IMG/VR virus record: IMGVR_UViG_3300001525_000584
Coordinates: 32,001 to 96,000 of that record
Source of the DNA: a virus
Lineage: Duplodnaviria > Caudoviricetes
Length of the DNA stretch: 64,000 nt
Strand: one strand, 5' to 3'
The notes beneath the pieces are model-generated. The model did no database searches. It worked only from the letters and a program-made list of their open reading frames with translations, and was not told the origin of the DNA. The position numbers were made by a program, and so were the translations under genes. This document shows positions 1-64,000 of the stretch, piece by piece. Each line of letters opens with the position of its first letter. The first letter of the stretch is position 1.

Positions 1-411
1 AAAGTTAGAGAATGGTCTGAAGATTTTGTTGATGCTAAAAGAATCACTTTACCTCGTTCTGGTAACATTATAGAATTAAAGCCTCAGACACCCAGAGATT
101 TAGACACTATAGAGTATAAAGCAAAAGAACTGGCAAATAAAGCAAAAACAGGTTTATCTTATAAATTCTTATTTACAGTCATGGCAAATATTAAAACTGT
201 AGATGGACGAGTTTTAAATAGTGTGCAATTGGAAAACTATGTCAGAGAGTTGCCATTAAGGGACGCGAACTTTATTTTAAATAAAGCAAACGATTTATCA
301 GAGAGGGTAGGGCTAGACACAAATATTCGCGTTATGTGTCCTAAGTGTGGTTACGAACTCGTCACACCGTTTCGCATCACATCTGAATTTTTTGGACCCA
401 CAAACTACTAA
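1..411 (+). CDS. 5'-truncated baseplate hub / tail assembly chaperone (T4 gp26-like) with CxxC
   Basis: Frame 1 is open from base 1; C-terminal CPKCG ... FF; lies directly upstream of the tape measure gene. Confidence 0.6.
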   Translation, partial: KVREWSEDFVDAKRITLPRSGNIIELKPQTPRDLDTIEYKAKELANKAKTGLSYKFLFTVMANIKTVDGRVLNSVQLENYVRELPLRDANFILNKANDLSERVGLDTNIRVMCPKCGYELVTPFRITSEFFGPTNY

Positions 412-628
412 TACAGGCGAACCATATGGCCCCATTAGATACGAAGAGCTGGTAAAAGAGTGTTATATAATTAGTAAAAATTTACATACATCTTATGCTG
501 ATGTTTTGTGCATGACCCCTATAGAACGCGGATTTATTATATCTTTTATGCGCGAAGAGATCGAACAACAAAAAGCAGAGATGGAACGTAGAAAAGCTGA
601 ACGAGAAGCTAACCGAGCGAATAGGTAA
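347..628 (+). CDS. Small tail assembly chaperone (gpGT-like second ORF), possibly made by frameshift
   Basis: Overlaps the previous ORF in the +1 frame; no ATG until 512; helical 'YADVLCMTPIER' segment typical of the small ORF before a tape measure gene. Confidence 0.55.
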   Translation: MVTNSSHRFASHLNFLDPQTTNTGEPYGPIRYEELVKECYIISKNLHTSYADVLCMTPIERGFIISFMREEIEQQKAEMERRKAEREANRANR

Positions 629-642
629 AAAGGAGTTGACTA

Positions 643-3012
643 ATGCCAGAAAAACCAACAGATAATGAAGAGGCTAAAGTACAAGACCTTATAGATAACA
701 TGGGTAAATATCTGCAGCAAACTCTGAATAGTGTTTTCAAAAGTGCGGGTAAAGAGTTTAAAAAGCAGATGAAGGAGGCTTCGGACGCAGCTGGAGAATC
801 TTTTAAAGAGCAGGTATCAGGCGTAACAAAAGATGCAGCAAAAGCCATAGAAGAAGCTGCAGATAAGCTCGATAAACTAAATCAAAAAAATAAAGACAAA
901 GATAAAGATAAGGATAAGAAGGATAAAGACTGGCAAAAGGCTGCTAAGGACAGAGGCTTATCCGGTAAAGAATCCGAGGCGTGGATATCTAAGCAACAGG
1001 AAAAAGATCAAAAGCAGCAAGAAAAAGCTGAACGAGAAGCTCTAAAAGACATTTATAATATAGGTACGCCTCAGGAGAAAAGAGAACAACGTAAAGCAGA
1101 AGCTAAAGAAGCTAAGCAGGCGGCACAGGACGACGCAGCTATTGCGGCGGCACGCAAATCTGCGGCGGCAGATGAAAACGTGGCTGAAAAGAAAAAGAAG
1201 CTGGCGGAGCAAGAAGCTTCCGGTAGTGATGAAGATATAAAGAGTGCAAAAAAAGATCTTAAAGACGCCGAGAGCGCTGCGGCAAAAGCAAAGTTCCAAG
1301 AGAGCTTAGTAGGAGCACTTAACAACGTACAAAATAAGCTCGATGACATGGGCGATAAAATGGTTGCTGCTATAAATGATGGCATCAACCAGTCTATTAA
1401 AAATTATTCTGATTATCAGGGTAAAATAGAAGCCCGGTTGCAAGGTGTTACAAGCATTCAAACAAAAGCCCTTAGTATGCAAACAACACAGTTTGGCAAA
1501 TTAACAGAAAATTTATCGGAGATAGCTTATTCACCGCTGCTGAGTGCTTCTGATCTATATACTAATTTAATGACATTAATAGATGAAGGTGTTGCTTCTA
1601 ATTTGGAGCAAAAAGCCCTTTTAATGACTATGCGCGATGATATTATATCTACTTTTGATGTAGATTCTCCGGTCATTCGAAAACTTATTCGAGTGCAACA
1701 AACTGATTCTACTGCCATTCGAATGGGTATGGAAAGCTATTTGAACAGATTTTTAAATGAGTTTGTATCCAGTACTGAATATTTAACATCTACTTTTGAC
1801 AGCGTTGCATCCAGTTTATATGAAGCCAGTGCTTTGATGAGTGCTGACAGAGCTGCAGAATTTGAATATATAGTTCAAAAATGGCTGGGTACTTTAACAG
1901 GCGTAGGCCTAAATGAAGATACGGCACAGGCTATAGCAAAAGCTATTGGTGAATTAGGTTCTGGTGATATTAATAACATAGGCACTAGCGGCATAAATAA
2001 TTTATTAGTCATGGCTGCAGCAAATTCAGGATTATCTTATGCAGATCTCTTATCAAAAGGTTTAACAGCTCAGGATACTAATACTTTATTAGCCAGCTTA
2101 ACTACTTATTTAAAAAATCTAGGTACACAAACAAAAAGTAACAACGTCGCGAGAAGTCAACTGGCACAAACTTTTGGATTAAAGGTCAGTGATTTAACAG
2201 CTGCAAACAACTTATCTGTAACTGAGATAGAAAATGTTTCTAAAGAGATGATGAGTTATGCCGACATGTATCAGGAACTACAGTATCAGTTTAATCAGAT
2301 CACGACTATGTCTGGTCGTACAAATGTTGGTAAATTAGTTAATAATGCTCTAAAGAATTATATTTATCAAACAGGCCAGTCTATAGCAGCTAATCCTGTA
2401 TGGAACACTATGTGGCAAATAACTGATTTAGTACAAAATGTTACAGGCGGTATAAATATACCCTTCGTTACAGCTTTAGGTACTGGTGTAGATTTAAATA
2501 CAACTGTTGAAAATCTAATGAAGCTGGGCATAGTAGGTGTAAATACCATAGGACAAATAGGTGGTATTATTAATTCATTATCTTCTGTTGTCCGTGGCGA
2601 TACTTTATTAAAAGCTGTAACGTCAGAAAATTCTGCGCTCACGCATCTTAGTAGAGGTACAGGTTTAGGAGAACATACTCCTGGTGGATCACCCAGAAGA
2701 CCTAGTGGTGAAGGAACGTCTGCTTCAGACTTTGTAGGCAACCAGGAGGGTACTGACTATGCAGACAGTGCTGTGAAAAAGGCGCAGGACGCATCAAAGA
2801 ATGATGTAGAGAATGCTAAGACAGAAAATAAATCCGAAGATGAAACAGCACAGTATCTAAAAGAGATGCAATTTGCAAATCAAATGACTGCCATAAAAGA
2901 GGATGTGCACGATATAATTAAAAAAGGCATATCAGTAAACAACTTCGATTATCTAAGAGATAAGAACATTATCTCAGGTAGCTTGCAGGGCTTCTTTGTG
3001 TCGGGCGAATAA
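643..3012 (+). CDS. Tail tape measure protein
   Basis: 789 aa, A/K/Q/E-rich coiled coil; AGGAG RBS; follows the chaperone pair and precedes baseplate genes. Confidence 0.7.
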   Translation: MPEKPTDNEEAKVQDLIDNMGKYLQQTLNSVFKSAGKEFKKQMKEASDAAGESFKEQVSGVTKDAAKAIEEAADKLDKLNQKNKDKDKDKDKKDKDWQKAAKDRGLSGKESEAWISKQQEKDQKQQEKAEREALKDIYNIGTPQEKREQRKAEAKEAKQAAQDDAAIAAARKSAAADENVAEKKKKLAEQEASGSDEDIKSAKKDLKDAESAAAKAKFQESLVGALNNVQNKLDDMGDKMVAAINDGINQSIKNYSDYQGKIEARLQGVTSIQTKALSMQTTQFGKLTENLSEIAYSPLLSASDLYTNLMTLIDEGVASNLEQKALLMTMRDDIISTFDVDSPVIRKLIRVQQTDSTAIRMGMESYLNRFLNEFVSSTEYLTSTFDSVASSLYEASALMSADRAAEFEYIVQKWLGTLTGVGLNEDTAQAIAKAIGELGSGDINNIGTSGINNLLVMAAANSGLSYADLLSKGLTAQDTNTLLASLTTYLKNLGTQTKSNNVARSQLAQTFGLKVSDLTAANNLSVTEIENVSKEMMSYADMYQELQYQFNQITTMSGRTNVGKLVNNALKNYIYQTGQSIAANPVWNTMWQITDLVQNVTGGINIPFVTALGTGVDLNTTVENLMKLGIVGVNTIGQIGGIINSLSSVVRGDTLLKAVTSENSALTHLSRGTGLGEHTPGGSPRRPSGEGTSASDFVGNQEGTDYADSAVKKAQDASKNDVENAKTENKSEDETAQYLKEMQFANQMTAIKEDVHDIIKKGISVNNFDYLRDKNIISGSLQGFFVSGE

Positions 3013-3024
3013 GGGGAGTTTTAT

Positions 3025-4158
3025 ATGATTAAACTAAATGATAATAACATAATGGTTGGGCAAATTAAACAAATTCTAAAAGATTTTAATTTGCCCAACT
3101 GCCCTGTAGTTTCTTCTACTTATACAGGTAACTCCCCTGTATATATAAAAAATAGAAGCTTATATAGAACTTCTAATAATCAGTTTATTCAACCCTATTT
3201 ATATAATGATAAACTATCTAATTTGACTACTAATCTCAGAATAGATAATAATTTATACGATATCTATACACATAGATATTTAGGGCATTATTTAAGGTTT
3301 TTAAAAGATTATGATGGCATGGATCTAATGAGCATGTATAATTGCTGTGATTATGAATCTGTTAACACCACGTTTTCTTATTCAAAAACATTTTTGAATT
3401 TTAATTCTTCAGAAGCTTTTATTTGTTATGCAGTGCCTATTATGCACACAGGATATACTCTTAAAGTAGACACGCGGTTGCCTATAGAACTTTGCGTATC
3501 TTCTATAGAAGAATCAGATAATCAAAGAGATAAAGTAGCCGCAGAAACACATGCTTTTATATCTGCTTCTCATAGATATTATTTAAACGTTCCTGAATTA
3601 GCTCCTAAAAAGCTTATCAGCGCTTTGCATAATTATGAAAAAAATCTAACCCTATTTATAAAAATACCTGCATCTTATCAGGGCAGCCTTGTTATATTAG
3701 AAGGTGATTATACTCAGGAGTATGCCACAAATAATAGTGGAAAACAAATAGAGGCTTTTATATATAAAGATAACCCAGGGAATAAAAATTTAAAAATGTC
3801 GGGCTTCTCTATTCAACCTCAACTTTTATGTTTCTATAATAATGATAAATATTTATTAGCGGATCGGTTAATTCAGTATTTAACTGGAAACGTCATAACA
3901 CCAAACAGTGAGCCTTATGACATAAAGAAACTTCAGGACTTCATGTTCGATGCACATGTAGGTAAAACATATGGGGGTGTCTGGCATCCGGATAATCTGG
4001 CACTTCTTCGTAAATTCATAATAGATAATAAATTTACTTCAAAAGCTGCTAATCTTTTAAATGCTCCTGATATATTAGGTTATGGCGATTCAGATGTAGA
4101 AGCTAGTTTAGAGATTTTATATCCTGTAGAAGGAGGTTTAGATGAGCGTTACATTTAA
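3025..4158 (+). CDS. Hypothetical tail/baseplate protein
   Basis: 377 aa ORF with GGGGAG RBS inside the tail operon. Confidence 0.5.
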   Translation: MIKLNDNNIMVGQIKQILKDFNLPNCPVVSSTYTGNSPVYIKNRSLYRTSNNQFIQPYLYNDKLSNLTTNLRIDNNLYDIYTHRYLGHYLRFLKDYDGMDLMSMYNCCDYESVNTTFSYSKTFLNFNSSEAFICYAVPIMHTGYTLKVDTRLPIELCVSSIEESDNQRDKVAAETHAFISASHRYYLNVPELAPKKLISALHNYEKNLTLFIKIPASYQGSLVILEGDYTQEYATNNSGKQIEAFIYKDNPGNKNLKMSGFSIQPQLLCFYNNDKYLLADRLIQYLTGNVITPNSEPYDIKKLQDFMFDAHVGKTYGGVWHPDNLALLRKFIIDNKFTSKAANLLNAPDILGYGDSDVEASLEILYPVEGGLDERYI

Positions 4159-4774
4159 ATTAAAAATACCCGACTGTTATCTATATTTATATCACACAGA
4201 TGAGTATTTTATTTTGCCGCAGTATCCCGAAAGCTTATCAGATTCTATGCAGGCTAATTTTGTAGCTCAAAACGCTTTAGGACGTACTGCTCCTGTGCAG
4301 AGCTATTCAAACTCCGGACCGCGTACTATGCAAATCAATTTACAGCTGCAACGGGATATCATGAACGATTTAAATTTAAAGGGCAGTAACGTTAAAGTCA
4401 GATATAAACAAACTGATGACATGGGTGAACAACGTATCATCACAAACCCGGGAGATGACTACGTGGATGTATTAATCAAAAAGTTACAGGCTATAGTGTT
4501 ACCTCGATATGTTGCGGACTCTAAAGAATTAATCCCCCCACGTATAGCCCTTAGATTTGGCAACGAGCTTTTTATAAAAGGTGTTGTTACAGGTGCTGTT
4601 GGTGTCAGATATAAGCTACCTCTAATACAAACTAAAGACGGATATTTAAAATATTCAGATGTTTCTATAGATTTTCCCATCACTGAAACGCAGCCCTACG
4701 ATGCAGAAAGCGTAGGAGCACTAGGCAGCTTTAGAGGATTAACTTCAGGATTAAAATCTAAAATGGGCTTATAA
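4142..4774 (+). CDS. Tail tube initiator / baseplate hub-associated protein
   Basis: PESLSDS...LGRTAPVQSYSNSGPR...PPRIALRFG pattern of contractile-tail tube-initiator proteins. Confidence 0.6.
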   Translation: MSVTFKLKIPDCYLYLYHTDEYFILPQYPESLSDSMQANFVAQNALGRTAPVQSYSNSGPRTMQINLQLQRDIMNDLNLKGSNVKVRYKQTDDMGEQRIITNPGDDYVDVLIKKLQAIVLPRYVADSKELIPPRIALRFGNELFIKGVVTGAVGVRYKLPLIQTKDGYLKYSDVSIDFPITETQPYDAESVGALGSFRGLTSGLKSKMGL

Positions 4775-4789
4775 AGAGGAGATGTAAAA

Positions 4790-5110
4790 ATGGATGTATT
4801 AACCAGTACTCAAAGCAAAACCTATGATTATATCTCGCGCTATACCCGCTTTAAAATCGCTTATAACACGCTCGACGGTAAATATGTATATGAATTAACA
4901 AGCCAGATTAAAAACGATTTACAGTGCGTTATACACAACGTAAAACCTACAGATGACTTAGACTTCTTAGCAAATAAATATTATGGTCGCCCTGACTACT
5001 ACTGGATCATAGCAGATTATAACAGAATTCAGGACCCTTTTATAAGACTATTTGATAAATATACTACTTTAAAAATACCTTCTATAACTGAGATCGAATA
5101 TGAGAGGTAA
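4790..5110 (+). CDS. Baseplate wedge LysM-like protein (gp53/gpX-like)
   Basis: DDLDFLANKYYGRPDYYWIIADYN LysM-like motif. Confidence 0.75.
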   Translation: MDVLTSTQSKTYDYISRYTRFKIAYNTLDGKYVYELTSQIKNDLQCVIHNVKPTDDLDFLANKYYGRPDYYWIIADYNRIQDPFIRLFDKYTTLKIPSITEIEYER

Positions 5111-5113
5111 CTT

Positions 5114-6337
5114 ATGGCTGAGATCAGAAACAATTTAATTAGTTCAACCAGCCTCGTTCAGGTGCCTCAGGTTATAGTAAAAATAGGTGATTATGAATTT
5201 GGTTCTTATACAAAAATAAATAATCACGCACAGTATCCTAATTATGTACAGAATTTATCTGTAGTAAAAATAAATGGGCAAATAAATAAATACACATTAA
5301 ATATAAGTTATTTAATGACTGAGTATAATGATCCTAATTATTTTGAAGCTGTGTTTTCCAGTGTCAGTTCTACACGTAAAATAGAATTTACTTATGGCGA
5401 CTGCGCTCAGAAAAATTTTATGTATAAAAATGAAGAAGCCATTATAACAGGTGTCTCTTCAAACTTTTCTGCAGACGGTGCCAAAATAGATTATATAGTA
5501 TCAGCCGTTAGTGTGGGATCTTTAGCTGCTTCAGGCGTATATAATTTTCCCGCACGTTTTGCAAAGCCTAGTGATGTGCTATATGATTTAATAAAAGATA
5601 ATGGGCGCTATGGACTTCAGGATCTTTTTACAGGCATGCGCAGTATAAATTTATGCAAACAAAAAAATTTAATACCTACAGATGACATGGCTGTGCAATT
5701 AGAAGGAAAAACAAATACTTCTATTTTAGATTATATTCAGTATTTAGTAGATAACATGTCTTCGAGTGTTCCTAAAGAAGGCGTTGCAAAAGATATATTC
5801 TATGTTATTAAATACGTGGATGATACTACAGATGTTTTCCAGGGATCTTATTTTCAGGTGGTAAAAGTGGATGCTAATATAAAGCATCCTGAAGCTTATC
5901 AAATAGATTATGGATATCCCGGCAACAACTTAATCAGAGATTTAAGAATAGAGAAGAGTGAAAACTATTCTATTTACTATGATTATCAGAAAAAGTTACA
6001 TCCTTTAGAATATGTCAGCAGAATAAATGATGTAGGTGAATATGAAGAAGTTTATGCACCTATTTTATCTAGCGGTAATGATAGGTATTATACACGCGAT
6101 GTGGATCGAACCTGGTGGAGTAAAGTCAGTCAATTCCCATTAAAAGCTTCTGTAACAGTTAAAGGATTATTAAGACCTGCACTGCTTATGAGTTATTTGA
6201 GACTGAATATAGTATTCTTTGGTAAAAAGCATATTTATTCAGGTTTATATATTATCACGAAACAACAGGATACGATAAGTGATTCAGGCTTTTCAACTTC
6301 TTTAGATATGGTTAAAATAGCGGAGGACGACGAATGA
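5114..6337 (+). CDS. Baseplate hub protein (gp27/gpD-like)
   Basis: C-terminal 'SGLYIITKQQDTISDSGFSTSLDMVK' typical of hub proteins; synteny. Confidence 0.6.
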   Translation: MAEIRNNLISSTSLVQVPQVIVKIGDYEFGSYTKINNHAQYPNYVQNLSVVKINGQINKYTLNISYLMTEYNDPNYFEAVFSSVSSTRKIEFTYGDCAQKNFMYKNEEAIITGVSSNFSADGAKIDYIVSAVSVGSLAASGVYNFPARFAKPSDVLYDLIKDNGRYGLQDLFTGMRSINLCKQKNLIPTDDMAVQLEGKTNTSILDYIQYLVDNMSSSVPKEGVAKDIFYVIKYVDDTTDVFQGSYFQVVKVDANIKHPEAYQIDYGYPGNNLIRDLRIEKSENYSIYYDYQKKLHPLEYVSRINDVGEYEEVYAPILSSGNDRYYTRDVDRTWWSKVSQFPLKASVTVKGLLRPALLMSYLRLNIVFFGKKHIYSGLYIITKQQDTISDSGFSTSLDMVKIAEDDE

Positions 6338-6768
6338 TCACTACAGCGCAAATAACTGCTATAAATCAGACTAAAGGCAACTTTGTAAATAATGCTTATG
6401 AGATCGAATTATCCTTTTTGAATCAGCCTGGGGATTCACGAGAAGATATAATACGAAAAAGAATTTTAGCTACAGCGTGTGTCCCTGGAGATTTTTATAA
6501 TACTTATGAAGTAGGCGACACTGTTTATGTAGGGTTTCTACACAATGTCATTAATAGGCCGGTTATTTTAGGAAAAATATATAAAGGCTTAAATGAAAAT
6601 TATAGTGGATCTATTCATATAAAAGATTTATCTGTTGAGAATTCAGTACAGTTGCCTACAAATACAACTTTAGGAACTGTACCATTAGAAACTTTTTTAG
6701 CAGCTTTAGAAACTATTAAAGATCTACAGGATCGTGTTACAGCTTTAGAAGAAGCAAATAAAAAATGA
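6334..6768 (+). CDS. Baseplate spike (gpV/gp5 OB-fold-like)
   Basis: 'VGDTVYVGF...RPVILG' OB-fold motif; follows the hub gene. Confidence 0.6.
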   Translation: MITTAQITAINQTKGNFVNNAYEIELSFLNQPGDSREDIIRKRILATACVPGDFYNTYEVGDTVYVGFLHNVINRPVILGKIYKGLNENYSGSIHIKDLSVENSVQLPTNTTLGTVPLETFLAALETIKDLQDRVTALEEANKK

Positions 6769-6857
6769 ATTAATAGCAGCGGTCAGATATCTAAGGGGTA
6801 AAAAATCGCTGCTAAATTTAATATAATTCGAAAAAAGATAAAGGGGAAAAGTTATAG

Positions 6858-11033
<4,176 letters not shown>

Positions 11034-11078
11034 AAATGTATATTATATAAATCTCTAAAAATTCGAAAGGAAACTTTT

Positions 11079-11465
11079 ATGATTAGACTCATAGATGCAG
11101 TTAATTTTAACGAGTTTTATAAAGCCATTAAAGATCAAAAGATGTCAGGGCTCTTAGCCTATAAGCTAGCAAAGCTCGTGTCGGTTTCTTTAGTCCCTGA
11201 ACAAAAAATTTATACAGATCGATTAAGAGAAACTGTTTTAGCAAAGGCAGAACTAGATGAAAAGGGGCAGCCAAAAGCAGCACAAAACGTTTTCGGTGTT
11301 CAAATTAAATCCGGCGAAGAAGTTACCCTTATGCAGGAGATTTTAGATCTACAAAATGTAGAGATCGATGTAAAACCTGTATTTACCATGGATGAACTTA
11401 GTGCATTAATGGCAACTCCAGAACAGTTCCAGACGGCTTTACCATTTATTATCGAAGAAGAATAA
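11079..11465 (+). CDS. Putative tail fibre chaperone / hypothetical protein
   Basis: 128 aa directly after the fibre gene; 'LAYKLAK' motif resembles small proteins that follow Firmicute phage fibres. Confidence 0.45.
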   Translation: MIRLIDAVNFNEFYKAIKDQKMSGLLAYKLAKLVSVSLVPEQKIYTDRLRETVLAKAELDEKGQPKAAQNVFGVQIKSGEEVTLMQEILDLQNVEIDVKPVFTMDELSALMATPEQFQTALPFIIEEE

Positions 11466-11474
11466 AATACAAAG

Positions 11475-11503
11475 AAGAGGATCTTTAAATGGATCCTCTT
11501 TTT
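11475..11503 (+). terminator. Rho-independent terminator
   Basis: aagaggatc-loop-gatcctctt followed by a T run. Confidence 0.75.
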
Positions 11504-11572
11504 ATAACCCTTTATAAAGCTGTATAAATTTTTGTGCTAAATTTGATAATTAATACAGGGAGGTTACTATGC

Positions 11573-11941
11573 ATGAACTGCTTAGCCTGGCCCAAAATAT
11601 TTAAAGGAAACGCCACAACTATATTAACAGATAAAGAAGCGAGTAAAAAGTGTTTGCATCTTTTACTTTTATCTGAAGCGCGAGAGTTTTTTGGCGATCC
11701 CGATTTTGGGATAAAATTAAAAAAATATACCTTTGACCAAAATAACTATATTTTAAAAGATATTTTAATAGATGAACTATATACTAAAATAAGAACTTTT
11801 TGTCCGCAAATTTATTTAGAGCGAAAAAATGTTGTTATAAATCAGGACGGAAACAAAATAGTAGCAACTATTAACTGCATTAATAGATACGATTTTACAG
11901 TGAATAGTTATGACTTAGTTTTGTTTGAGCAGGAGGATTAA
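11573..11941 (+). CDS. Baseplate wedge protein gp25-like
   Basis: 'REFFGDPDFGIKL' GPW/gp25 motif; start moved to ATG 11573 behind a GGGAGG RBS. Confidence 0.75.
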   Translation: MNCLAWPKIFKGNATTILTDKEASKKCLHLLLLSEAREFFGDPDFGIKLKKYTFDQNNYILKDILIDELYTKIRTFCPQIYLERKNVVINQDGNKIVATINCINRYDFTVNSYDLVLFEQED

Positions 11942-11945
11942 ATAA

Positions 11946-14900
11946 GTGGCTGTAACTGAACGCGATTTAACCATAAGTAACATAAGTTATACTAATAAAG
12001 ATTTTGGAACTATTTACCCAGAATTATTAGATATAGCAAAAAAGTTAAGTTATAAATTTGATCCAACTTCTTCAAACGAGAGCGACCCTTTTATTCTCTT
12101 ATTAAAGTTGCTAGCTTTTATGGGGGATAAAATTAACTATAATGTAGATAAGAATGTATTAGAGCGTTTTGCATCTAGCCTGACTCAGGAAACTTCTATG
12201 AAGGATTTAACCGATCGATTAGGTTATCATATGCATTATTATAAAACAGCCATCGCAGAAGTTGTTTTTAAATGCAACAAAACTTTATCTGCATCTATAT
12301 CCATCCCGGCCTTTTCTGTATTAAAAGATTCTACAGGCACTGTTCAGTTTGTTACCGTTAGTGCAGCGGAGATTAATAAAAATACACAAATAAGTGCACC
12401 TGTTGAAGCTTATCAGGGCGAATTGAAAACAGTAAATGTTTTAGGCGAAGAAGTTCTTAATGAATGGAACTTAGACGAAAATAACAGAATTTATTTTCCT
12501 GAAGCCTTTGTTGCAGAAAATGGTGTATTTATTTGTACATCTCAGGGTACCTATTTGGATAATGAATGGCGAGCTGTTCCTTATATAAACTCCGAAGTGG
12601 TTTATGGCGATAAAGTATACTGCTTTGGATATGATTCTGAACAGGTCAGACCTTATATTCAGTTCCCAGAATGGTTTGCAAATATAGTAGGAGATGGTAT
12701 TATTATCCGATATCTCGTCACTAAAGGAGAAGAAGGTAATGTATCTGCAAAAAGCATCACTACTATTAGTACTTTATCTCAGGAGGAGTTACCTGAAGAT
12801 ATAGAGATAAATGATATAGTAGTTCAAAATAATTCTGCCGCGGTGTCTGGTACATCTCCTGAAACTATAGATGAAGCATATGAAGGACTAAAAAGAACTT
12901 TAGGAACTTTTAATACTTTAGTAACGTGTCGAGATTATGCGAATGCTATTTATGAAGCTTTAAAATATGAAGATGATCAACCCTATGTTTCTAATGTGCA
13001 AGTAGGTGATCGAAGAAACGATATTAATTATAGTTGTCCTGTTATGACCTATGATGTAAATGGCGCAAAAACAGTTAGTGTTACAAATAAAGAAAATGTA
13101 ACACCTTATGATTTATGTTTATATCCTTTTACACCAAACACAGTATCCAGTGTTTCTTCAGAGATAATTTCGAGTTATGAAAAGACTTTTACAGGCCTGG
13201 CAAACATAGATACCATTAAAACTCTTTTAGAAGATGATACCAGAGATTTTAAAAAGAGTTTATCTCATGATTATAAAACTTTTAAACAGAATGATATTTT
13301 TGCTATTAAAAACTACTATAAGTTAACAGGCATCATATCTACAGTAAATAAAGTAAATAAATTAGAGCAAATAGAAATATTAGAAAAAATTAAATTAGCT
13401 TTAGCAAAAAAATATTCTGCGCGTGATGTAGATTTTGGTTATGAGATCCCCTACGATGAATTAGTAAAAACCATGACCGAAGCAGATGCACGAATCAAAT
13501 TAGTGACTTTATATGAACCCGAGTTAACACCTAAAGCTTATCTAGTAGATTATTCTGATGGTAACGTCACTCATTATGCTGAAACAGAATTAGAAGCACA
13601 TACAGATGCGAATGATAATGACTGGTTTAAATTTATAGTTGCAAAGAATATTTTATCAGGGCGTATCGAAGCCTTTACTTATGAAAAGACTTTTGAATAT
13701 GCCTACGATGAAAAGCTTATATCAGGACAAACAACCTGTTTACCCTGTGGTGAATTAGAAAAAATAGGTTCTTTTACTTCTGAAGCAAATATCACAGTTC
13801 CTGCAGGAGAAGAGGGATATACATTAAAGCAAAATGAAGTTATAGAGTTCACTGCAGATAACTATTTAACCACAAAAACATATCCTTATGGTATTAACTA
13901 TTATTTAAAATTAGCTTCAGGCGCTTCTTATATACCTAAAAATGCAGAGTATACTATAGCCGAGGGTGATGAAGTTACTTTTATCTACACAGATTCTGAA
14001 GACATCGCCAGAGCAGATATTTTAAGCGCAGGCACCATTATAAAACCTAATTTTGATTTTTATACTACAACTTATCGTACAGGTTCTCATGGTGAATATA
14101 CTTACGGCGAAACACCTAGAACAAAAGTTGTAAATGGTAAATCTTATGCATGTTTTCTTTTAGAAGCGTCGCAAGAAGTTCAAATTCGTGAATTAGCCGC
14201 ACAAACATTTACAGAAGGTCGAAGAGTTTACTGGCAGTTAAATGATGCCGATAATGTTATGTATTTTGATGCTAATGGTGAATATATATTAAAATCCGGC
14301 GAACAGTTATTTATCAGCGATAACCAGTTTATTAATTTATTAGCTTTTGGTTCGGGAACAAAATTAAAAGCAACTTTTAAGACTGATGAAGATAAAGTAT
14401 GGGCACCAAAATCTGATTATAGAAGAGTTACGGATATAGCAGCACTTTATACAGACGGATTAGCAGCTATGGCACCATATTTTGTATATAAAGATTTTTC
14501 TTCTACTAATCCCTTTACTGCAACAGAACAGTCTATTATAACATTATGTGAAGGCGATAAAATTATTAGTGATAAAAAAGTAACATTAAATAATAATGCC
14601 TTCACAGAAACAACTGCTCAGTTTTCTTATAAGTTAGCTAGCCAGGATAAAGCAGTTATGTTACCTGAGCGAAAAGGTGAAGAGCATCCATGGCGCGGTA
14701 GAGCAATTTTAGATATCTCCGCAGGACCTGATACCTGGCAAACTTTAACAGGTAACCAAAAGATCACTTTTAATAAAGTAAAGTGGGTCATCAAAGGAAC
14801 GCAAAGTAGTTGGCAGCCTGTAACAGATGGTTCTATAAGCATCGCAGCAAGTGATTCAGCCCAAAATTCTTTTAAGTTTGATAATTTAACTCAAAAAGAA

Positions 14901-15638
14901 GGCGGAGAAAATGTTTCTCTATTATTCATTAATGTGCTAGCAAAAGAAGACACAGTTACTTTAAATGATTATCCTTTAATTTATTGTGCTGATATAAAAC
15001 CTACAGCTTTAGCACCCAGTTCTGTAGAAGTTCATTCTTATGATACTGAGTACTATACAGTAAGCGTAAATGCAGATGAAAAAGGTACTATAAAGCCTGT
15101 AGAGTTGATAACACCTACTATTAAGGGTTATTCAAATCTATTTATGCTTTATGTAGATTCTTCAAACGATAAGTTGATTAAAGTAACTAATGCTGAAGAA
15201 GTTTCTGGTACAGGAAAAGATGGAAACACTCTTAATACAGGTGTACATCTGTTTAGAGTCATGACAATAAATAATTCTATGGCCAAAGTACAAATAACGG
15301 CCGATGATTCAGCAAAATGTATTATGAGCAGAGTAAAAATAATAAAGAGTGATGGTACTGAATTATTATTAAATGAACGGCTAGGATTAAAGGGTTCTAA
15401 ATATTTTAGTGATTTAAAAACATTTATCACAGGAGCTGACGGCATGAATAATGAAGAAGCTTTTAATAAATGTAACTTTTTAACTAAAATAGAATCTTCT
15501 ACAGCTATAGAGACATCTTATGATTTAGATGATGGCAGAATTTTCTTCGATGTAAATAACTTAGCAAATGCCTGGGTGTTACCTGAGATCGACTTTAAAA
15601 ACTATGATGTGCGCATAGCTCAAAACTGCAATAAGTAA
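11946..15638 (+). CDS. Baseplate wedge protein gp6/gpJ-like with long C-terminal extension
   Basis: 'YTNKDFGTI...DPFILLL' N-terminus; 'ETIDEA...LVTCRDY' gp6 motif. Confidence 0.75.
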   Translation: MAVTERDLTISNISYTNKDFGTIYPELLDIAKKLSYKFDPTSSNESDPFILLLKLLAFMGDKINYNVDKNVLERFASSLTQETSMKDLTDRLGYHMHYYKTAIAEVVFKCNKTLSASISIPAFSVLKDSTGTVQFVTVSAAEINKNTQISAPVEAYQGELKTVNVLGEEVLNEWNLDENNRIYFPEAFVAENGVFICTSQGTYLDNEWRAVPYINSEVVYGDKVYCFGYDSEQVRPYIQFPEWFANIVGDGIIIRYLVTKGEEGNVSAKSITTISTLSQEELPEDIEINDIVVQNNSAAVSGTSPETIDEAYEGLKRTLGTFNTLVTCRDYANAIYEALKYEDDQPYVSNVQVGDRRNDINYSCPVMTYDVNGAKTVSVTNKENVTPYDLCLYPFTPNTVSSVSSEIISSYEKTFTGLANIDTIKTLLEDDTRDFKKSLSHDYKTFKQNDIFAIKNYYKLTGIISTVNKVNKLEQIEILEKIKLALAKKYSARDVDFGYEIPYDELVKTMTEADARIKLVTLYEPELTPKAYLVDYSDGNVTHYAETELEAHTDANDNDWFKFIVAKNILSGRIEAFTYEKTFEYAYDEKLISGQTTCLPCGELEKIGSFTSEANITVPAGEEGYTLKQNEVIEFTADNYLTTKTYPYGINYYLKLASGASYIPKNAEYTIAEGDEVTFIYTDSEDIARADILSAGTIIKPNFDFYTTTYRTGSHGEYTYGETPRTKVVNGKSYACFLLEASQEVQIRELAAQTFTEGRRVYWQLNDADNVMYFDANGEYILKSGEQLFISDNQFINLLAFGSGTKLKATFKTDEDKVWAPKSDYRRVTDIAALYTDGLAAMAPYFVYKDFSSTNPFTATEQSIITLCEGDKIISDKKVTLNNNAFTETTAQFSYKLASQDKAVMLPERKGEEHPWRGRAILDISAGPDTWQTLTGNQKITFNKVKWVIKGTQSSWQPVTDGSISIAASDSAQNSFKFDNLTQKEGGENVSLLFINVLAKEDTVTLNDYPLIYCADIKPTALAPSSVEVHSYDTEYYTVSVNADEKGTIKPVELITPTIKGYSNLFMLYVDSSNDKLIKVTNAEEVSGTGKDGNTLNTGVHLFRVMTINNSMAKVQITADDSAKCIMSRVKIIKSDGTELLLNERLGLKGSKYFSDLKTFITGADGMNNEEAFNKCNFLTKIESSTAIETSYDLDDGRIFFDVNNLANAWVLPEIDFKNYDVRIAQNCNK

Positions 15639-15652
15639 AGAAGGGAACTTTT

Positions 15653-16471
15653 ATGAAAATAGATAAATTAGTTCCTGAGGTATATTATAAAGAGTCCCGA
15701 GATTTTAGTTATATAGGACGACTATTCGAAATAGTTTGTAACTATATGAAGATGCAGGCTGATTTAGTAGGCGTACCTTTACAGAGCGAAAACATAAATG
15801 CAGATTTAATAGAGCTGGCTGCAAAAACAGTAGGTTTTGAAACAAAGCACACTTATGTAAATAAAGACCTTTTAGCTCTGGTAAACAACTTTGCCGATAT
15901 AGTAAAGGAAAAGGGCAGTTTATCATCTGTTGAAAAGGCTGTGCGACTATTATCTCGATGTCATGATTTAAAAGTTGCGTCTGTTGGTGCAGTAACTATA
16001 AATGCAGAAGATCCATATAAATTAAATATTTTGTTACCTTATGGTACTTCTGATGTTGTTTTATTAGAGGATTTATTAAATTATATTTTACCTGCTGGCT
16101 GGCTATACGAGATCGAATATGGCGATGCAGCAGAAGAAAATCCTGAAACAACCGTTCCTTCTAATGTTGATGAACTTTTCATCGTGCCTTATTCAGAAGA
16201 AGACGGTGCATATTTATCTTATGTTACTAAAGTTGCTGAAAAAGATGAAGGTTCTGTGGACAAAGAACGTCATACATGGCCTACAGGTTTGGTATATAAC
16301 GATGGTAAAAAAGATGAAGAAGAAGAAAATCATCAGTATGCCGTTACAGATATCAACACTGAAGTGGATGCTACTATTTATGAACAGGTAAAAAAGGGTG
16401 ATATAGTTGACAACGATGAAGGTGACTTCGATAAATTAGAGATCATAGATTTACGTGATTTGAATAATTAA
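15653..16471 (+). CDS. Baseplate protein gpI/gp7-like
   Basis: 'KGSLSSVE...YILPAG' motif; follows the gp6-like gene. Confidence 0.6.
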   Translation: MKIDKLVPEVYYKESRDFSYIGRLFEIVCNYMKMQADLVGVPLQSENINADLIELAAKTVGFETKHTYVNKDLLALVNNFADIVKEKGSLSSVEKAVRLLSRCHDLKVASVGAVTINAEDPYKLNILLPYGTSDVVLLEDLLNYILPAGWLYEIEYGDAAEENPETTVPSNVDELFIVPYSEEDGAYLSYVTKVAEKDEGSVDKERHTWPTGLVYNDGKKDEEEENHQYAVTDINTEVDATIYEQVKKGDIVDNDEGDFDKLEIIDLRDLNN

Positions 16472-16479
16472 ATATAAAA

Positions 16480-16507
16480 GAAAAGACAGCCCCTGCGCTG
16501 TCTTTTC
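16480..16507 (+). terminator. Rho-independent terminator
   Basis: gaaaagacagc / gctgtcttttc inverted repeat. Confidence 0.6.
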
Positions 16508-16561
16508 GTATGTAAATTTTCTTGCTAAATTTTAAAAATATATGATACAGGCGAGGCGTTT

Positions 16562-17167
16562 ATGAAGTTCATGAACAAAGTAAAATTAATCGATCTCACT
16601 AAGCCCGCAGAAGTCGAAACGCCAAAGGCCGAGGTTAAAAAAGCACCTCAAATAACAGTTGGCTACAAAGGCGAAGTAACCATCAAAAGAGTCGATACAC
16701 ACAGTAAAAAAACAAAAACATATAGAACACATAATCATGGAGAAGCAGGTCTTTTCAGCTTTTTAATTCATGCTTTACAGGGTGAAAATATGAAGCAGTA
16801 CAGGCCACGTTACTTAATGTTATATGATGCTGAAGATAATGCATTATTAACACAAAGAGCCATGATCGCTTTTACACCCACAGCTTATAAAACACAAAAT
16901 AATAGATATATAGTATCTTATGATACTTGCGATTCTGTTGTGTTCAGTTTTATCATACCTTCTACACAATTTAAGGCAGGAGGTGCAACAGTAACTAAAG
17001 CAGCCTTATTTAATGATCGAAGTTCTTCAAATGCTTTAACAAATAATGATGGACTTTGTGCTGTAGCAGAATTAAATTCAGGTATTCAGGTTACGGCGGG
17101 TACAAATTTAATGGTCTACTGGAGATTAAAATTTGAACCTATAACATCCGATGACGTCGATGTATGA
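16562..17167 (+). CDS. Baseplate / fibre attachment protein
   Basis: 'GEVTIK...HNHG' and 'LMVYWRLKF' resemble the gpH-type fibre N-terminal domain; synteny. Confidence 0.4.
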   Translation: MKFMNKVKLIDLTKPAEVETPKAEVKKAPQITVGYKGEVTIKRVDTHSKKTKTYRTHNHGEAGLFSFLIHALQGENMKQYRPRYLMLYDAEDNALLTQRAMIAFTPTAYKTQNNRYIVSYDTCDSVVFSFIIPSTQFKAGGATVTKAALFNDRSSSNALTNNDGLCAVAELNSGIQVTAGTNLMVYWRLKFEPITSDDVDV

Positions 17168-17188
17168 TTATAGTAAAGGAGAATTATA

Positions 17189-19378
17189 GTGCAGTATATA
17201 AATAGTGATAAAATTATAGTGTTTCCTTCTGCTTTTAGAGGCTCTCCTTATTATAAAAGTAGATTAACTTCAGAAGAAAATTTAACTCTATTAGGTAAAT
17301 ATTCTCGTAACGGTAATGCTGTTATAAAAGATGGCGATTATACTATTATAACCTTAGAGGGTTATGTCTTTAAAATGCTTACAACAGATGTACCTAAAGG
17401 CAACAGCTTATTTGCTATTATTTACATTAGAGAAGAAAACTCTATAAGGCACCTTAGTAAAGTTCCTAAAGCGGATGAAGATGGAACTTTAGACGATGAT
17501 ACCGGTAGTGGTGTTTTCCATGGTTTAGCTTTTGGGACTCAGGCTGAAGGCAACGATCATACAGCTTCTGTGCAGGTTCGGGATGCTTCTGGCGCCATCT
17601 CTTATACAAAAGAAAATGAGAGCTCTAAGACATATGATGCAGGCATGGCTGTTGTGACTGATGACTCGGGACATTTAGCAACAAAAAGTCTATACATGAG
17701 CCGATATGCAACCAAAGGTAGCACTTTAGGTTTCATGGATAAAGTATATATTTTACAGAACGATATCGGACAGGTAACCAGTTTAACAGCGTCCTTCGCT
17801 ACGCCTTCGCCTAAAGACTTAACTAGTACAGGATACGCAGTAGGCCGCATTTTAGGTATAGGTAGTGATGGCGCTTTAGCATGGCAAGCTCCCAGTACTT
17901 CTGCCGGAGCTAATGATGGCAGCTTCACTGTAAATGGTACTAAGATCTGGAGTGCAAATAGTTCTTCATCTGGCGGGTTAAATTTTTATGGGGATCATTT
18001 TACCACAACATATAGTAATGGTGTGGCTACGGTAAAGCTTAAAAACAGTGGTGGTAGTGGTTCTACTGTAGAGCCTAATAATGGCGAATTGCAAATAAAC
18101 GACAATGTTATTTTCAGAGCGAACCAGTCAGGCAACACTAATATAACGTTAGATTCTAATTATTTTACCTATGCGGATTATAAAGTCGGTTTAAATTTAG
18201 ATGCAATTCAGGCGGAGGTGACGGGGGATGTAAACGACGGAGGGTTTTATATAAATACCTCAGAGCTCTCTAAAAATAAAATCTTCAGTGCCAATCAAAA
18301 AGGTCAAACCGTTTTAAAATTTGATACTGATTATTTTGATTTTAATGGTGATACTAAGCAAATGAGCTTAAATCTCGACGGTCTGAAAACACAGTTAAAT
18401 ATAAATAATGCGGTGCTGAAAATACAGGCAAAAAATTCTGCTGGAAAAGTTGTAGATCATGAATTATTCACTGCTAATAGTGCCACAGATAAACAGCTAA
18501 GGTTTTCTCTGAGAGATTTTGAAATTAATACGGACCCATTAGACACCACGGGCAACACGTTCGCTTTAAAGTTGCAGAATGATTATTTATCGACCTTAAA
18601 AGCTTCTGATACACAGGGAGCATTAAGCTGTACACGATATGCAAATAATGGAACTATATATGAAGATACCGTTGCATTAAAAAACCTGGATGTCACAGGG
18701 GAGCCCACTTTTAAATCTTTAACATTAACCTCTGAAAATGATGCTGCAGGATCATTAAATATAGGTGTGAGCACAAGAGGCGGGATTATAGCATCTTCCG
18801 CGTTATATGGAGGCTTCGCGAGTATATACGTAGGTTCTAATGATACGACGCAAGTCGATAAAGCATGTATCACTTTGCAGGCGAATAATAATGCTGGGAT
18901 AGAAAAAGCAACTTTAAGTGTCACTAAGACATCAAAGTACGACACAGGCACCCTTAAACAGGCTGGAGTTTTCATCACGTCGGAAGATATAAAGTTAATG
19001 GGACGTGTTACCACGGGTACAGGATTAGGCGATTTAACAACACGTATTAGTTTAACGGCGGACAGTGGTGCTATAGAATGTGTTAAGCTTACGCAAAGCT
19101 CCGATGCACGATTAAAAGAAAACCTAGAGCCATTCTACGAACCCAAAAAATCCATCCTCGATTTACCTGTATATACTTATAACTTTATAGGTAGAGATGA
19201 AAAGATGCTGGGATGCTTAGCACAGGATCTGCAAAAGATTTGTCCGGAGATCGTAAATGAAGATACAAATGGATATTTAAGTATTCAGGAGTCTAAAATA
19301 GTTTATTTACTTTTAGAAGAAGTTAAGAAGTTGCGGGCAGAACTGGATATATTAAACACGAAGCAGGAGATTAAATAA
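17189..19378 (+). CDS. Tail fibre/spike with C-terminal peptidase S74 intramolecular chaperone
   Basis: 'SSDARLKEN...LAQDLQKICPEIV' S74 signature; four internal N-x-G/A...F/W-x-A-N repeats. Confidence 0.8.
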   Translation: MQYINSDKIIVFPSAFRGSPYYKSRLTSEENLTLLGKYSRNGNAVIKDGDYTIITLEGYVFKMLTTDVPKGNSLFAIIYIREENSIRHLSKVPKADEDGTLDDDTGSGVFHGLAFGTQAEGNDHTASVQVRDASGAISYTKENESSKTYDAGMAVVTDDSGHLATKSLYMSRYATKGSTLGFMDKVYILQNDIGQVTSLTASFATPSPKDLTSTGYAVGRILGIGSDGALAWQAPSTSAGANDGSFTVNGTKIWSANSSSSGGLNFYGDHFTTTYSNGVATVKLKNSGGSGSTVEPNNGELQINDNVIFRANQSGNTNITLDSNYFTYADYKVGLNLDAIQAEVTGDVNDGGFYINTSELSKNKIFSANQKGQTVLKFDTDYFDFNGDTKQMSLNLDGLKTQLNINNAVLKIQAKNSAGKVVDHELFTANSATDKQLRFSLRDFEINTDPLDTTGNTFALKLQNDYLSTLKASDTQGALSCTRYANNGTIYEDTVALKNLDVTGEPTFKSLTLTSENDAAGSLNIGVSTRGGIIASSALYGGFASIYVGSNDTTQVDKACITLQANNNAGIEKATLSVTKTSKYDTGTLKQAGVFITSEDIKLMGRVTTGTGLGDLTTRISLTADSGAIECVKLTQSSDARLKENLEPFYEPKKSILDLPVYTYNFIGRDEKMLGCLAQDLQKICPEIVNEDTNGYLSIQESKIVYLLLEEVKKLRAELDILNTKQEIK

Positions 19379-20115
19379 TGTCTTCTTTATATACCAAACA
19401 GGACTATATAGATTACGTAAAAAGGCAGGTTTCTGGAGGTCTTTTAGAATTAGAGATCGAAGATGAGGTTATAGGGCGTTTTATAGAAGACGCCCTAGTA
19501 GAGCTCCGAAGATATTATGATATCCCTATTTTCATAACTGTGCCTTATTCTAATGTTATAGATTTAAAAGGCTTTGATCATAGCGCCGTTACAAATGTTT
19601 ATAGAGCCCAGTCTCCTCTAGGTCCTGATAATAGTTCCGGCTTTACAAATCAAACAGCTATGTCTGATCCTATGTATGTACAGCAGTGGGCAGTTTTTTC
19701 AGGTACCGGAATGATGTATAATTTACAAAACTATATAATGAATTATTTATCATATAGCACTTTAAATCAAATGCAGAATACCACGGGTGCTGACATGAGC
19801 TTCTTAGAAGATAAAAGAGCTAATAAATTGTATATTAACTGTAACAATAATATACCCTCTAATATAACTATAGAATACATACCTGTACTTAGAAGTGTAG
19901 AAGATATAACAGATGACTACTGGATCGATATATTAAAGAGATTATCTGTAGCCATGGTTAAAATAGCTTTAGGTCGGGTTCGTACTAGATTTACGCAGTC
20001 TAATGCTTTATGGACGCAGGACGGCGAAACGCTGTTAGCAGAGGGCAATGAAGAGATTAAAGAGCTAAGAGAAACTTTAAGAGTTAATAACAACCTCTTT
20101 ATACCTTTAGATTAA
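19378..20115 (+). CDS. Neck protein (T4 gp13-like)
   Basis: 'DYIDYVKRQV..G..ELEI' N-terminus and 'DGETLLAEGNEEIKEL' C-terminus as in gp13-like proteins. Confidence 0.65.
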   Translation: MSSLYTKQDYIDYVKRQVSGGLLELEIEDEVIGRFIEDALVELRRYYDIPIFITVPYSNVIDLKGFDHSAVTNVYRAQSPLGPDNSSGFTNQTAMSDPMYVQQWAVFSGTGMMYNLQNYIMNYLSYSTLNQMQNTTGADMSFLEDKRANKLYINCNNNIPSNITIEYIPVLRSVEDITDDYWIDILKRLSVAMVKIALGRVRTRFTQSNALWTQDGETLLAEGNEEIKELRETLRVNNNLFIPLD

Positions 20116-20125
20116 TGGAGGCTCT

Positions 20126-21070
20126 ATGAACGAAAATGAATTAAATGGATTAAATCAAATAGATACTGAGTGCAAATACTATGATGATGACGATGATTCT
20201 TTTGGCAGCATTAAAATAAAGTCTAACGAAAATATAGACGCGGATGTTGACAGCTATAAAAGAGAAACAGGCGTCATTATAGATTTGTCTGATGATCCTG
20301 TACCGCGCGCAAAAACGCGTTATAACGAGTGTTCTTTTGATACCCCAGTATCTACTCGCGAAGAAGAACAAATCGCGGTAAAACCCAAATATGAAGGTTA
20401 TAACGCTATAGATACAGAATGCAAGTATTATGATGACACTGAAGAGCCTGATTTTCCAGAAAAAGAAGAGCCTGAGTTTGCAGGCTTAGTTGACGAAAAT
20501 ATGGTAACTGAAAAAAGAAAAGTTATTAAAAAGAATTCATCGAACGTTCTGCAACAGGCTCAAAAGAAACATGCAGCAACCATTAAAAAGGGTGCATATA
20601 ATAGTCATTTTCATTTTTCTGGAAACCCTGAAAAAGAAGCAGCCATGTTTAATAATTCTGTGGATTCTTCTGCAACGCCGAGTTTTTCACCCGTAGGGCC
20701 TGCTTCTGGGGGCATGGGTGAATCTTTAAAGAAAAAGAAAAACAAAAATAGAGAACTCTTAGAAGAGATGTTTTCTATTATAGGTTTTGATGTTATCCCG
20801 AATTCAGATGGCACTATAAATGCTTTTGATAACTGCGATCCTGAAAATGATATAAATGCAACAGATATTAATGATTTAGTAGAAAAATTATCTCCTTATA
20901 TTAATATGTGTATTATTTATCCTTTAGAGGCTAAAACGGGTCAGTCTTTTGAAAATTATGCAGGCTGGTGCGACTGGTATAAAAATAATGAAAATAAATA
21001 CCCTAATTGCAAATCTGATATAGAATACTGTAACATCTTAGCAAATAAATTAGGAGAATGTGATTTTTAA
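20126..21070 (+). CDS. Hypothetical acidic protein with internal duplication
   Basis: IDTECKYYDD appears twice; GGAGG RBS. Confidence 0.5.
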   Translation: MNENELNGLNQIDTECKYYDDDDDSFGSIKIKSNENIDADVDSYKRETGVIIDLSDDPVPRAKTRYNECSFDTPVSTREEEQIAVKPKYEGYNAIDTECKYYDDTEEPDFPEKEEPEFAGLVDENMVTEKRKVIKKNSSNVLQQAQKKHAATIKKGAYNSHFHFSGNPEKEAAMFNNSVDSSATPSFSPVGPASGGMGESLKKKKNKNRELLEEMFSIIGFDVIPNSDGTINAFDNCDPENDINATDINDLVEKLSPYINMCIIYPLEAKTGQSFENYAGWCDWYKNNENKYPNCKSDIEYCNILANKLGECDF

Positions 21071-21071
21071 C

Positions 21072-21818
21072 ATGATCAGTGTTTATGAAAAATTTGAAAA
21101 ACATGATGAATTAAATCCTAAGTTATTTGATTCAAATAATAAGATGTTGCCAGAGGTCAGAGAAAAGCTTTTACAAATAGCGGATAAGTTCGTAGAGACT
21201 TTAAAAGAAGATGAGATTGCCATAGAGCTTATAGATATAAAATTAGTAGGCAGTAACTGTTCTTATAATTATACGGATAAGTCGGATGTAGATTTGCATT
21301 TAGTAGCCGATACAGAATCTTTAGAATGTCCCGATAATTTATATCCTCTATTATATTCAGCATATAGAGCTATTTTTAATCAAAAATATGATTTTTCTAT
21401 TAATGATATCCCTGTAGAGATTTTTGTGGAAACTAGCGATACAAAGCAACTAGAATCTTTACGATTAAAAGAAGCTCGCAAAAATACTTCTCTTAGATCT
21501 AATGGTGTATATTCTGTTTTAAAAGATGAGTGGATTAAAGAGCCTGTTGAAGGAGACATCCCAGAGCTAAATGAAACAGAATTTGAAGAGCGGTATCAAA
21601 AATGGGAAAATAGATATTTTGATTTATTAGAAACAGCCACTATAAACACCATAGAAGATTTTATAGAAGATATATATGAACTACGCAAAGATTCTTTAGA
21701 AGACGAAGGTGAATATGGATATGGTAACCAGGTCTTCAAAGAGTTTAGAAACCTAGGCTATTTAGATGCCCTAAAAGATCTAAAAAATACTTTAATATCA
21801 GATGAGTTAAGTTTATAA
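21072..21818 (+). CDS. Pol-beta-superfamily nucleotidyltransferase-like protein
   Basis: 'LVGSNCSYNYTDKSDVDLHL' hGS-x(n)-DxD motif; start probably ATG 21072. Confidence 0.7.
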   Translation: MISVYEKFEKHDELNPKLFDSNNKMLPEVREKLLQIADKFVETLKEDEIAIELIDIKLVGSNCSYNYTDKSDVDLHLVADTESLECPDNLYPLLYSAYRAIFNQKYDFSINDIPVEIFVETSDTKQLESLRLKEARKNTSLRSNGVYSVLKDEWIKEPVEGDIPELNETEFEERYQKWENRYFDLLETATINTIEDFIEDIYELRKDSLEDEGEYGYGNQVFKEFRNLGYLDALKDLKNTLISDELSL

Positions 21819-21831
21819 GAGGAGTAAATCT

Positions 21832-22635
21832 ATGTATCTTTTTGAAAATGCCTTTAAAGATTTAAGAGATGCTAATATAATTACTGAAGATTTAGATACA
21901 CGTTTCACAGAAGATCAGTTAAAATATTTTAAAAATACTGTCATTAAAGATGCACAGGGTTATCCTGAGGTCTGTTATCATTCAACTCCTTATGATTTTT
22001 CTTATTTTAATCGTGGAGATATAGGATATCATTTCGCTTCCGAGGGCATCGCCAAAGCTCATGCGGAGGCATATGAAGATCAGTTTTTCCAAGCCTGGGA
22101 GGACGAAGGCGATTTAGACGATTTTGAAACTGAATCCGACGAGATGATCTTTGATGAATTAGTAGCAAAGCGCATGAAGATTTGTTATTTAAATATTCAG
22201 CGCCCCGCGCATTTCGATATAGATCCCGGTAATTGGAACGACGGACCTGTGGTTGCAGGATTAATTTTATGTTCTAAAGTTCCCTTTACAAAAATAGAGG
22301 CGCAGCTGAATGCAAAAGGCATGAAAAACACAGAATACTTTTTAAGAAAATTAAAAAGCACTTTTGATGCCAGCCCTCTTAAACAAAATGCCCAGAGCTG
22401 CGTGGATATACCCTTAACTTCAGTAGATATAGAAAAGTTATTAGATACCATTCTCAATAATTCACCAATAACTGCAGTAAGAGATTTTATAAAGAGTAAA
22501 GGTTATGATGGTATTATTTATGTAAATTCGTGGGACGAAGCTGCTGGGGATTCTTCTTATATAATTTTCGATTCTAATCAGGCTAAATATATAACTAATT
22601 TACATCCCACTTCAGCAAAAGAATTAGACAAATAA
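21832..22635 (+). CDS. ADP-ribosyltransferase-like protein (ART-PolyVal-like)
   Basis: 'CYHST..F..F...G.HFAS' and 'KGYDGIIY...YIIFDSNQAK' match the pattern of ART domains in phage polyvalent proteins. Confidence 0.55.
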   Translation: MYLFENAFKDLRDANIITEDLDTRFTEDQLKYFKNTVIKDAQGYPEVCYHSTPYDFSYFNRGDIGYHFASEGIAKAHAEAYEDQFFQAWEDEGDLDDFETESDEMIFDELVAKRMKICYLNIQRPAHFDIDPGNWNDGPVVAGLILCSKVPFTKIEAQLNAKGMKNTEYFLRKLKSTFDASPLKQNAQSCVDIPLTSVDIEKLLDTILNNSPITAVRDFIKSKGYDGIIYVNSWDEAAGDSSYIIFDSNQAKYITNLHPTSAKELDK

Positions 22636-22653
22636 GGAAAAGGAGTCCGCAGC

Positions 22654-23451
22654 ATGCGTCATGAAAAATATTTACACGAAGCAACTAGAAAAGAGCTGCT
22701 GCGTAAATCCCGAAAAGCTAGAGGTTATACTAGTAAAATAGGTAGTCGTTGGATCGCAAAAGATAATTCATCTATAGCTAATACAGTAAAAGATTATAAT
22801 AATATAGACATGGATAAATTTTGGAAAAAAGATGAATTAGTATTTATAGTAAAAACTGAGGGTGAAACAGGTACTTATGATGTGACATTAGACTTTACTA
22901 ATATCTTATCTCGAATCAGAGAAGGTGTAAAGAATAATAAAAATCTTTTTGAAAAGAAAATAATATACGATGCCTTAGTTTCAGCTTTAAATAGTAGCGA
23001 TGTAAAAATATCTTGCACCTGTGGCGATTTTATTTATAGAATGGCTTATCAGGCAAGCAAACAGGGATATAAAGCCGGACCTCAGGAAACCCGAAGTTCT
23101 GATGTAACTAATCCTAATGATGATTTAGGTGCAGGTTGTAAACACGTCCTATATGTATTAAATAATGCAAGATGGATTAGAAACATAGCGTCCGTCATTA
23201 ATAATTATGTAAACTATGCAAAAGATCATATGGAACATCTTTATTCTCAGTATATTTTTCCCAAAATTTATGGCATGAGTTATGATAAGGCTGTGCAAAT
23301 GACTATAGATGATTATGAAAATGGAGAAGTAAAAAATAAATTAAATTCATCTCCGGAGCTGATTAATTTGTCAAATGCGCTAGGTAAAGATCGCGGAAAA
23401 ATTAAAAAGGGATCTAATAAAAATCCTGTTTCAGTCAAAAATAATAAATAA
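22654..23451 (+). CDS. SWIM zinc-finger protein
   Basis: CTC.DF...CKH motif. Confidence 0.7.
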   Translation: MRHEKYLHEATRKELLRKSRKARGYTSKIGSRWIAKDNSSIANTVKDYNNIDMDKFWKKDELVFIVKTEGETGTYDVTLDFTNILSRIREGVKNNKNLFEKKIIYDALVSALNSSDVKISCTCGDFIYRMAYQASKQGYKAGPQETRSSDVTNPNDDLGAGCKHVLYVLNNARWIRNIASVINNYVNYAKDHMEHLYSQYIFPKIYGMSYDKAVQMTIDDYENGEVKNKLNSSPELINLSNALGKDRGKIKKGSNKNPVSVKNNK

Positions 23452-23587
23452 AATATACGGGCAGAGCGACATAAAGGCTCTGTCCTTTATTTATTGAGAT
23501 CGTTGATATTATGCATTCTTTGCTAAATTATAAAAAGTGATAAAAAATGTATAATTTATGTAGAAACTATGTAGAAAGGAAAATATC

Positions 23588-26380
23588 TTGGACGAATTAA
23601 ATTTATTAACGTCAAATTTGGATTTATCAGTCCTGGATAATTTGTCCCCAGAACAACGTGAATTAGCTTTATCTATTTTGCAAGAATATGCACAAACAGG
23701 TGATTCAAAAGCTTATTCTGAGTTGGTCATGGAGGATTATGCAGAAGCACCTGTAGACATTTTAACATTCGTAGATGATTATAATTATTTAGGAAACGCC
23801 TGGCACGATGCAGAAGGCAACTCTAATTTATATCCATACTGGAGAAAAGAATTATTAAAGATTTTCCCAGATAATTTGACTACTACTGTTAATAATGGCA
23901 TTTTTAGTGGCTCACGCGGACGTGGAAAAGAGCAACCTTTAAGCTCCTTAGTTTTAACAGAACATGGTTATATAACTATGGGCGATGTTGAAGTAGGGAC
24001 AAAAGTTTATGGACATGATGGTCAACTTCATCCGGTAACGGCTATATATCCTCAGGGCGTTAAAGATATTTATAAAATAACCTTTTCTGATAATACCAGT
24101 GCGCGGTGCGGCCTGCAACATTTATGGCAGGTAGAAAAAGATGGAAAAAGTTCCGTAGTAGATATAAAACAGTTATTAGAGTATTCTAAAAAAGAATCTT
24201 TAAAGAATTATTTTATACCCCTTTGTCAGCCCATAAATTTCGATGTTGATGGAAATGTAGATGAAGCATATCAAAAAGGTAGAGATTTTGTTTCAGGTAC
24301 AACTGATATAGCGACAGAAGATTTATATTCTAATATATCTATAAGAACAGCCTTGCTGCAAGGCATTTTAGATGAAGCCGGAGATGTTGTTGAAAAGTTT
24401 ATAAAAATATCTGACACAAATGCAGCATTAAAAAAAGTTGTCTCCTGGCTGGTACATTCTTTGGGTGGCATCATAGTAACTGAGGATGCTTCTTTAAAAA
24501 TCTTTTTGCCTGAAAATATAACGCCCTTTAGATTATCTAGAAAATTATCCTTATATAATAGTACTACGCATGTACAGCCATGCAGATATATAACTTCTAT
24601 AGAAAAGTTACCTTATAAAGAGGCATGCCAGTGTATTATGGTTGATAGCGAAGAGCATTTATATATAACAGATAATTTTATAGTAACGCATAATACAGAA
24701 GTAGCAACCTTAATAGCAGCTTATCTGTTGCATAGAATACTTTGTTTAAAAGATCCGATCGCATATTATCATTTAAAGCCTACAGAAAAAATAGTATTCG
24801 CTTTTATGAATATTAAGCTGGCTTTGGCTGAAGAAATTGGTATAACAAAGTTTCAAAATACTTTGCAATCTAGTCCCTGGTTCATGTCCCATGGCGAATT
24901 AGAAGGTCGTACTAGAAAAATATGGGTACCCCAAAAATATAATAATCAAATAGCTATAGACATTAAAATAGGTTCTCAGGCTGATGACCTCATAGGCCTG
25001 CCCATCTTTTTTTGCTTCTTCGACGAGATATCCTTCATCAAGAATCAGGATGTAGAAAAACAAAAGAAAAAAGCGTACGATATGTTAAATACTGCAGTAG
25101 GTGGTATGAAAACACGTTTCGTACATAAAGGTAAAAATCCTACATTCTTAGTTTTAGCCTCTTCAAAAAGATCAGACAAATCCTTCTTAGAGGAACATAT
25201 GAGGAAAAAATTAAAGTCTGAAAAGGCTAATGTTTATATATCTGATGGGCCCGTTTGGGAAGTAAAACCTAAAGGCACCTATTCTGATGAAACATTTAGA
25301 GTTGCTGTGGGTAATAAATTTTTACCGTCTTTAGTTATCCCAGATGATGATGAATCACAACCTTATATAGATAAGGGCTATAAAATCATCTATCCGCCCA
25401 TAGATTTTAGAGCAGAATTTTTAGATGATATAGATCGTGCTTTGTGTGATTATGCCGGCATATCTAGTTCCAGTATTAGTAAATATATAAATGCTGCCCG
25501 AGTAAAAAGTTTGATCACAACACGTATTAAAAATCCTTTTGTGCGCGAGGTCATAGAAGTAGGCGACGGCGAAGATGATGATGTACAGTATTATAACTTT
25601 TTTGATTTGTCTCGCGTAGATCCGGCTTTAAGATCGAAGCCTTTATTCATACACATGGATATGTCTTATACAGGAGACAAAACCGGTATCAGCGGTGTTT
25701 ACATAGCAGGTAAAAAAGCTTCTATTGATGAAGCATCTCAGGCGTCCGATTTATTTTATTCAGCGGCTTTTTCAGTCAGCGTTCAGGCACCTAAAGGCCG
25801 ACATATCAGTTTCGCAAAAAACAGAAACTTTATTTACTGGTTAAAAGAACAAGGCTTTAATATAAAAGGTATAACTACAGATACTTATCAGTCTTATGAT
25901 ACCGGCGAACAACTTAGAATGAAGGGTTATCCTTATCATGTATTATCTGTGGACCGGGTTGATACTTCTAAAATATGCTTACCTTATCAGTATTTTAAAT
26001 CTACTATTTATGAAAAGCGTTTAGAGCTTTTTGAGGATGATTTATTATTCAGAGAGATAACAGAACTCGACCGCAACATGGAAACAGGCAAGGTAGATCA
26101 CCCCGAAGGTGGCAGTAAAGATGCCTGTGATGCATTATGTGGCGCTATTTATAATGCCTCTTCTCATGCAGAAGAATACGCATATGACTATGGAGAATCT
26201 TCAGAACAGCTCTTGCGGCTAAATGCCAGTTACGATATGGATGCCACATATTCATTTAAAGAAGGTTTTGAAGAAGAATTAAAAATGATGGGTCGATCCA
26301 GAATGGGATTATTAGCCCCTCCGGATCTCGGAAGCATAGCAAAAACAGAACCCGAATATTTTGATATACCTATACTATAA
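23588..26380 (+). CDS. terL: Terminase large subunit (intein-containing)
   Basis: Walker A GSRGRGK|T split by the intein; Walker B FFDE; RNase H-like 'IHMD' and 'VDHP..GSKDACDA'; directly upstream of the portal gene. Confidence 0.9.
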   Translation: MDELNLLTSNLDLSVLDNLSPEQRELALSILQEYAQTGDSKAYSELVMEDYAEAPVDILTFVDDYNYLGNAWHDAEGNSNLYPYWRKELLKIFPDNLTTTVNNGIFSGSRGRGKEQPLSSLVLTEHGYITMGDVEVGTKVYGHDGQLHPVTAIYPQGVKDIYKITFSDNTSARCGLQHLWQVEKDGKSSVVDIKQLLEYSKKESLKNYFIPLCQPINFDVDGNVDEAYQKGRDFVSGTTDIATEDLYSNISIRTALLQGILDEAGDVVEKFIKISDTNAALKKVVSWLVHSLGGIIVTEDASLKIFLPENITPFRLSRKLSLYNSTTHVQPCRYITSIEKLPYKEACQCIMVDSEEHLYITDNFIVTHNTEVATLIAAYLLHRILCLKDPIAYYHLKPTEKIVFAFMNIKLALAEEIGITKFQNTLQSSPWFMSHGELEGRTRKIWVPQKYNNQIAIDIKIGSQADDLIGLPIFFCFFDEISFIKNQDVEKQKKKAYDMLNTAVGGMKTRFVHKGKNPTFLVLASSKRSDKSFLEEHMRKKLKSEKANVYISDGPVWEVKPKGTYSDETFRVAVGNKFLPSLVIPDDDESQPYIDKGYKIIYPPIDFRAEFLDDIDRALCDYAGISSSSISKYINAARVKSLITTRIKNPFVREVIEVGDGEDDDVQYYNFFDLSRVDPALRSKPLFIHMDMSYTGDKTGISGVYIAGKKASIDEASQASDLFYSAAFSVSVQAPKGRHISFAKNRNFIYWLKEQGFNIKGITTDTYQSYDTGEQLRMKGYPYHVLSVDRVDTSKICLPYQYFKSTIYEKRLELFEDDLLFREITELDRNMETGKVDHPEGGSKDACDALCGAIYNASSHAEEYAYDYGESSEQLLRLNASYDMDATYSFKEGFEEELKMMGRSRMGLLAPPDLGSIAKTEPEYFDIPIL
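23930..24694 (+). mobile_element. Class 3 intein (255 aa) with degenerate LAGLIDADG remnant
   Basis: Begins EQPLSSLVLT and ends VTHN before Thr; block B HLW; block F CQCI; 'LLQGILDEAG' remnant. Confidence 0.85.
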
Positions 26381-26404
26381 AATGTAAAGGAGATTTAAAA
26401 TAGA

Positions 26405-28276
26405 ATGGCCAACGAATATACCGGCTTAACTATTAATGTGAAACCTAATACACCTCCTGAAATAGGTGCGGATACACAAAACACCTTAATGGATGATATT
26501 ATAGGAGCAGCGCAAGTAGGTAACTTTGATGCATCTGCTCTAAATGCCCTAGGCCAGTGGGCACAAAATCGAGAACAAACATATCAGTTAATAGATTCTA
26601 TGGCGCAGGACGGAAGAATTTCTGCAGTTTTAGAGTGTATAGCAGGAGATACTGTTCAACCAAATGATAATGGAAAAATAGTTTGGGCAGAAGCAGAAAA
26701 TGGTAGAATCTCCGAATATGTAAACTGGCTACTAGACACACTTAATGTAGATAAGCATATTTATAAATGGGCATACTGTTTAGGCACTTACGGAGATGTT
26801 TATTTAAGACTATTTAGACAGTCCGATGTTTCAGATGATTTACTATTTAAAAACGATAATATTAAAAATAGAAAATTAAATGAATCCAAAGAACCTGTAA
26901 ATGAAGATGTAGTTTTAAAGGCTTATTCAGCTTCTGATAAATATATCCCATATGTAAAAATGGTGGATAATCCCGGCGAGATGTTTGATTTACAGAAGTT
27001 TGGAAAAACACATGGTTATATAAAGGCTTCGCCTAGTGTTATGAATTATTCTACTGACGAGTTATATGCTTATTTAACACGATATAAAATGAAGCAGAGT
27101 GAAGTAGAAGTTTATGATGCTTTATCTTTTGTACATGGTTGTTTAGAGAGCACAAATCAGAGACAGCCTGAAACAGTAGATATTTTCTTAGATAAATATG
27201 GTGATGAAGAAAATGCTGATTCTTTAACTTCTTCTTATGAAGTCAAAAGAGGGCAGTCCATGCTGTATGATGCTTTTAGAAATTGGCGCGAGCTAAGTCT
27301 CTTGGAGATGTCTGCGTTATTAAATAGATTAACACGTTCTGCGGTAGTTAGAATTTTAAATATAGATGTAGGCGACATGCCTAAAAATCAAATAGAAAAT
27401 TATCTTCGCAGGCTGAAGGAAAAAATAGAGCAAAAAGCTGCCGTGAATACAGGTGATCCAGGCAGCATGAATGAATACAACATAAACGGCCCTATAGAAA
27501 ATACCATTTATGTTCCCACACATGAAGGTAAAGGCGCCATTAATGCTTCTACTATAGGTGGCGACTTCGATCCTAAATCTTTAGTGGACTTAGAGTACTT
27601 TAAGAATAAACTGTACGGTTCTTTAAGAGTTCCTAAGCAGTACTTTAATGAAACCGATGACAGCACGGGGTTTAACGGAGGTAGCTCTTTAACTATTATC
27701 TCTGCACAGTACGGCAAAAGTATTAGAAAAAATCAAAATGTTCTTTGTCAAATGATTGCAGATTTAGTAAATCTCTTCTTAATCGATAGAGGCCTGGATA
27801 ATTATGTAAACAAATTTACTATTAGAATGCAGGCTCCTATAACGCAAGAAGTTTTAGATCGAAGAGCTGATAATGATAATCGCCTGAATTATATTAATAA
27901 CATCATGACTCAGATGGACATTATAGAGGATCCTGTTGTAAAATTAAAAGTGTATAGAACTTTAATAGCTCAGGTTATTAATGATCCCAGTATCGTAAAT
28001 ATTCTTCAGGATTATATAGATGATTTGGAAAAGAAGCAGGAGGCTAAAGAGGCTGGTGCGCCTGCTGCAGAAGAAGGAGCTTCTGAAGAACCTGCTATGG
28101 ATTTGTCTATGTCCTCCGAAGAAACTTTACCGAGTTTAGGAGAAACTGAAGAGCCGGCACAGGAGTCTTTTGAAGATGATGCAGATAAAGAAATTATTAA
28201 TGAGGCGAATGAAGATGACGAAGAAAAGTTACCATCTCCTGAAGAATTAAATATGAACTTTTTAGATGAGGCATGA
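26405..28276 (+). CDS. Portal protein (T4 gp20-like)
   Basis: 'RLTRS..RILNIDVGDMP...YL' and 'DLEYFKNKLYGSLRVPK' gp20 motifs. Confidence 0.9.
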   Translation: MANEYTGLTINVKPNTPPEIGADTQNTLMDDIIGAAQVGNFDASALNALGQWAQNREQTYQLIDSMAQDGRISAVLECIAGDTVQPNDNGKIVWAEAENGRISEYVNWLLDTLNVDKHIYKWAYCLGTYGDVYLRLFRQSDVSDDLLFKNDNIKNRKLNESKEPVNEDVVLKAYSASDKYIPYVKMVDNPGEMFDLQKFGKTHGYIKASPSVMNYSTDELYAYLTRYKMKQSEVEVYDALSFVHGCLESTNQRQPETVDIFLDKYGDEENADSLTSSYEVKRGQSMLYDAFRNWRELSLLEMSALLNRLTRSAVVRILNIDVGDMPKNQIENYLRRLKEKIEQKAAVNTGDPGSMNEYNINGPIENTIYVPTHEGKGAINASTIGGDFDPKSLVDLEYFKNKLYGSLRVPKQYFNETDDSTGFNGGSSLTIISAQYGKSIRKNQNVLCQMIADLVNLFLIDRGLDNYVNKFTIRMQAPITQEVLDRRADNDNRLNYINNIMTQMDIIEDPVVKLKVYRTLIAQVINDPSIVNILQDYIDDLEKKQEAKEAGAPAAEEGASEEPAMDLSMSSEETLPSLGETEEPAQESFEDDADKEIINEANEDDEEKLPSPEELNMNFLDEA

Positions 28277-28302
28277 GAAGTATTTAACGAAAGGAAAATT
28301 AA

Positions 28303-28755
28303 ATGCTGACAAAAGAAGATTTACTTTTACTTTTAGATGAGATCGAACAAAGAGGAGTAGACATAAAAAATTATCCTTATAAATTAATGATGGGTGATCG
28401 AATACCTTCGGAGATTTTAAAATTTGTAAATGATAATAGACCTTTAGAGATAAATAACTTTTATGAGATGCTCCGCAAAAATCATAATAAAAAGAAAACA
28501 CCTCTATACAAGAACTTAGTAAAAGGTGAATTTGATTCTAATAAAGAAGCTTTAATCACTTTAGCTTCTTTACATCTTCAAATTTTACTATATGCAAAAA
28601 AATTAGAAGATGAAACTTTATTTTTAAAGCATAGTAGAGCAGAAGAGATCACCCAGGTTTTAAATAATTATTATAGAACTTATGATTTAATACCCTGTTT
28701 AAAGTTATTGAAGCTAATCCGGAACGATATGAAGTGTTTTGAACTTCTGCGCTAA
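28303..28755 (+). CDS. Hypothetical protein
   Basis: 150 aa helical ORF with AAGGA RBS after the portal gene. Confidence 0.55.
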   Translation: MLTKEDLLLLLDEIEQRGVDIKNYPYKLMMGDRIPSEILKFVNDNRPLEINNFYEMLRKNHNKKKTPLYKNLVKGEFDSNKEALITLASLHLQILLYAKKLEDETLFLKHSRAEEITQVLNNYYRTYDLIPCLKLLKLIRNDMKCFELLR

Positions 28756-28801
28756 ATTAGACATTAAAAAGCAAAAATATAGTTGAGGAGATTTTTTACT
28801 C

Positions 28802-29515
28802 ATGATGAATATACAAGAGGCAGCTTTTAAAGAACTGAATAAAAAAGTTACCAAAAGAGATAAAGTTTTAGCAAAAAAACTAAACGAGGATATGAAAAAG
28901 CCTGAAAAAAGAAGCAGATGCGCCGAAGAAGAAGTCATTGAAGAAGCAAAAGAAACAGGACGCTTTGCTATTCAACATAAGAATGGTCGTTGGGTTTCTC
29001 GGGACTATGTAGTAGGCAGTGCTGATCGCAGAGCAAAATTTGAGAACGAAAAAGATGCAGAAGCTTTTATCTCTGATAATGGAAAAGATAAAGACTGGCA
29101 GGCATATTATTCTATAGTAGAGCTCGATGAAGAGCTGGACGAAGCAGCAGAGAGCAAAGGCCTGGTACGAGCTTTTGGTGGGCAGTATATCGATTTATAC
29201 GATGAAGTATATGATGCATTATCTCCGGATCTGGCTGGCATGAATCAAAAAGCAAAAGACCGCAAAGTATTAGTTAAGGCATTTACAAAGTATGGTGCAC
29301 CCTATACTGCGGATGAGGTATTTGCCATGGTCAGAGTTCCTAATCGTCCCGATTATGAAGGCATTAAAATTATCTCAGGCGATTTAGCCCGTGCAAAAGC
29401 TGTTGCAGATGCTTTTGGTCTTGAGTATGAGGTAAATGAGCGTCATCCTGAAGAGGCATATATTTACATCCCCGGCAATGCTAAGGCCATTAAAGCATTC
29501 GTAAATGAGCCCTAA
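28802..29515 (+). CDS. Putative internal head protein
   Basis: GCTAAATT motif upstream; N-terminal IQEAAF, plus LNE/IEE/LDE candidate protease sites. Confidence 0.45.
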   Translation: MMNIQEAAFKELNKKVTKRDKVLAKKLNEDMKKPEKRSRCAEEEVIEEAKETGRFAIQHKNGRWVSRDYVVGSADRRAKFENEKDAEAFISDNGKDKDWQAYYSIVELDEELDEAAESKGLVRAFGGQYIDLYDEVYDALSPDLAGMNQKAKDRKVLVKAFTKYGAPYTADEVFAMVRVPNRPDYEGIKIISGDLARAKAVADAFGLEYEVNERHPEEAYIYIPGNAKAIKAFVNEP

Positions 29516-29534
29516 TTAAAAATTTAAATATATT

Positions 29535-29562
29535 AAAGCCTTCTGTAAAAAGAAGGCTTTTT
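29535..29562 (+). terminator. Rho-independent terminator
   Basis: aaagccttct / agaaggcttt plus T run. Confidence 0.75.
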
Positions 29563-29640
29563 GTTTGCTTTATGCGCGGGATAAAATTCTTTGCTAAATT
29601 AGTCAAATTAGAACGAAATTCAGTAAAGGAGAATGTAACT

Positions 29641-30936
29641 TTGCAAAAACGTTATAAGACCCTTCTGGAGGCGGTGCAACATCCCGGCGTAGAAGGATTA
29701 GAATCAAATAACTCCTATGATTTATATAAAATAAACACTTATGAAGGCGCTCAGCAATTTACTGTAAATGGTCGCCCGGCTGGTGCGGCTTATACACAAA
29801 ATGAAGGCCTGTTTAATAGAAACATAGTTGAAGGAAACTATAATTTATATTTTTTGACTGCGCACGATAATGCTAACGTTATGTATGGTATCTTAGAAAA
29901 TACTTCACATAATAATGAATTATCTATGGAGAATGCGGATAATGTTGCGGTTAGATTCGAAAATGTGCCTCGAGAAGTGCTGCTCTTTTTAAATAGCCAT
30001 TTTCCGCAGATCCCTGTAAATCAGGAGGCCATACAGGCCGCACAGACCGCAGAGGTCGAAGTTCCGACAGAAACAGAAACCCCTGAAGAAAATGATGAGA
30101 TCCCCACAGAATTTAATGCAGTGCCTGAAGATCAGATGGACATAGATAATGACGAACGCGAGCTCCAAGAGTTTTTAGATAATCTGATACATACACCCGC
30201 AGAACTGCAGACGATATTAGATACCGTGGATGCATCGCGTTTCAGAGCTTTACTTCGCATGCATCAGGTGAATATACCTGCAGAACGCGGCACAGGCATA
30301 CAGCACTTTAATCCCCTATATGATTACGATATGGATCAACCTCAAACTATTCGTCAGGCCTGGGCTTTTTATGATGGTACATTAGATTATTTAAATTTTG
30401 TAGATGGACATTATGACGAAATTCTTGATATGGTGCCGCAGGCGCAGAATGACGAAGTAACTGTACTCGCGGAGCCGGTAGATCCCACAGTAACTTCAAT
30501 AAATACACCCCGAGAAAGCCCTACTACAACACGAGCTGAGGCTCCACGTAGAAAAATACGGTTGGCTAATGGTACTATAGGTTATGGAGATGGAACCATA
30601 CTAAAAGATTCATCCAGAGATGATCAGTGGACTACAGCAAAAATCAGATATAAAAAAGTTAAAAATCATATTAAGATAACTAGCGTCAGAAGTGGTGCAG
30701 GTACTTTGGAGATCCCTGATACTATAGAAGGTCTGCCCGTAACGGAGTTAGAACAGTACAGTTTTTATGATTTAGCTTATAGAAGAATTATTTTGCCAGA
30801 TAGTATTAAAAAAGTTATGCCCTACACTTTTGTGGACTGTTCAGATCGTTTAACTATAAGCATAGGTCACAGTACAGAAGTTTATAAAAAATCTATTGTG
30901 CCTGCAGACCCTAACGCTTTTACACGTAGATCTTAA
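29641..30936 (+). CDS. Protein with C-terminal BspA-type LRR; putative head protein
   Basis: 'LEIPDTIEGLPVTEL..YSF...IILPDSIKKV..YTF'; likely TTG start at 29641 behind AAGGAG. Confidence 0.6.
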   Translation: MQKRYKTLLEAVQHPGVEGLESNNSYDLYKINTYEGAQQFTVNGRPAGAAYTQNEGLFNRNIVEGNYNLYFLTAHDNANVMYGILENTSHNNELSMENADNVAVRFENVPREVLLFLNSHFPQIPVNQEAIQAAQTAEVEVPTETETPEENDEIPTEFNAVPEDQMDIDNDERELQEFLDNLIHTPAELQTILDTVDASRFRALLRMHQVNIPAERGTGIQHFNPLYDYDMDQPQTIRQAWAFYDGTLDYLNFVDGHYDEILDMVPQAQNDEVTVLAEPVDPTVTSINTPRESPTTTRAEAPRRKIRLANGTIGYGDGTILKDSSRDDQWTTAKIRYKKVKNHIKITSVRSGAGTLEIPDTIEGLPVTELEQYSFYDLAYRRIILPDSIKKVMPYTFVDCSDRLTISIGHSTEVYKKSIVPADPNAFTRRS

Positions 30937-30958
30937 TGAAGGAGTGCTTAGTAAAAAT

Positions 30959-33900
30959 ATGAAGTTGAGATTAAGAGAAGCAAAATCTATAGAAGCTGAA
31001 TATCAGGCAAACTGGACCTCCATCCCCAGAGATGTTTTTGATACTATTATATCTTTAGATCCAAAAACAGATGTAACTAAAAATAATATAGGAGATACTG
31101 CAAAAAGGTTACTTTTACCTAAATATGCTGCCGGAGAAACAGCTTTTGTAGAGAATCCTGAGCTAACAGAATTAATAAATACTTATGTAAATAATAGAGG
31201 AAACTATAATATTAAAAATGTTGCTCAGTTTCCTTCTGTTGAAGTATTTATGAATTATGTAAAAGACCCTGAAAATACTCCTGTAGAAACCCAAGAGATC
31301 GTAAAAGAATCTAAAATAGATAAAATTTATAAACAGTACTATTCAGATATCCCCAGAGATATGTTCGACAGATTTATAGTTTTAGATCCCTTTACTAATA
31401 TAGAAAAAGAATCTATAGGAGAATATGCAAAGCAACTTTTACTGCCTTTACTCAGAAAATCCTTAAAAGGTGATACAGAGGCTTTAGGAGATTATAAATA
31501 TAAGCAAATCACAGACACCATTAACCAGTTTGAAAAAAGTAAAAAGGCATTAAATGTAGATGCTCAGGTTTTATCTAGTTACAATACTTTTGCAGAATTT
31601 TATGATATGGCTTATGGTGGTACTCCTTCTGAGTTTTTGACATATCTAAAAAATCATGAAGTCATGCAAAATGGCGATTTACGTTATATAGGCTCTACAG
31701 TACTTTATGATGTATTTGAGGCCGTGACTATGTATGGAGATGCCGTGGTATCGGGTGCCGAGAAAATCTTTGGTGGCCCAGGACTTAGAACACGAGGCTC
31801 AGATGTAAATGGCTCTATACACTATAGCGAGAACGCTTACGGGCACTGGTGCACTTCTGAATCTTTATACTGGTTTAATAAACCTTTATATAAAGGCGAA
31901 GACGGCAAAAATAAATATTATGTATTCATTTATAAACCAAATCCTAAGGCAGACGACCGAGCACACAATTATCAGTTAGCCATAGCGCCTTCAGGCGAAG
32001 TTGTCAGCAATGCTACGGGAGAAGAGCAATTTGGCGAAAACAGAAAATATGCTGAGCAGCTATTTGGCGAAGATCCTGAAGTCCTAAGAGTTCTGGGTAA
32101 AGAAAAAGACTGGGCCGGCAACATCGACGAAGTAGTTATGTATAATAACTCAAACTTCGCCGACTATGAGATTAACAGCCCGGAGGATATAGAAAAGTTA
32201 GTAAACCTAAAGAATAGTGCTTTGATTAAAAAGATGATACAAAAGTTAACTATAGGCCCTGAGGTAAAAAGAATCCCTGTATTAGCTTTTGCAAACTGTT
32301 CTTCTTTAACCGAAGTAAACTTTTCAGAAGGTTTAGAAGTTATAGGCGCACAGGCATTTAAAAACTGTTTAAATCTATTAACAGTAAAGTTCCCCAGTAG
32401 TTTGACCTATATAGGAGGTCAGGCCTTTATGAACTGTGCAGCTTTATCAGGCATAGTCAGAATACCTAATTCTGTAACAACTATAGGATTAAATGCCTTT
32501 AAAAATACCCGGGCAACTTTATATATTAGAAAAGATCGTCCTGCAAAATCTCTAAAAATAGATCCTATGGATCGCCAGTGGTTTATGGATTCTGTACAAA
32601 TCACTAATGAATCTTTAGAGGAAGATATTAATGAATTAGATGAAGATTTGCCTCGGGACTTAGCTAGAGCATATAGAGATTCTCAAACACGCGGTAACTC
32701 TGCCTTAGGCCATGATACGAGGCATGGAGAAACTATGACTGCTCGAAGGGGCTCCGAAATAGATTTTTACAACTCTGATTATGAAGAAGTAGATGCCAGA
32801 ACAGCTGTTCAAAGAGTTCGGGAAAATCCTTCTTCTGTAGATCATATCCGCGCAATTTTTGGTAAGCAATTTTTAGAATTAGATCTACGCAATAATAATA
32901 AAGTATATCCTGTGGTCATGCCTACCAGCGATAATGGGCTTTTTAATAAACGTATGCTCGATTTAGGTGCCTCAGCTAGTAACATAGCAGACTGGGTACG
33001 ACACAAAGTACAGTCTTATAAGGGCTTAGAAACAGTATTAGGTGCAGCAGATAAAATTTATTGGACTAATGAATATGATCATATGATAACGCTGGACTCT
33101 GAGGCTGCGAGAAAAAGAGCTCAGAATAATGATCGTCAAAGAGACCTTAAGATGCCCCCTGACTGGGACACATTAAGTACGGAGCAAAAAAGTAAATGGT
33201 TAAGAGATAATAATTATTCACCCTTAGTAAAAAGAGTACGCGATAGCGGAAATCATTCAGGAACAGGTACTCCTTTAGATAATGTAAAAACATTTACTTC
33301 ACATAATTACAGTGATTATATAGGCTCGGAGCTGCAGCAGCACCCAGAGGTGCTTCGCAGGAGAAGGGCTCAAGATCGCTATAAATATTTACAAAAGACT
33401 CTTAAGAAGTTAATAGCTAATAGATCAGACTATGATGAAGATGAATTTGAACTTTTAAAAGATTCTCTAGAGCAAAAAGTAAAAAGCGCTTATGAAAAGT
33501 TTATAGCAGTTAATACAGAAGCACAGCGCATTGCAGCACACGCAGTCACAGAATATAATGAATGGGCATTCAACATTAGTCAACGCATTAAAGATCATTT
33601 AGTCGCTATGCGCGAAGTTTATGAAAAAGCTGCACAGATGGATGAAAAGCTTCGTAAATTAAAAAATGAATTAGCAAAAGAAGAGACCAAAACCGTTCAG
33701 GATTCAGAAGCTCGTAAGGCATATGAGCAACAACTTGCTGATAAGAGATCGCGATTAGAAGACTGTCAGGCATCTATAGAAAGCGTCCAGGAAAATATAA
33801 ATGATCTCGAAGAGCGTATGCGGGAACTGCAGGCGGAAATTGATGCGCAGAGGCACGCATTAGATTTACGTCAGGCACGTAAAACAGTTTTAACGCAACA

Positions 33901-34444
33901 ACTTCAGGACATGCAAAATGAGGCAGATGCGATTGCAGAAGACGGCGTTAAAGAAAATGCAGATAAAGTTAATGCTATAGAAGCACAAATCTTAGAAATT
34001 CAAAACTGGTTTAATACTACTAAAGGTTCTGGTAAACGCTTTGCAGTCAAAAAGCATAAAGAAGAAAATCCCGACGTTGCTAATCTTTTTGCTGACGAAG
34101 AAGAAGCAAATGAAGAATCTGAAGATCGTCTAGATCTCAACCCAGAGCAAATAGTCTTTGTTAAAAAGATTTGTAAAAAGTTACAAGATCTTGTAGAAGA
34201 AGGCAAAGGAGATGATATAATACCTTTTGTCGAAAATTTGGCAGACGCTAGTCGTGTAGAGATACCTACAAATAGAGATACAGGCGTTCTAACAGCTAAT
34301 CCATTTTGGAACGAAATAGACGATGTTGAGATCGATATAGAGGCTGCTCGCAAACAGTACGAGAATGTAAATGAGTGGTTAAAATTCATTTGGGATCATA
34401 GGCAGGAGATCTATAAAGAAATTGCTGCAGTACAACAAAATTAA
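30959..34444 (+). CDS. Large multidomain putative head protein (duplicated N-domain, HWCT motif, BspA LRR, coiled coil)
   Basis: IPRD.FD....LDP.T...IG..AK.LLLP occurs twice; AFxNCxxL LRRs; long heptad region; start probably ATG 30959. Confidence 0.6.
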   Translation: MKLRLREAKSIEAEYQANWTSIPRDVFDTIISLDPKTDVTKNNIGDTAKRLLLPKYAAGETAFVENPELTELINTYVNNRGNYNIKNVAQFPSVEVFMNYVKDPENTPVETQEIVKESKIDKIYKQYYSDIPRDMFDRFIVLDPFTNIEKESIGEYAKQLLLPLLRKSLKGDTEALGDYKYKQITDTINQFEKSKKALNVDAQVLSSYNTFAEFYDMAYGGTPSEFLTYLKNHEVMQNGDLRYIGSTVLYDVFEAVTMYGDAVVSGAEKIFGGPGLRTRGSDVNGSIHYSENAYGHWCTSESLYWFNKPLYKGEDGKNKYYVFIYKPNPKADDRAHNYQLAIAPSGEVVSNATGEEQFGENRKYAEQLFGEDPEVLRVLGKEKDWAGNIDEVVMYNNSNFADYEINSPEDIEKLVNLKNSALIKKMIQKLTIGPEVKRIPVLAFANCSSLTEVNFSEGLEVIGAQAFKNCLNLLTVKFPSSLTYIGGQAFMNCAALSGIVRIPNSVTTIGLNAFKNTRATLYIRKDRPAKSLKIDPMDRQWFMDSVQITNESLEEDINELDEDLPRDLARAYRDSQTRGNSALGHDTRHGETMTARRGSEIDFYNSDYEEVDARTAVQRVRENPSSVDHIRAIFGKQFLELDLRNNNKVYPVVMPTSDNGLFNKRMLDLGASASNIADWVRHKVQSYKGLETVLGAADKIYWTNEYDHMITLDSEAARKRAQNNDRQRDLKMPPDWDTLSTEQKSKWLRDNNYSPLVKRVRDSGNHSGTGTPLDNVKTFTSHNYSDYIGSELQQHPEVLRRRRAQDRYKYLQKTLKKLIANRSDYDEDEFELLKDSLEQKVKSAYEKFIAVNTEAQRIAAHAVTEYNEWAFNISQRIKDHLVAMREVYEKAAQMDEKLRKLKNELAKEETKTVQDSEARKAYEQQLADKRSRLEDCQASIESVQENINDLEERMRELQAEIDAQRHALDLRQARKTVLTQQLQDMQNEADAIAEDGVKENADKVNAIEAQILEIQNWFNTTKGSGKRFAVKKHKEENPDVANLFADEEEANEESEDRLDLNPEQIVFVKKICKKLQDLVEEGKGDDIIPFVENLADASRVEIPTNRDTGVLTANPFWNEIDDVEIDIEAARKQYENVNEWLKFIWDHRQEIYKEIAAVQQN

Positions 34445-34598
34445 ATAAAATAGTAAAGACCATCTAAAAATAAGCACAGGACTGTTTCTAAATTTTAGTA
34501 AAAGTTAAACCTTTTATTAGACTGTCCTGTGCTAAATTTATTATGTAAAGGGAAAACAGTGAAACAAAGTTTCTATGCGTTAAAGGAGCATACAGACC

Positions 34599-36821
34599 GT
34601 GTTAGAATCGCTTAACGGAGTTAAATTTGAATATAAAAGACTAACAGAGTCTGAGCAAAAGGCTAGAGGCATTTTGGGTAGACTGGTTGGTCCTATTGCA
34701 GATTTTAAGAATCCTACACGTAACGGCAGAAAATATTCTGAGAAACTGTGGGAAAATGTCTTTGCAAATCCTATTATGCAGGAAAAGATTAAAAACCGAG
34801 TTTGTTTTGGTGAATTAGGTCATCCTGCAGATAGAACAGAGACTGATATAGAGAAGGTTGCTATTTGTCTTGCCGAGCAACCTAAAAAAGGAAAAGACGG
34901 TAAGATTTACGGAGTGTTTGATATTTTATCTACACCAAATGGTAAATTACTGAAGACGCTTTGTGATTATGGTTGTAACATCGGCATCAGTTCCAGAGGC
35001 CAGGGTGATTTAAGTACTGATGAAGATGGAGATGAAGCAGTTGATCCTGATACATATGATTGCGAATGTTGGGATGCTGTTTTAGTTCCCGGTGTTGAAA
35101 CGGCCAGATTAAAATATGTAAACGAGAGTTTAAATAAAACAAATAAGCTAAAGCTTGCATTAACAGAATCTTTAAATGCCGCAAGCGACGAGGCTAGAAG
35201 GGTGATGGAGGAAACTTTGAGTAACTTAAACATTCAGTTAAATGAAGCTGTTGCAAAAGAGTTTAAGTTGGATGACTGTGTTCAACTCAAAGATGCAGCT
35301 GAAGCAAAGGCACTGGCACAAAAGCTAAAAGCAAATTGGTCTTTTGGTGCTGATGAATCTTTAGGTGTTGATACGGGTGCAAAATGCTTTGAGATGTTTG
35401 TAAAAGAGATGGATCTTTACGTTTATGAAGATGGAAAAGATAGTCTTTGTTTCGGCATTAAAAAAGATGGTTCTGTATACGGTCCTTTTAATATAGACAG
35501 TGAAGTAGTTAAAGGTGTTAATATCAGTGTTAATTTGCCTGAGGCTATTAAAGAAGATTTAGAAGATAAGGACGAAGAAAAAGTAGATGAAGCAAAAAAG
35601 GATTCTGAAGAAGAATCTAAAGAGGAAAAATCTGAAGAAACAGAAGAAGTAGAAACTGTTGATTTTGGTGAATTATCTCCTTTAGATGTTCCCGAAGAGC
35701 CTGCTGAAGATGCCAAAAATGCAGAAGAAGCTCCCGAAGAAACTGCAGACGAAATTGAGGTTGCAGAAGTAGAAGAGCCTGAAGAAACAGAAGAAGAAAA
35801 ATCTGATGAAGAAATTTTCTTAGACTTTTTAGCGAATAATTTTGACGAAGATCAGGTTAAAGAGGTCGCAAAGATCTTAGACATCGAAATTGTTGATGAA
35901 GATGGTAACCCTGTTGAGGAAAAGCCTGAAGAAAATTCTGAAGAAGAAAATGCTGAAGAAGCAGAAGAAAAAACTGCAGAGTCCGATGAGGATTCTGAAG
36001 ATATAAATGGTGATGAAGAAGACGCTAATGAAGATGCTGAAAACGATGAAAAAGCCGTCGCGGAAGGATTTGCAAAGTTAGTAAGCAACTTAAAAGAAGC
36101 CCTCAAAGTAAGATCTGATTTAGAAGCTGAACTTAAAACGTTACAGGAAAAGTTGGCAGTTAGCGAGGCTAAGGTTAATAGTTCTGAGGCGAATAACACT
36201 AAGTTAAAAGAGGCTGTTATAAGGCTCTCCGCAGTAACTAAATCAAACAAAGATCTAAAAGAGAAAACTTCTGAATTAGATGAAACTTTAAAATCACGTG
36301 AAGACACTATAGCTAAACTGACCGAAAAATTAAAGCAAACAGAAAAATCTGTTCAAAGTCAAAAGCAGTTAAATGAAAACTTAGATTCACAAAAATCTAA
36401 AGTTACTGAGACTACTAAGGCTTTAAATGAACAAATAACCATTAATCAAAAGCAAAAAACAGAGATGCAGAGATTAACAGAGCAGGTTAATAAACAAACT
36501 TCTTTAAAGGAGAGTTATAAAAAATTAGCCAACAAAGCTGTTAATAAATACATCGATGTTAAAGCAGAAACACTCGGACTAACTCCTCAAGAGATCAAAC
36601 GCAAATTAGGTGAGTCCTACACTATGGAGGATGTTGATCAGGTTTGCGAAGATCTGAAAAAATACTATTTTGATGTAAGTAATTTACCTTTTCAAGCAAA
36701 TAGAAAAATAGGAGTTAGAGTCAACGAGAATGCCTCAAAAAAGCTGCCTCAAAACACTAATACAAATAGTGATGATGAAGTAGATGATTTACTTATGAAA
36801 ATGGCACGCTTTGGAGGTTAA
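34599..36821 (+). CDS. Prohead protease (gp21-like) fused to an acidic/coiled-coil scaffold
   Basis: 'NGRKYS', 'GELGHP', 'TPNG', 'GISSRGQG', 'WDAV..P' protease motifs; followed by an E-rich linker and coiled coil; directly before the capsid gene. Confidence 0.85.
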   Translation: MLESLNGVKFEYKRLTESEQKARGILGRLVGPIADFKNPTRNGRKYSEKLWENVFANPIMQEKIKNRVCFGELGHPADRTETDIEKVAICLAEQPKKGKDGKIYGVFDILSTPNGKLLKTLCDYGCNIGISSRGQGDLSTDEDGDEAVDPDTYDCECWDAVLVPGVETARLKYVNESLNKTNKLKLALTESLNAASDEARRVMEETLSNLNIQLNEAVAKEFKLDDCVQLKDAAEAKALAQKLKANWSFGADESLGVDTGAKCFEMFVKEMDLYVYEDGKDSLCFGIKKDGSVYGPFNIDSEVVKGVNISVNLPEAIKEDLEDKDEEKVDEAKKDSEEESKEEKSEETEEVETVDFGELSPLDVPEEPAEDAKNAEEAPEETADEIEVAEVEEPEETEEEKSDEEIFLDFLANNFDEDQVKEVAKILDIEIVDEDGNPVEEKPEENSEEENAEEAEEKTAESDEDSEDINGDEEDANEDAENDEKAVAEGFAKLVSNLKEALKVRSDLEAELKTLQEKLAVSEAKVNSSEANNTKLKEAVIRLSAVTKSNKDLKEKTSELDETLKSREDTIAKLTEKLKQTEKSVQSQKQLNENLDSQKSKVTETTKALNEQITINQKQKTEMQRLTEQVNKQTSLKESYKKLANKAVNKYIDVKAETLGLTPQEIKRKLGESYTMEDVDQVCEDLKKYYFDVSNLPFQANRKIGVRVNENASKKLPQNTNTNSDDEVDDLLMKMARFGG

Positions 36822-36858
36822 AACACATTTTCTATTTAAATTTTAGGAGAATTATTAT

Positions 36859-39800
36859 ATGAATATTTGCGAAGCTTATGCAAAAAAGCTATCTATCTCT
36901 GAGAAGGTTTATCAGCAAGAGCATGGTGGCCGTGCACTGTCCGAAAACAAAAAGCTTGCTATTGCACGCGTCCTGGCAAACACCTCTGAGTACATCACTG
37001 AGGCTTTTGAAAACTCCAGTGCAACTCAGCTGGCTAACATGAAGACCTACAAAAAATTTTGTCTCGATTTGACAACTGTAGCCCTTAAATGAGGAGGGGC
37101 GTTAAGCAGAAATGTTTAACGAGAGATTAATCATAAATAAATGATTAATCAAAACACACCTAACTCGGGGAAAAGCCTAAAATTATTCATTAAAATTTTA
37201 GGTTAATCGCCGAACTAAATTCAGGTTGAGATACCTGATAAATTGCGGAACGACTATCGAAAGCTATATAATAAATATGAAAATATTTATTTGAAAATAA
37301 GACATATAAAAAATGTACGAAGCGAGTAGAGTAGGACCTAAGTAGGTTCGAAAAGGTGTGGGACCATTTATTTGGTAAAAGAATAGTGGTTCGTGATATA
37401 GTCTCAACATTTATAGTAATATAAAGAGAGTAATTGGAAACGAATTATTCGTAAGAAAAGTTGTCCTTCATTAATTAGTAATGATTTAGTTATCGTATAT
37501 CCTATGAAGAGCAGAACCGGCTTTATTCAATATTAAGAATCTTAGTATTGCTCCACAGTGATGTGGATGAAAAAATAACCTCATTAAACGCTGGAAACCC
37601 CTAAAGCCTATAAAACCACAGCACAATTCGAAAGAATATTTGCGAAGGTTGCGAAAGCGGAAAAAATTTATAGGATGCATAAATGGTGTAAAACCTGCCT
37701 ATGCACTGCAGTAGATAAAAAGAATAATGGGCAATCAGCAAATAGAATTTATGAAAATTTTTTAATTAAAAAGTTTCTCCTAATTTTTAATTAAAGATTT
37801 GGTTTTCATAGATTCGTTTCAACGACTATCGAAAAGATATCTTAGAAGAAACATCTAAGAGAATAACTGAGTAGAGTAGAGATACGTTCTCAAAAGATGA
37901 GGCATCCGCCGAGGTTAATACAAAAGCGGATGATAATATAGTCTGAACATAGTAGAAATGCTATGAGTTTGGTATTACTGATAGATAATCAAACGCTGTA
38001 ACGTAAAAAAAGAAGTATTCTTTACAGAGGATCACATGGAACAAAAAATCACAAAAGAAGAAAAATGTCGCATGACCCAAAAGGGTCGGATGGTTATACA
38101 CAAAGGACATATAGAAAAACGTATATATCTTGAGCAGTTATTAGAGTATCAACAAAAGGGTTGGGAAAAGGGCACCTCCGAAAAGCATCGAGTTAATAGT
38201 GGTAAGGCGCATGTAGGTCATGAGCCTTGGAACAAAGGCACTAAAGGCGTTATGAAGGGCTCCAGTAGCACCTGGCGTAAAGGCCATGAACCCTGGAACA
38301 AAAACAAAAACCCCAGCACACTTATGCCTGAAGATATGCAGAACGCCATAGTACAGTATTATACTAATGAATGCAATTCTTTAGGTGCATGTGCGGAACA
38401 CTTTGGCCTTAAGATGTATACTGTATATACGATTTTAAAAGCCTGGGGAGCCGTGCGCACCACGTATCAAGCTTCTATAAATAGAACAGAAGAAACCCTA
38501 CGCATGAAGGCTTCAAAGGATTATTTAACCAGAAAGAAAAATAATACTTTTAGGTCCAGTCGTCCCGAAAATGCTTTGTATGAAGAACTATTAACGACAT
38601 ATAAACATAAAACTATATACCGGCAGTATAAAGAAGCTCGATATCCTTTTTATTGTGATTTTTATATTAAAGAAGATGATTTGTTTATTGAGTTAAATAA
38701 TCATTGGACCCATGGCGGGCATCCTTATAATCCAGAGAGTTTAGAAGATCAGCAGAAATTAGCTCAATGGACTGAAAAAGCAAAAACTTCTAAATTTTAT
38801 AAAAACGCTATTGAAGTGTGGACCGTTAGAGATGTTGCGAAACAACGTATAGCAAAAGAAAATAATTTAAACTATAAGGTTATCTATTAAGAATATTTAT
38901 GAATAACAAATTTGATAAGATTTGTGGCCGGGAGTGATAAGGGGGGCGTAAAGCGGGGCGACCTGTTCAGCGATCCCTTTAAGATGGGCAAGATGACAGA
39001 AGACCGTGTTCGTTACACTGGTGCTACTGTTGTCGAAACTGTTAAAGAAGATGGTAAAGTTGACTGGATGCAGAACGGCCGTGTTGGTTGTATGCAGAAC
39101 GGTGAATTTGTTGAAGGTAAAGTTGAGAAGCTGAATGATGGCGCAGAGAGTACCTTTGTTGCTGTCGCAGACCTGAAAAAGGACGATAAGGTTTCTTATA
39201 TTTATGACAACGTTATTATCCCTCAAAATGATATCCCTCAGTTAGTTGCAGAGGTCGATGGTATCGAGCTTGCAGCTAAAGCGCGGAGAATTGGTATTTA
39301 CTATTCTCAAATGGCAGCTTAACCTAAAGTTAGTAGAAACTTTAGAAAAGGCATTTTGCAAAGTGATTTGCAAAACAAGATCTCTCTAATTGCTGGAAAC
39401 CCCTAAAGCATATCCACCAAAGCAGAATGATGAAAAATGCATATATGTTATGGTTGCGAAAGTAGAAAAAACGGATATGATGAATCCAAGCTGCAAAGCT
39501 AAAGGTTCTTATCAAATGGGCAATCAAGCAGCCAAGGCTCGAATAGAGCAAGGTTCAACGACTAACCGCTCGCCACGGTGTAGAGTTCAAGTGAATTCGA
39601 AATGGGAGATATCTCTAAAACATAAAAAGTTTAGAGATAAAGATATAGTCTCGTCATCCTATGAAAATAGGAGGATTATGAAAATTAATCAACACATAGT
39701 AACGACATGTGTTTAAGATATACGTTCCAGGCAAAGACTGAGATGGGTATTGATCTTGGTGAAGTTCTGGCCACACAGGCGTGTGCGGAGCTCAGCTATA

Positions 39801-40668
39801 GAAAATTTGTAGCCTAATATAGTAATATATTAGTGAAAACCACGTGAACTCATGGAAACCCTGATAAGAATTGGTATCGCTTATCTGGCAATCATGATCT
39901 AAGGATTAGTCATTTTAAAATGATTAGTCAAAGAGCAACGACTATCGAAAGTATAGCGTAAAAGAAACATTTACGCGAATAAATGAGTAGAGTACGTCCC
40001 AAGTGGGATGGAAGTGCGTGGACTCCTATAGAGGTTAATACGATATAGGAGTATGATATAGTCTCATCGTATAACGAATACATAAGTTATAGAGAATAAT
40101 CGGAAACGGATTATTCGTAAGACAAATGGAAATTGATACTGAAATTGTTAAGATGCTCTGCGATAACGCAGGTGATCCGGAAAAGGATGCTGAGCTCATA
40201 GATGCGGGCTTAGTATGGTCCAAGACTCTTCCTGTTGGCGTTTCTAAGCGTGATCACTATGCAGGCTTTGCAGAAGTTATCGAAAGAGCTTCTCAGGTCA
40301 TTTATGATCGTACTCAAAAACACGCTGCAAACTATATGATCATCGCTTCTAATATTAAGCCTATTCTCGTCATGATGGAGGGCTTCAAAGCAGCTTCTAC
40401 TGCTAAGATCAACGGTCCTTATTATGCAGGTGAGTTGAATGGTGTTAAGGTTTATGTATCTCCTGCTATCGAGCCCGGCAAGTTCGTGCTCGGTTATAAT
40501 GGCGGTGATATGTTAACTTCTGCAGCTGTTTACTCCCCCTATATGGCCATCGTTCCTACGATGTTGTTAGGATTTGCAGACGGCGGTCAATCGCAAGGAT
40601 TTTCTGCCCTCTATGATCTAAAGATGCTCAATAAGTGTCTGCTAGTCGCGGGCAAAGTTATTGACTAA
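36859..40668 (+). CDS. Major capsid protein (gp23-like), five exons: 36859-37085, 37464-37533, 38915-39319, 39725-39799, 40129-40668; 438 aa spliced
   Basis: Exons sum to 1317 nt in one frame: ...TVAL|PSLISNDLVIVYPMKSRTGFIQY|IRFV...YSQMAA|FQAKTEMGIDLGEVLATQACAELSY|EIDTEIV...YAGELNG.KVYV...AVYSPY, all gp23-like motifs. Confidence 0.9.
37086..37463 (+). ncRNA. Group I intron 1 (378 nt)
   Basis: P1 gccct/ggggc with U-G; AACGACTA and GATATAGTCT core (P7); terminal G; P10 aatgagga with exon tccttcatt. Confidence 0.85.
37534..38914 (+). mobile_element. Group I intron 2 (1381 nt) carrying a homing endonuclease ORF
   Basis: P1 caatat/gtattg with U-G; AACGACTA and ATATAGTCT core; terminal G; P10 aatctta/taagatt. 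Confidence 0.88.
38036..38890 (+). CDS. Intron-encoded homing endonuclease, NUMOD-like repeats plus Vsr-like (EDxHD-type) nuclease
   Basis: GHEPWNK occurs twice; 'SRPE...CDFY...FIELNNHWTHG' resembles the Vsr/DUF559 fold; own GAGGA RBS; lies 3' of P7. Confidence 0.7.
   Translation: MEQKITKEEKCRMTQKGRMVIHKGHIEKRIYLEQLLEYQQKGWEKGTSEKHRVNSGKAHVGHEPWNKGTKGVMKGSSSTWRKGHEPWNKNKNPSTLMPEDMQNAIVQYYTNECNSLGACAEHFGLKMYTVYTILKAWGAVRTTYQASINRTEETLRMKASKDYLTRKKNNTFRSSRPENALYEELLTTYKHKTIYRQYKEARYPFYCDFYIKEDDLFIELNNHWTHGGHPYNPESLEDQQKLAQWTEKAKTSKFYKNAIEVWTVRDVAKQRIAKENNLNYKVIY
39320..39724 (+). ncRNA. Group I intron 3 (405 nt)
   Basis: GCTGGAAACCCC, GGCAATCAAGC, AACGACTA and AAGATATAGTCT cores; ends in G; removal restores the capsid frame. 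Confidence 0.85.
39800..40128 (+). ncRNA. Group I intron 4 (329 nt)
   Basis: P1 gctat/gtagc with U-G; AACGACTA and GATATAGTCT core; ends in G before GAAATT. Confidence 0.87.
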
Positions 40669-40684
40669 TACCCAAAATTAAAAA

Positions 40685-40714
40685 AATAAGGGCCTTTAGG
40701 GGCCTTTATTTTTA
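40685..40714 (+). terminator. Terminator after the capsid gene
   Basis: aataagggcc / ggcctttatt plus T run. Confidence 0.7.
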
Positions 40715-40738
40715 TCGATGTATATATAATAAACATCT

Positions 40739-40998
40739 TTATTTATTTAAAACTTCACCTGTTGTGGAACTAATTATTTTGCCTTTAAACTTTTTAAATC
40801 CATCAAAAGCATTCATTTTAGATAACTGTCTTTGATGATCTGCTGTATCATGAGGATTTATCCAACTAATTTTTACTCCTAATTTTCCTACGTCTCTAGG
40901 AGAATATGGAGACAGTTCATCTTCAGGATCTATAGTTGTAGCAGATATATTTAATTTTTCTTTATAAGTTTCTTTATCCCAGGGGAGTTTTTATACAT
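40739..40998 (-). pseudogene. Possible frameshifted minus-strand ORF (~86 codons)
   Basis: Open frame KLPWDKETYK...TTGEVLNK*; the ATG at 40998 is out of frame across an A5 run. Confidence 0.3.
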
Positions 40999-41042
40999 AG
41001 TTATTGTATAATCAAATAGAAAAACAGAGGAGGAGCTTATAT

Positions 41043-42095
41043 ATGTTACCTACTTTTCAGGATTATACTATTAAAAATATTTTAGGGACTGTTGAAGAAG
41101 AATATTTAAAAGAATATCAAATTTTAACAAAAGCACTTCAGGAACTTTATGATTTGCCCAAAACTTCTTTAGATAAGCCCTATCTCTTAGTTAAATATAG
41201 TGTATATGAACAAAAAGAGCTTCTGGAAAAACTTTTAGCTCGTAATAAAGTCTCAGCTCTTAATAATAAACAGTTTCTAGTCATTTTAGATTCTGTTAAA
41301 GGTTTTTATGTCGGAAGAGGTTATAAAGAAGTTTCTATTCGTTGCCATTTTGGAAACTCTGAAAAATCTTTTACTACAACTTTGCCTACTTTATTAGGCC
41401 CTGACTTTACAGAATGGTCTGTTAACATAAATTTTAAATGCATTGATAAAATCAGACATTTGGAAAGTAAATTAGCTGATTTGCAAAAGATTATAATGCA
41501 GTCTAATAAGAAAATAGATAAAGCTTTTTTTGAACAAATTCGGATGCATCCTCAGCTCGTGCAGGAAGCGCTTACAGGCAAAACGCATAGTTCTAATGAT
41601 ATTAATAGAAAAAAGTCTTATAACATTATTTTAACTCCTGAAGAAGAAAAGACTCTTATAGCCTGGGCCAGTAAATATATTTATGCTATTCATCTTTACT
41701 GTGTAAAAGGTGGCAGATCTGAATATATTTTAAAGCAGGCTGGTATATCTCCTGAAAACTACAGAGCCAGAGAACCCAAAATGAATGATGAAGGAAAATG
41801 TATCTCTAAAGATAATGTTTCTGGCGAGGTTGATTTTTGGGATGTTTCTACAGCGCCTTTAGACATTATTAAAAAAGCATGTAACATTAAATCAGATAAT
41901 GTATTTAGATTTTCCGGTGATCCTCAGGACCCCGGCATAGCACGTCTCTGCAGTGTTGAATTTGCAAAATACTTAATTATTAAATATGGTAAATACGGCT
42001 TTAAAGGACAAAAAAAGGACCTCTTTACTGAGATCGATCATATGGAACTTTGTGTCTTATTAGACATGAAAACAGAGTCTTTGAAAAACGTTTAA
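41043..42095 (+). CDS. Hypothetical protein
   Basis: Long ORF; GAGGAGG RBS before ATG 41043. Confidence 0.6.
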   Translation: MLPTFQDYTIKNILGTVEEEYLKEYQILTKALQELYDLPKTSLDKPYLLVKYSVYEQKELLEKLLARNKVSALNNKQFLVILDSVKGFYVGRGYKEVSIRCHFGNSEKSFTTTLPTLLGPDFTEWSVNINFKCIDKIRHLESKLADLQKIIMQSNKKIDKAFFEQIRMHPQLVQEALTGKTHSSNDINRKKSYNIILTPEEEKTLIAWASKYIYAIHLYCVKGGRSEYILKQAGISPENYRAREPKMNDEGKCISKDNVSGEVDFWDVSTAPLDIIKKACNIKSDNVFRFSGDPQDPGIARLCSVEFAKYLIIKYGKYGFKGQKKDLFTEIDHMELCVLLDMKTESLKNV

Positions 42096-42195
42096 GGATG
42101 CTTATTAAAAGGAGGTGCTTTTCACATCTCCTTTATTTTCGTGCTAAATTATCAAAGTAAAATACATCATAAAAAATTAGTGAGGATTTAGTCTT

Positions 42196-42810
42196 ATGTT
42201 AAATGATAAATATATAAATGAAGATGAACAAATAGAAGAAGAGTATTTGGACGAGACTTATTCTGATGATGAATTAGATGATTTAGTAGGCAATGTATAT
42301 AACCTTCAAAAAATTCAGGACTGGTATAGAAAAGAAAAATATGGAGCGCCTCGACTTTATGCGAAATGTGTTTGTATAAACTGTGGGCGTGAAAAGTCTG
42401 TTTTCTTATCTAATTTGATAAATGATCCTGAGAAGTTTGGTTCCTGCGTCTGTAGTGAAGAAAATGTAGATGCACAAATAGATTATGCGCAGTCTTTATA
42501 TACAGGCGGTAGAAAATTATCTTCTAATACTTCTGGATATACAGGTGTAACTTATGTAAAGACTTATTCAGGACAACCTTATGATAAATGGCGTGCTTAT
42601 ATAGAAGTAGATGGAAAAAGAACTTATTTAGGCGATTTTGATTTGAAAAAAGACGCCATAGCTGCACGTAAAGCTGCTGCTGAAAATGGGGTAAAATGGT
42701 ATAAAGAAAACAGAAACAAAATTCTCAGAGATAAAAGAAGAAAAACTAAAAAGTTCAAAAATTCTAAATATAGAGATTCTAAGAGAAAAACTGTAAACGT
42801 TAAAAAATAA
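42196..42810 (+). CDS. AP2 DNA-binding domain protein with Zn-ribbon (HNH-AP2-like but without HNH)
   Basis: 'NTSGYTGV...KWRAYI...YLGDF...AIAARKAA' AP2 signature; CVCINCG...SC.C. Confidence 0.75.
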   Translation: MLNDKYINEDEQIEEEYLDETYSDDELDDLVGNVYNLQKIQDWYRKEKYGAPRLYAKCVCINCGREKSVFLSNLINDPEKFGSCVCSEENVDAQIDYAQSLYTGGRKLSSNTSGYTGVTYVKTYSGQPYDKWRAYIEVDGKRTYLGDFDLKKDAIAARKAAAENGVKWYKENRNKILRDKRRKTKKFKNSKYRDSKRKTVNVKK

Positions 42811-42841
42811 ATATCTCTGAATCGGAGGTTGGATTTTTGTT

Positions 42842-43117
42842 ATGAACAAAATAGGAGAAAAACAGTGCGAAGATATCTTATCATCTTTTGCTTGGGATAG
42901 CACCGGCTATGAGGAAAGTAGCGGTATCAGAGCTAGGGAGCGAGAAGACTCCCACGTTTTCTATTTCCGTGATTGGTTTAACATCGTGACTGCTCGCGGT
43001 CTGCGAGAAGGCAGATGCTTCCGCATCTACGAAAACTCTTTTTCTCGGAAAAGAAACAAGTTCGATGAGGACGGATGTGTATCTTTGTGTGCACGCACTC
43101 GAGACATGTTTGAATAA
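42842..43117 (+). CDS. Hypothetical protein
   Basis: GGAGG RBS upstream; 91 aa. Confidence 0.4.
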   Translation: MNKIGEKQCEDILSSFAWDSTGYEESSGIRAREREDSHVFYFRDWFNIVTARGLREGRCFRIYENSFSRKRNKFDEDGCVSLCARTRDMFE

Positions 43118-43200
43118 AGTGACCCGCACGTAGCGAGTGAACTATTTTTATTAAAAATAAATGTATAATATAACATCTCATATAGGAGGTGGTTATATTT

Positions 43201-43644
43201 ATGAATGAAGAAGTAACTCAGGAAACTGTAGAAGAGCCTGTAAAAGAAGATAAAAAAGAAGTAAAAAAGGATTTGTCAGTAGACGTTGCTTTGCGTTTGC
43301 AGCAGTTGGCTAATTTAAATTCTGCCATTATTGCACGTACAGAGGCTTTGGTGCTCGTATCTAATATATTAAAAGCTTTTCTCGATGTACGTCAACAGGA
43401 TTCACGCATGAAACTATCGGATGCTGAAGTAGAAGCTATGCAAAATGTTTTAAGTGGCTTTGAAAAAGATGTAAATGACTGGAGACTTAATCTTATTAAG
43501 AGTACAGGTTTAAGTGAACTTTTGCAAACTGAAAAAATAGAAGAGCCCGAGGAAACCGAGAAGGTCGAAGGTGCTGCAGAACCGGAAAAGGTTTCTGAAA
43601 ATGTAGAAACTCCAGAAAAAGAGAAAACTGAAGAAGAAAAGTAA
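43201..43644 (+). CDS. Hypothetical acidic protein
   Basis: AGGAGG RBS; TGTATA motif upstream; terminator downstream. Confidence 0.6.
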   Translation: MNEEVTQETVEEPVKEDKKEVKKDLSVDVALRLQQLANLNSAIIARTEALVLVSNILKAFLDVRQQDSRMKLSDAEVEAMQNVLSGFEKDVNDWRLNLIKSTGLSELLQTEKIEEPEETEKVEGAAEPEKVSENVETPEKEKTEEEK

Positions 43645-43654
43645 ATGTATAAAA

Positions 43655-43689
43655 ATAAAAGCCTCTTTATTAGGAGGCTTTTATTTTTT
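43655..43689 (+). terminator. Terminator (near-identical copy at ~46521-46553)
   Basis: aataaaagcctc / gaggcttttatt. Confidence 0.75.
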
Positions 43690-43753
43690 ATAGACTTCTA
43701 TAAAGAGTAGCAGTGTATATTTAAAATAGAAAAACAAAAAGGAGATTTAAATC

Positions 43754-53531: not shown

Positions 53532-54481
53532 TTTATTTGAAGGTAACTTTTACACAAAAGGTAACGAATTTTTACCCCGTCGTAATTATAGGCGGAGGTC
53601 CTGCCGGACTAACTGCAGGGTTATATGCTGCCCGAGCAGGCTTAGATGTTTTACTATTAGAAAAAGAAAATCTCGGAGGAAACATCACTTTATCGCCTTC
53701 TGTAAAAAATATACCAGGCTTTGCTGATATATCCGGCACAGACTTTGGTATGAATCTTTATGAGCAGTGTGTAAATGCAGGAGTGGATGTTTCTATAGGA
53801 GAAGTTGTTAAAATAGAACATCATAATGACGGCAGAGGTGGTTTAGGCTGTACTGTATATACTGAAGATGATAAATATTATGCAAATACTGTCATTATAG
53901 CAACAGGAACAAAACATAGACATTTAAATGTCCCCGGTGAAGAAGAGTTAATAGGTGAAAAAATTCATTTTTGCGCAACTTGTGATGGACCCTTTTATGC
54001 AGGTAAAACAGTAGCTGTTATAGGTGGAGGAAACAGTGCCATAACAGAAGCTGTAGAGTTATCTAAACTTTGTGAAAAAGTTTTTATTTTACAAAATCTA
54101 CACGAATTAACTGCAGGCAAGGCAGAGAAAAAAGAATTAGAAAATCTGAAAAATGTTCAGGTTATCACAGACTTTGAAGTAAAAAGTTTCGAACAAATCC
54201 CAGAAAATAGGGTTTTAATTCAGGGATCTTTGCCTTTAGTAGTGGATGGCATCTTTTTAGCAGTAGGTATGGAGCCTAATTTAAAGAATTTTTCTAAAGA
54301 ACTCTTTATAGATACAAACGGTTTTGCTGTATATAGTTTTTATGATAACATTTTTATTGCGGGTGACTGTACTAATAATTCTCTAAAGCAGGTTGTTACC
54401 GCATGTGCTAGCGGGGCTGAGGCTGCAATGAAGGCCCGCAAATACTTAGAAGCAACCAAAATTTTTCCACTAGATCTATAA
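53528..54481 (+). CDS. trxB: Thioredoxin reductase
   Basis: GGGPAGLTAG FAD motif; CATCDG; GGGNSA; AGD. Confidence 0.9.
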   Translation: MIYLKVTFTQKVTNFYPVVIIGGGPAGLTAGLYAARAGLDVLLLEKENLGGNITLSPSVKNIPGFADISGTDFGMNLYEQCVNAGVDVSIGEVVKIEHHNDGRGGLGCTVYTEDDKYYANTVIIATGTKHRHLNVPGEEELIGEKIHFCATCDGPFYAGKTVAVIGGGNSAITEAVELSKLCEKVFILQNLHELTAGKAEKKELENLKNVQVITDFEVKSFEQIPENRVLIQGSLPLVVDGIFLAVGMEPNLKNFSKELFIDTNGFAVYSFYDNIFIAGDCTNNSLKQVVTACASGAEAAMKARKYLEATKIFPLDL

Positions 54482-54666
54482 AATAACATATAACATAGCA
54501 AATTCGCGTTATACTGCGATTAAATATATTCTGCATAGAGATATGCGGGTAAATTTTCATCGCGTTATAGCGCGTTTTTGTGCGCTTAAAATAAGTCACA
54601 TATTTACAAATATATCAGATATGAAAAATTTGCTAAATTAACCATCACAGAGGGAGGAGGTAGATC

Positions 54667-55281
54667 ATGCCTTTTTATTGTAAAAATTGTTACAAAGAAA
54701 AAGTAGACCCACAGGCAAAAGACGAAGACTTATCCTTCTTCGAAGAAGCAGGTAAATGTGACTGCTGTGGTGAAACTAAATTATTAGTAAAAGAAAAAGC
54801 AAAAGAATCTGCTAATATGAGTATAGCAGAATGTCAGGTAGAAACCCAAAAACATATAGAAGCCGTTAGAAAATATATTAGATTTATTATAGATAAAATA
54901 GAGTTACGTGGTGTAAAGCACGATGCATCAAAATTAGAATCACCTGAGGTTGAATTATTTGCAGAGATGACACCAAAGTTGGCCAGTACAACCTATGGCA
55001 GTGATGAATATAAAGAAGCTTTAGAAAAACTAAAGCCTGCATTAGAACATCATTATTCTGTTAATAGGCATCATCCGGAACATTTTGTTAATGGCATTAA
55101 TGACATGACTTTAATAGATATCGTGGAGATGTTTTGTGACTGGAAAGCCTCTACTCTAAGACATAACGACGGTAACTTATTAAAAAGTATTGAAGTTAAT
55201 GTAGAACGGTTTCATATAGATGAGCAACTAAAACAAATTTTATTAAACACTGCGCGAATGCTCGATGAACATGAAGAATGA
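54667..55281 (+). CDS. HD-like protein (DUF5662-like) with N-terminal Zn ribbon
   Basis: HDASK...HHY..NRHHPEH...EMFCDW; CKNC/CDCC. Confidence 0.7.
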   Translation: MPFYCKNCYKEKVDPQAKDEDLSFFEEAGKCDCCGETKLLVKEKAKESANMSIAECQVETQKHIEAVRKYIRFIIDKIELRGVKHDASKLESPEVELFAEMTPKLASTTYGSDEYKEALEKLKPALEHHYSVNRHHPEHFVNGINDMTLIDIVEMFCDWKASTLRHNDGNLLKSIEVNVERFHIDEQLKQILLNTARMLDEHEE

Positions 55282-55291
55282 ATAGCGCAGC

Positions 55292-55301
55292 GGGGGGGGG
55301 G
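55292..55301 (+). repeat. G10 homopolymer at the RBS position
   Basis: Ten G ending 5 nt before ATG 55307. Confidence 0.8.
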
Positions 55302-55306
55302 AGAAA

Positions 55307-56041
55307 ATGTTAATTTATGAACGCGGTAAGAAGTTAGCTGGGATTTTTAGTGGTAACGCTACAGACCCTGCAGACTTTATTATAGAGAAAAAGGATGATA
55401 AAGTTCTTTTCACCATAGGTGATAATGTTATCGAAGGTAACTGTGCCACAAAAATTAATAATGATGAAAATTTAAAAGATGCTTTATTAAATTCTGAGAG
55501 CGGCCGGGTAGCTCTGGTTAAAGATGTCAGCGTTGTAGAACAAATATCTGTGACTAGAGACTGTGAATTAGATTTAAATAATAGAACTTTAACTTTTGAA
55601 AAGAGTAAAAGCAACGCACCCATCACTTGCGATGAAGGCACTTTAACCGTTAAAGGCGGAACTTTAGATGCGACTAAAAAGTCCAGTGTTGTTCCTATTT
55701 GTGCCTGGGGTGGAAAATTAATTCTCGAAGATGTAGCAGTTTTGGCTAATTCAAATACTGAATCCTGCGTATTCTGTAACAGTGGTGAAGTGATCATTAA
55801 TAGTGGTAAATATATTAATAAATCTGCTGATGGGTATGCATATGGCGAAGGTGCACCTTTGGCATTAAATGTTAAGAATGGTAGCGGCGGAAAAATCACA
55901 TGTTATGGTGGTTTCTTCGTAGGCCGTGATCCCGCTTTAGGAGATGACGCAGACGGTGGCACGTTTGTCGCTGAAGGATATGTTTCTGTACCTACAACTA
56001 TAGACGGATATGAAGGTTTTGAAGTGAGAAAAGCTAAGTAA
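55307..56041 (+). CDS. Beta-helix adhesin-like protein
   Basis: 'LDLNNRTL...GTLTVKGG...INSG...GGFF...DP...FVAEGY' resembles Firmicute surface-protein repeats. Confidence 0.5.
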   Translation: MLIYERGKKLAGIFSGNATDPADFIIEKKDDKVLFTIGDNVIEGNCATKINNDENLKDALLNSESGRVALVKDVSVVEQISVTRDCELDLNNRTLTFEKSKSNAPITCDEGTLTVKGGTLDATKKSSVVPICAWGGKLILEDVAVLANSNTESCVFCNSGEVIINSGKYINKSADGYAYGEGAPLALNVKNGSGGKITCYGGFFVGRDPALGDDADGGTFVAEGYVSVPTTIDGYEGFEVRKAK

Positions 56042-56141
56042 ATCGTCTTATATATATTTAAAGAACCTCTGCTTTTAGAGGTTCTTTTCTTTTTCTTTAC
56101 AGTGTATATTATAGATGAAGTAACAAAAAGGTTGGAAACAT

Positions 56142-56927
56142 ATGAAGTATTTTATCGTCAGTGATGTTCACAGCTATTATAGAATATTAAGAGAAGCTTT
56201 GAAGGAAAAGGGTTTTGATGAAAATAATCCTGATCATACTTTGGTGGTATTAGGAGATCTTTTAGATCGCGGTCCTTCGCCTGTAGAGTGTTTGGATTTT
56301 GTTAATTCTCTGCCTCGTAAGATTTTGATTCGTGGTAACCATGAAGATCTTTTGGAAAACTGTTTGACCCGAGGTGAATGCAGAGAACATGACTATAGAA
56401 ATGGAACTGCTAATACTATTTTAGATTTGGCAGATGCTTATCACCAAAATTATGGATCTATTAATACTAATGCAGATATATTTAACTATGCAAAGAAAAA
56501 TAAATCCTGGTTGCAATATAAAAAATCTTTGGTCGATTATGCTGAAGTAGGAGATCATATTTTTGTACACGGATGGATCCCCTGTATCTCTTCTGATGAA
56601 AATATATATCACACTCGGGGAGTTTCTTTTACTTTTGACGAAAACTGGAGGCAGGGTAACTGGTATGCAGCGCGTTGGATGAATGGCATGGATGCGTGGC
56701 AGCAGGGCATTAAAATAGAAGGTAAAACCATTTACTGTGGGCACTGGCATACGTCCTGGGGTCATCATTATATAGATAAGGCATCTGAAGAATGGCCTAA
56801 TAAATATTCAACTAATCCTGAACATCGGGTTGCAGATTTTTCCCCTTTTATTCATGAAGGCATAGTGGCTATAGATGCATGTACAGCTGTTTCCCATACT
56901 ATTAACTGTTTTGTTTTGGAGGTATAG
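56142..56927 (+). CDS. Calcineurin-like metallophosphoesterase
   Basis: DVH, GDLLDRG, GNHE, HG and GHWH motifs. Confidence 0.9.
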   Translation: MKYFIVSDVHSYYRILREALKEKGFDENNPDHTLVVLGDLLDRGPSPVECLDFVNSLPRKILIRGNHEDLLENCLTRGECREHDYRNGTANTILDLADAYHQNYGSINTNADIFNYAKKNKSWLQYKKSLVDYAEVGDHIFVHGWIPCISSDENIYHTRGVSFTFDENWRQGNWYAARWMNGMDAWQQGIKIEGKTIYCGHWHTSWGHHYIDKASEEWPNKYSTNPEHRVADFSPFIHEGIVAIDACTAVSHTINCFVLEV

Positions 56928-56929
56928 AT

Positions 56930-57217
56930 ATGAGACCTGAAAATGATTTGTTCAAAAGTATTTTCTCGCGAGATGGAAAACCTTATGATATAGAAGAATG
57001 TAAAAAGTTGATTAAGAGTAACTCGCAGCTCATGGATGATATCAACCTAAGAAGTATTGTTGCAGCATTAATCACACATTTAACTGAAAAGCATATTTTA
57101 GATATGAGCGATTTGCAAACAGGTGTTGACATCGTAAAAGAAAATATGATTCAAAAATATGCCGAAAAGATGCAAAAAGAATTAAATAGTGCTATGGATG
57201 ATTATTTATCTGAATAA
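56930..57217 (+). CDS. Hypothetical protein
   Basis: GGAGG RBS; coupled to the previous ORF. Confidence 0.5.
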   Translation: MRPENDLFKSIFSRDGKPYDIEECKKLIKSNSQLMDDINLRSIVAALITHLTEKHILDMSDLQTGVDIVKENMIQKYAEKMQKELNSAMDDYLSE

Positions 57218-57284
57218 GGCCCCTAACCCTCTAAATCAGTGTATATTATAATAGATATACTGATGAAGGGGGTTATTTTTTATT

Positions 57285-57707
57285 ATGATCGATGGTCCGT
57301 CGAAGAAGGAAAAAGCATATTTTTCGGCCGCTAAGGCCGTATCTATTTTAAGTAACCATAAACAAAAATTAGGATGTATAGTTGTTGATGGTCATAAAAT
57401 CATCAGCAGTGGTCACAACAGTCAGACAAAATGTCATTCTGTTCAGGCAACTATAGATAAAAGATTTTTTCAAATGGATGATTGTAAAGGTCCTATTCAT
57501 GCAGAGTTGGATGCTTTACTGCCTTTGATGCGTAGAAAATATGATTTATCCGGTGCCACTGTATATGTATATAGACAAAATAAAGCTGGTTCGCCTGCTA
57601 TGGCTCGTCCATGTCCTCGATGCATGGAGATAATCAAAGCCTGCGGGATTAAGAAAATTAAATATACTACTACAGATGGTTATGCGATGGAAAAATTGGT
57701 ATATTAA
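57285..57707 (+). CDS. Zinc-dependent cytidine/dCMP deaminase-family protein
   Basis: HAE...PCPRC motif. Confidence 0.85.
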   Translation: MIDGPSKKEKAYFSAAKAVSILSNHKQKLGCIVVDGHKIISSGHNSQTKCHSVQATIDKRFFQMDDCKGPIHAELDALLPLMRRKYDLSGATVYVYRQNKAGSPAMARPCPRCMEIIKACGIKKIKYTTTDGYAMEKLVY

Positions 57708-57724
57708 GAAAAGAGATTTTATAT

Positions 57725-58225
57725 ATGATTAAAACGAGGCATAATGTTTTTGAAACTAATAGTTCGAGTACGCACTGCATCAGTTTTGTGGATAAGCCCG
57801 CGCCCGATTCTTATCCCGAGACTTTAAATTTTACTTTAGGTAGATTTGGCTGGGAGCCTCAGTTTGCAGATCATCTAAGTTATCTTTACACAGCTATTTT
57901 AGATTATTATAAGGACGATGATGTTGGGGTAGAGAAGATAGCACACCTAAAAAAAGTTATGGATAAAAACAACATTAAATATTCTTTTTATCCGGAGTTT
58001 ACTAATCATGCAACAGCAAGCAAATATGATTATTATATAGATCATGCAACAGAGTTGGGTGGCTTTTTGGAAGATATTTTTTCTAATGATGAAGATCTTT
58101 TGCGTTATTTGATTTATGGCGAGGTCGCTTGCTATAATGATAATGACGAATATGAAGACTATTCAGCACATACAGAAGCAGTATTAGAAGATCCGGAAAC
58201 AAAATGTTGGATTAAAGGAAACTAA
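57725..58225 (+). CDS. FETNSSxxH-motif protein 1
   Basis: N-terminus MIKTRHNVFETNSSSTH. Confidence 0.7.
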   Translation: MIKTRHNVFETNSSSTHCISFVDKPAPDSYPETLNFTLGRFGWEPQFADHLSYLYTAILDYYKDDDVGVEKIAHLKKVMDKNNIKYSFYPEFTNHATASKYDYYIDHATELGGFLEDIFSNDEDLLRYLIYGEVACYNDNDEYEDYSAHTEAVLEDPETKCWIKGN

Positions 58226-58227
58226 TT

Positions 58228-58770
58228 ATGAAAACTATTCGTAAAGGTGTTTTTGAAACAAATAGTTCGTCCAGCCATTCTTTTGTTATCAGAACAGATG
58301 ACTGTATAGAGAATGCAGATATATATTATACACATGCAGAGATGCTGGAGGAGCTGAGACTTAATAAGCAGGGCGACTATAAATCATATGGCGAATGGGA
58401 TTTTGGCCGAGCTCCTTTTAGGCCTCTTTTCACTTTTGAGGATAAATTCAGATATGCGTGGGCATCTTTTCAGTATGAATCAGAAAAGCAAACAGAATTA
58501 ATAGAAGTTGTTCGAGAATTAGTCCCTGAATTTAAAAGCTTTACGCCGCCCATGTACTGCGCTTTGGATGAGAATATGCTGGACTACTGGCTGGATTCTA
58601 ACGGAGTTACATTAAAAGAATTTTTAACAAATAAAAAGTATGTCATTATTCAGGATGGTGATGAATATAATATTTGGCGAGATATGGTCAGAGCTGGTTT
58701 GGTTGATACAAAGCATATAGAGAATAAAGAAGGATGGTATACAGGAGATGAGTTTTTATCAGAGAGCTAA
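58228..58770 (+). CDS. FETNSSxxH-motif protein 2
   Basis: N-terminus MKTIRKGVFETNSSSSH. Confidence 0.7.
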   Translation: MKTIRKGVFETNSSSSHSFVIRTDDCIENADIYYTHAEMLEELRLNKQGDYKSYGEWDFGRAPFRPLFTFEDKFRYAWASFQYESEKQTELIEVVRELVPEFKSFTPPMYCALDENMLDYWLDSNGVTLKEFLTNKKYVIIQDGDEYNIWRDMVRAGLVDTKHIENKEGWYTGDEFLSES

Positions 58771-59248
58771 TATCAACGAGCATCTTTTCATTATGAAAAA
58801 AGAAGAACCTCAGAATCCTGAGCAACTTTTTGAACAGCTTCGCTGGATGTATCATGAAGATACAAAAATTCTTGATTTAGACTGGTCGGATGATGATGCA
58901 CTATTTATTCATACAGATTTTCAACTTTTAAAAACTTTTAGAGAAAAACTATATTATGCTTATGCATCTCTATATGACGATCCGCAAATTGAAAAGCTAC
59001 TAAGGAAAATTTTACCTGTTGATATAAAAGAGATCGTTGTGCCTACGATGAGAAGCCACTCAGGAGATAATCTAAAGGGTTGGATGCGTCAGTATAATTT
59101 TTCTTTAGAAGAATTTTTGGCTAATGAAAAATATATAGTCATTTGTGATCAGTATAATGCTTTTAGAAACATAGTTGAATTAAAGCTAATAAACTGGGAT
59201 AATGTAGCTGAATCGTCCATGTTGTGCGATGAGGAGGATGAAGAATGA
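58748..59248 (+). CDS. Paralogue of the body of protein 2, lacking the N-terminal motif
   Basis: TF..K..YA.AS and L.EFL.N.KY..I.D shared with 58228. Confidence 0.6.
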   Translation: MSFYQRANINEHLFIMKKEEPQNPEQLFEQLRWMYHEDTKILDLDWSDDDALFIHTDFQLLKTFREKLYYAYASLYDDPQIEKLLRKILPVDIKEIVVPTMRSHSGDNLKGWMRQYNFSLEEFLANEKYIVICDQYNAFRNIVELKLINWDNVAESSMLCDEEDEE

Positions 59249-59658
59249 AAACCGTTAGATATAATGTTTTTGAAACAAATAGTTCTGCTTCACATAGTTT
59301 AATTATCTGCACAGATAATGAATTAGAAAAGTGGAAAAATGGCGACTGCTTTTATAATACAGATGCACAGAGATTTGAGTTTACTACAGATGAAGATCTT
59401 TTAACAGAAGAAAATATAAGAGATGCAGAAAACAGTTATAAGAGCAGACAAACTATTTTCATGAAAAGCTGGGATGAATTATCTGATTCAGTTAAAGCAG
59501 AATACATCAGAAGTTATCTATATGCATATAGTTCGGATGATATGCTAACCTATAAAGATTATCAAGAAGAATTAGAAGATGCACTTACGGTAAAAACAAC
59601 AACTTATGTCACAGAACATGGCGATAAAATTAATGTTCTGAGCTGGGTAAAGGATTAA
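59245..59658 (+). CDS. FETNSSxxH-motif protein 3
   Basis: N-terminus MKTVRYNVFETNSSASH. Confidence 0.7.
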   Translation: MKTVRYNVFETNSSASHSLIICTDNELEKWKNGDCFYNTDAQRFEFTTDEDLLTEENIRDAENSYKSRQTIFMKSWDELSDSVKAEYIRSYLYAYSSDDMLTYKDYQEELEDALTVKTTTYVTEHGDKINVLSWVKD

Positions 59659-59735
59659 TTAATTTTTTATAAAAGGCCTCTACAGGGGCCTTTTTATTGT
59701 ATAATTAGATAATTTTATTTTTAAGGAGATTTATT

Positions 59736-60140
59736 ATGCAACGAAGTTGTGAATCATGTATACACACAGATGTATGCAAATATAAAGCAGACTATGCAGA
59801 ACTACTAAAAGAAAAACAAACCATCACTAAAAAGAATAATGAAGATGTTTTTGAAGCGATCATCGACTGTAAATATTATAAAACAAATGAGGTTATTTAT
59901 AAATTAGGAGATGTAGATTATACTTCGCCGTATACAGCCCCATATATAAATAACTGGAAATTTAATGATCCGTGCAAGGACTGCTGGGTAAAAGATCATA
60001 ATAGAAATATAGATTTTGGAGATAATCCTTGCTACTACTGCTCGAAGAATCCTTATAGAGTTACATGCACGGATGATTCTATTACTACATCTACATCAAA
60101 ATCTACGGATACAGTTACTTCTACATATACTTTAAACTGA
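59736..60140 (+). CDS. Cys-rich hypothetical protein
   Basis: CxxCxHxxxC and further CxxC pairs; AAGGAG RBS. Confidence 0.55.
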   Translation: MQRSCESCIHTDVCKYKADYAELLKEKQTITKKNNEDVFEAIIDCKYYKTNEVIYKLGDVDYTSPYTAPYINNWKFNDPCKDCWVKDHNRNIDFGDNPCYYCSKNPYRVTCTDDSITTSTSKSTDTVTSTYTLN

Positions 60141-60143
60141 TAA

Positions 60144-60758
60144 ATGAACCCTTTTCACGAATTAAATAAAGTGGACAAATTAGAGAAGTTGATTGAAAAG
60201 TATTCTCTAAACACAGAAGATTTTATAGATATAGAAGATTTAATGGTCTTCGTAAATTATTTAGAAGAGCCTTCTGTGTTAATATCTGAGATGGCCAACT
60301 TCTATGGTAAAGAGATCAAAATAGAAAAGATACCCTTTTCTTTTTTCATATCTACTAAGAGCGCTGTACATGGAGCACACGGTATCAGAGCGAAAATAAA
60401 ATGGAACACAGATAAAATTACTGATGCTGATGGTTCTTTAGATTTACATGGCGATTATAATTATAGAATAGGTTCCCATAAATATAAACCTACAGCGAAG
60501 GAATTGCAATTAGCAAAAGAATTTTTCAAAAAGTATAAAGTTCTATTTGCAGCTGTGTGGGAAAATGTTTTGAATCCATGGTATTTACAAAAATATTTTG
60601 AAGGTACCATAACCTTTAAAAGGCTCTTAGCGCATATGCAGGTACATGAAGAAGATGATCCTGAGGATATAGACTATTATAATATTAATCACTGCAACAG
60701 CTTATCTGAATTAGAGGGCCTTATCAGAAGAGATCAACTGTATAATATGAATGACTAG
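60144..60758 (+). CDS. Hypothetical protein
   Basis: 204 aa, coupled between neighbouring ORFs. Confidence 0.55.
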   Translation: MNPFHELNKVDKLEKLIEKYSLNTEDFIDIEDLMVFVNYLEEPSVLISEMANFYGKEIKIEKIPFSFFISTKSAVHGAHGIRAKIKWNTDKITDADGSLDLHGDYNYRIGSHKYKPTAKELQLAKEFFKKYKVLFAAVWENVLNPWYLQKYFEGTITFKRLLAHMQVHEEDDPEDIDYYNINHCNSLSELEGLIRRDQLYNMND

Positions 60759-61716
60759 AGCAGAAAAGAGGGTAAAAAGGATGAAGCTTATCGGTAAATA
60801 TCAAAATGGAAACTACGAAGTTCGTATTTATGATGATGGAACTAAAGTCAGAGAAAATGATTTAGACTTTTTTGAAGCAGCTTTTCCTGAGAGCATGGAT
60901 TTAAAGATCACTAATAGATGTACTGATCCTTTAGGTCCCGGCTGTGGCAACTGTGAATTTTGCCATGAAAATAGTGGCCCCTGTGGTAAACATGGAGATA
61001 TTTTAAGTCCTTCTTTTATAGATGAGTTACATCCTTTTACAGAGATCGCTGTAGGTGGTGGCGATGTATTAGAGCATCCTGACCTGATCCCCTTTTTACA
61101 GAAGCTAAAGAATTTGAAAATGATTCCATCCATCACAGTGCATCAAAATCATTTTATGGCAAATTTGCCCCTGCTAAGAAAACTAAGAGATGAAAAGCTG
61201 GTTTATGGCATAGGTATCTCTTTATTCGATGCGGAGCAACTTGGCTTTATAGAAGCAGTACAGGAGTTTCCTAATGCTGTTATTCATGTTATTAATGGTG
61301 TAGTAACCTATAGAGAACTGAGGGCGCTTGCTAATAACGCTTTAAAACTACTTATTTTGGGCTATAAAGAGGTTAGAAGAGGTGCACAGCTATATGCACA
61401 TGAAGCAAAGAAAATCGATTATAACAAAGATTTACTATATTCTCTGCTGCCTGCTATTATTTATGAAAAGTGGTTTAAAGTAGTTTCTTTTGATAATCTT
61501 GCTATAAATCAGTTAAATCCGCAGCAGCTCATCACAGAAGAACAGTGGGCTGAGATGTATATGGGCGATGATGGCATCGGAGGAAAATTAACTTCGGCCA
61601 GCATGTTTGTGGATATGGTCGAAAGAAAATTTGCAAAGAACTCTTGCGATATGACCCGATATGATTTAATGAATACTATAGAAGATATGTATAAAAAACT
61701 AAAGGAGGAAAAGTGA
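60751..61716 (+). CDS. Radical SAM protein
   Basis: 'DLKITNRC...C..C..CHE', 'EIAVGGGDVLEHP', 'SITVHQ'; start may be ATG 60781. Confidence 0.85.
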   Translation: MTRAEKRVKRMKLIGKYQNGNYEVRIYDDGTKVRENDLDFFEAAFPESMDLKITNRCTDPLGPGCGNCEFCHENSGPCGKHGDILSPSFIDELHPFTEIAVGGGDVLEHPDLIPFLQKLKNLKMIPSITVHQNHFMANLPLLRKLRDEKLVYGIGISLFDAEQLGFIEAVQEFPNAVIHVINGVVTYRELRALANNALKLLILGYKEVRRGAQLYAHEAKKIDYNKDLLYSLLPAIIYEKWFKVVSFDNLAINQLNPQQLITEEQWAEMYMGDDGIGGKLTSASMFVDMVERKFAKNSCDMTRYDLMNTIEDMYKKLKEEK

Positions 61717-61949
61717 TGTTTGGCTGGAAAAAGAAGTATGAAGATACTGCAAGAGAACTTGAAGAGACAAAAGAAACTTTAAAAGAAGTGCAGAAAATGT
61801 ATTCAAATCTTTTGGAAAATTATATTCGCACAGATCACGCTTATCAAATCCTCTGCGACTCTATTAGTAAAGACAAAGAAAAAAGAAGTAAAGCTGCCAA
61901 AAAAGCGGCAGAGGCCCGTTGGCATAATTCAGAGGCAACACATGAATAA
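61713..61949 (+). CDS. Small coiled-coil protein
   Basis: AAGGAGG RBS; 'AAKKAAEARW' tail. Confidence 0.5.
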   Translation: MMFGWKKKYEDTARELEETKETLKEVQKMYSNLLENYIRTDHAYQILCDSISKDKEKRSKAAKKAAEARWHNSEATHE

Positions 61950-62505
61950 GCTATTTAAGCACCTAAAAACTATTCATACACATAGAAAATATGTAGGTGA
62001 AGCCTGCAGAAAAATGAAAATACCTTTTCAGGGTTTGATGCATGACTTATCTAAATATTCTGTTGCAGAACTAAAAATGTGCAAATACTGGACGGGTACC
62101 GGCAGCCCACATGAAGCCTGTAGAAAAGCTATAGGATATTCACCTTCGTGGATTCACCATTATCATAAGAATAAACATCATTTTCAGTACTTTTGGGATG
62201 AATCAGAAGATGGTACTATAATCCCTATTCAAATGCCCTATAAATATCTAATCGAAAGTTTTTGTGATATGGTTGGTGCAGGTAAAGCCTATTTAGGCGA
62301 TAAATGGACTTTACATTCGCCCTGGGATTATTATATGAAGATGTGTAAAGGTAAACGCATCATGAATGATAAATCCATTTTTCTATTAGAAAAGCTTTTG
62401 TGGACCCTGCATGAAGCTGAATCAGAAAAAGCTTTTTATGACTGGTATAGTCAGGCCCGGGATTATCTGAAAAGAAACTACGAAGCTGGAAACATGGACT
62501 ATTAA
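61942..62505 (+). CDS. HD-like protein (DUF5662-like), second copy
   Basis: HDLSKYS...WIHH...NKHH...ESFCD. Confidence 0.75.
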   Translation: MNKLFKHLKTIHTHRKYVGEACRKMKIPFQGLMHDLSKYSVAELKMCKYWTGTGSPHEACRKAIGYSPSWIHHYHKNKHHFQYFWDESEDGTIIPIQMPYKYLIESFCDMVGAGKAYLGDKWTLHSPWDYYMKMCKGKRIMNDKSIFLLEKLLWTLHEAESEKAFYDWYSQARDYLKRNYEAGNMDY

Positions 62506-62580
62506 ATAAAAAGAGGGTTATCTAAGGACTTTTAGGTAACCCTTTATTGTATTTTATAAACAAAAGGGGGCTGAGAAAAA

Positions 62581-63501
62581 ATGACAAACTTTTATATGTT
62601 AATAGGTTTACCAGGCTGCGGAAAATCTTTTTATGCAAAAAAGCTGAATGAAGAAACTGGAGCTATTATTCATTCATCAGATGCCATTAGAGAAGAGCTT
62701 TTCGGCTCTGAAGAAGTGCAGACAGAATCTTCAAAAGTATTTGAGCTTTTACATCATAGAGTTAAAGAAGATTTGGCAAAAGGTAACGATGTTATTTATG
62801 ATGCTACTAATATAAATTCTAAAAGAAGAAGAGCTTTCTTGCAGGAACTTAAAAAATATAATTGTAAAAAGACCGCTGTATTTATTGCCACGCCTTATGA
62901 AAAATGTTTAGAACAAAACAACGCAAGAGATCGAAAAGTTCCTGAGCATGTTATAAAGCGCATGTATATGTCTTTTAATACTCCATGCACGCAAGAAGGT
63001 TTTGATGAAGTAGAAATCGTTTATCCTGAAGATATAAATTTTACCTTTATATCAACTCTTATCAACAGATATTATAAAATAAGTCATGATAATCCTCATC
63101 ACACAGCTGCTATAGGGGAACATATGAATAATGCAGCAGAGCTTTTAGTAACAAAATATATGCCCAAAGTATCTTTAAAAGATGTATGGACTTTATATAT
63201 GGCAACTATTTTGCATGATATAGGAAAACCTTTTACTAAAACTTTTATTAATAGTAAAGGCGAAGAAACCCCTATAGCACATTATTATAATCATAATAAT
63301 GCAGGTGCTTATGATGTATTTTTTACTATGGTTCCCGAAGAGATTAAAATAGATGTAGCTTTATTAATTCAGTATCATATGAATTATTATATGTCGTGGA
63401 AACAGTCCTGTGAAGCGGAAAATAGAGACCGAGCCTTTTTAGGTAAAAGATTATCAGATATGTTAGATATTTTACATGTATGTGATTTGGAGGCGCACTA
63501 A
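62581..63501 (+). CDS. Polynucleotide kinase-like P-loop (AAA_33) fused to an HD phosphohydrolase
   Basis: GLPGCGKS; SSDAIR; DATN; N..R.R.VPE.VI; HDIGKP. Confidence 0.85.
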   Translation: MTNFYMLIGLPGCGKSFYAKKLNEETGAIIHSSDAIREELFGSEEVQTESSKVFELLHHRVKEDLAKGNDVIYDATNINSKRRRAFLQELKKYNCKKTAVFIATPYEKCLEQNNARDRKVPEHVIKRMYMSFNTPCTQEGFDEVEIVYPEDINFTFISTLINRYYKISHDNPHHTAAIGEHMNNAAELLVTKYMPKVSLKDVWTLYMATILHDIGKPFTKTFINSKGEETPIAHYYNHNNAGAYDVFFTMVPEEIKIDVALLIQYHMNYYMSWKQSCEAENRDRAFLGKRLSDMLDILHVCDLEAH

Positions 63502-63511
63502 AAACGTGGAT

Positions 63512-63712
63512 ATGAATATTATAAACTTTAAAAAAGAACTAGCAAAGATATTTAATAGAATGGACTTTTGTGATTTTTCAGTCAGAGAAGATATTCAAAT
63601 TAAAGATCTGTACGATAAAATAACCCATGATTCTTATATAAATGGTGTTGCTGATGGATATAATGACCGAAAATATGAAGAAGAAGCAGAAGCCGGTTTG
63701 CCCTGGTTGTGA
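63512..63712 (+). CDS. Hypothetical protein
   Basis: Short ORF following the kinase gene. Confidence 0.4.
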   Translation: MNIINFKKELAKIFNRMDFCDFSVREDIQIKDLYDKITHDSYINGVADGYNDRKYEEEAEAGLPWL

Positions 63713-63905
63713 TAAATATGTAGGTGTTGCCTGCGTAACTGCGGCATGTCCATTTACTTTAGATGATTATATTCGCAACCATAATTATTCAGAGGCGTCC
63801 GAGTTATCTAAAGACTTTACCTGTAAAAGATGTTATCTAAATAAGGGCTGCGAAGACTGTTGGTTTGTGAATACTGATATGTGTATAAAGGAGTGTGCAA
63901 AATGA
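63642..63905 (+). CDS. Cys-rich small protein
   Basis: About ten Cys, including CPGC, CKRC and CEDC. Confidence 0.5.
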   Translation: MVLLMDIMTENMKKKQKPVCPGCDKYVGVACVTAACPFTLDDYIRNHNYSEASELSKDFTCKRCYLNKGCEDCWFVNTDMCIKECAK

Positions 63906-64000
63906 GAAGTGTATGTATGTGTGACTTCTGTTCTTATATAGACACAGAAGAAAATGTTAAAGAGCATGAGACGCGTTGTTTGAAAAATCCTGATGTTAAA
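63902..64000 (+). CDS. 3'-truncated Zn-finger-like protein
   Basis: MRSVCMCDFC...HETRCLKNP runs off the window end. Confidence 0.45.
   Translation, partial: MRSVCMCDFCSYIDTEENVKEHETRCLKNPDVK

Follow-up and report, generated by a model that had tools for sequence, protein, structure and literature searches.

The window, that is, the whole stretch of 64,000 nucleotides analysed, very probably carries a single gp23-family major capsid gene with four related group I introns, which would be self-splicing and would behave as mobile elements. The division of this gene into five pieces (Table 1) is well supported and is taken as real with high confidence. In fact, the five-exon, four-intron anatomy proposed in an earlier note on this DNA holds in its exact coordinates, intron lengths, 438-residue frame and two micro-exons. 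When the introns are removed, the exons sum to 1317 nt and read as one open frame, which encodes 438 aa, ends in a stop and contains no other; intron sequence takes up 2493 of the 3810 nt of the locus (65%).

Table 1. Features of the interrupted major capsid gene, in positions of the window
Feature	Position	Strand	Length and content
Exon 1, major capsid gene	36859..37085	+	227 nt; codons 1-75 and 2 nt of codon 76
Intron 1, group I, without ORF	37086..37463	+	378 nt
Exon 2, micro-exon	37464..37533	+	70 nt; third base of codon 76 and codons 77-99
Intron 2, group I	37534..38914	+	1381 nt; ribozyme core 37534-37966
Homing endonuclease gene (predicted) inside intron 2	38036..38890	+	284 aa
Exon 3	38915..39319	+	405 nt; codons 100-234; includes the variable insertion domain
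Intron 3, group I, no credible ORF	39320..39724	+	405 nt
Exon 4, micro-exon	39725..39799	+	75 nt; codons 235-259
Intron 4, group I, without ORF	39800..40128	+	329 nt
Exon 5	40129..40668	+	540 nt; codons 260-438 and stop

The gene begins with an ATG preceded, about 8 nt upstream, by an AGGAG ribosome-binding site, and the alignment of homologues to the protein starts at residue 1. Junctions 2 and 4 allow no sliding, while junctions 1 and 3 could each be shifted by 1 nt and are fixed nonetheless by the rule that the intron ends in G. In every intron the capsid frame meets a stop 0-5 codons after the junction, which, together with the ribozyme cores, ruled out inteins as the nature of the inserts. 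A spurious ORF beginning MEIDTE takes its ATG from the last three bases of intron 4. A scan of the capsid locus for promoters and terminators returned the same counts as shuffled sequence.

All four introns follow an upstream exon ending in U (T in the DNA) and end in G, a rule that also holds in all 14 mapped introns of relatives, and AACGACTA / ATATAGTCT cores were found in each of the four; these signatures had been recorded in the earlier note and are borne out. Moreover, a search of both strands of the 217,629-bp genome for the P7 and J8/7-P7' motif pair, ACGACTA and TATAGTC separated by 40-400 nt, gave exactly four occurrences, one per intron, where a rough estimate, made without computation, would put the chance expectation at well under one. 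The Rfam group I model RF00028 (gathering score 50 bits), run over the whole window or genome, found introns 3 and 4 alone, and introns 1 and 2 surfaced in narrow or comparative searches. The group I core is thus firmly recognised by the model in introns 3 and 4 and by supporting evidence in introns 1 and 2. The number of exon pairs in P1, including the U.G pair, is 5, 6, 3 and 5 for introns 1 to 4, and the P1/P10 pairing of introns 1, 2 and 4 is as had been described.

Intron 1 matches RF00028 over model positions 1-253 with 30 bits (E 6.4e-6), below the gathering score. Its internal guide sequence (IGS), GGGGC, lies at 37096-37100 with the wobble G at 37096, followed by P7 (GACTA, 37252-37256), a P7.2 hairpin from 37331, P7' (TAGTC, 37399-37403) and the terminal G at 37463; P10 has 5-7 bp. 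Intron 2 gives only a partial match of 18.5 bits, short of significance, probably because of its long P5 and P6 insertions and its 3' ORF. The elements of its core could nevertheless be placed: IGS GTATTG at 37545-37550, P2 at 37551-37569, P3 at 37579-37584/37897-37902, P7 at 37824-37828, P8 at 37903-37909/37926-37932, P7' at 37939-37943, P9 at 37948-37965, with the endonuclease ORF 3' of it, and the terminal G at 38914. Compared with its homologue in the relative L033, intron 2 has pairs in which both bases have changed in a compensatory way, two of them in P2 and others in P8 and P9, and in P3 a U-A pair gives way to G.U; its P1 adds 4 intron pairs to those with the exon, and its P10 has 7-8 bp, for which L033 shows a compensating shift of register.

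Intron 3 scores highest against RF00028 (89.1 bits, E 1.9e-21), with P2 at 39354-39375, P7 at 39560-39564, P7' at 39646-39650 and the terminal G at 39724. The exon pairing in its P1 had been called weak, as indeed it is in the form first drawn, but unconstrained folding replaces that form with a better one, in which G39317-C39352, C39318-G39351 and U39319.G39350 (the wobble G) lead into an internal loop and, beyond it, an extension of 8 bp, giving -17.9 kcal/mol against -8.1 for the weak P1. Since P10 is very weak (2 bp), the choice of the 3' splice site must depend on other contacts. Intron 4 (57.9 bits, E 4.3e-12) has its IGS, GTAGC, at 39809-39813, P7 at 39940-39944, P7' at 40059-40063 and the terminal G at 40128; here P1 adds 3 intron pairs and P10 has 5 bp.

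The introns are also related to one another. In a set of 19 (18 from the window and its relatives, plus that of phage SP-15), in which helices were counted directly, a P7.2-like hairpin of 6 bp with an AAGU loop is kept in 13 through nine different stem sequences, a mark of covariation; in the window it is present in introns 1, 3 and 4 and absent from intron 2. On account of the extra P7.1/P7.2 hairpins between P7 and P3', read from the inserts in the Rfam alignment, the subgroup looks like IA. The 3' terminal hairpin is common to introns 1 and 4 and the P3-P5 blocks to introns 2 and 3; introns 2 and 4 have a 59-nt, 85%-identical block from P7 to P7.1/7.2 in common, as well as J8/7. Judged from these shared stretches, the kinship among the four is a mosaic; a scheme of two sister pairs proved only partly true.

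Regarding the protein, exon 5 alone matches the Pfam Gp23 family PF07068 with 60.9 bits (E 1.9e-16; cut-off 24.4 bits) over profile positions 185-331 of 376, and its product also matches the major head protein family PHROG 138. PF07068 was present in all 120 full-length homologues among those listed; homologous capsid proteins number roughly 2,700. That the spliced product is gp23-like had been put forward earlier, and the alignments bear this out: against 115 uninterrupted gp23-family homologues, no gap falls within 3 residues of any junction, and for about 20 IMG/VR loci a single tblastn HSP covers residues 1-438. In relatives, the capsid gene has as its neighbours genes for a T4-type portal, an S77 prohead protease and gp13. 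A megablast search with the locus turned up no near-identical DNA in the phage collection.

Could the pieces be something other than exons of a spliced gene? One proposal is that the gene is a dead, fragmented copy in a defective phage, or that its pieces are translated separately and assemble afterwards, for which the NrdA of Aeromonas phage Aeh1 offers a precedent, being split by mobE into pieces that assemble after translation (according to the passage in PMC7344957 that cites it). Nevertheless, the genome is a complete metagenome-assembled record with terminal repeats, and no second gp23-like gene is found elsewhere in its 217,629 bp, so that splicing would be obligatory. Furthermore, in exon 2, substitutions relative to four intron-less IMG/VR loci fall predominantly at third codon positions (4/3/13, 3/4/12, 3/3/7 and 3/3/10 at positions 1/2/3); relative to L032, which has no intron at the 37534 site, there are just 5 differences (0/2/3). 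In exon 4, the third position accounts for 8 of 9 differences from L032 and 16 of 17 from L033. These counts point to purifying selection at the codon level on exons and micro-exons alike, which speaks against unspliced pieces, as do the micro-exons themselves, 23 and 25 codons long and with neither a start codon nor a ribosome-binding site of their own, the stops just inside each intron, and the ribozyme helices maintained by compensatory changes. Such an unspliced gene is therefore highly improbable. Practically negligible is the chance that an assembly error stitched intron-like sequences into the capsid gene: the genome does come from a metagenome assembly, but the same introns recur at identical positions in assemblies made independently from other samples (L032, L033, L034 and L035), 40 of the 120 short homologous protein clusters among those listed begin at junction 4 and take their start codon from the intron, and the removal of the inserts restores the reading frame to the nucleotide.

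With the spliced gene as the preferred reading, the question becomes what the introns do there. The earlier note had seen in them a possible GTP/Mg-sensitive checkpoint on head assembly. On such a reading, four splicing events dependent on GTP and Mg would gate capsid output and couple the building of heads to cellular energy status. Circumstantially, this would agree with the fact that the group I introns of the genome, four in number, are confined to its single capsid gene, and with the obligatory nature of splicing where there is no second capsid copy. Among relatives, though, the capsid gene has at least seven insertion sites, and in close relatives this protein is encoded with anything from zero to four introns, at differing sets of sites; because of this variation, no intron shows the conservation expected of a regulatory device. 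Signs that the introns spread horizontally and recently also argue against a checkpoint. Between the window and L032, introns are 94-99% identical and the flanking exons 86-88%, and the same sites hold ORF-bearing and ORF-less versions: intron 1 is 95% identical to the L032 intron at its site, which bears a 314-aa ORF, intron 3 is 99% identical to its L032 counterpart, and intron 4 is 94% identical to one that bears a 500-aa DUF7487 ORF. In addition, the contig L038 (run ERR14838872), which is 97-99% identical to L033 and L034, lacks their introns exactly at the predicted junctions and breaks, within 0-1 nt, at the window sites 99/100 and 234/235; it is a candidate intron-less allele, although the contig could stem either from an empty DNA allele or from spliced RNA. 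As no sensor is indicated in the sequence either, the checkpoint is unsupported and very unlikely. Ordinary mobile selfish elements, as opposed to regulators, account for the data, given the endonuclease, the ORF-bearing and ORF-less versions at the same sites, the presence and absence of introns in near-identical phages, and introns that are more alike than the exons around them. A point on the other side is that three of the four window introns have no endonuclease of their own; from this comparison, introns 1, 3 and 4 would be counterparts, lacking the ORF, of introns which in relatives occupy the same sites and do carry an endonuclease gene.

The protein encoded in intron 2 is a predicted homing endonuclease, with a helix-turn-helix (HTH) and a nuclease fold modelled as similar to those of Vsr and I-Bth0305I. 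Taken alone, it has no significant match in Pfam, PHROGs, NCBIfam or PDB sequences. It has, though, 3397 homologues at E<=1e-3, and within an aligned family of 64 members DUF7487 was found in 19, NUMOD3 in 15 and HTH_28 in 7. Its layout is modular, with two NUMOD-like repeats of the GHEPWNKG type, the HTH spanning approximately residues 89-142, and a Vsr/PD-(D/E)xK-like nuclease domain that forms the C-terminal part (174-284). The alignment-based model reached a mean pLDDT of 88 (52.6 for the single-sequence model), and residues 174-284 superpose on Vsr (1cw0_A; Z 8.3, rmsd 3.0, 91 aligned) and on the Vsr-like catalytic domain of the homing endonuclease I-Bth0305I (PDB 3r3p, chain 3r3p_B; Z 6.5, rmsd 2.2 Å, 72 aligned, 19% identity), the N-terminal repeats and HTH being the protein's own; Foldseek alone reached only E 0.1. 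The invariant residues are S175, E178, Y203, C207, D208, Y210, D215, E219, W224 and H226.

Taken in order, the events proposed for the locus would be as follows. After late transcription, each intron would fold and excise itself by two transesterifications, in the first of which guanosine would attack at the U.G pair of P1, and in the second of which the exons would be ligated at the terminal G under the guidance of P10, leaving a 1317-nt mRNA for translation into the 438-aa capsid protein, of about 48 kDa before any processing. We infer that this splicing takes place, and does so efficiently, and that the endonuclease is active.

The background given in the earlier note, namely that phage group I introns are best documented in genes of nucleotide metabolism and replication, was incomplete, since it overlooks the capsid introns of LittleE, Tuc2009, the crAss-like Zeta group and SP-15. 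The T4 introns in td, nrdB and nrdD (sunY) share with those of the window the P7.1/P7.2 extension and the encoding of endonucleases, and the nrdD intron, like intron 2, has its ORF on the 3' side of the core; they differ in residing one per gene in nucleotide-metabolism genes and in the GIY-YIG and HNH types of their endonucleases. Staphylococcus phage Twort reportedly has three introns in orf142, whose splicing is said to have been shown experimentally by Landthaler and Shub in 1999, a study that PMC6669764 cites; the gene differs in function from the capsid gene and has three introns as against four. The closest cultured capsid relative is SP15_032 of Bacillus phage SP-15 (GenBank KT624200, Thornevirus; 33% identity over exon 5), a gp23-like gene annotated as a two-piece join around an endonuclease ORF and scoring 38 bits with RF00028. 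The P7.2 hairpin and its AAGU loop recur in this intron, and the exon that follows it starts in the FQAKT..G.D region, near window intron 3; SP-15 nevertheless has one intron and not four, and its endonuclease is of the Phage_endo_I type.

In the crAss-like Zeta-group genome OLRF01000054, the capsid ORF is in five fragments (Yutin et al. 2021, PMC7886860). As in the present case, the phage is uncultured (from the gut) and the description is in silico, with three of the four intervening segments encoding proteins of group-I-intron type (PMC7886860), whereas the phage order and the capsid family, which is not gp23/PF07068, are different. Moreover, those introns were recognised through their endonuclease ORFs and not through ribozyme cores, whereas three of the four in the window are ORF-less, and there the ribozymes, splice sites and micro-exons are placed with single-base precision. 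A group I-type intron in the major capsid gene is also known from mycobacteriophage LittleE and from lactococcal phage Tuc2009 (Pope et al. 2013, PMC3706429); that of LittleE contains a homing endonuclease gene, and its splicing was established both by RT-PCR and by N-terminal sequencing of the protein through the junction (PMC3706429). Both are siphoviruses with HK97-type capsid genes and a single intron each. Capsid-gene introns are reported neither in a paper on phage CB7 (PMC7344957) nor in one on Lactobacillus plantarum phage (PMC6669764). The locus is hence a further example of the intron-laden phage capsid genes already described and not a new category.

What it adds is a T4-type (gp23-family) capsid gene that would tolerate four obligatory self-splicing events in the most abundantly made phage protein, and a capsid gene that is a recurrent target of mobile introns in this uncultured clade. 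Gene callers fragment such genes, and therefore marker-gene surveys and capsid-based phage classification overlook them or get their number wrong. For bench work, the locus provides a small, naturally occurring group of related ribozymes and a putative Vsr-like homing endonuclease.

A more speculative idea, argued by analogy and rather unlikely, is that capsid introns and endonucleases serve as weapons between co-infecting related phages. A comparable inter-phage effect was demonstrated for the intron endonuclease gp210 of phage PhiPA3 (PMC11620839). If the idea were true, an endonuclease that cuts the capsid gene of a rival lacking the intron would disable the late gene which that rival needs most, and would also drag flanking markers into the progeny. 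In that case, an arms race over the capsid gene would have left its trace in the mosaic of at least seven sites, which are filled in differing combinations among near-identical phages, and the shortest micro-exons of the relatives, which measure 16-21 nt, would mark the packing limit for such elements.

At 36859-40668 (+) the ORF listing holds only fragments of the capsid gene (a 77-aa start, a 136-aa middle and a 180-aa end), together with an unrelated-looking ORF of 284 aa. Exon 5 by itself matches Pfam Gp23 (PF07068, 60.9 bits, E 1.9e-16) as well as PHROG 138, 'major head protein'. The earlier note had joined five exons around four group I introns into one gp23-like frame, and this reading was borne out, as the joined exons comprise 1317 nt, coding for 438 codons and a stop, and the product aligns to its homologues without gaps near the junctions. 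The source phage record, of which the window covers bases 32001-96000, is complete (217,629 bp, with direct terminal repeats). A tblastn search of this entire genome with the spliced protein recovered these five pieces only, so it has no spare capsid gene.

Capsid locus features (window numbering) and intron insertion sites in relatives (capsid codons)
Feature	Position	Strand	Remark
Exon 1	36859-37085	+	joined exon
Intron 1	37086-37463		codon 76
Exon 2	37464-37533	+	joined exon; 70-nt micro-exon
Intron 2	37534-38914		99/100
Predicted endonuclease ORF, 284 aa	38036-38890		within intron 2
Exon 3	38915-39319	+	joined exon
Intron 3	39320-39724		234/235
Exon 4	39725-39799	+	joined exon; 75-nt micro-exon
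Intron 4	39800-40128		259/260
Exon 5	40129-40668	+	joined exon
L032	68/69, codon 76, 234/235, 259/260		closest relative, protein 92-96% identical; four introns
L033	68/69, 99/100, 234/235		relative
L034	68/69, 234/235		relative
L035	237/238, about 243, 259/260		relative; three introns packed into 25 codons, leaving micro-exons of 16 and 50 nt
L036	237/238		relative; one intron

With exon 5 as query, 2399 relatives were found among longer proteins, the best 120 of which were mostly of 420-450 aa and all carried PF07068. The alignment to intron-less homologues, which the earlier note had proposed as a check, is continuous from end to end: in none of 115 full-length gp23-family proteins does a gap fall within 3 residues of any junction, and no columns are inserted relative to the spliced protein. 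In addition, residues 1-438 are covered by a single tblastn HSP at about twenty IMG/VR loci. The junctions proposed earlier could also be retained to the base, since junctions 2 and 4 have no freedom to slide, not even by one nucleotide, while the one-base slide possible at junctions 1 and 3 is settled by the terminal-G rule. Differences in the 75-nt micro-exon fall at third codon positions in 8 of 9 cases against L032 and in 16 of 17 against L033; for the 70-nt micro-exon the corresponding counts against four more distant loci were 13/20, 12/19, 7/13 and 10/16. This third-position excess argues that both micro-exons are translated in the joined frame.

As regards the inserts, introns 3 and 4 score 89.1 and 57.9 bits with Rfam RF00028, above its gathering score of 50 bits; intron 1 matched the whole model in a narrow search (30 bits, E 6e-6), and intron 2, whose P5 and P6 contain long insertions and whose ORF follows P9, gave a partial match only. 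Each insert contains one copy of the motif pair ACGACTA...TATAGTC (P7 and J8/7-P7'), and these four are the only copies in the 217.6-kb genome. Moreover, intron 2 has an exact 18-nt match to intron 3 in P3-P5, and its P7-P7.1/7.2 region agrees with that of intron 4 over 59 nt (85% identical). It is 83% identical to the intron at the same site in L033, with double compensatory changes in P2 (two pairs), P8 and P9 (one pair each) and a U-A to G.U change in P3. Of 19 introns compared (that of Bacillus phage SP-15 and 18 from the window and its relatives), 13 have between P7 and P3' a hairpin whose six pairs and AAGU loop are kept across nine different stem sequences. Window introns 1, 3 and 4 are among the 13; in intron 2 the hairpin takes a variant form which the search pattern did not match.

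Each window intron opens with a P1 hairpin directly followed by P2. Introns 1, 2 and 4 form five, six and five exon pairs in P1, respectively, and 5-8 pairs in P10. The P1 noted earlier as weak in intron 3 is indeed so (-8.1 kcal/mol), compared with -17.9 kcal/mol for an alternative obtained by unconstrained folding, in which G39350 forms the wobble pair, three pairs involve the exon and the extension is 8 bp long; P10 is very weak even with this alternative. A TTG-initiated ORF of 108 aa (39390-39716, +) lies wholly within intron 3, across the ribozyme core, and is taken to be a chance frame.

The 284-aa ORF of intron 2 gave no direct family match in Pfam, PHROGs, NCBIfam or a PDB sequence search. 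At E<=1e-3 the search found 3397 homologues, with conservation mainly in residues 150-284; of 64 aligned members, 19 match DUF7487, 15 match NUMOD3, a motif typical of homing endonucleases, and 7 an HTH family. A confident structure model built on the homologue alignment (pLDDT 88.4) has an HTH at residues 89-142. Two structures superpose on its C-terminal domain, namely Vsr endonuclease (Z 8.3) and, with Z 6.5, the catalytic domain of I-Bth0305I, a homing endonuclease.

Of the 120 clusters of shorter exon 5 homologues listed, 40 start 'MEIDTE...' exactly at junction 4; since the residue at this place in intact proteins is Tyr, the Met start codon is supplied by the last bases of the intron. 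Others start at junction 3. The DNA of five relatives with such shortened homologues (L032-L036) was inspected, and across the clade introns occupy a minimum of seven sites in the capsid gene, all in conserved stretches and none in the variable insertion domain. Tiny capsid micro-exons separate the intron at 68/69 from that at codon 76 in L032 (21 nt, L032:2773-2793) and the one at 237/238 from the one at about 243 in L035 (16 nt, L035:5423-5438). The group I introns on both sides of each follow the U...G rule, and the P10 of the upstream intron and the P1 of the downstream one would have to share the exon.

The introns common to the window (37086-40128) and L032 (2794-7003) are 94-99% identical, more alike than the flanking capsid exons (86-88%), which suggests that the introns moved recently; the upstream gene is 91% identical. 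In L032 the counterparts of window introns 1 and 4, both ORF-less in the window, each have an endonuclease ORF inserted near the 5' end, of 314 aa and 500 aa (the latter DUF7487), respectively. Furthermore, an intron-less capsid allele was found in Logan run ERR14838872 (L038:2646-4006), on a contig whose identity to L033 and L034 is 97-99%. The three introns of these relatives are missing from it, with breakpoints at the predicted junctions, exact for two and within 1 nt at 234/235, and the window's sites 99/100 and 234/235 are among them. This allele would represent the empty homing site of a sister strain or else spliced RNA, and in both cases it confirms the intron boundaries.

Judging from these sequences, the simplest account is that the four are mobile group I introns caught at different points of the homing cycle, and that each of them would have to splice for the phage to produce its capsid. 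The earlier note had gone further, proposing a possible GTP/Mg-sensitive checkpoint on head assembly. Such a checkpoint is not needed, and it is hard to square with relatives having from zero to four introns at varying sites.

Introns in capsid genes have precedents, and Twort orf142, a gene of another function, is reported to have three introns. Capsid-gene introns have been published for Tuc2009 and for mycobacteriophage LittleE, the latter with RT-PCR and protein evidence (PMC3706429), and in one genome of the crAss-like Zeta group the capsid ORF is in five fragments, with group-I-intron proteins encoded in three of the four spacers (Yutin et al. 2021, PMC7886860). New in the present case are the host family (a capsid of gp23 type, from a large phage that is uncultured), the mapping of the introns to the base and the view across the clade. 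Among cultured phages, the capsid protein has its closest relative, at 33% identity, in that of the 222-kb SP-15 (KT624200), whose gp23-like gene (L037:2008-4525) is annotated in GenBank as a two-piece join around a Phage_endo_I endonuclease ORF. Its intron scores 38 bits with RF00028 and resembles the window introns in its P7.2 AAGU hairpin and 3' terminal hairpin.

Adjoining the capsid gene upstream is an ORF of 740 aa (34599-36821, +), whose counterparts in relatives carry Peptidase_S77 (prohead protease of the T4 gp21 type). Because of its very long, acidic, Glu/Asp-rich middle of low complexity, this ORF looks like a protease-scaffold fusion.

Follow-up and report, generated by a model that had tools for sequence, protein, structure and literature searches.

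A Serine-Rich N-Terminal Tag on Dissimilar Phage Proteins and a Neighboring Radical SAM Enzyme: Probable Components of an Undescribed Protein-Modification Module

The Locus and Its Tagged Proteins

The window analyzed herein is a 64,000-nucleotide stretch of a Caudoviricetes genome of 217,629 bases (positions 32,001 to 96,000 of IMG/VR record IMGVR_UViG_3300001525_000584), and toward its end lies a run of genes on the + strand that includes three tagged proteins, a radical SAM enzyme, and a kinase-like protein:

57725..58225, + strand: tagged protein A, 166 aa, pI 4.6; tag at residues 5-18 (bases 57737-57778); body family A
58228..58770, + strand: tagged protein B, 180 aa, pI 4.7; tag at bases 58240-58281; body family B
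58748 or 58793..59248, + strand: body B paralogue with a decayed tag; start ambiguous, giving 166 aa or 151 aa
59245..59658, + strand: tagged protein C, 137 aa, pI 4.5; tag at bases 59257-59298; short family 'T1'
59736-60140, + strand: intervening gene, 134 aa, 9 Cys
60144-60758, + strand: intervening gene, 204 aa
60751..61716, + strand: radical SAM enzyme, 321 aa; cluster cysteines C57, C68, and C71; N-terminal domain of about 45 residues
62581..63501, + strand: polynucleotide-kinase-like P-loop plus HD phosphohydrolase protein, 306 aa

The ORFs at 57725, 58228, and 59245 open with a near-invariant, serine-rich, 14-residue tag, R-x-x-V-F-E-T-N-S-S-x-x-H-S, their N-termini reading MIKTRHNVFETNSSSTH, MKTIRKGVFETNSSSSH, and MKTVRYNVFETNSSASH, respectively. 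The near-identical N-terminus that a first-pass annotation had reported for these three ORFs is thus borne out, with strand and starts as listed above, and scanning all six frames of the 217,629-base genome for the motif gave exactly three copies of the tag, all of them in these ORFs. A chance origin of the motif is excluded, since the same scan applied to reversed related sequence as a control yielded just one motif in 1.55 Mb. Across 433 unique tags the consensus is R5-x-[GN]-V-F-E-T-N-S-S-S-x-H-S followed by a hydrophobic strand, wherein R, E, N, S, S, and H are each present in 100% of tags (with some circularity for E, S, and S, because these residues anchored the search) and the third serine is retained in 99%. 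Protein C carries the rare alanine variant at this last position, and the third serine thus cannot be a universal site of modification. The sole glycine position of the tag is position 7, with Gly in 54% of the 433 tags and Asn in 33%, and the three window copies all differ there. In nearly all of the best 150 matches to a tag-only profile the tag starts at residue 5-6, and a clade of fused proteins bears tags that lack the histidine (E-T-S-S-S-S-A-S).

Beyond the tag, the proteins have little in common. The BLASTP alignment of A with B is confined to the tag, and the bodies of A, B, and C, once freed of it, have no detectable mutual homology in profile-profile comparison (probabilities of 0.6%, 0.2%, and 0.2%), which confirms and sharpens the earlier description of largely dissimilar bodies. 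That description had also presented the bodies as variable clients; several bodies do exist, but rather than free variants they are a few conserved families, each with its own orthologues (tag-free bodies A, B, and C recur in 96, 106, and 53 related loci, respectively). Protein A matches phrog_28997 (1.6e-13), and the 'T1' family of protein C is usually found directly upstream of the radical SAM enzyme. Body family B is marked in its alignment by invariant F-G-R-x-P-F and D-G-D-E-Y motifs and by invariant acidic and basic residues (D114, D143-G-D145-E146, R61, and K73), and a Pfam domain is absent from all 165 protein B homologues. The AlphaFold2 (AF2) model of protein B has a mean pLDDT of 87.6, with the tag, at only 54-77, as its least confident part, and no solved structure matched it (Foldseek E > 0.4; VIA best Z 2.6); as judged from protein B, the tag is accordingly not a strand of an already characterized fold, a possibility raised at the outset. 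The paralogue that follows protein B aligns with it over 103 residues (BLASTP 3e-12, 31% identity) and, when read from start 58748, keeps the histidine and the hydrophobic strand of the tag while E, T, N, and all three serines are replaced; a decayed-tag body B paralogue is likewise placed in one related locus (L001).

Linkage of the Tag to the Radical SAM Enzyme

The radical SAM gene begins 1,093 bases after the last tagged ORF, in agreement with the distance of about 1.1 kb first noted, and the gap holds two non-conserved genes. These intervening genes (59736..60758) have no homologue in 80 related loci and no family matches, and they are not part of the conserved module. Co-occurrence of the tag with this radical SAM clade, which had been proposed as a check, is near-complete in both directions. 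Of 80 IMG/VR loci picked by a relative of protein B, 77 have the enzyme on the same strand and no more than 10 kb away; two of the exceptions are cut by the contig end, and in the third (L012 = L123) the distance between the enzyme and the protein B relative is about 11.8 kb, slightly beyond the flank. The commonest layout in these 80 loci is a long tagged protein, a short tagged protein, and the enzyme, abutting one another. Starting instead from the enzyme (n = 137, comprising 97 IMG/VR loci, 38 genome or MAG contigs, Lak-A1, and Ma-LMM01), at least one tagged ORF was found within 8-10 kb in 129 loci, all 198 tags in the 97 IMG/VR loci share the strand of the enzyme, and, in four of the five full-length IMG/VR loci that form exceptions, tags occur farther away on the contig. 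The association extends to phages with far more divergent enzymes: in the Prevotella Lak megaphage Lak-A1, whose enzyme is 41% identical, five tagged ORFs come right after the enzyme gene, and in the Microcystis phage Ma-LMM01, whose enzyme is 33% identical, one tagged ORF lies upstream. Between one and seven tagged genes accompany each enzyme gene. True tag-body-enzyme fusions were identified in six clusters, with no start codon retained at the junction, and one form of the reverse order, enzyme then tag, was found. Many of the sampled loci come from related gut phages, and the locus counts thus overstate the number of independent events; nevertheless, the link between the radical SAM gene and the tagged proteins is strong, and the enzyme is almost never present without tagged proteins.

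This linkage bears on the improbable reading that the tag is a catalytic or ligand loop (binding phosphate or a metal, for example, via E10, S13-15, and H17) of small enzymes that act in the same pathway as the radical SAM enzyme and are neither its substrate nor its partner. The invariant tag residues (R, E, N, three S, and H) are chemically reactive, and the phosphate sites of flavodoxins, PP-loop proteins, and P-loop proteins typically combine a strand with a Ser/Thr-rich loop after it, close to the N-terminus; the D-G-D-E acidic cluster of body B could moreover complete a metal site. Such a reading nevertheless leaves the fusions to the enzyme unexplained, and one loop on three bodies without detectable homology would be unusual for an active-site element. 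Furthermore, the tag loop is not confidently packed on the body in the protein B model, and the searches turned up no known fold, whether flavodoxin-like, P-loop, or other, although this last result is a weak negative.

The module is very common (5,965 clusters at the 50% identity level were retrieved by a tag-only profile, and the enzyme homologues scored number at least 7,492), and its range covers phages of Bacteroidota, Firmicutes, and cyanobacteria, as well as one contig placed in an archaeal bin. For the pairing of tag and enzyme, no paper, Pfam family, or NCBIfam model was found. Entry points from culture collections are offered by Microcystis phage Ma-LMM01 (MAP_128 and MAP_130) and by a phage-like contig of Thomasclavelia cocleata DSM 1551.

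The Radical SAM Enzyme

The product of 60751-61716 is a radical SAM protein, and its predicted structure lies nearest to peptide-modifying members of the superfamily. All 23 aligned members of the enzyme family match PF04055 (best 1.8e-8), although the window enzyme alone scores 18 bits, below the gathering threshold of 29.5 bits; it also matches phrog_16999 (1.1e-30). The family carries the radical SAM cluster motif in the form N-R-C-x3-C-x-M-C-H-E-N-S, wherein C57, C68, and C71 are invariant in 23 sequences, and a 7-residue insertion in the cluster loop, common to the two closest relatives only, turns the spacing into C-x10-C-x2-C in the window enzyme. Past this motif there is only one near-invariant cysteine, C299, in K-N-S-C, and the 23-member alignment contains neither a SPASM domain nor auxiliary-cluster cysteines; the enzyme has a single Fe-S cluster. 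Fer4_12 is weakly matched by six of the 23 members, and no other SPASM or Fer4 family was matched. The enzyme model (pLDDT 85.7) adopts the radical SAM fold, with many radical SAM structures matching it at Z 10-18.6. The best of these matches are SkfB (Z 18.6, 267 residues) and SuiB (Z 17.3, 284 residues), and the Foldseek list is headed by SuiB, followed by DesII, CteB, BlsE, SkfB, EpeE, anSME, and ChlB. The modeled N-terminal domain consists of one helix and three strands, and the segment from residue 9 to residue 45 aligns with the much longer N-terminal domains of SuiB and SkfB.

Genomic Setting

The upstream deaminase and phosphoesterase to which attention had first been drawn are real (a dCMP deaminase, PF00383, 7.4e-14, and a metallophosphoesterase, PF00149, 3.8e-14), but neither is a conserved partner of the module, the former recurring in 33 of 180 loci and the latter in none of 80. 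The module is set among RNA-repair, NAD-salvage, and DNA-methylase genes of early or auxiliary type, away from head genes; tRNA/RNA-repair genes are frequent neighbors, and Thg1-like and TROVE/VWA RNA-repair genes recur nearby. This position is at odds with the highly improbable notion that the tag is a capsid-targeting or protease-processed leader cut after V-F-E, the tagged proteins being packaged or injected cargo and the enzyme a mere neighbor. The T4 prohead protease cuts after [ILV]-x-E, a pattern that V-F-E fits, but the strongest conservation (T-N-S-S-S-x-H-S) lies after the putative cut, and the notion would not explain why the tagged proteins are linked almost obligately, and sometimes fused, to a radical SAM enzyme.

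Downstream of the enzyme, the predicted 62581-63501 protein (AAA_33, 4.8e-25; KTI12, 3.3e-14; HD, 4.4e-6; Pnkp and PSTK models also match) has the P-loop kinase plus phosphoesterase architecture of end-healing polynucleotide kinase/phosphatases, with a match to the Pnkp kinase model at 1.5e-19 that is yet far below the full-length cut-off. Its gene is the third commonest neighbor (65 of 180 loci), in P0446/P0449 a full-length homologue (8e-32) forms an in-frame fusion with the enzyme, and the Lak and Ma-LMM01 loci lack the gene. The kinase/HD protein may be an accessory partner of the enzyme in a single phage clade, outside the core module, and its fusion to the enzyme would also suit an RNA-related reading.

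Such a reading is embodied in a rather doubtful but substantial alternative, in which the tag docks the acidic proteins on the enzyme (for example, by strand addition to the N-terminal sheet) and stays unmodified while the bodies recruit or regulate the true substrate, whether RNA or tRNA, a nucleotide, or a host protein. Co-occurrence and fusions fit a docked subunit equally well as a substrate, the in-frame kinase/HD fusion and the recurrent RNA-repair genes would find a place, and the lack of auxiliary clusters is shared with viperin, DesII, and BlsE (Z 13-16), single-cluster enzymes that act on nucleotides or sugars. Obligate subunits, however, would be expected at about one per enzyme rather than in one to seven copies drawn from unrelated families and joined by a paralogue with a decayed tag; tag and enzyme are still paired in the Lak and Ma-LMM01 loci, where the kinase/HD gene is missing, and the best structural matches are peptide-modifying enzymes.

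A Proposed Mechanism and Its Implications

The tagged proteins and the radical SAM enzyme probably constitute an undescribed protein-modification module. The best explanation, about as likely to be right as wrong, is that they form one functional module in which the tag docks clients on the enzyme and is itself modified by radical chemistry. Under this tag-modification model, the shared N-terminal tag would act as a portable recognition segment that docks each client onto the enzyme and brings one of the invariant tag residues into the active site. SAM would then be cleaved reductively at the single [4Fe-4S] cluster, and the 5'-deoxyadenosyl radical so formed would abstract a hydrogen atom from the tag, with Ser13 or Ser14 as the best-guess site, and the resulting covalent modification would be needed by each acidic client to work. 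We infer the physical docking, the role of the tag as substrate, the site, and the chemistry.

In favor of a single module are the near-identical tags on bodies without detectable homology and the service of several clients by one enzyme, and the low pLDDT of the tag in an otherwise confident protein B model agrees with a segment that becomes ordered only when bound to a partner. Other observations speak against modification of the tag. Most characterized peptide-crosslinking and Ser/Cys-oxidizing radical SAM enzymes have an auxiliary cluster, which the phage enzyme lacks; body B, with invariant acidic and basic residues of its own, could be an enzyme with the tag in its active site; the tags of the fused-protein clade have no histidine; and an RNA substrate would fit the kinase/HD fusion and the tRNA/RNA-repair neighbors too.

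The genomic setting is a weak hint that the matured clients serve in counter-defence or repair. Taken in its broadest form, and more tentatively than the docking and modification themselves, the proposal is that phages ranging from Prevotella megaphages to a cyanophage share a widespread and undescribed system: a minimal radical SAM enzyme with one cluster would place a covalent modification, or a protein-derived cofactor, on the invariant N-terminal Ser-rich tag of several unrelated families of small acidic proteins and so arm them for counter-defence or RNA repair. If the tag is the radical SAM substrate, a new protein modification on folded proteins would be at hand, along with a short, portable recognition tag that could serve site-specific protein chemistry, and thousands of 'hypothetical' phage genes in counter-defence/RNA-repair regions would acquire a role.

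Comparison with Known Systems

Glycyl-radical-enzyme activases (PFL-AE and NrdG) resemble the phage enzyme in being small single-cluster enzymes whose target is a short conserved motif in a partner encoded nearby, and one database source labels an enzyme homologue 'organic radical activating enzyme'. Activase models nevertheless gave no match to the enzyme, and the tag motif is N-terminal rather than C-terminal and has no invariant glycine; glycyl radical enzyme clients were rejected because the R-V-x-G-[FWY]-type invariant glycine is missing from the tags. Radical SAM peptide epimerases (EpeE/YydG, PDB 8AI1; PoyD) are similar in structure (EpeE, Z 15.0), and by analogy with them C299 could serve as a hydrogen-atom donor; EpeE, however, has an auxiliary cluster that the phage enzyme does not, and epimerase substrates are short peptides.

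The anaerobic sulfatase-maturing enzymes invoked in the first-pass annotation (anSME/AtsB, PDB 4K36-4K39; anSME Z 14.3-14.8) offer a parallel in that one radical SAM enzyme attends to several full-size clients with a short Ser-containing N-terminal motif. The analogy does not extend to membership: with a single Fe-S cluster, no SPASM domain, and no auxiliary-cluster cysteines, the phage enzyme is not an anSME, and the tag contains no C/S-x-P-x-R, with neither Pro nor Arg after the serines. Nor are the clients sulfatases, as judged from the absence of any Pfam match and of a solved-structure match for protein B.

SkfB (PDB 6EFN) and SuiB (PDB 5V1Q/5V1T), radical SAM enzymes that mature ribosomally made peptides, differ from the phage enzyme in possessing a twitch or SPASM auxiliary cluster and a longer N-terminal domain (only about 45 residues in the phage enzyme), with sequence identity of 10-13%. 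Their substrates are short leader-core peptides, whereas the phage clients, at 97-257 residues, are not short leader-plus-core precursors of the RiPP kind but folded proteins of several families (as modeled for protein B, pLDDT 87.6) with the conserved segment at the extreme N-terminus. These two enzymes are nonetheless the only matches whose alignment also covers the N-terminal domain of the phage enzyme, and the phage module shares with their systems the placement of a single enzyme gene next to the genes of the proteins bearing the presumed recognition sequence of that enzyme.

Tagged Proteins of the Window

Three open reading frames of the window begin with a nearly identical segment, R-x-x-V-F-E-T-N-S-S-x-x-H-S (hereafter the tag), as the first-pass annotation had described, their N-termini being MIKTRHNVFETNSSSTH, MKTIRKGVFETNSSSSH, and MKTVRYNVFETNSSASH. 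These frames and the genes that accompany them are as follows.

57725-58225, + strand: tagged protein A
58228-58770, + strand: tagged protein B
58748 or 58793 to 59248: paralogue of the B body (the protein minus its tag), with a decayed tag
59245-59658, + strand: tagged protein C
59736-60140: 134-residue frame with nine cysteines, separating tag array and enzyme
60751-61716, + strand: radical SAM protein of 321 residues (the enzyme)
62581-63501, + strand: P-loop polynucleotide-kinase-like and HD protein (the kinase/HD protein)

Scanned in all six frames, the complete phage genome (217,629 bases) shows the motif at these three sites only, and the same scan returned a single match in 1.55 Mb of reversed related sequence, so that a chance origin of the tags is excluded. 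Proteins A, B, and C have acidic isoelectric points (4.5-4.7), a property shared by their relatives (median pI 4.7). The cysteine-rich frame matches no family, and none of 80 related loci contains a homologue of it.

The bodies behind the tag had been described as largely dissimilar, and this description holds: the BLASTP alignment of A with B is confined to the first 22 residues, that is, to the tag region, and profile-profile comparison found no homology among the three body families (probabilities of 0.6%, 0.2%, and 0.2%). Stripped of the tag, the bodies of A, B, and C have separate sets of orthologues, in 96, 106, and 53 loci, respectively; one short segment thus stands at the front of no fewer than three proteins that are unrelated and conserved each in its own right. 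Single-linkage clustering merged the A and B bodies, a homology that the profile comparison does not support. Searched by sequence against Pfam, NCBIfam, PADLOC, and the PDB, the three proteins gave no match, with the sole exception of phrog_28997 for A, and GenBank phages gave none by blastn with the region or by tblastn with protein B. For protein B at least 165 homologues were found, all of them lacking Pfam domains, and the N-terminal tag is present in all 120 of those listed. A tag-only profile of 36 positions, run against 1.84 billion representatives, matched 5,965 clusters at an E-value cut-off of 0.001 and 540 at one of 1e-10; with few exceptions, the best 150 of these 5,965 matches have the tag starting at residue 5-6.

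Among 433 unique tags, R5, E10, N12, S13, S14, and H17 are conserved at 100%, S15 at 99%, F9 and T11 at 96%, and S18 at 87%, where E, S13, and S14 were fixed by the search pattern, R, F, and N were not, and H was not for the protein set. Protein C carries Ala at the third serine (position 15; bases 59287-59289), a rare substitution. Such reactive invariant residues, together with an acidic motif in body B, would suit a tag that serves as the active-site loop of a series of small enzymes, a model that is considered quite improbable.

The AlphaFold model of B is well predicted as a whole (pLDDT 87.6, pTM 0.84), with lower confidence in its tag part (54-77). Nothing among solved structures resembles it by Foldseek against the PDB (best E 0.49), its best VIA match among 48,161 chains reaches Z 2.6, to ribosomal proteins, and it retrieves only uncharacterised phage relatives from BFVD and unnamed viral clusters from the ESM Atlas. 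For this model at least, the expectation that the tag is not simply part of a characterised fold is sustained. Flavodoxin-like, Toprim, archease, SGNH, and P-loop folds, which had been suggested by motif patterns, are absent from the fold-search matches of B and are unsupported.

Body B has a paralogue (3e-12), encoded by the frame that separates B from C. If translation begins at the ATG at 58748, the tag histidine and the hydrophobic strand are retained and the E, T, N, and serines are gone; what is left of the tag in this reading (58748-59248) is an aromatic residue, Q in place of E, the histidine, and the strand. The alternative start is 58793, and the ribosome-binding site is unconvincing at either. 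An extra B paralogue also occurs in the closest relative, L001.

Co-occurrence of the Tag and the Enzyme

The proposed association of the tag with this radical SAM clade is confirmed from both directions. Among 80 IMG/VR loci chosen because they hold a relative of protein B, 77 have the enzyme no more than 10 kb away and on the same strand, and 79 of the 80 have at least two tagged ORFs; every other neighbour from the window is less conserved than the enzyme. Two of the three exceptions end at a contig edge, and in the third (L012, the contig of L123) the enzyme lies about 11.8 kb from the B relative, just past the flank. In the opposite direction, a tagged ORF lies within 8-10 kb of the enzyme in 16/17 loci found via the enzyme of Microcystis phage Ma-LMM01, in 75/80 found via the family alignment, and in 36/38 contigs binned with bacterial or archaeal genomes, counts that, like those of the first sample, do not represent independent events because many of the loci are from related gut phages. 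All 198 tags in the first two of these sets (17 and 80 loci) share the strand of the enzyme. The two genome-bin misses are contigs of 3 kb and 5 kb; four of the five IMG/VR loci that lack a tag in this range have tags elsewhere on the contig, and the fifth is a 17.7-kb fragment. The commonest order is a long tagged protein, a short tagged protein, and the enzyme, with abutting genes.

The spread over hosts and the gene fusions are unaffected by the kinship among the sampled gut-phage loci. In Prevotella phage Lak-A1 the enzyme (41% identity to that of the window) is directly followed by five tagged ORFs, and in Ma-LMM01 the enzyme (MAP_128; 33% identity) is accompanied by the tagged MAP_130, two genes upstream. 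True tag-body-enzyme fusions, whose junction lacks a start codon, form six protein clusters; one further cluster has the reverse order, enzyme then tag, and a variant tag lacking the histidine, E-T-S-S-S-S-A-S, heads two related fused tag-enzyme clusters. Enzyme and tagged proteins are very probably functional partners, which is the best-supported statement of this analysis. Under a model in which the tag is a leader cut off after V-F-E, both these fusions and the conservation beyond the putative cut would go unexplained, and that model is barely credible.

Two database proteins carry two tags each, the internal tag keeping its own Met, and may reflect read-through or merged gene calls; P0498, P0501, P0241, and P0243 are the database proteins that cover these and the variant tags lacking the histidine. 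The module also occurs in a cultured isolate, Thomasclavelia cocleata DSM 1551, as long tag, short tag, and enzyme on a phage-like contig (L218, NZ_FOIN01000028.1). Within the genome collection, the nearest relative of the enzyme (72% identity) is on L182 (CALCUH010000135.1; 175,925 bases), a contig of phage size that was binned with the genome of an uncultured Bacteroidales member, which is a weak hint as to the hosts that the window's phage can infect.

The Radical SAM Enzyme

All aligned members of the enzyme family match PF04055; the enzyme has no NCBIfam model match and no close PDB sequence. The family consensus of the cluster motif is the canonical C-x3-C-x2-C, which a seven-residue insertion in the cluster loop of the window enzyme (60919-60963) turns into C-x10-C-x2-C; the insertion, P-L-G-P-G-C-G, adds a cysteine and is common only to the two nearest relatives. 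A differing insertion, also with a cysteine, occupies the same place in L066. Outside the motif, C299 is the sole near-invariant cysteine, which argues that there is no auxiliary cluster. Inteins interrupt many homologues, and most of 115 long forms contain LAGLIDADG/Hint domains: the intein in L001 (6200-8800) and L009 (13200-15650) ends in V-S-N just before the third cluster cysteine (C-H-E-N-S), another in L066 (11700-13900) sits at the G-G-G SAM-binding stretch, and the window enzyme has none.

The enzyme model (pLDDT 85.7) is structurally closest to SkfB (Z 18.6) and SuiB (Z 17.3), in alignments that begin at enzyme residues 9-13; for all other radical SAM structures (BlsE, EpeE, PqqE, viperins, anSME, and ChlB; Z 14-16) the alignment begins no earlier than about residue 42. 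Where the peptide maturases SkfB and SuiB have their peptide-binding domain, the enzyme thus has its small N-terminal domain, which is highly conserved and may be the part that binds the tag. The tag is proposed to enter the active site and be modified there, a proposal on which our judgement is evenly poised. It fits the presence of several clients per enzyme, the invariance of the tag across unrelated bodies, and the paralogue with a decayed tag, as well as a tag that is disordered in the model of the monomer and the structural neighbours of the modeled enzyme.

Two other comparisons were set aside. The radical SAM gene of the T4-like phages KP15 and RB43 has 27-31% identity over the first ~115 residues only and no nearby tag, and is treated as a different subfamily. 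An analogy to QueC/QueD/QueE, prompted by gene sizes and the loop insertion, was dropped, since no match to a QueE model was obtained and the tag is identical on both partners.

Genomic Setting

Gene families around the module, from clustering of all + strand ORFs in 180 loci
Radical SAM enzyme: 177 loci
Tagged proteins: 174 loci
Kinase/HD protein (62581-63501 in the window): 65 loci, third commonest
C5 DNA methylase (Pfam name): 44 loci, e.g., L136:13034-13972
TROVE-like/VWA protein (DUF2828/DUF7788/VWA; Pfam name): 36 loci, L156:10527-12242
dCMP deaminase: 33 loci
Thg1-like tRNA-His guanylyltransferase (tRNA repair; Pfam name): 32 loci, L062:19769-20596

Neighbours of these kinds place the module in repair and counter-defence regions, a setting that gives a slight hint of its purpose. 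In T. cocleata the neighbours are anti-repressors, a DNA methyltransferase, a Thg1-like gene, and an NAD-salvage pair (NAMPT and PRPP synthetase). The kinase/HD protein is absent from the Lak and Ma-LMM01 loci; in two clusters (P0446/P0449) a full-length homologue of it (30% identity to the window protein, 8e-32) is fused in frame on the N-terminal side of the enzyme. This fusion and the RNA-repair neighbours speak for a model in which the tag merely docks proteins on the enzyme, as an adaptor, and is itself unmodified, an arrangement that is deemed rather unlikely.

Comparison with Known Systems

No description of the module was found in the literature searched, including work on Ma-LMM01 and Lak phage. 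If the tag is modified, the closest way of working is that of a radical SAM maturase with tagged clients, as in RiPP maturases or anSME and sulfatases. This analogy, drawn in the first-pass annotation, fails as a claim of membership: unlike anSME and RiPP maturases, the module has neither an auxiliary cluster nor a SPASM domain, and its client motif differs from that of their clients. Moreover, the clients here are folded proteins, whereas those of RiPP maturases are peptides.
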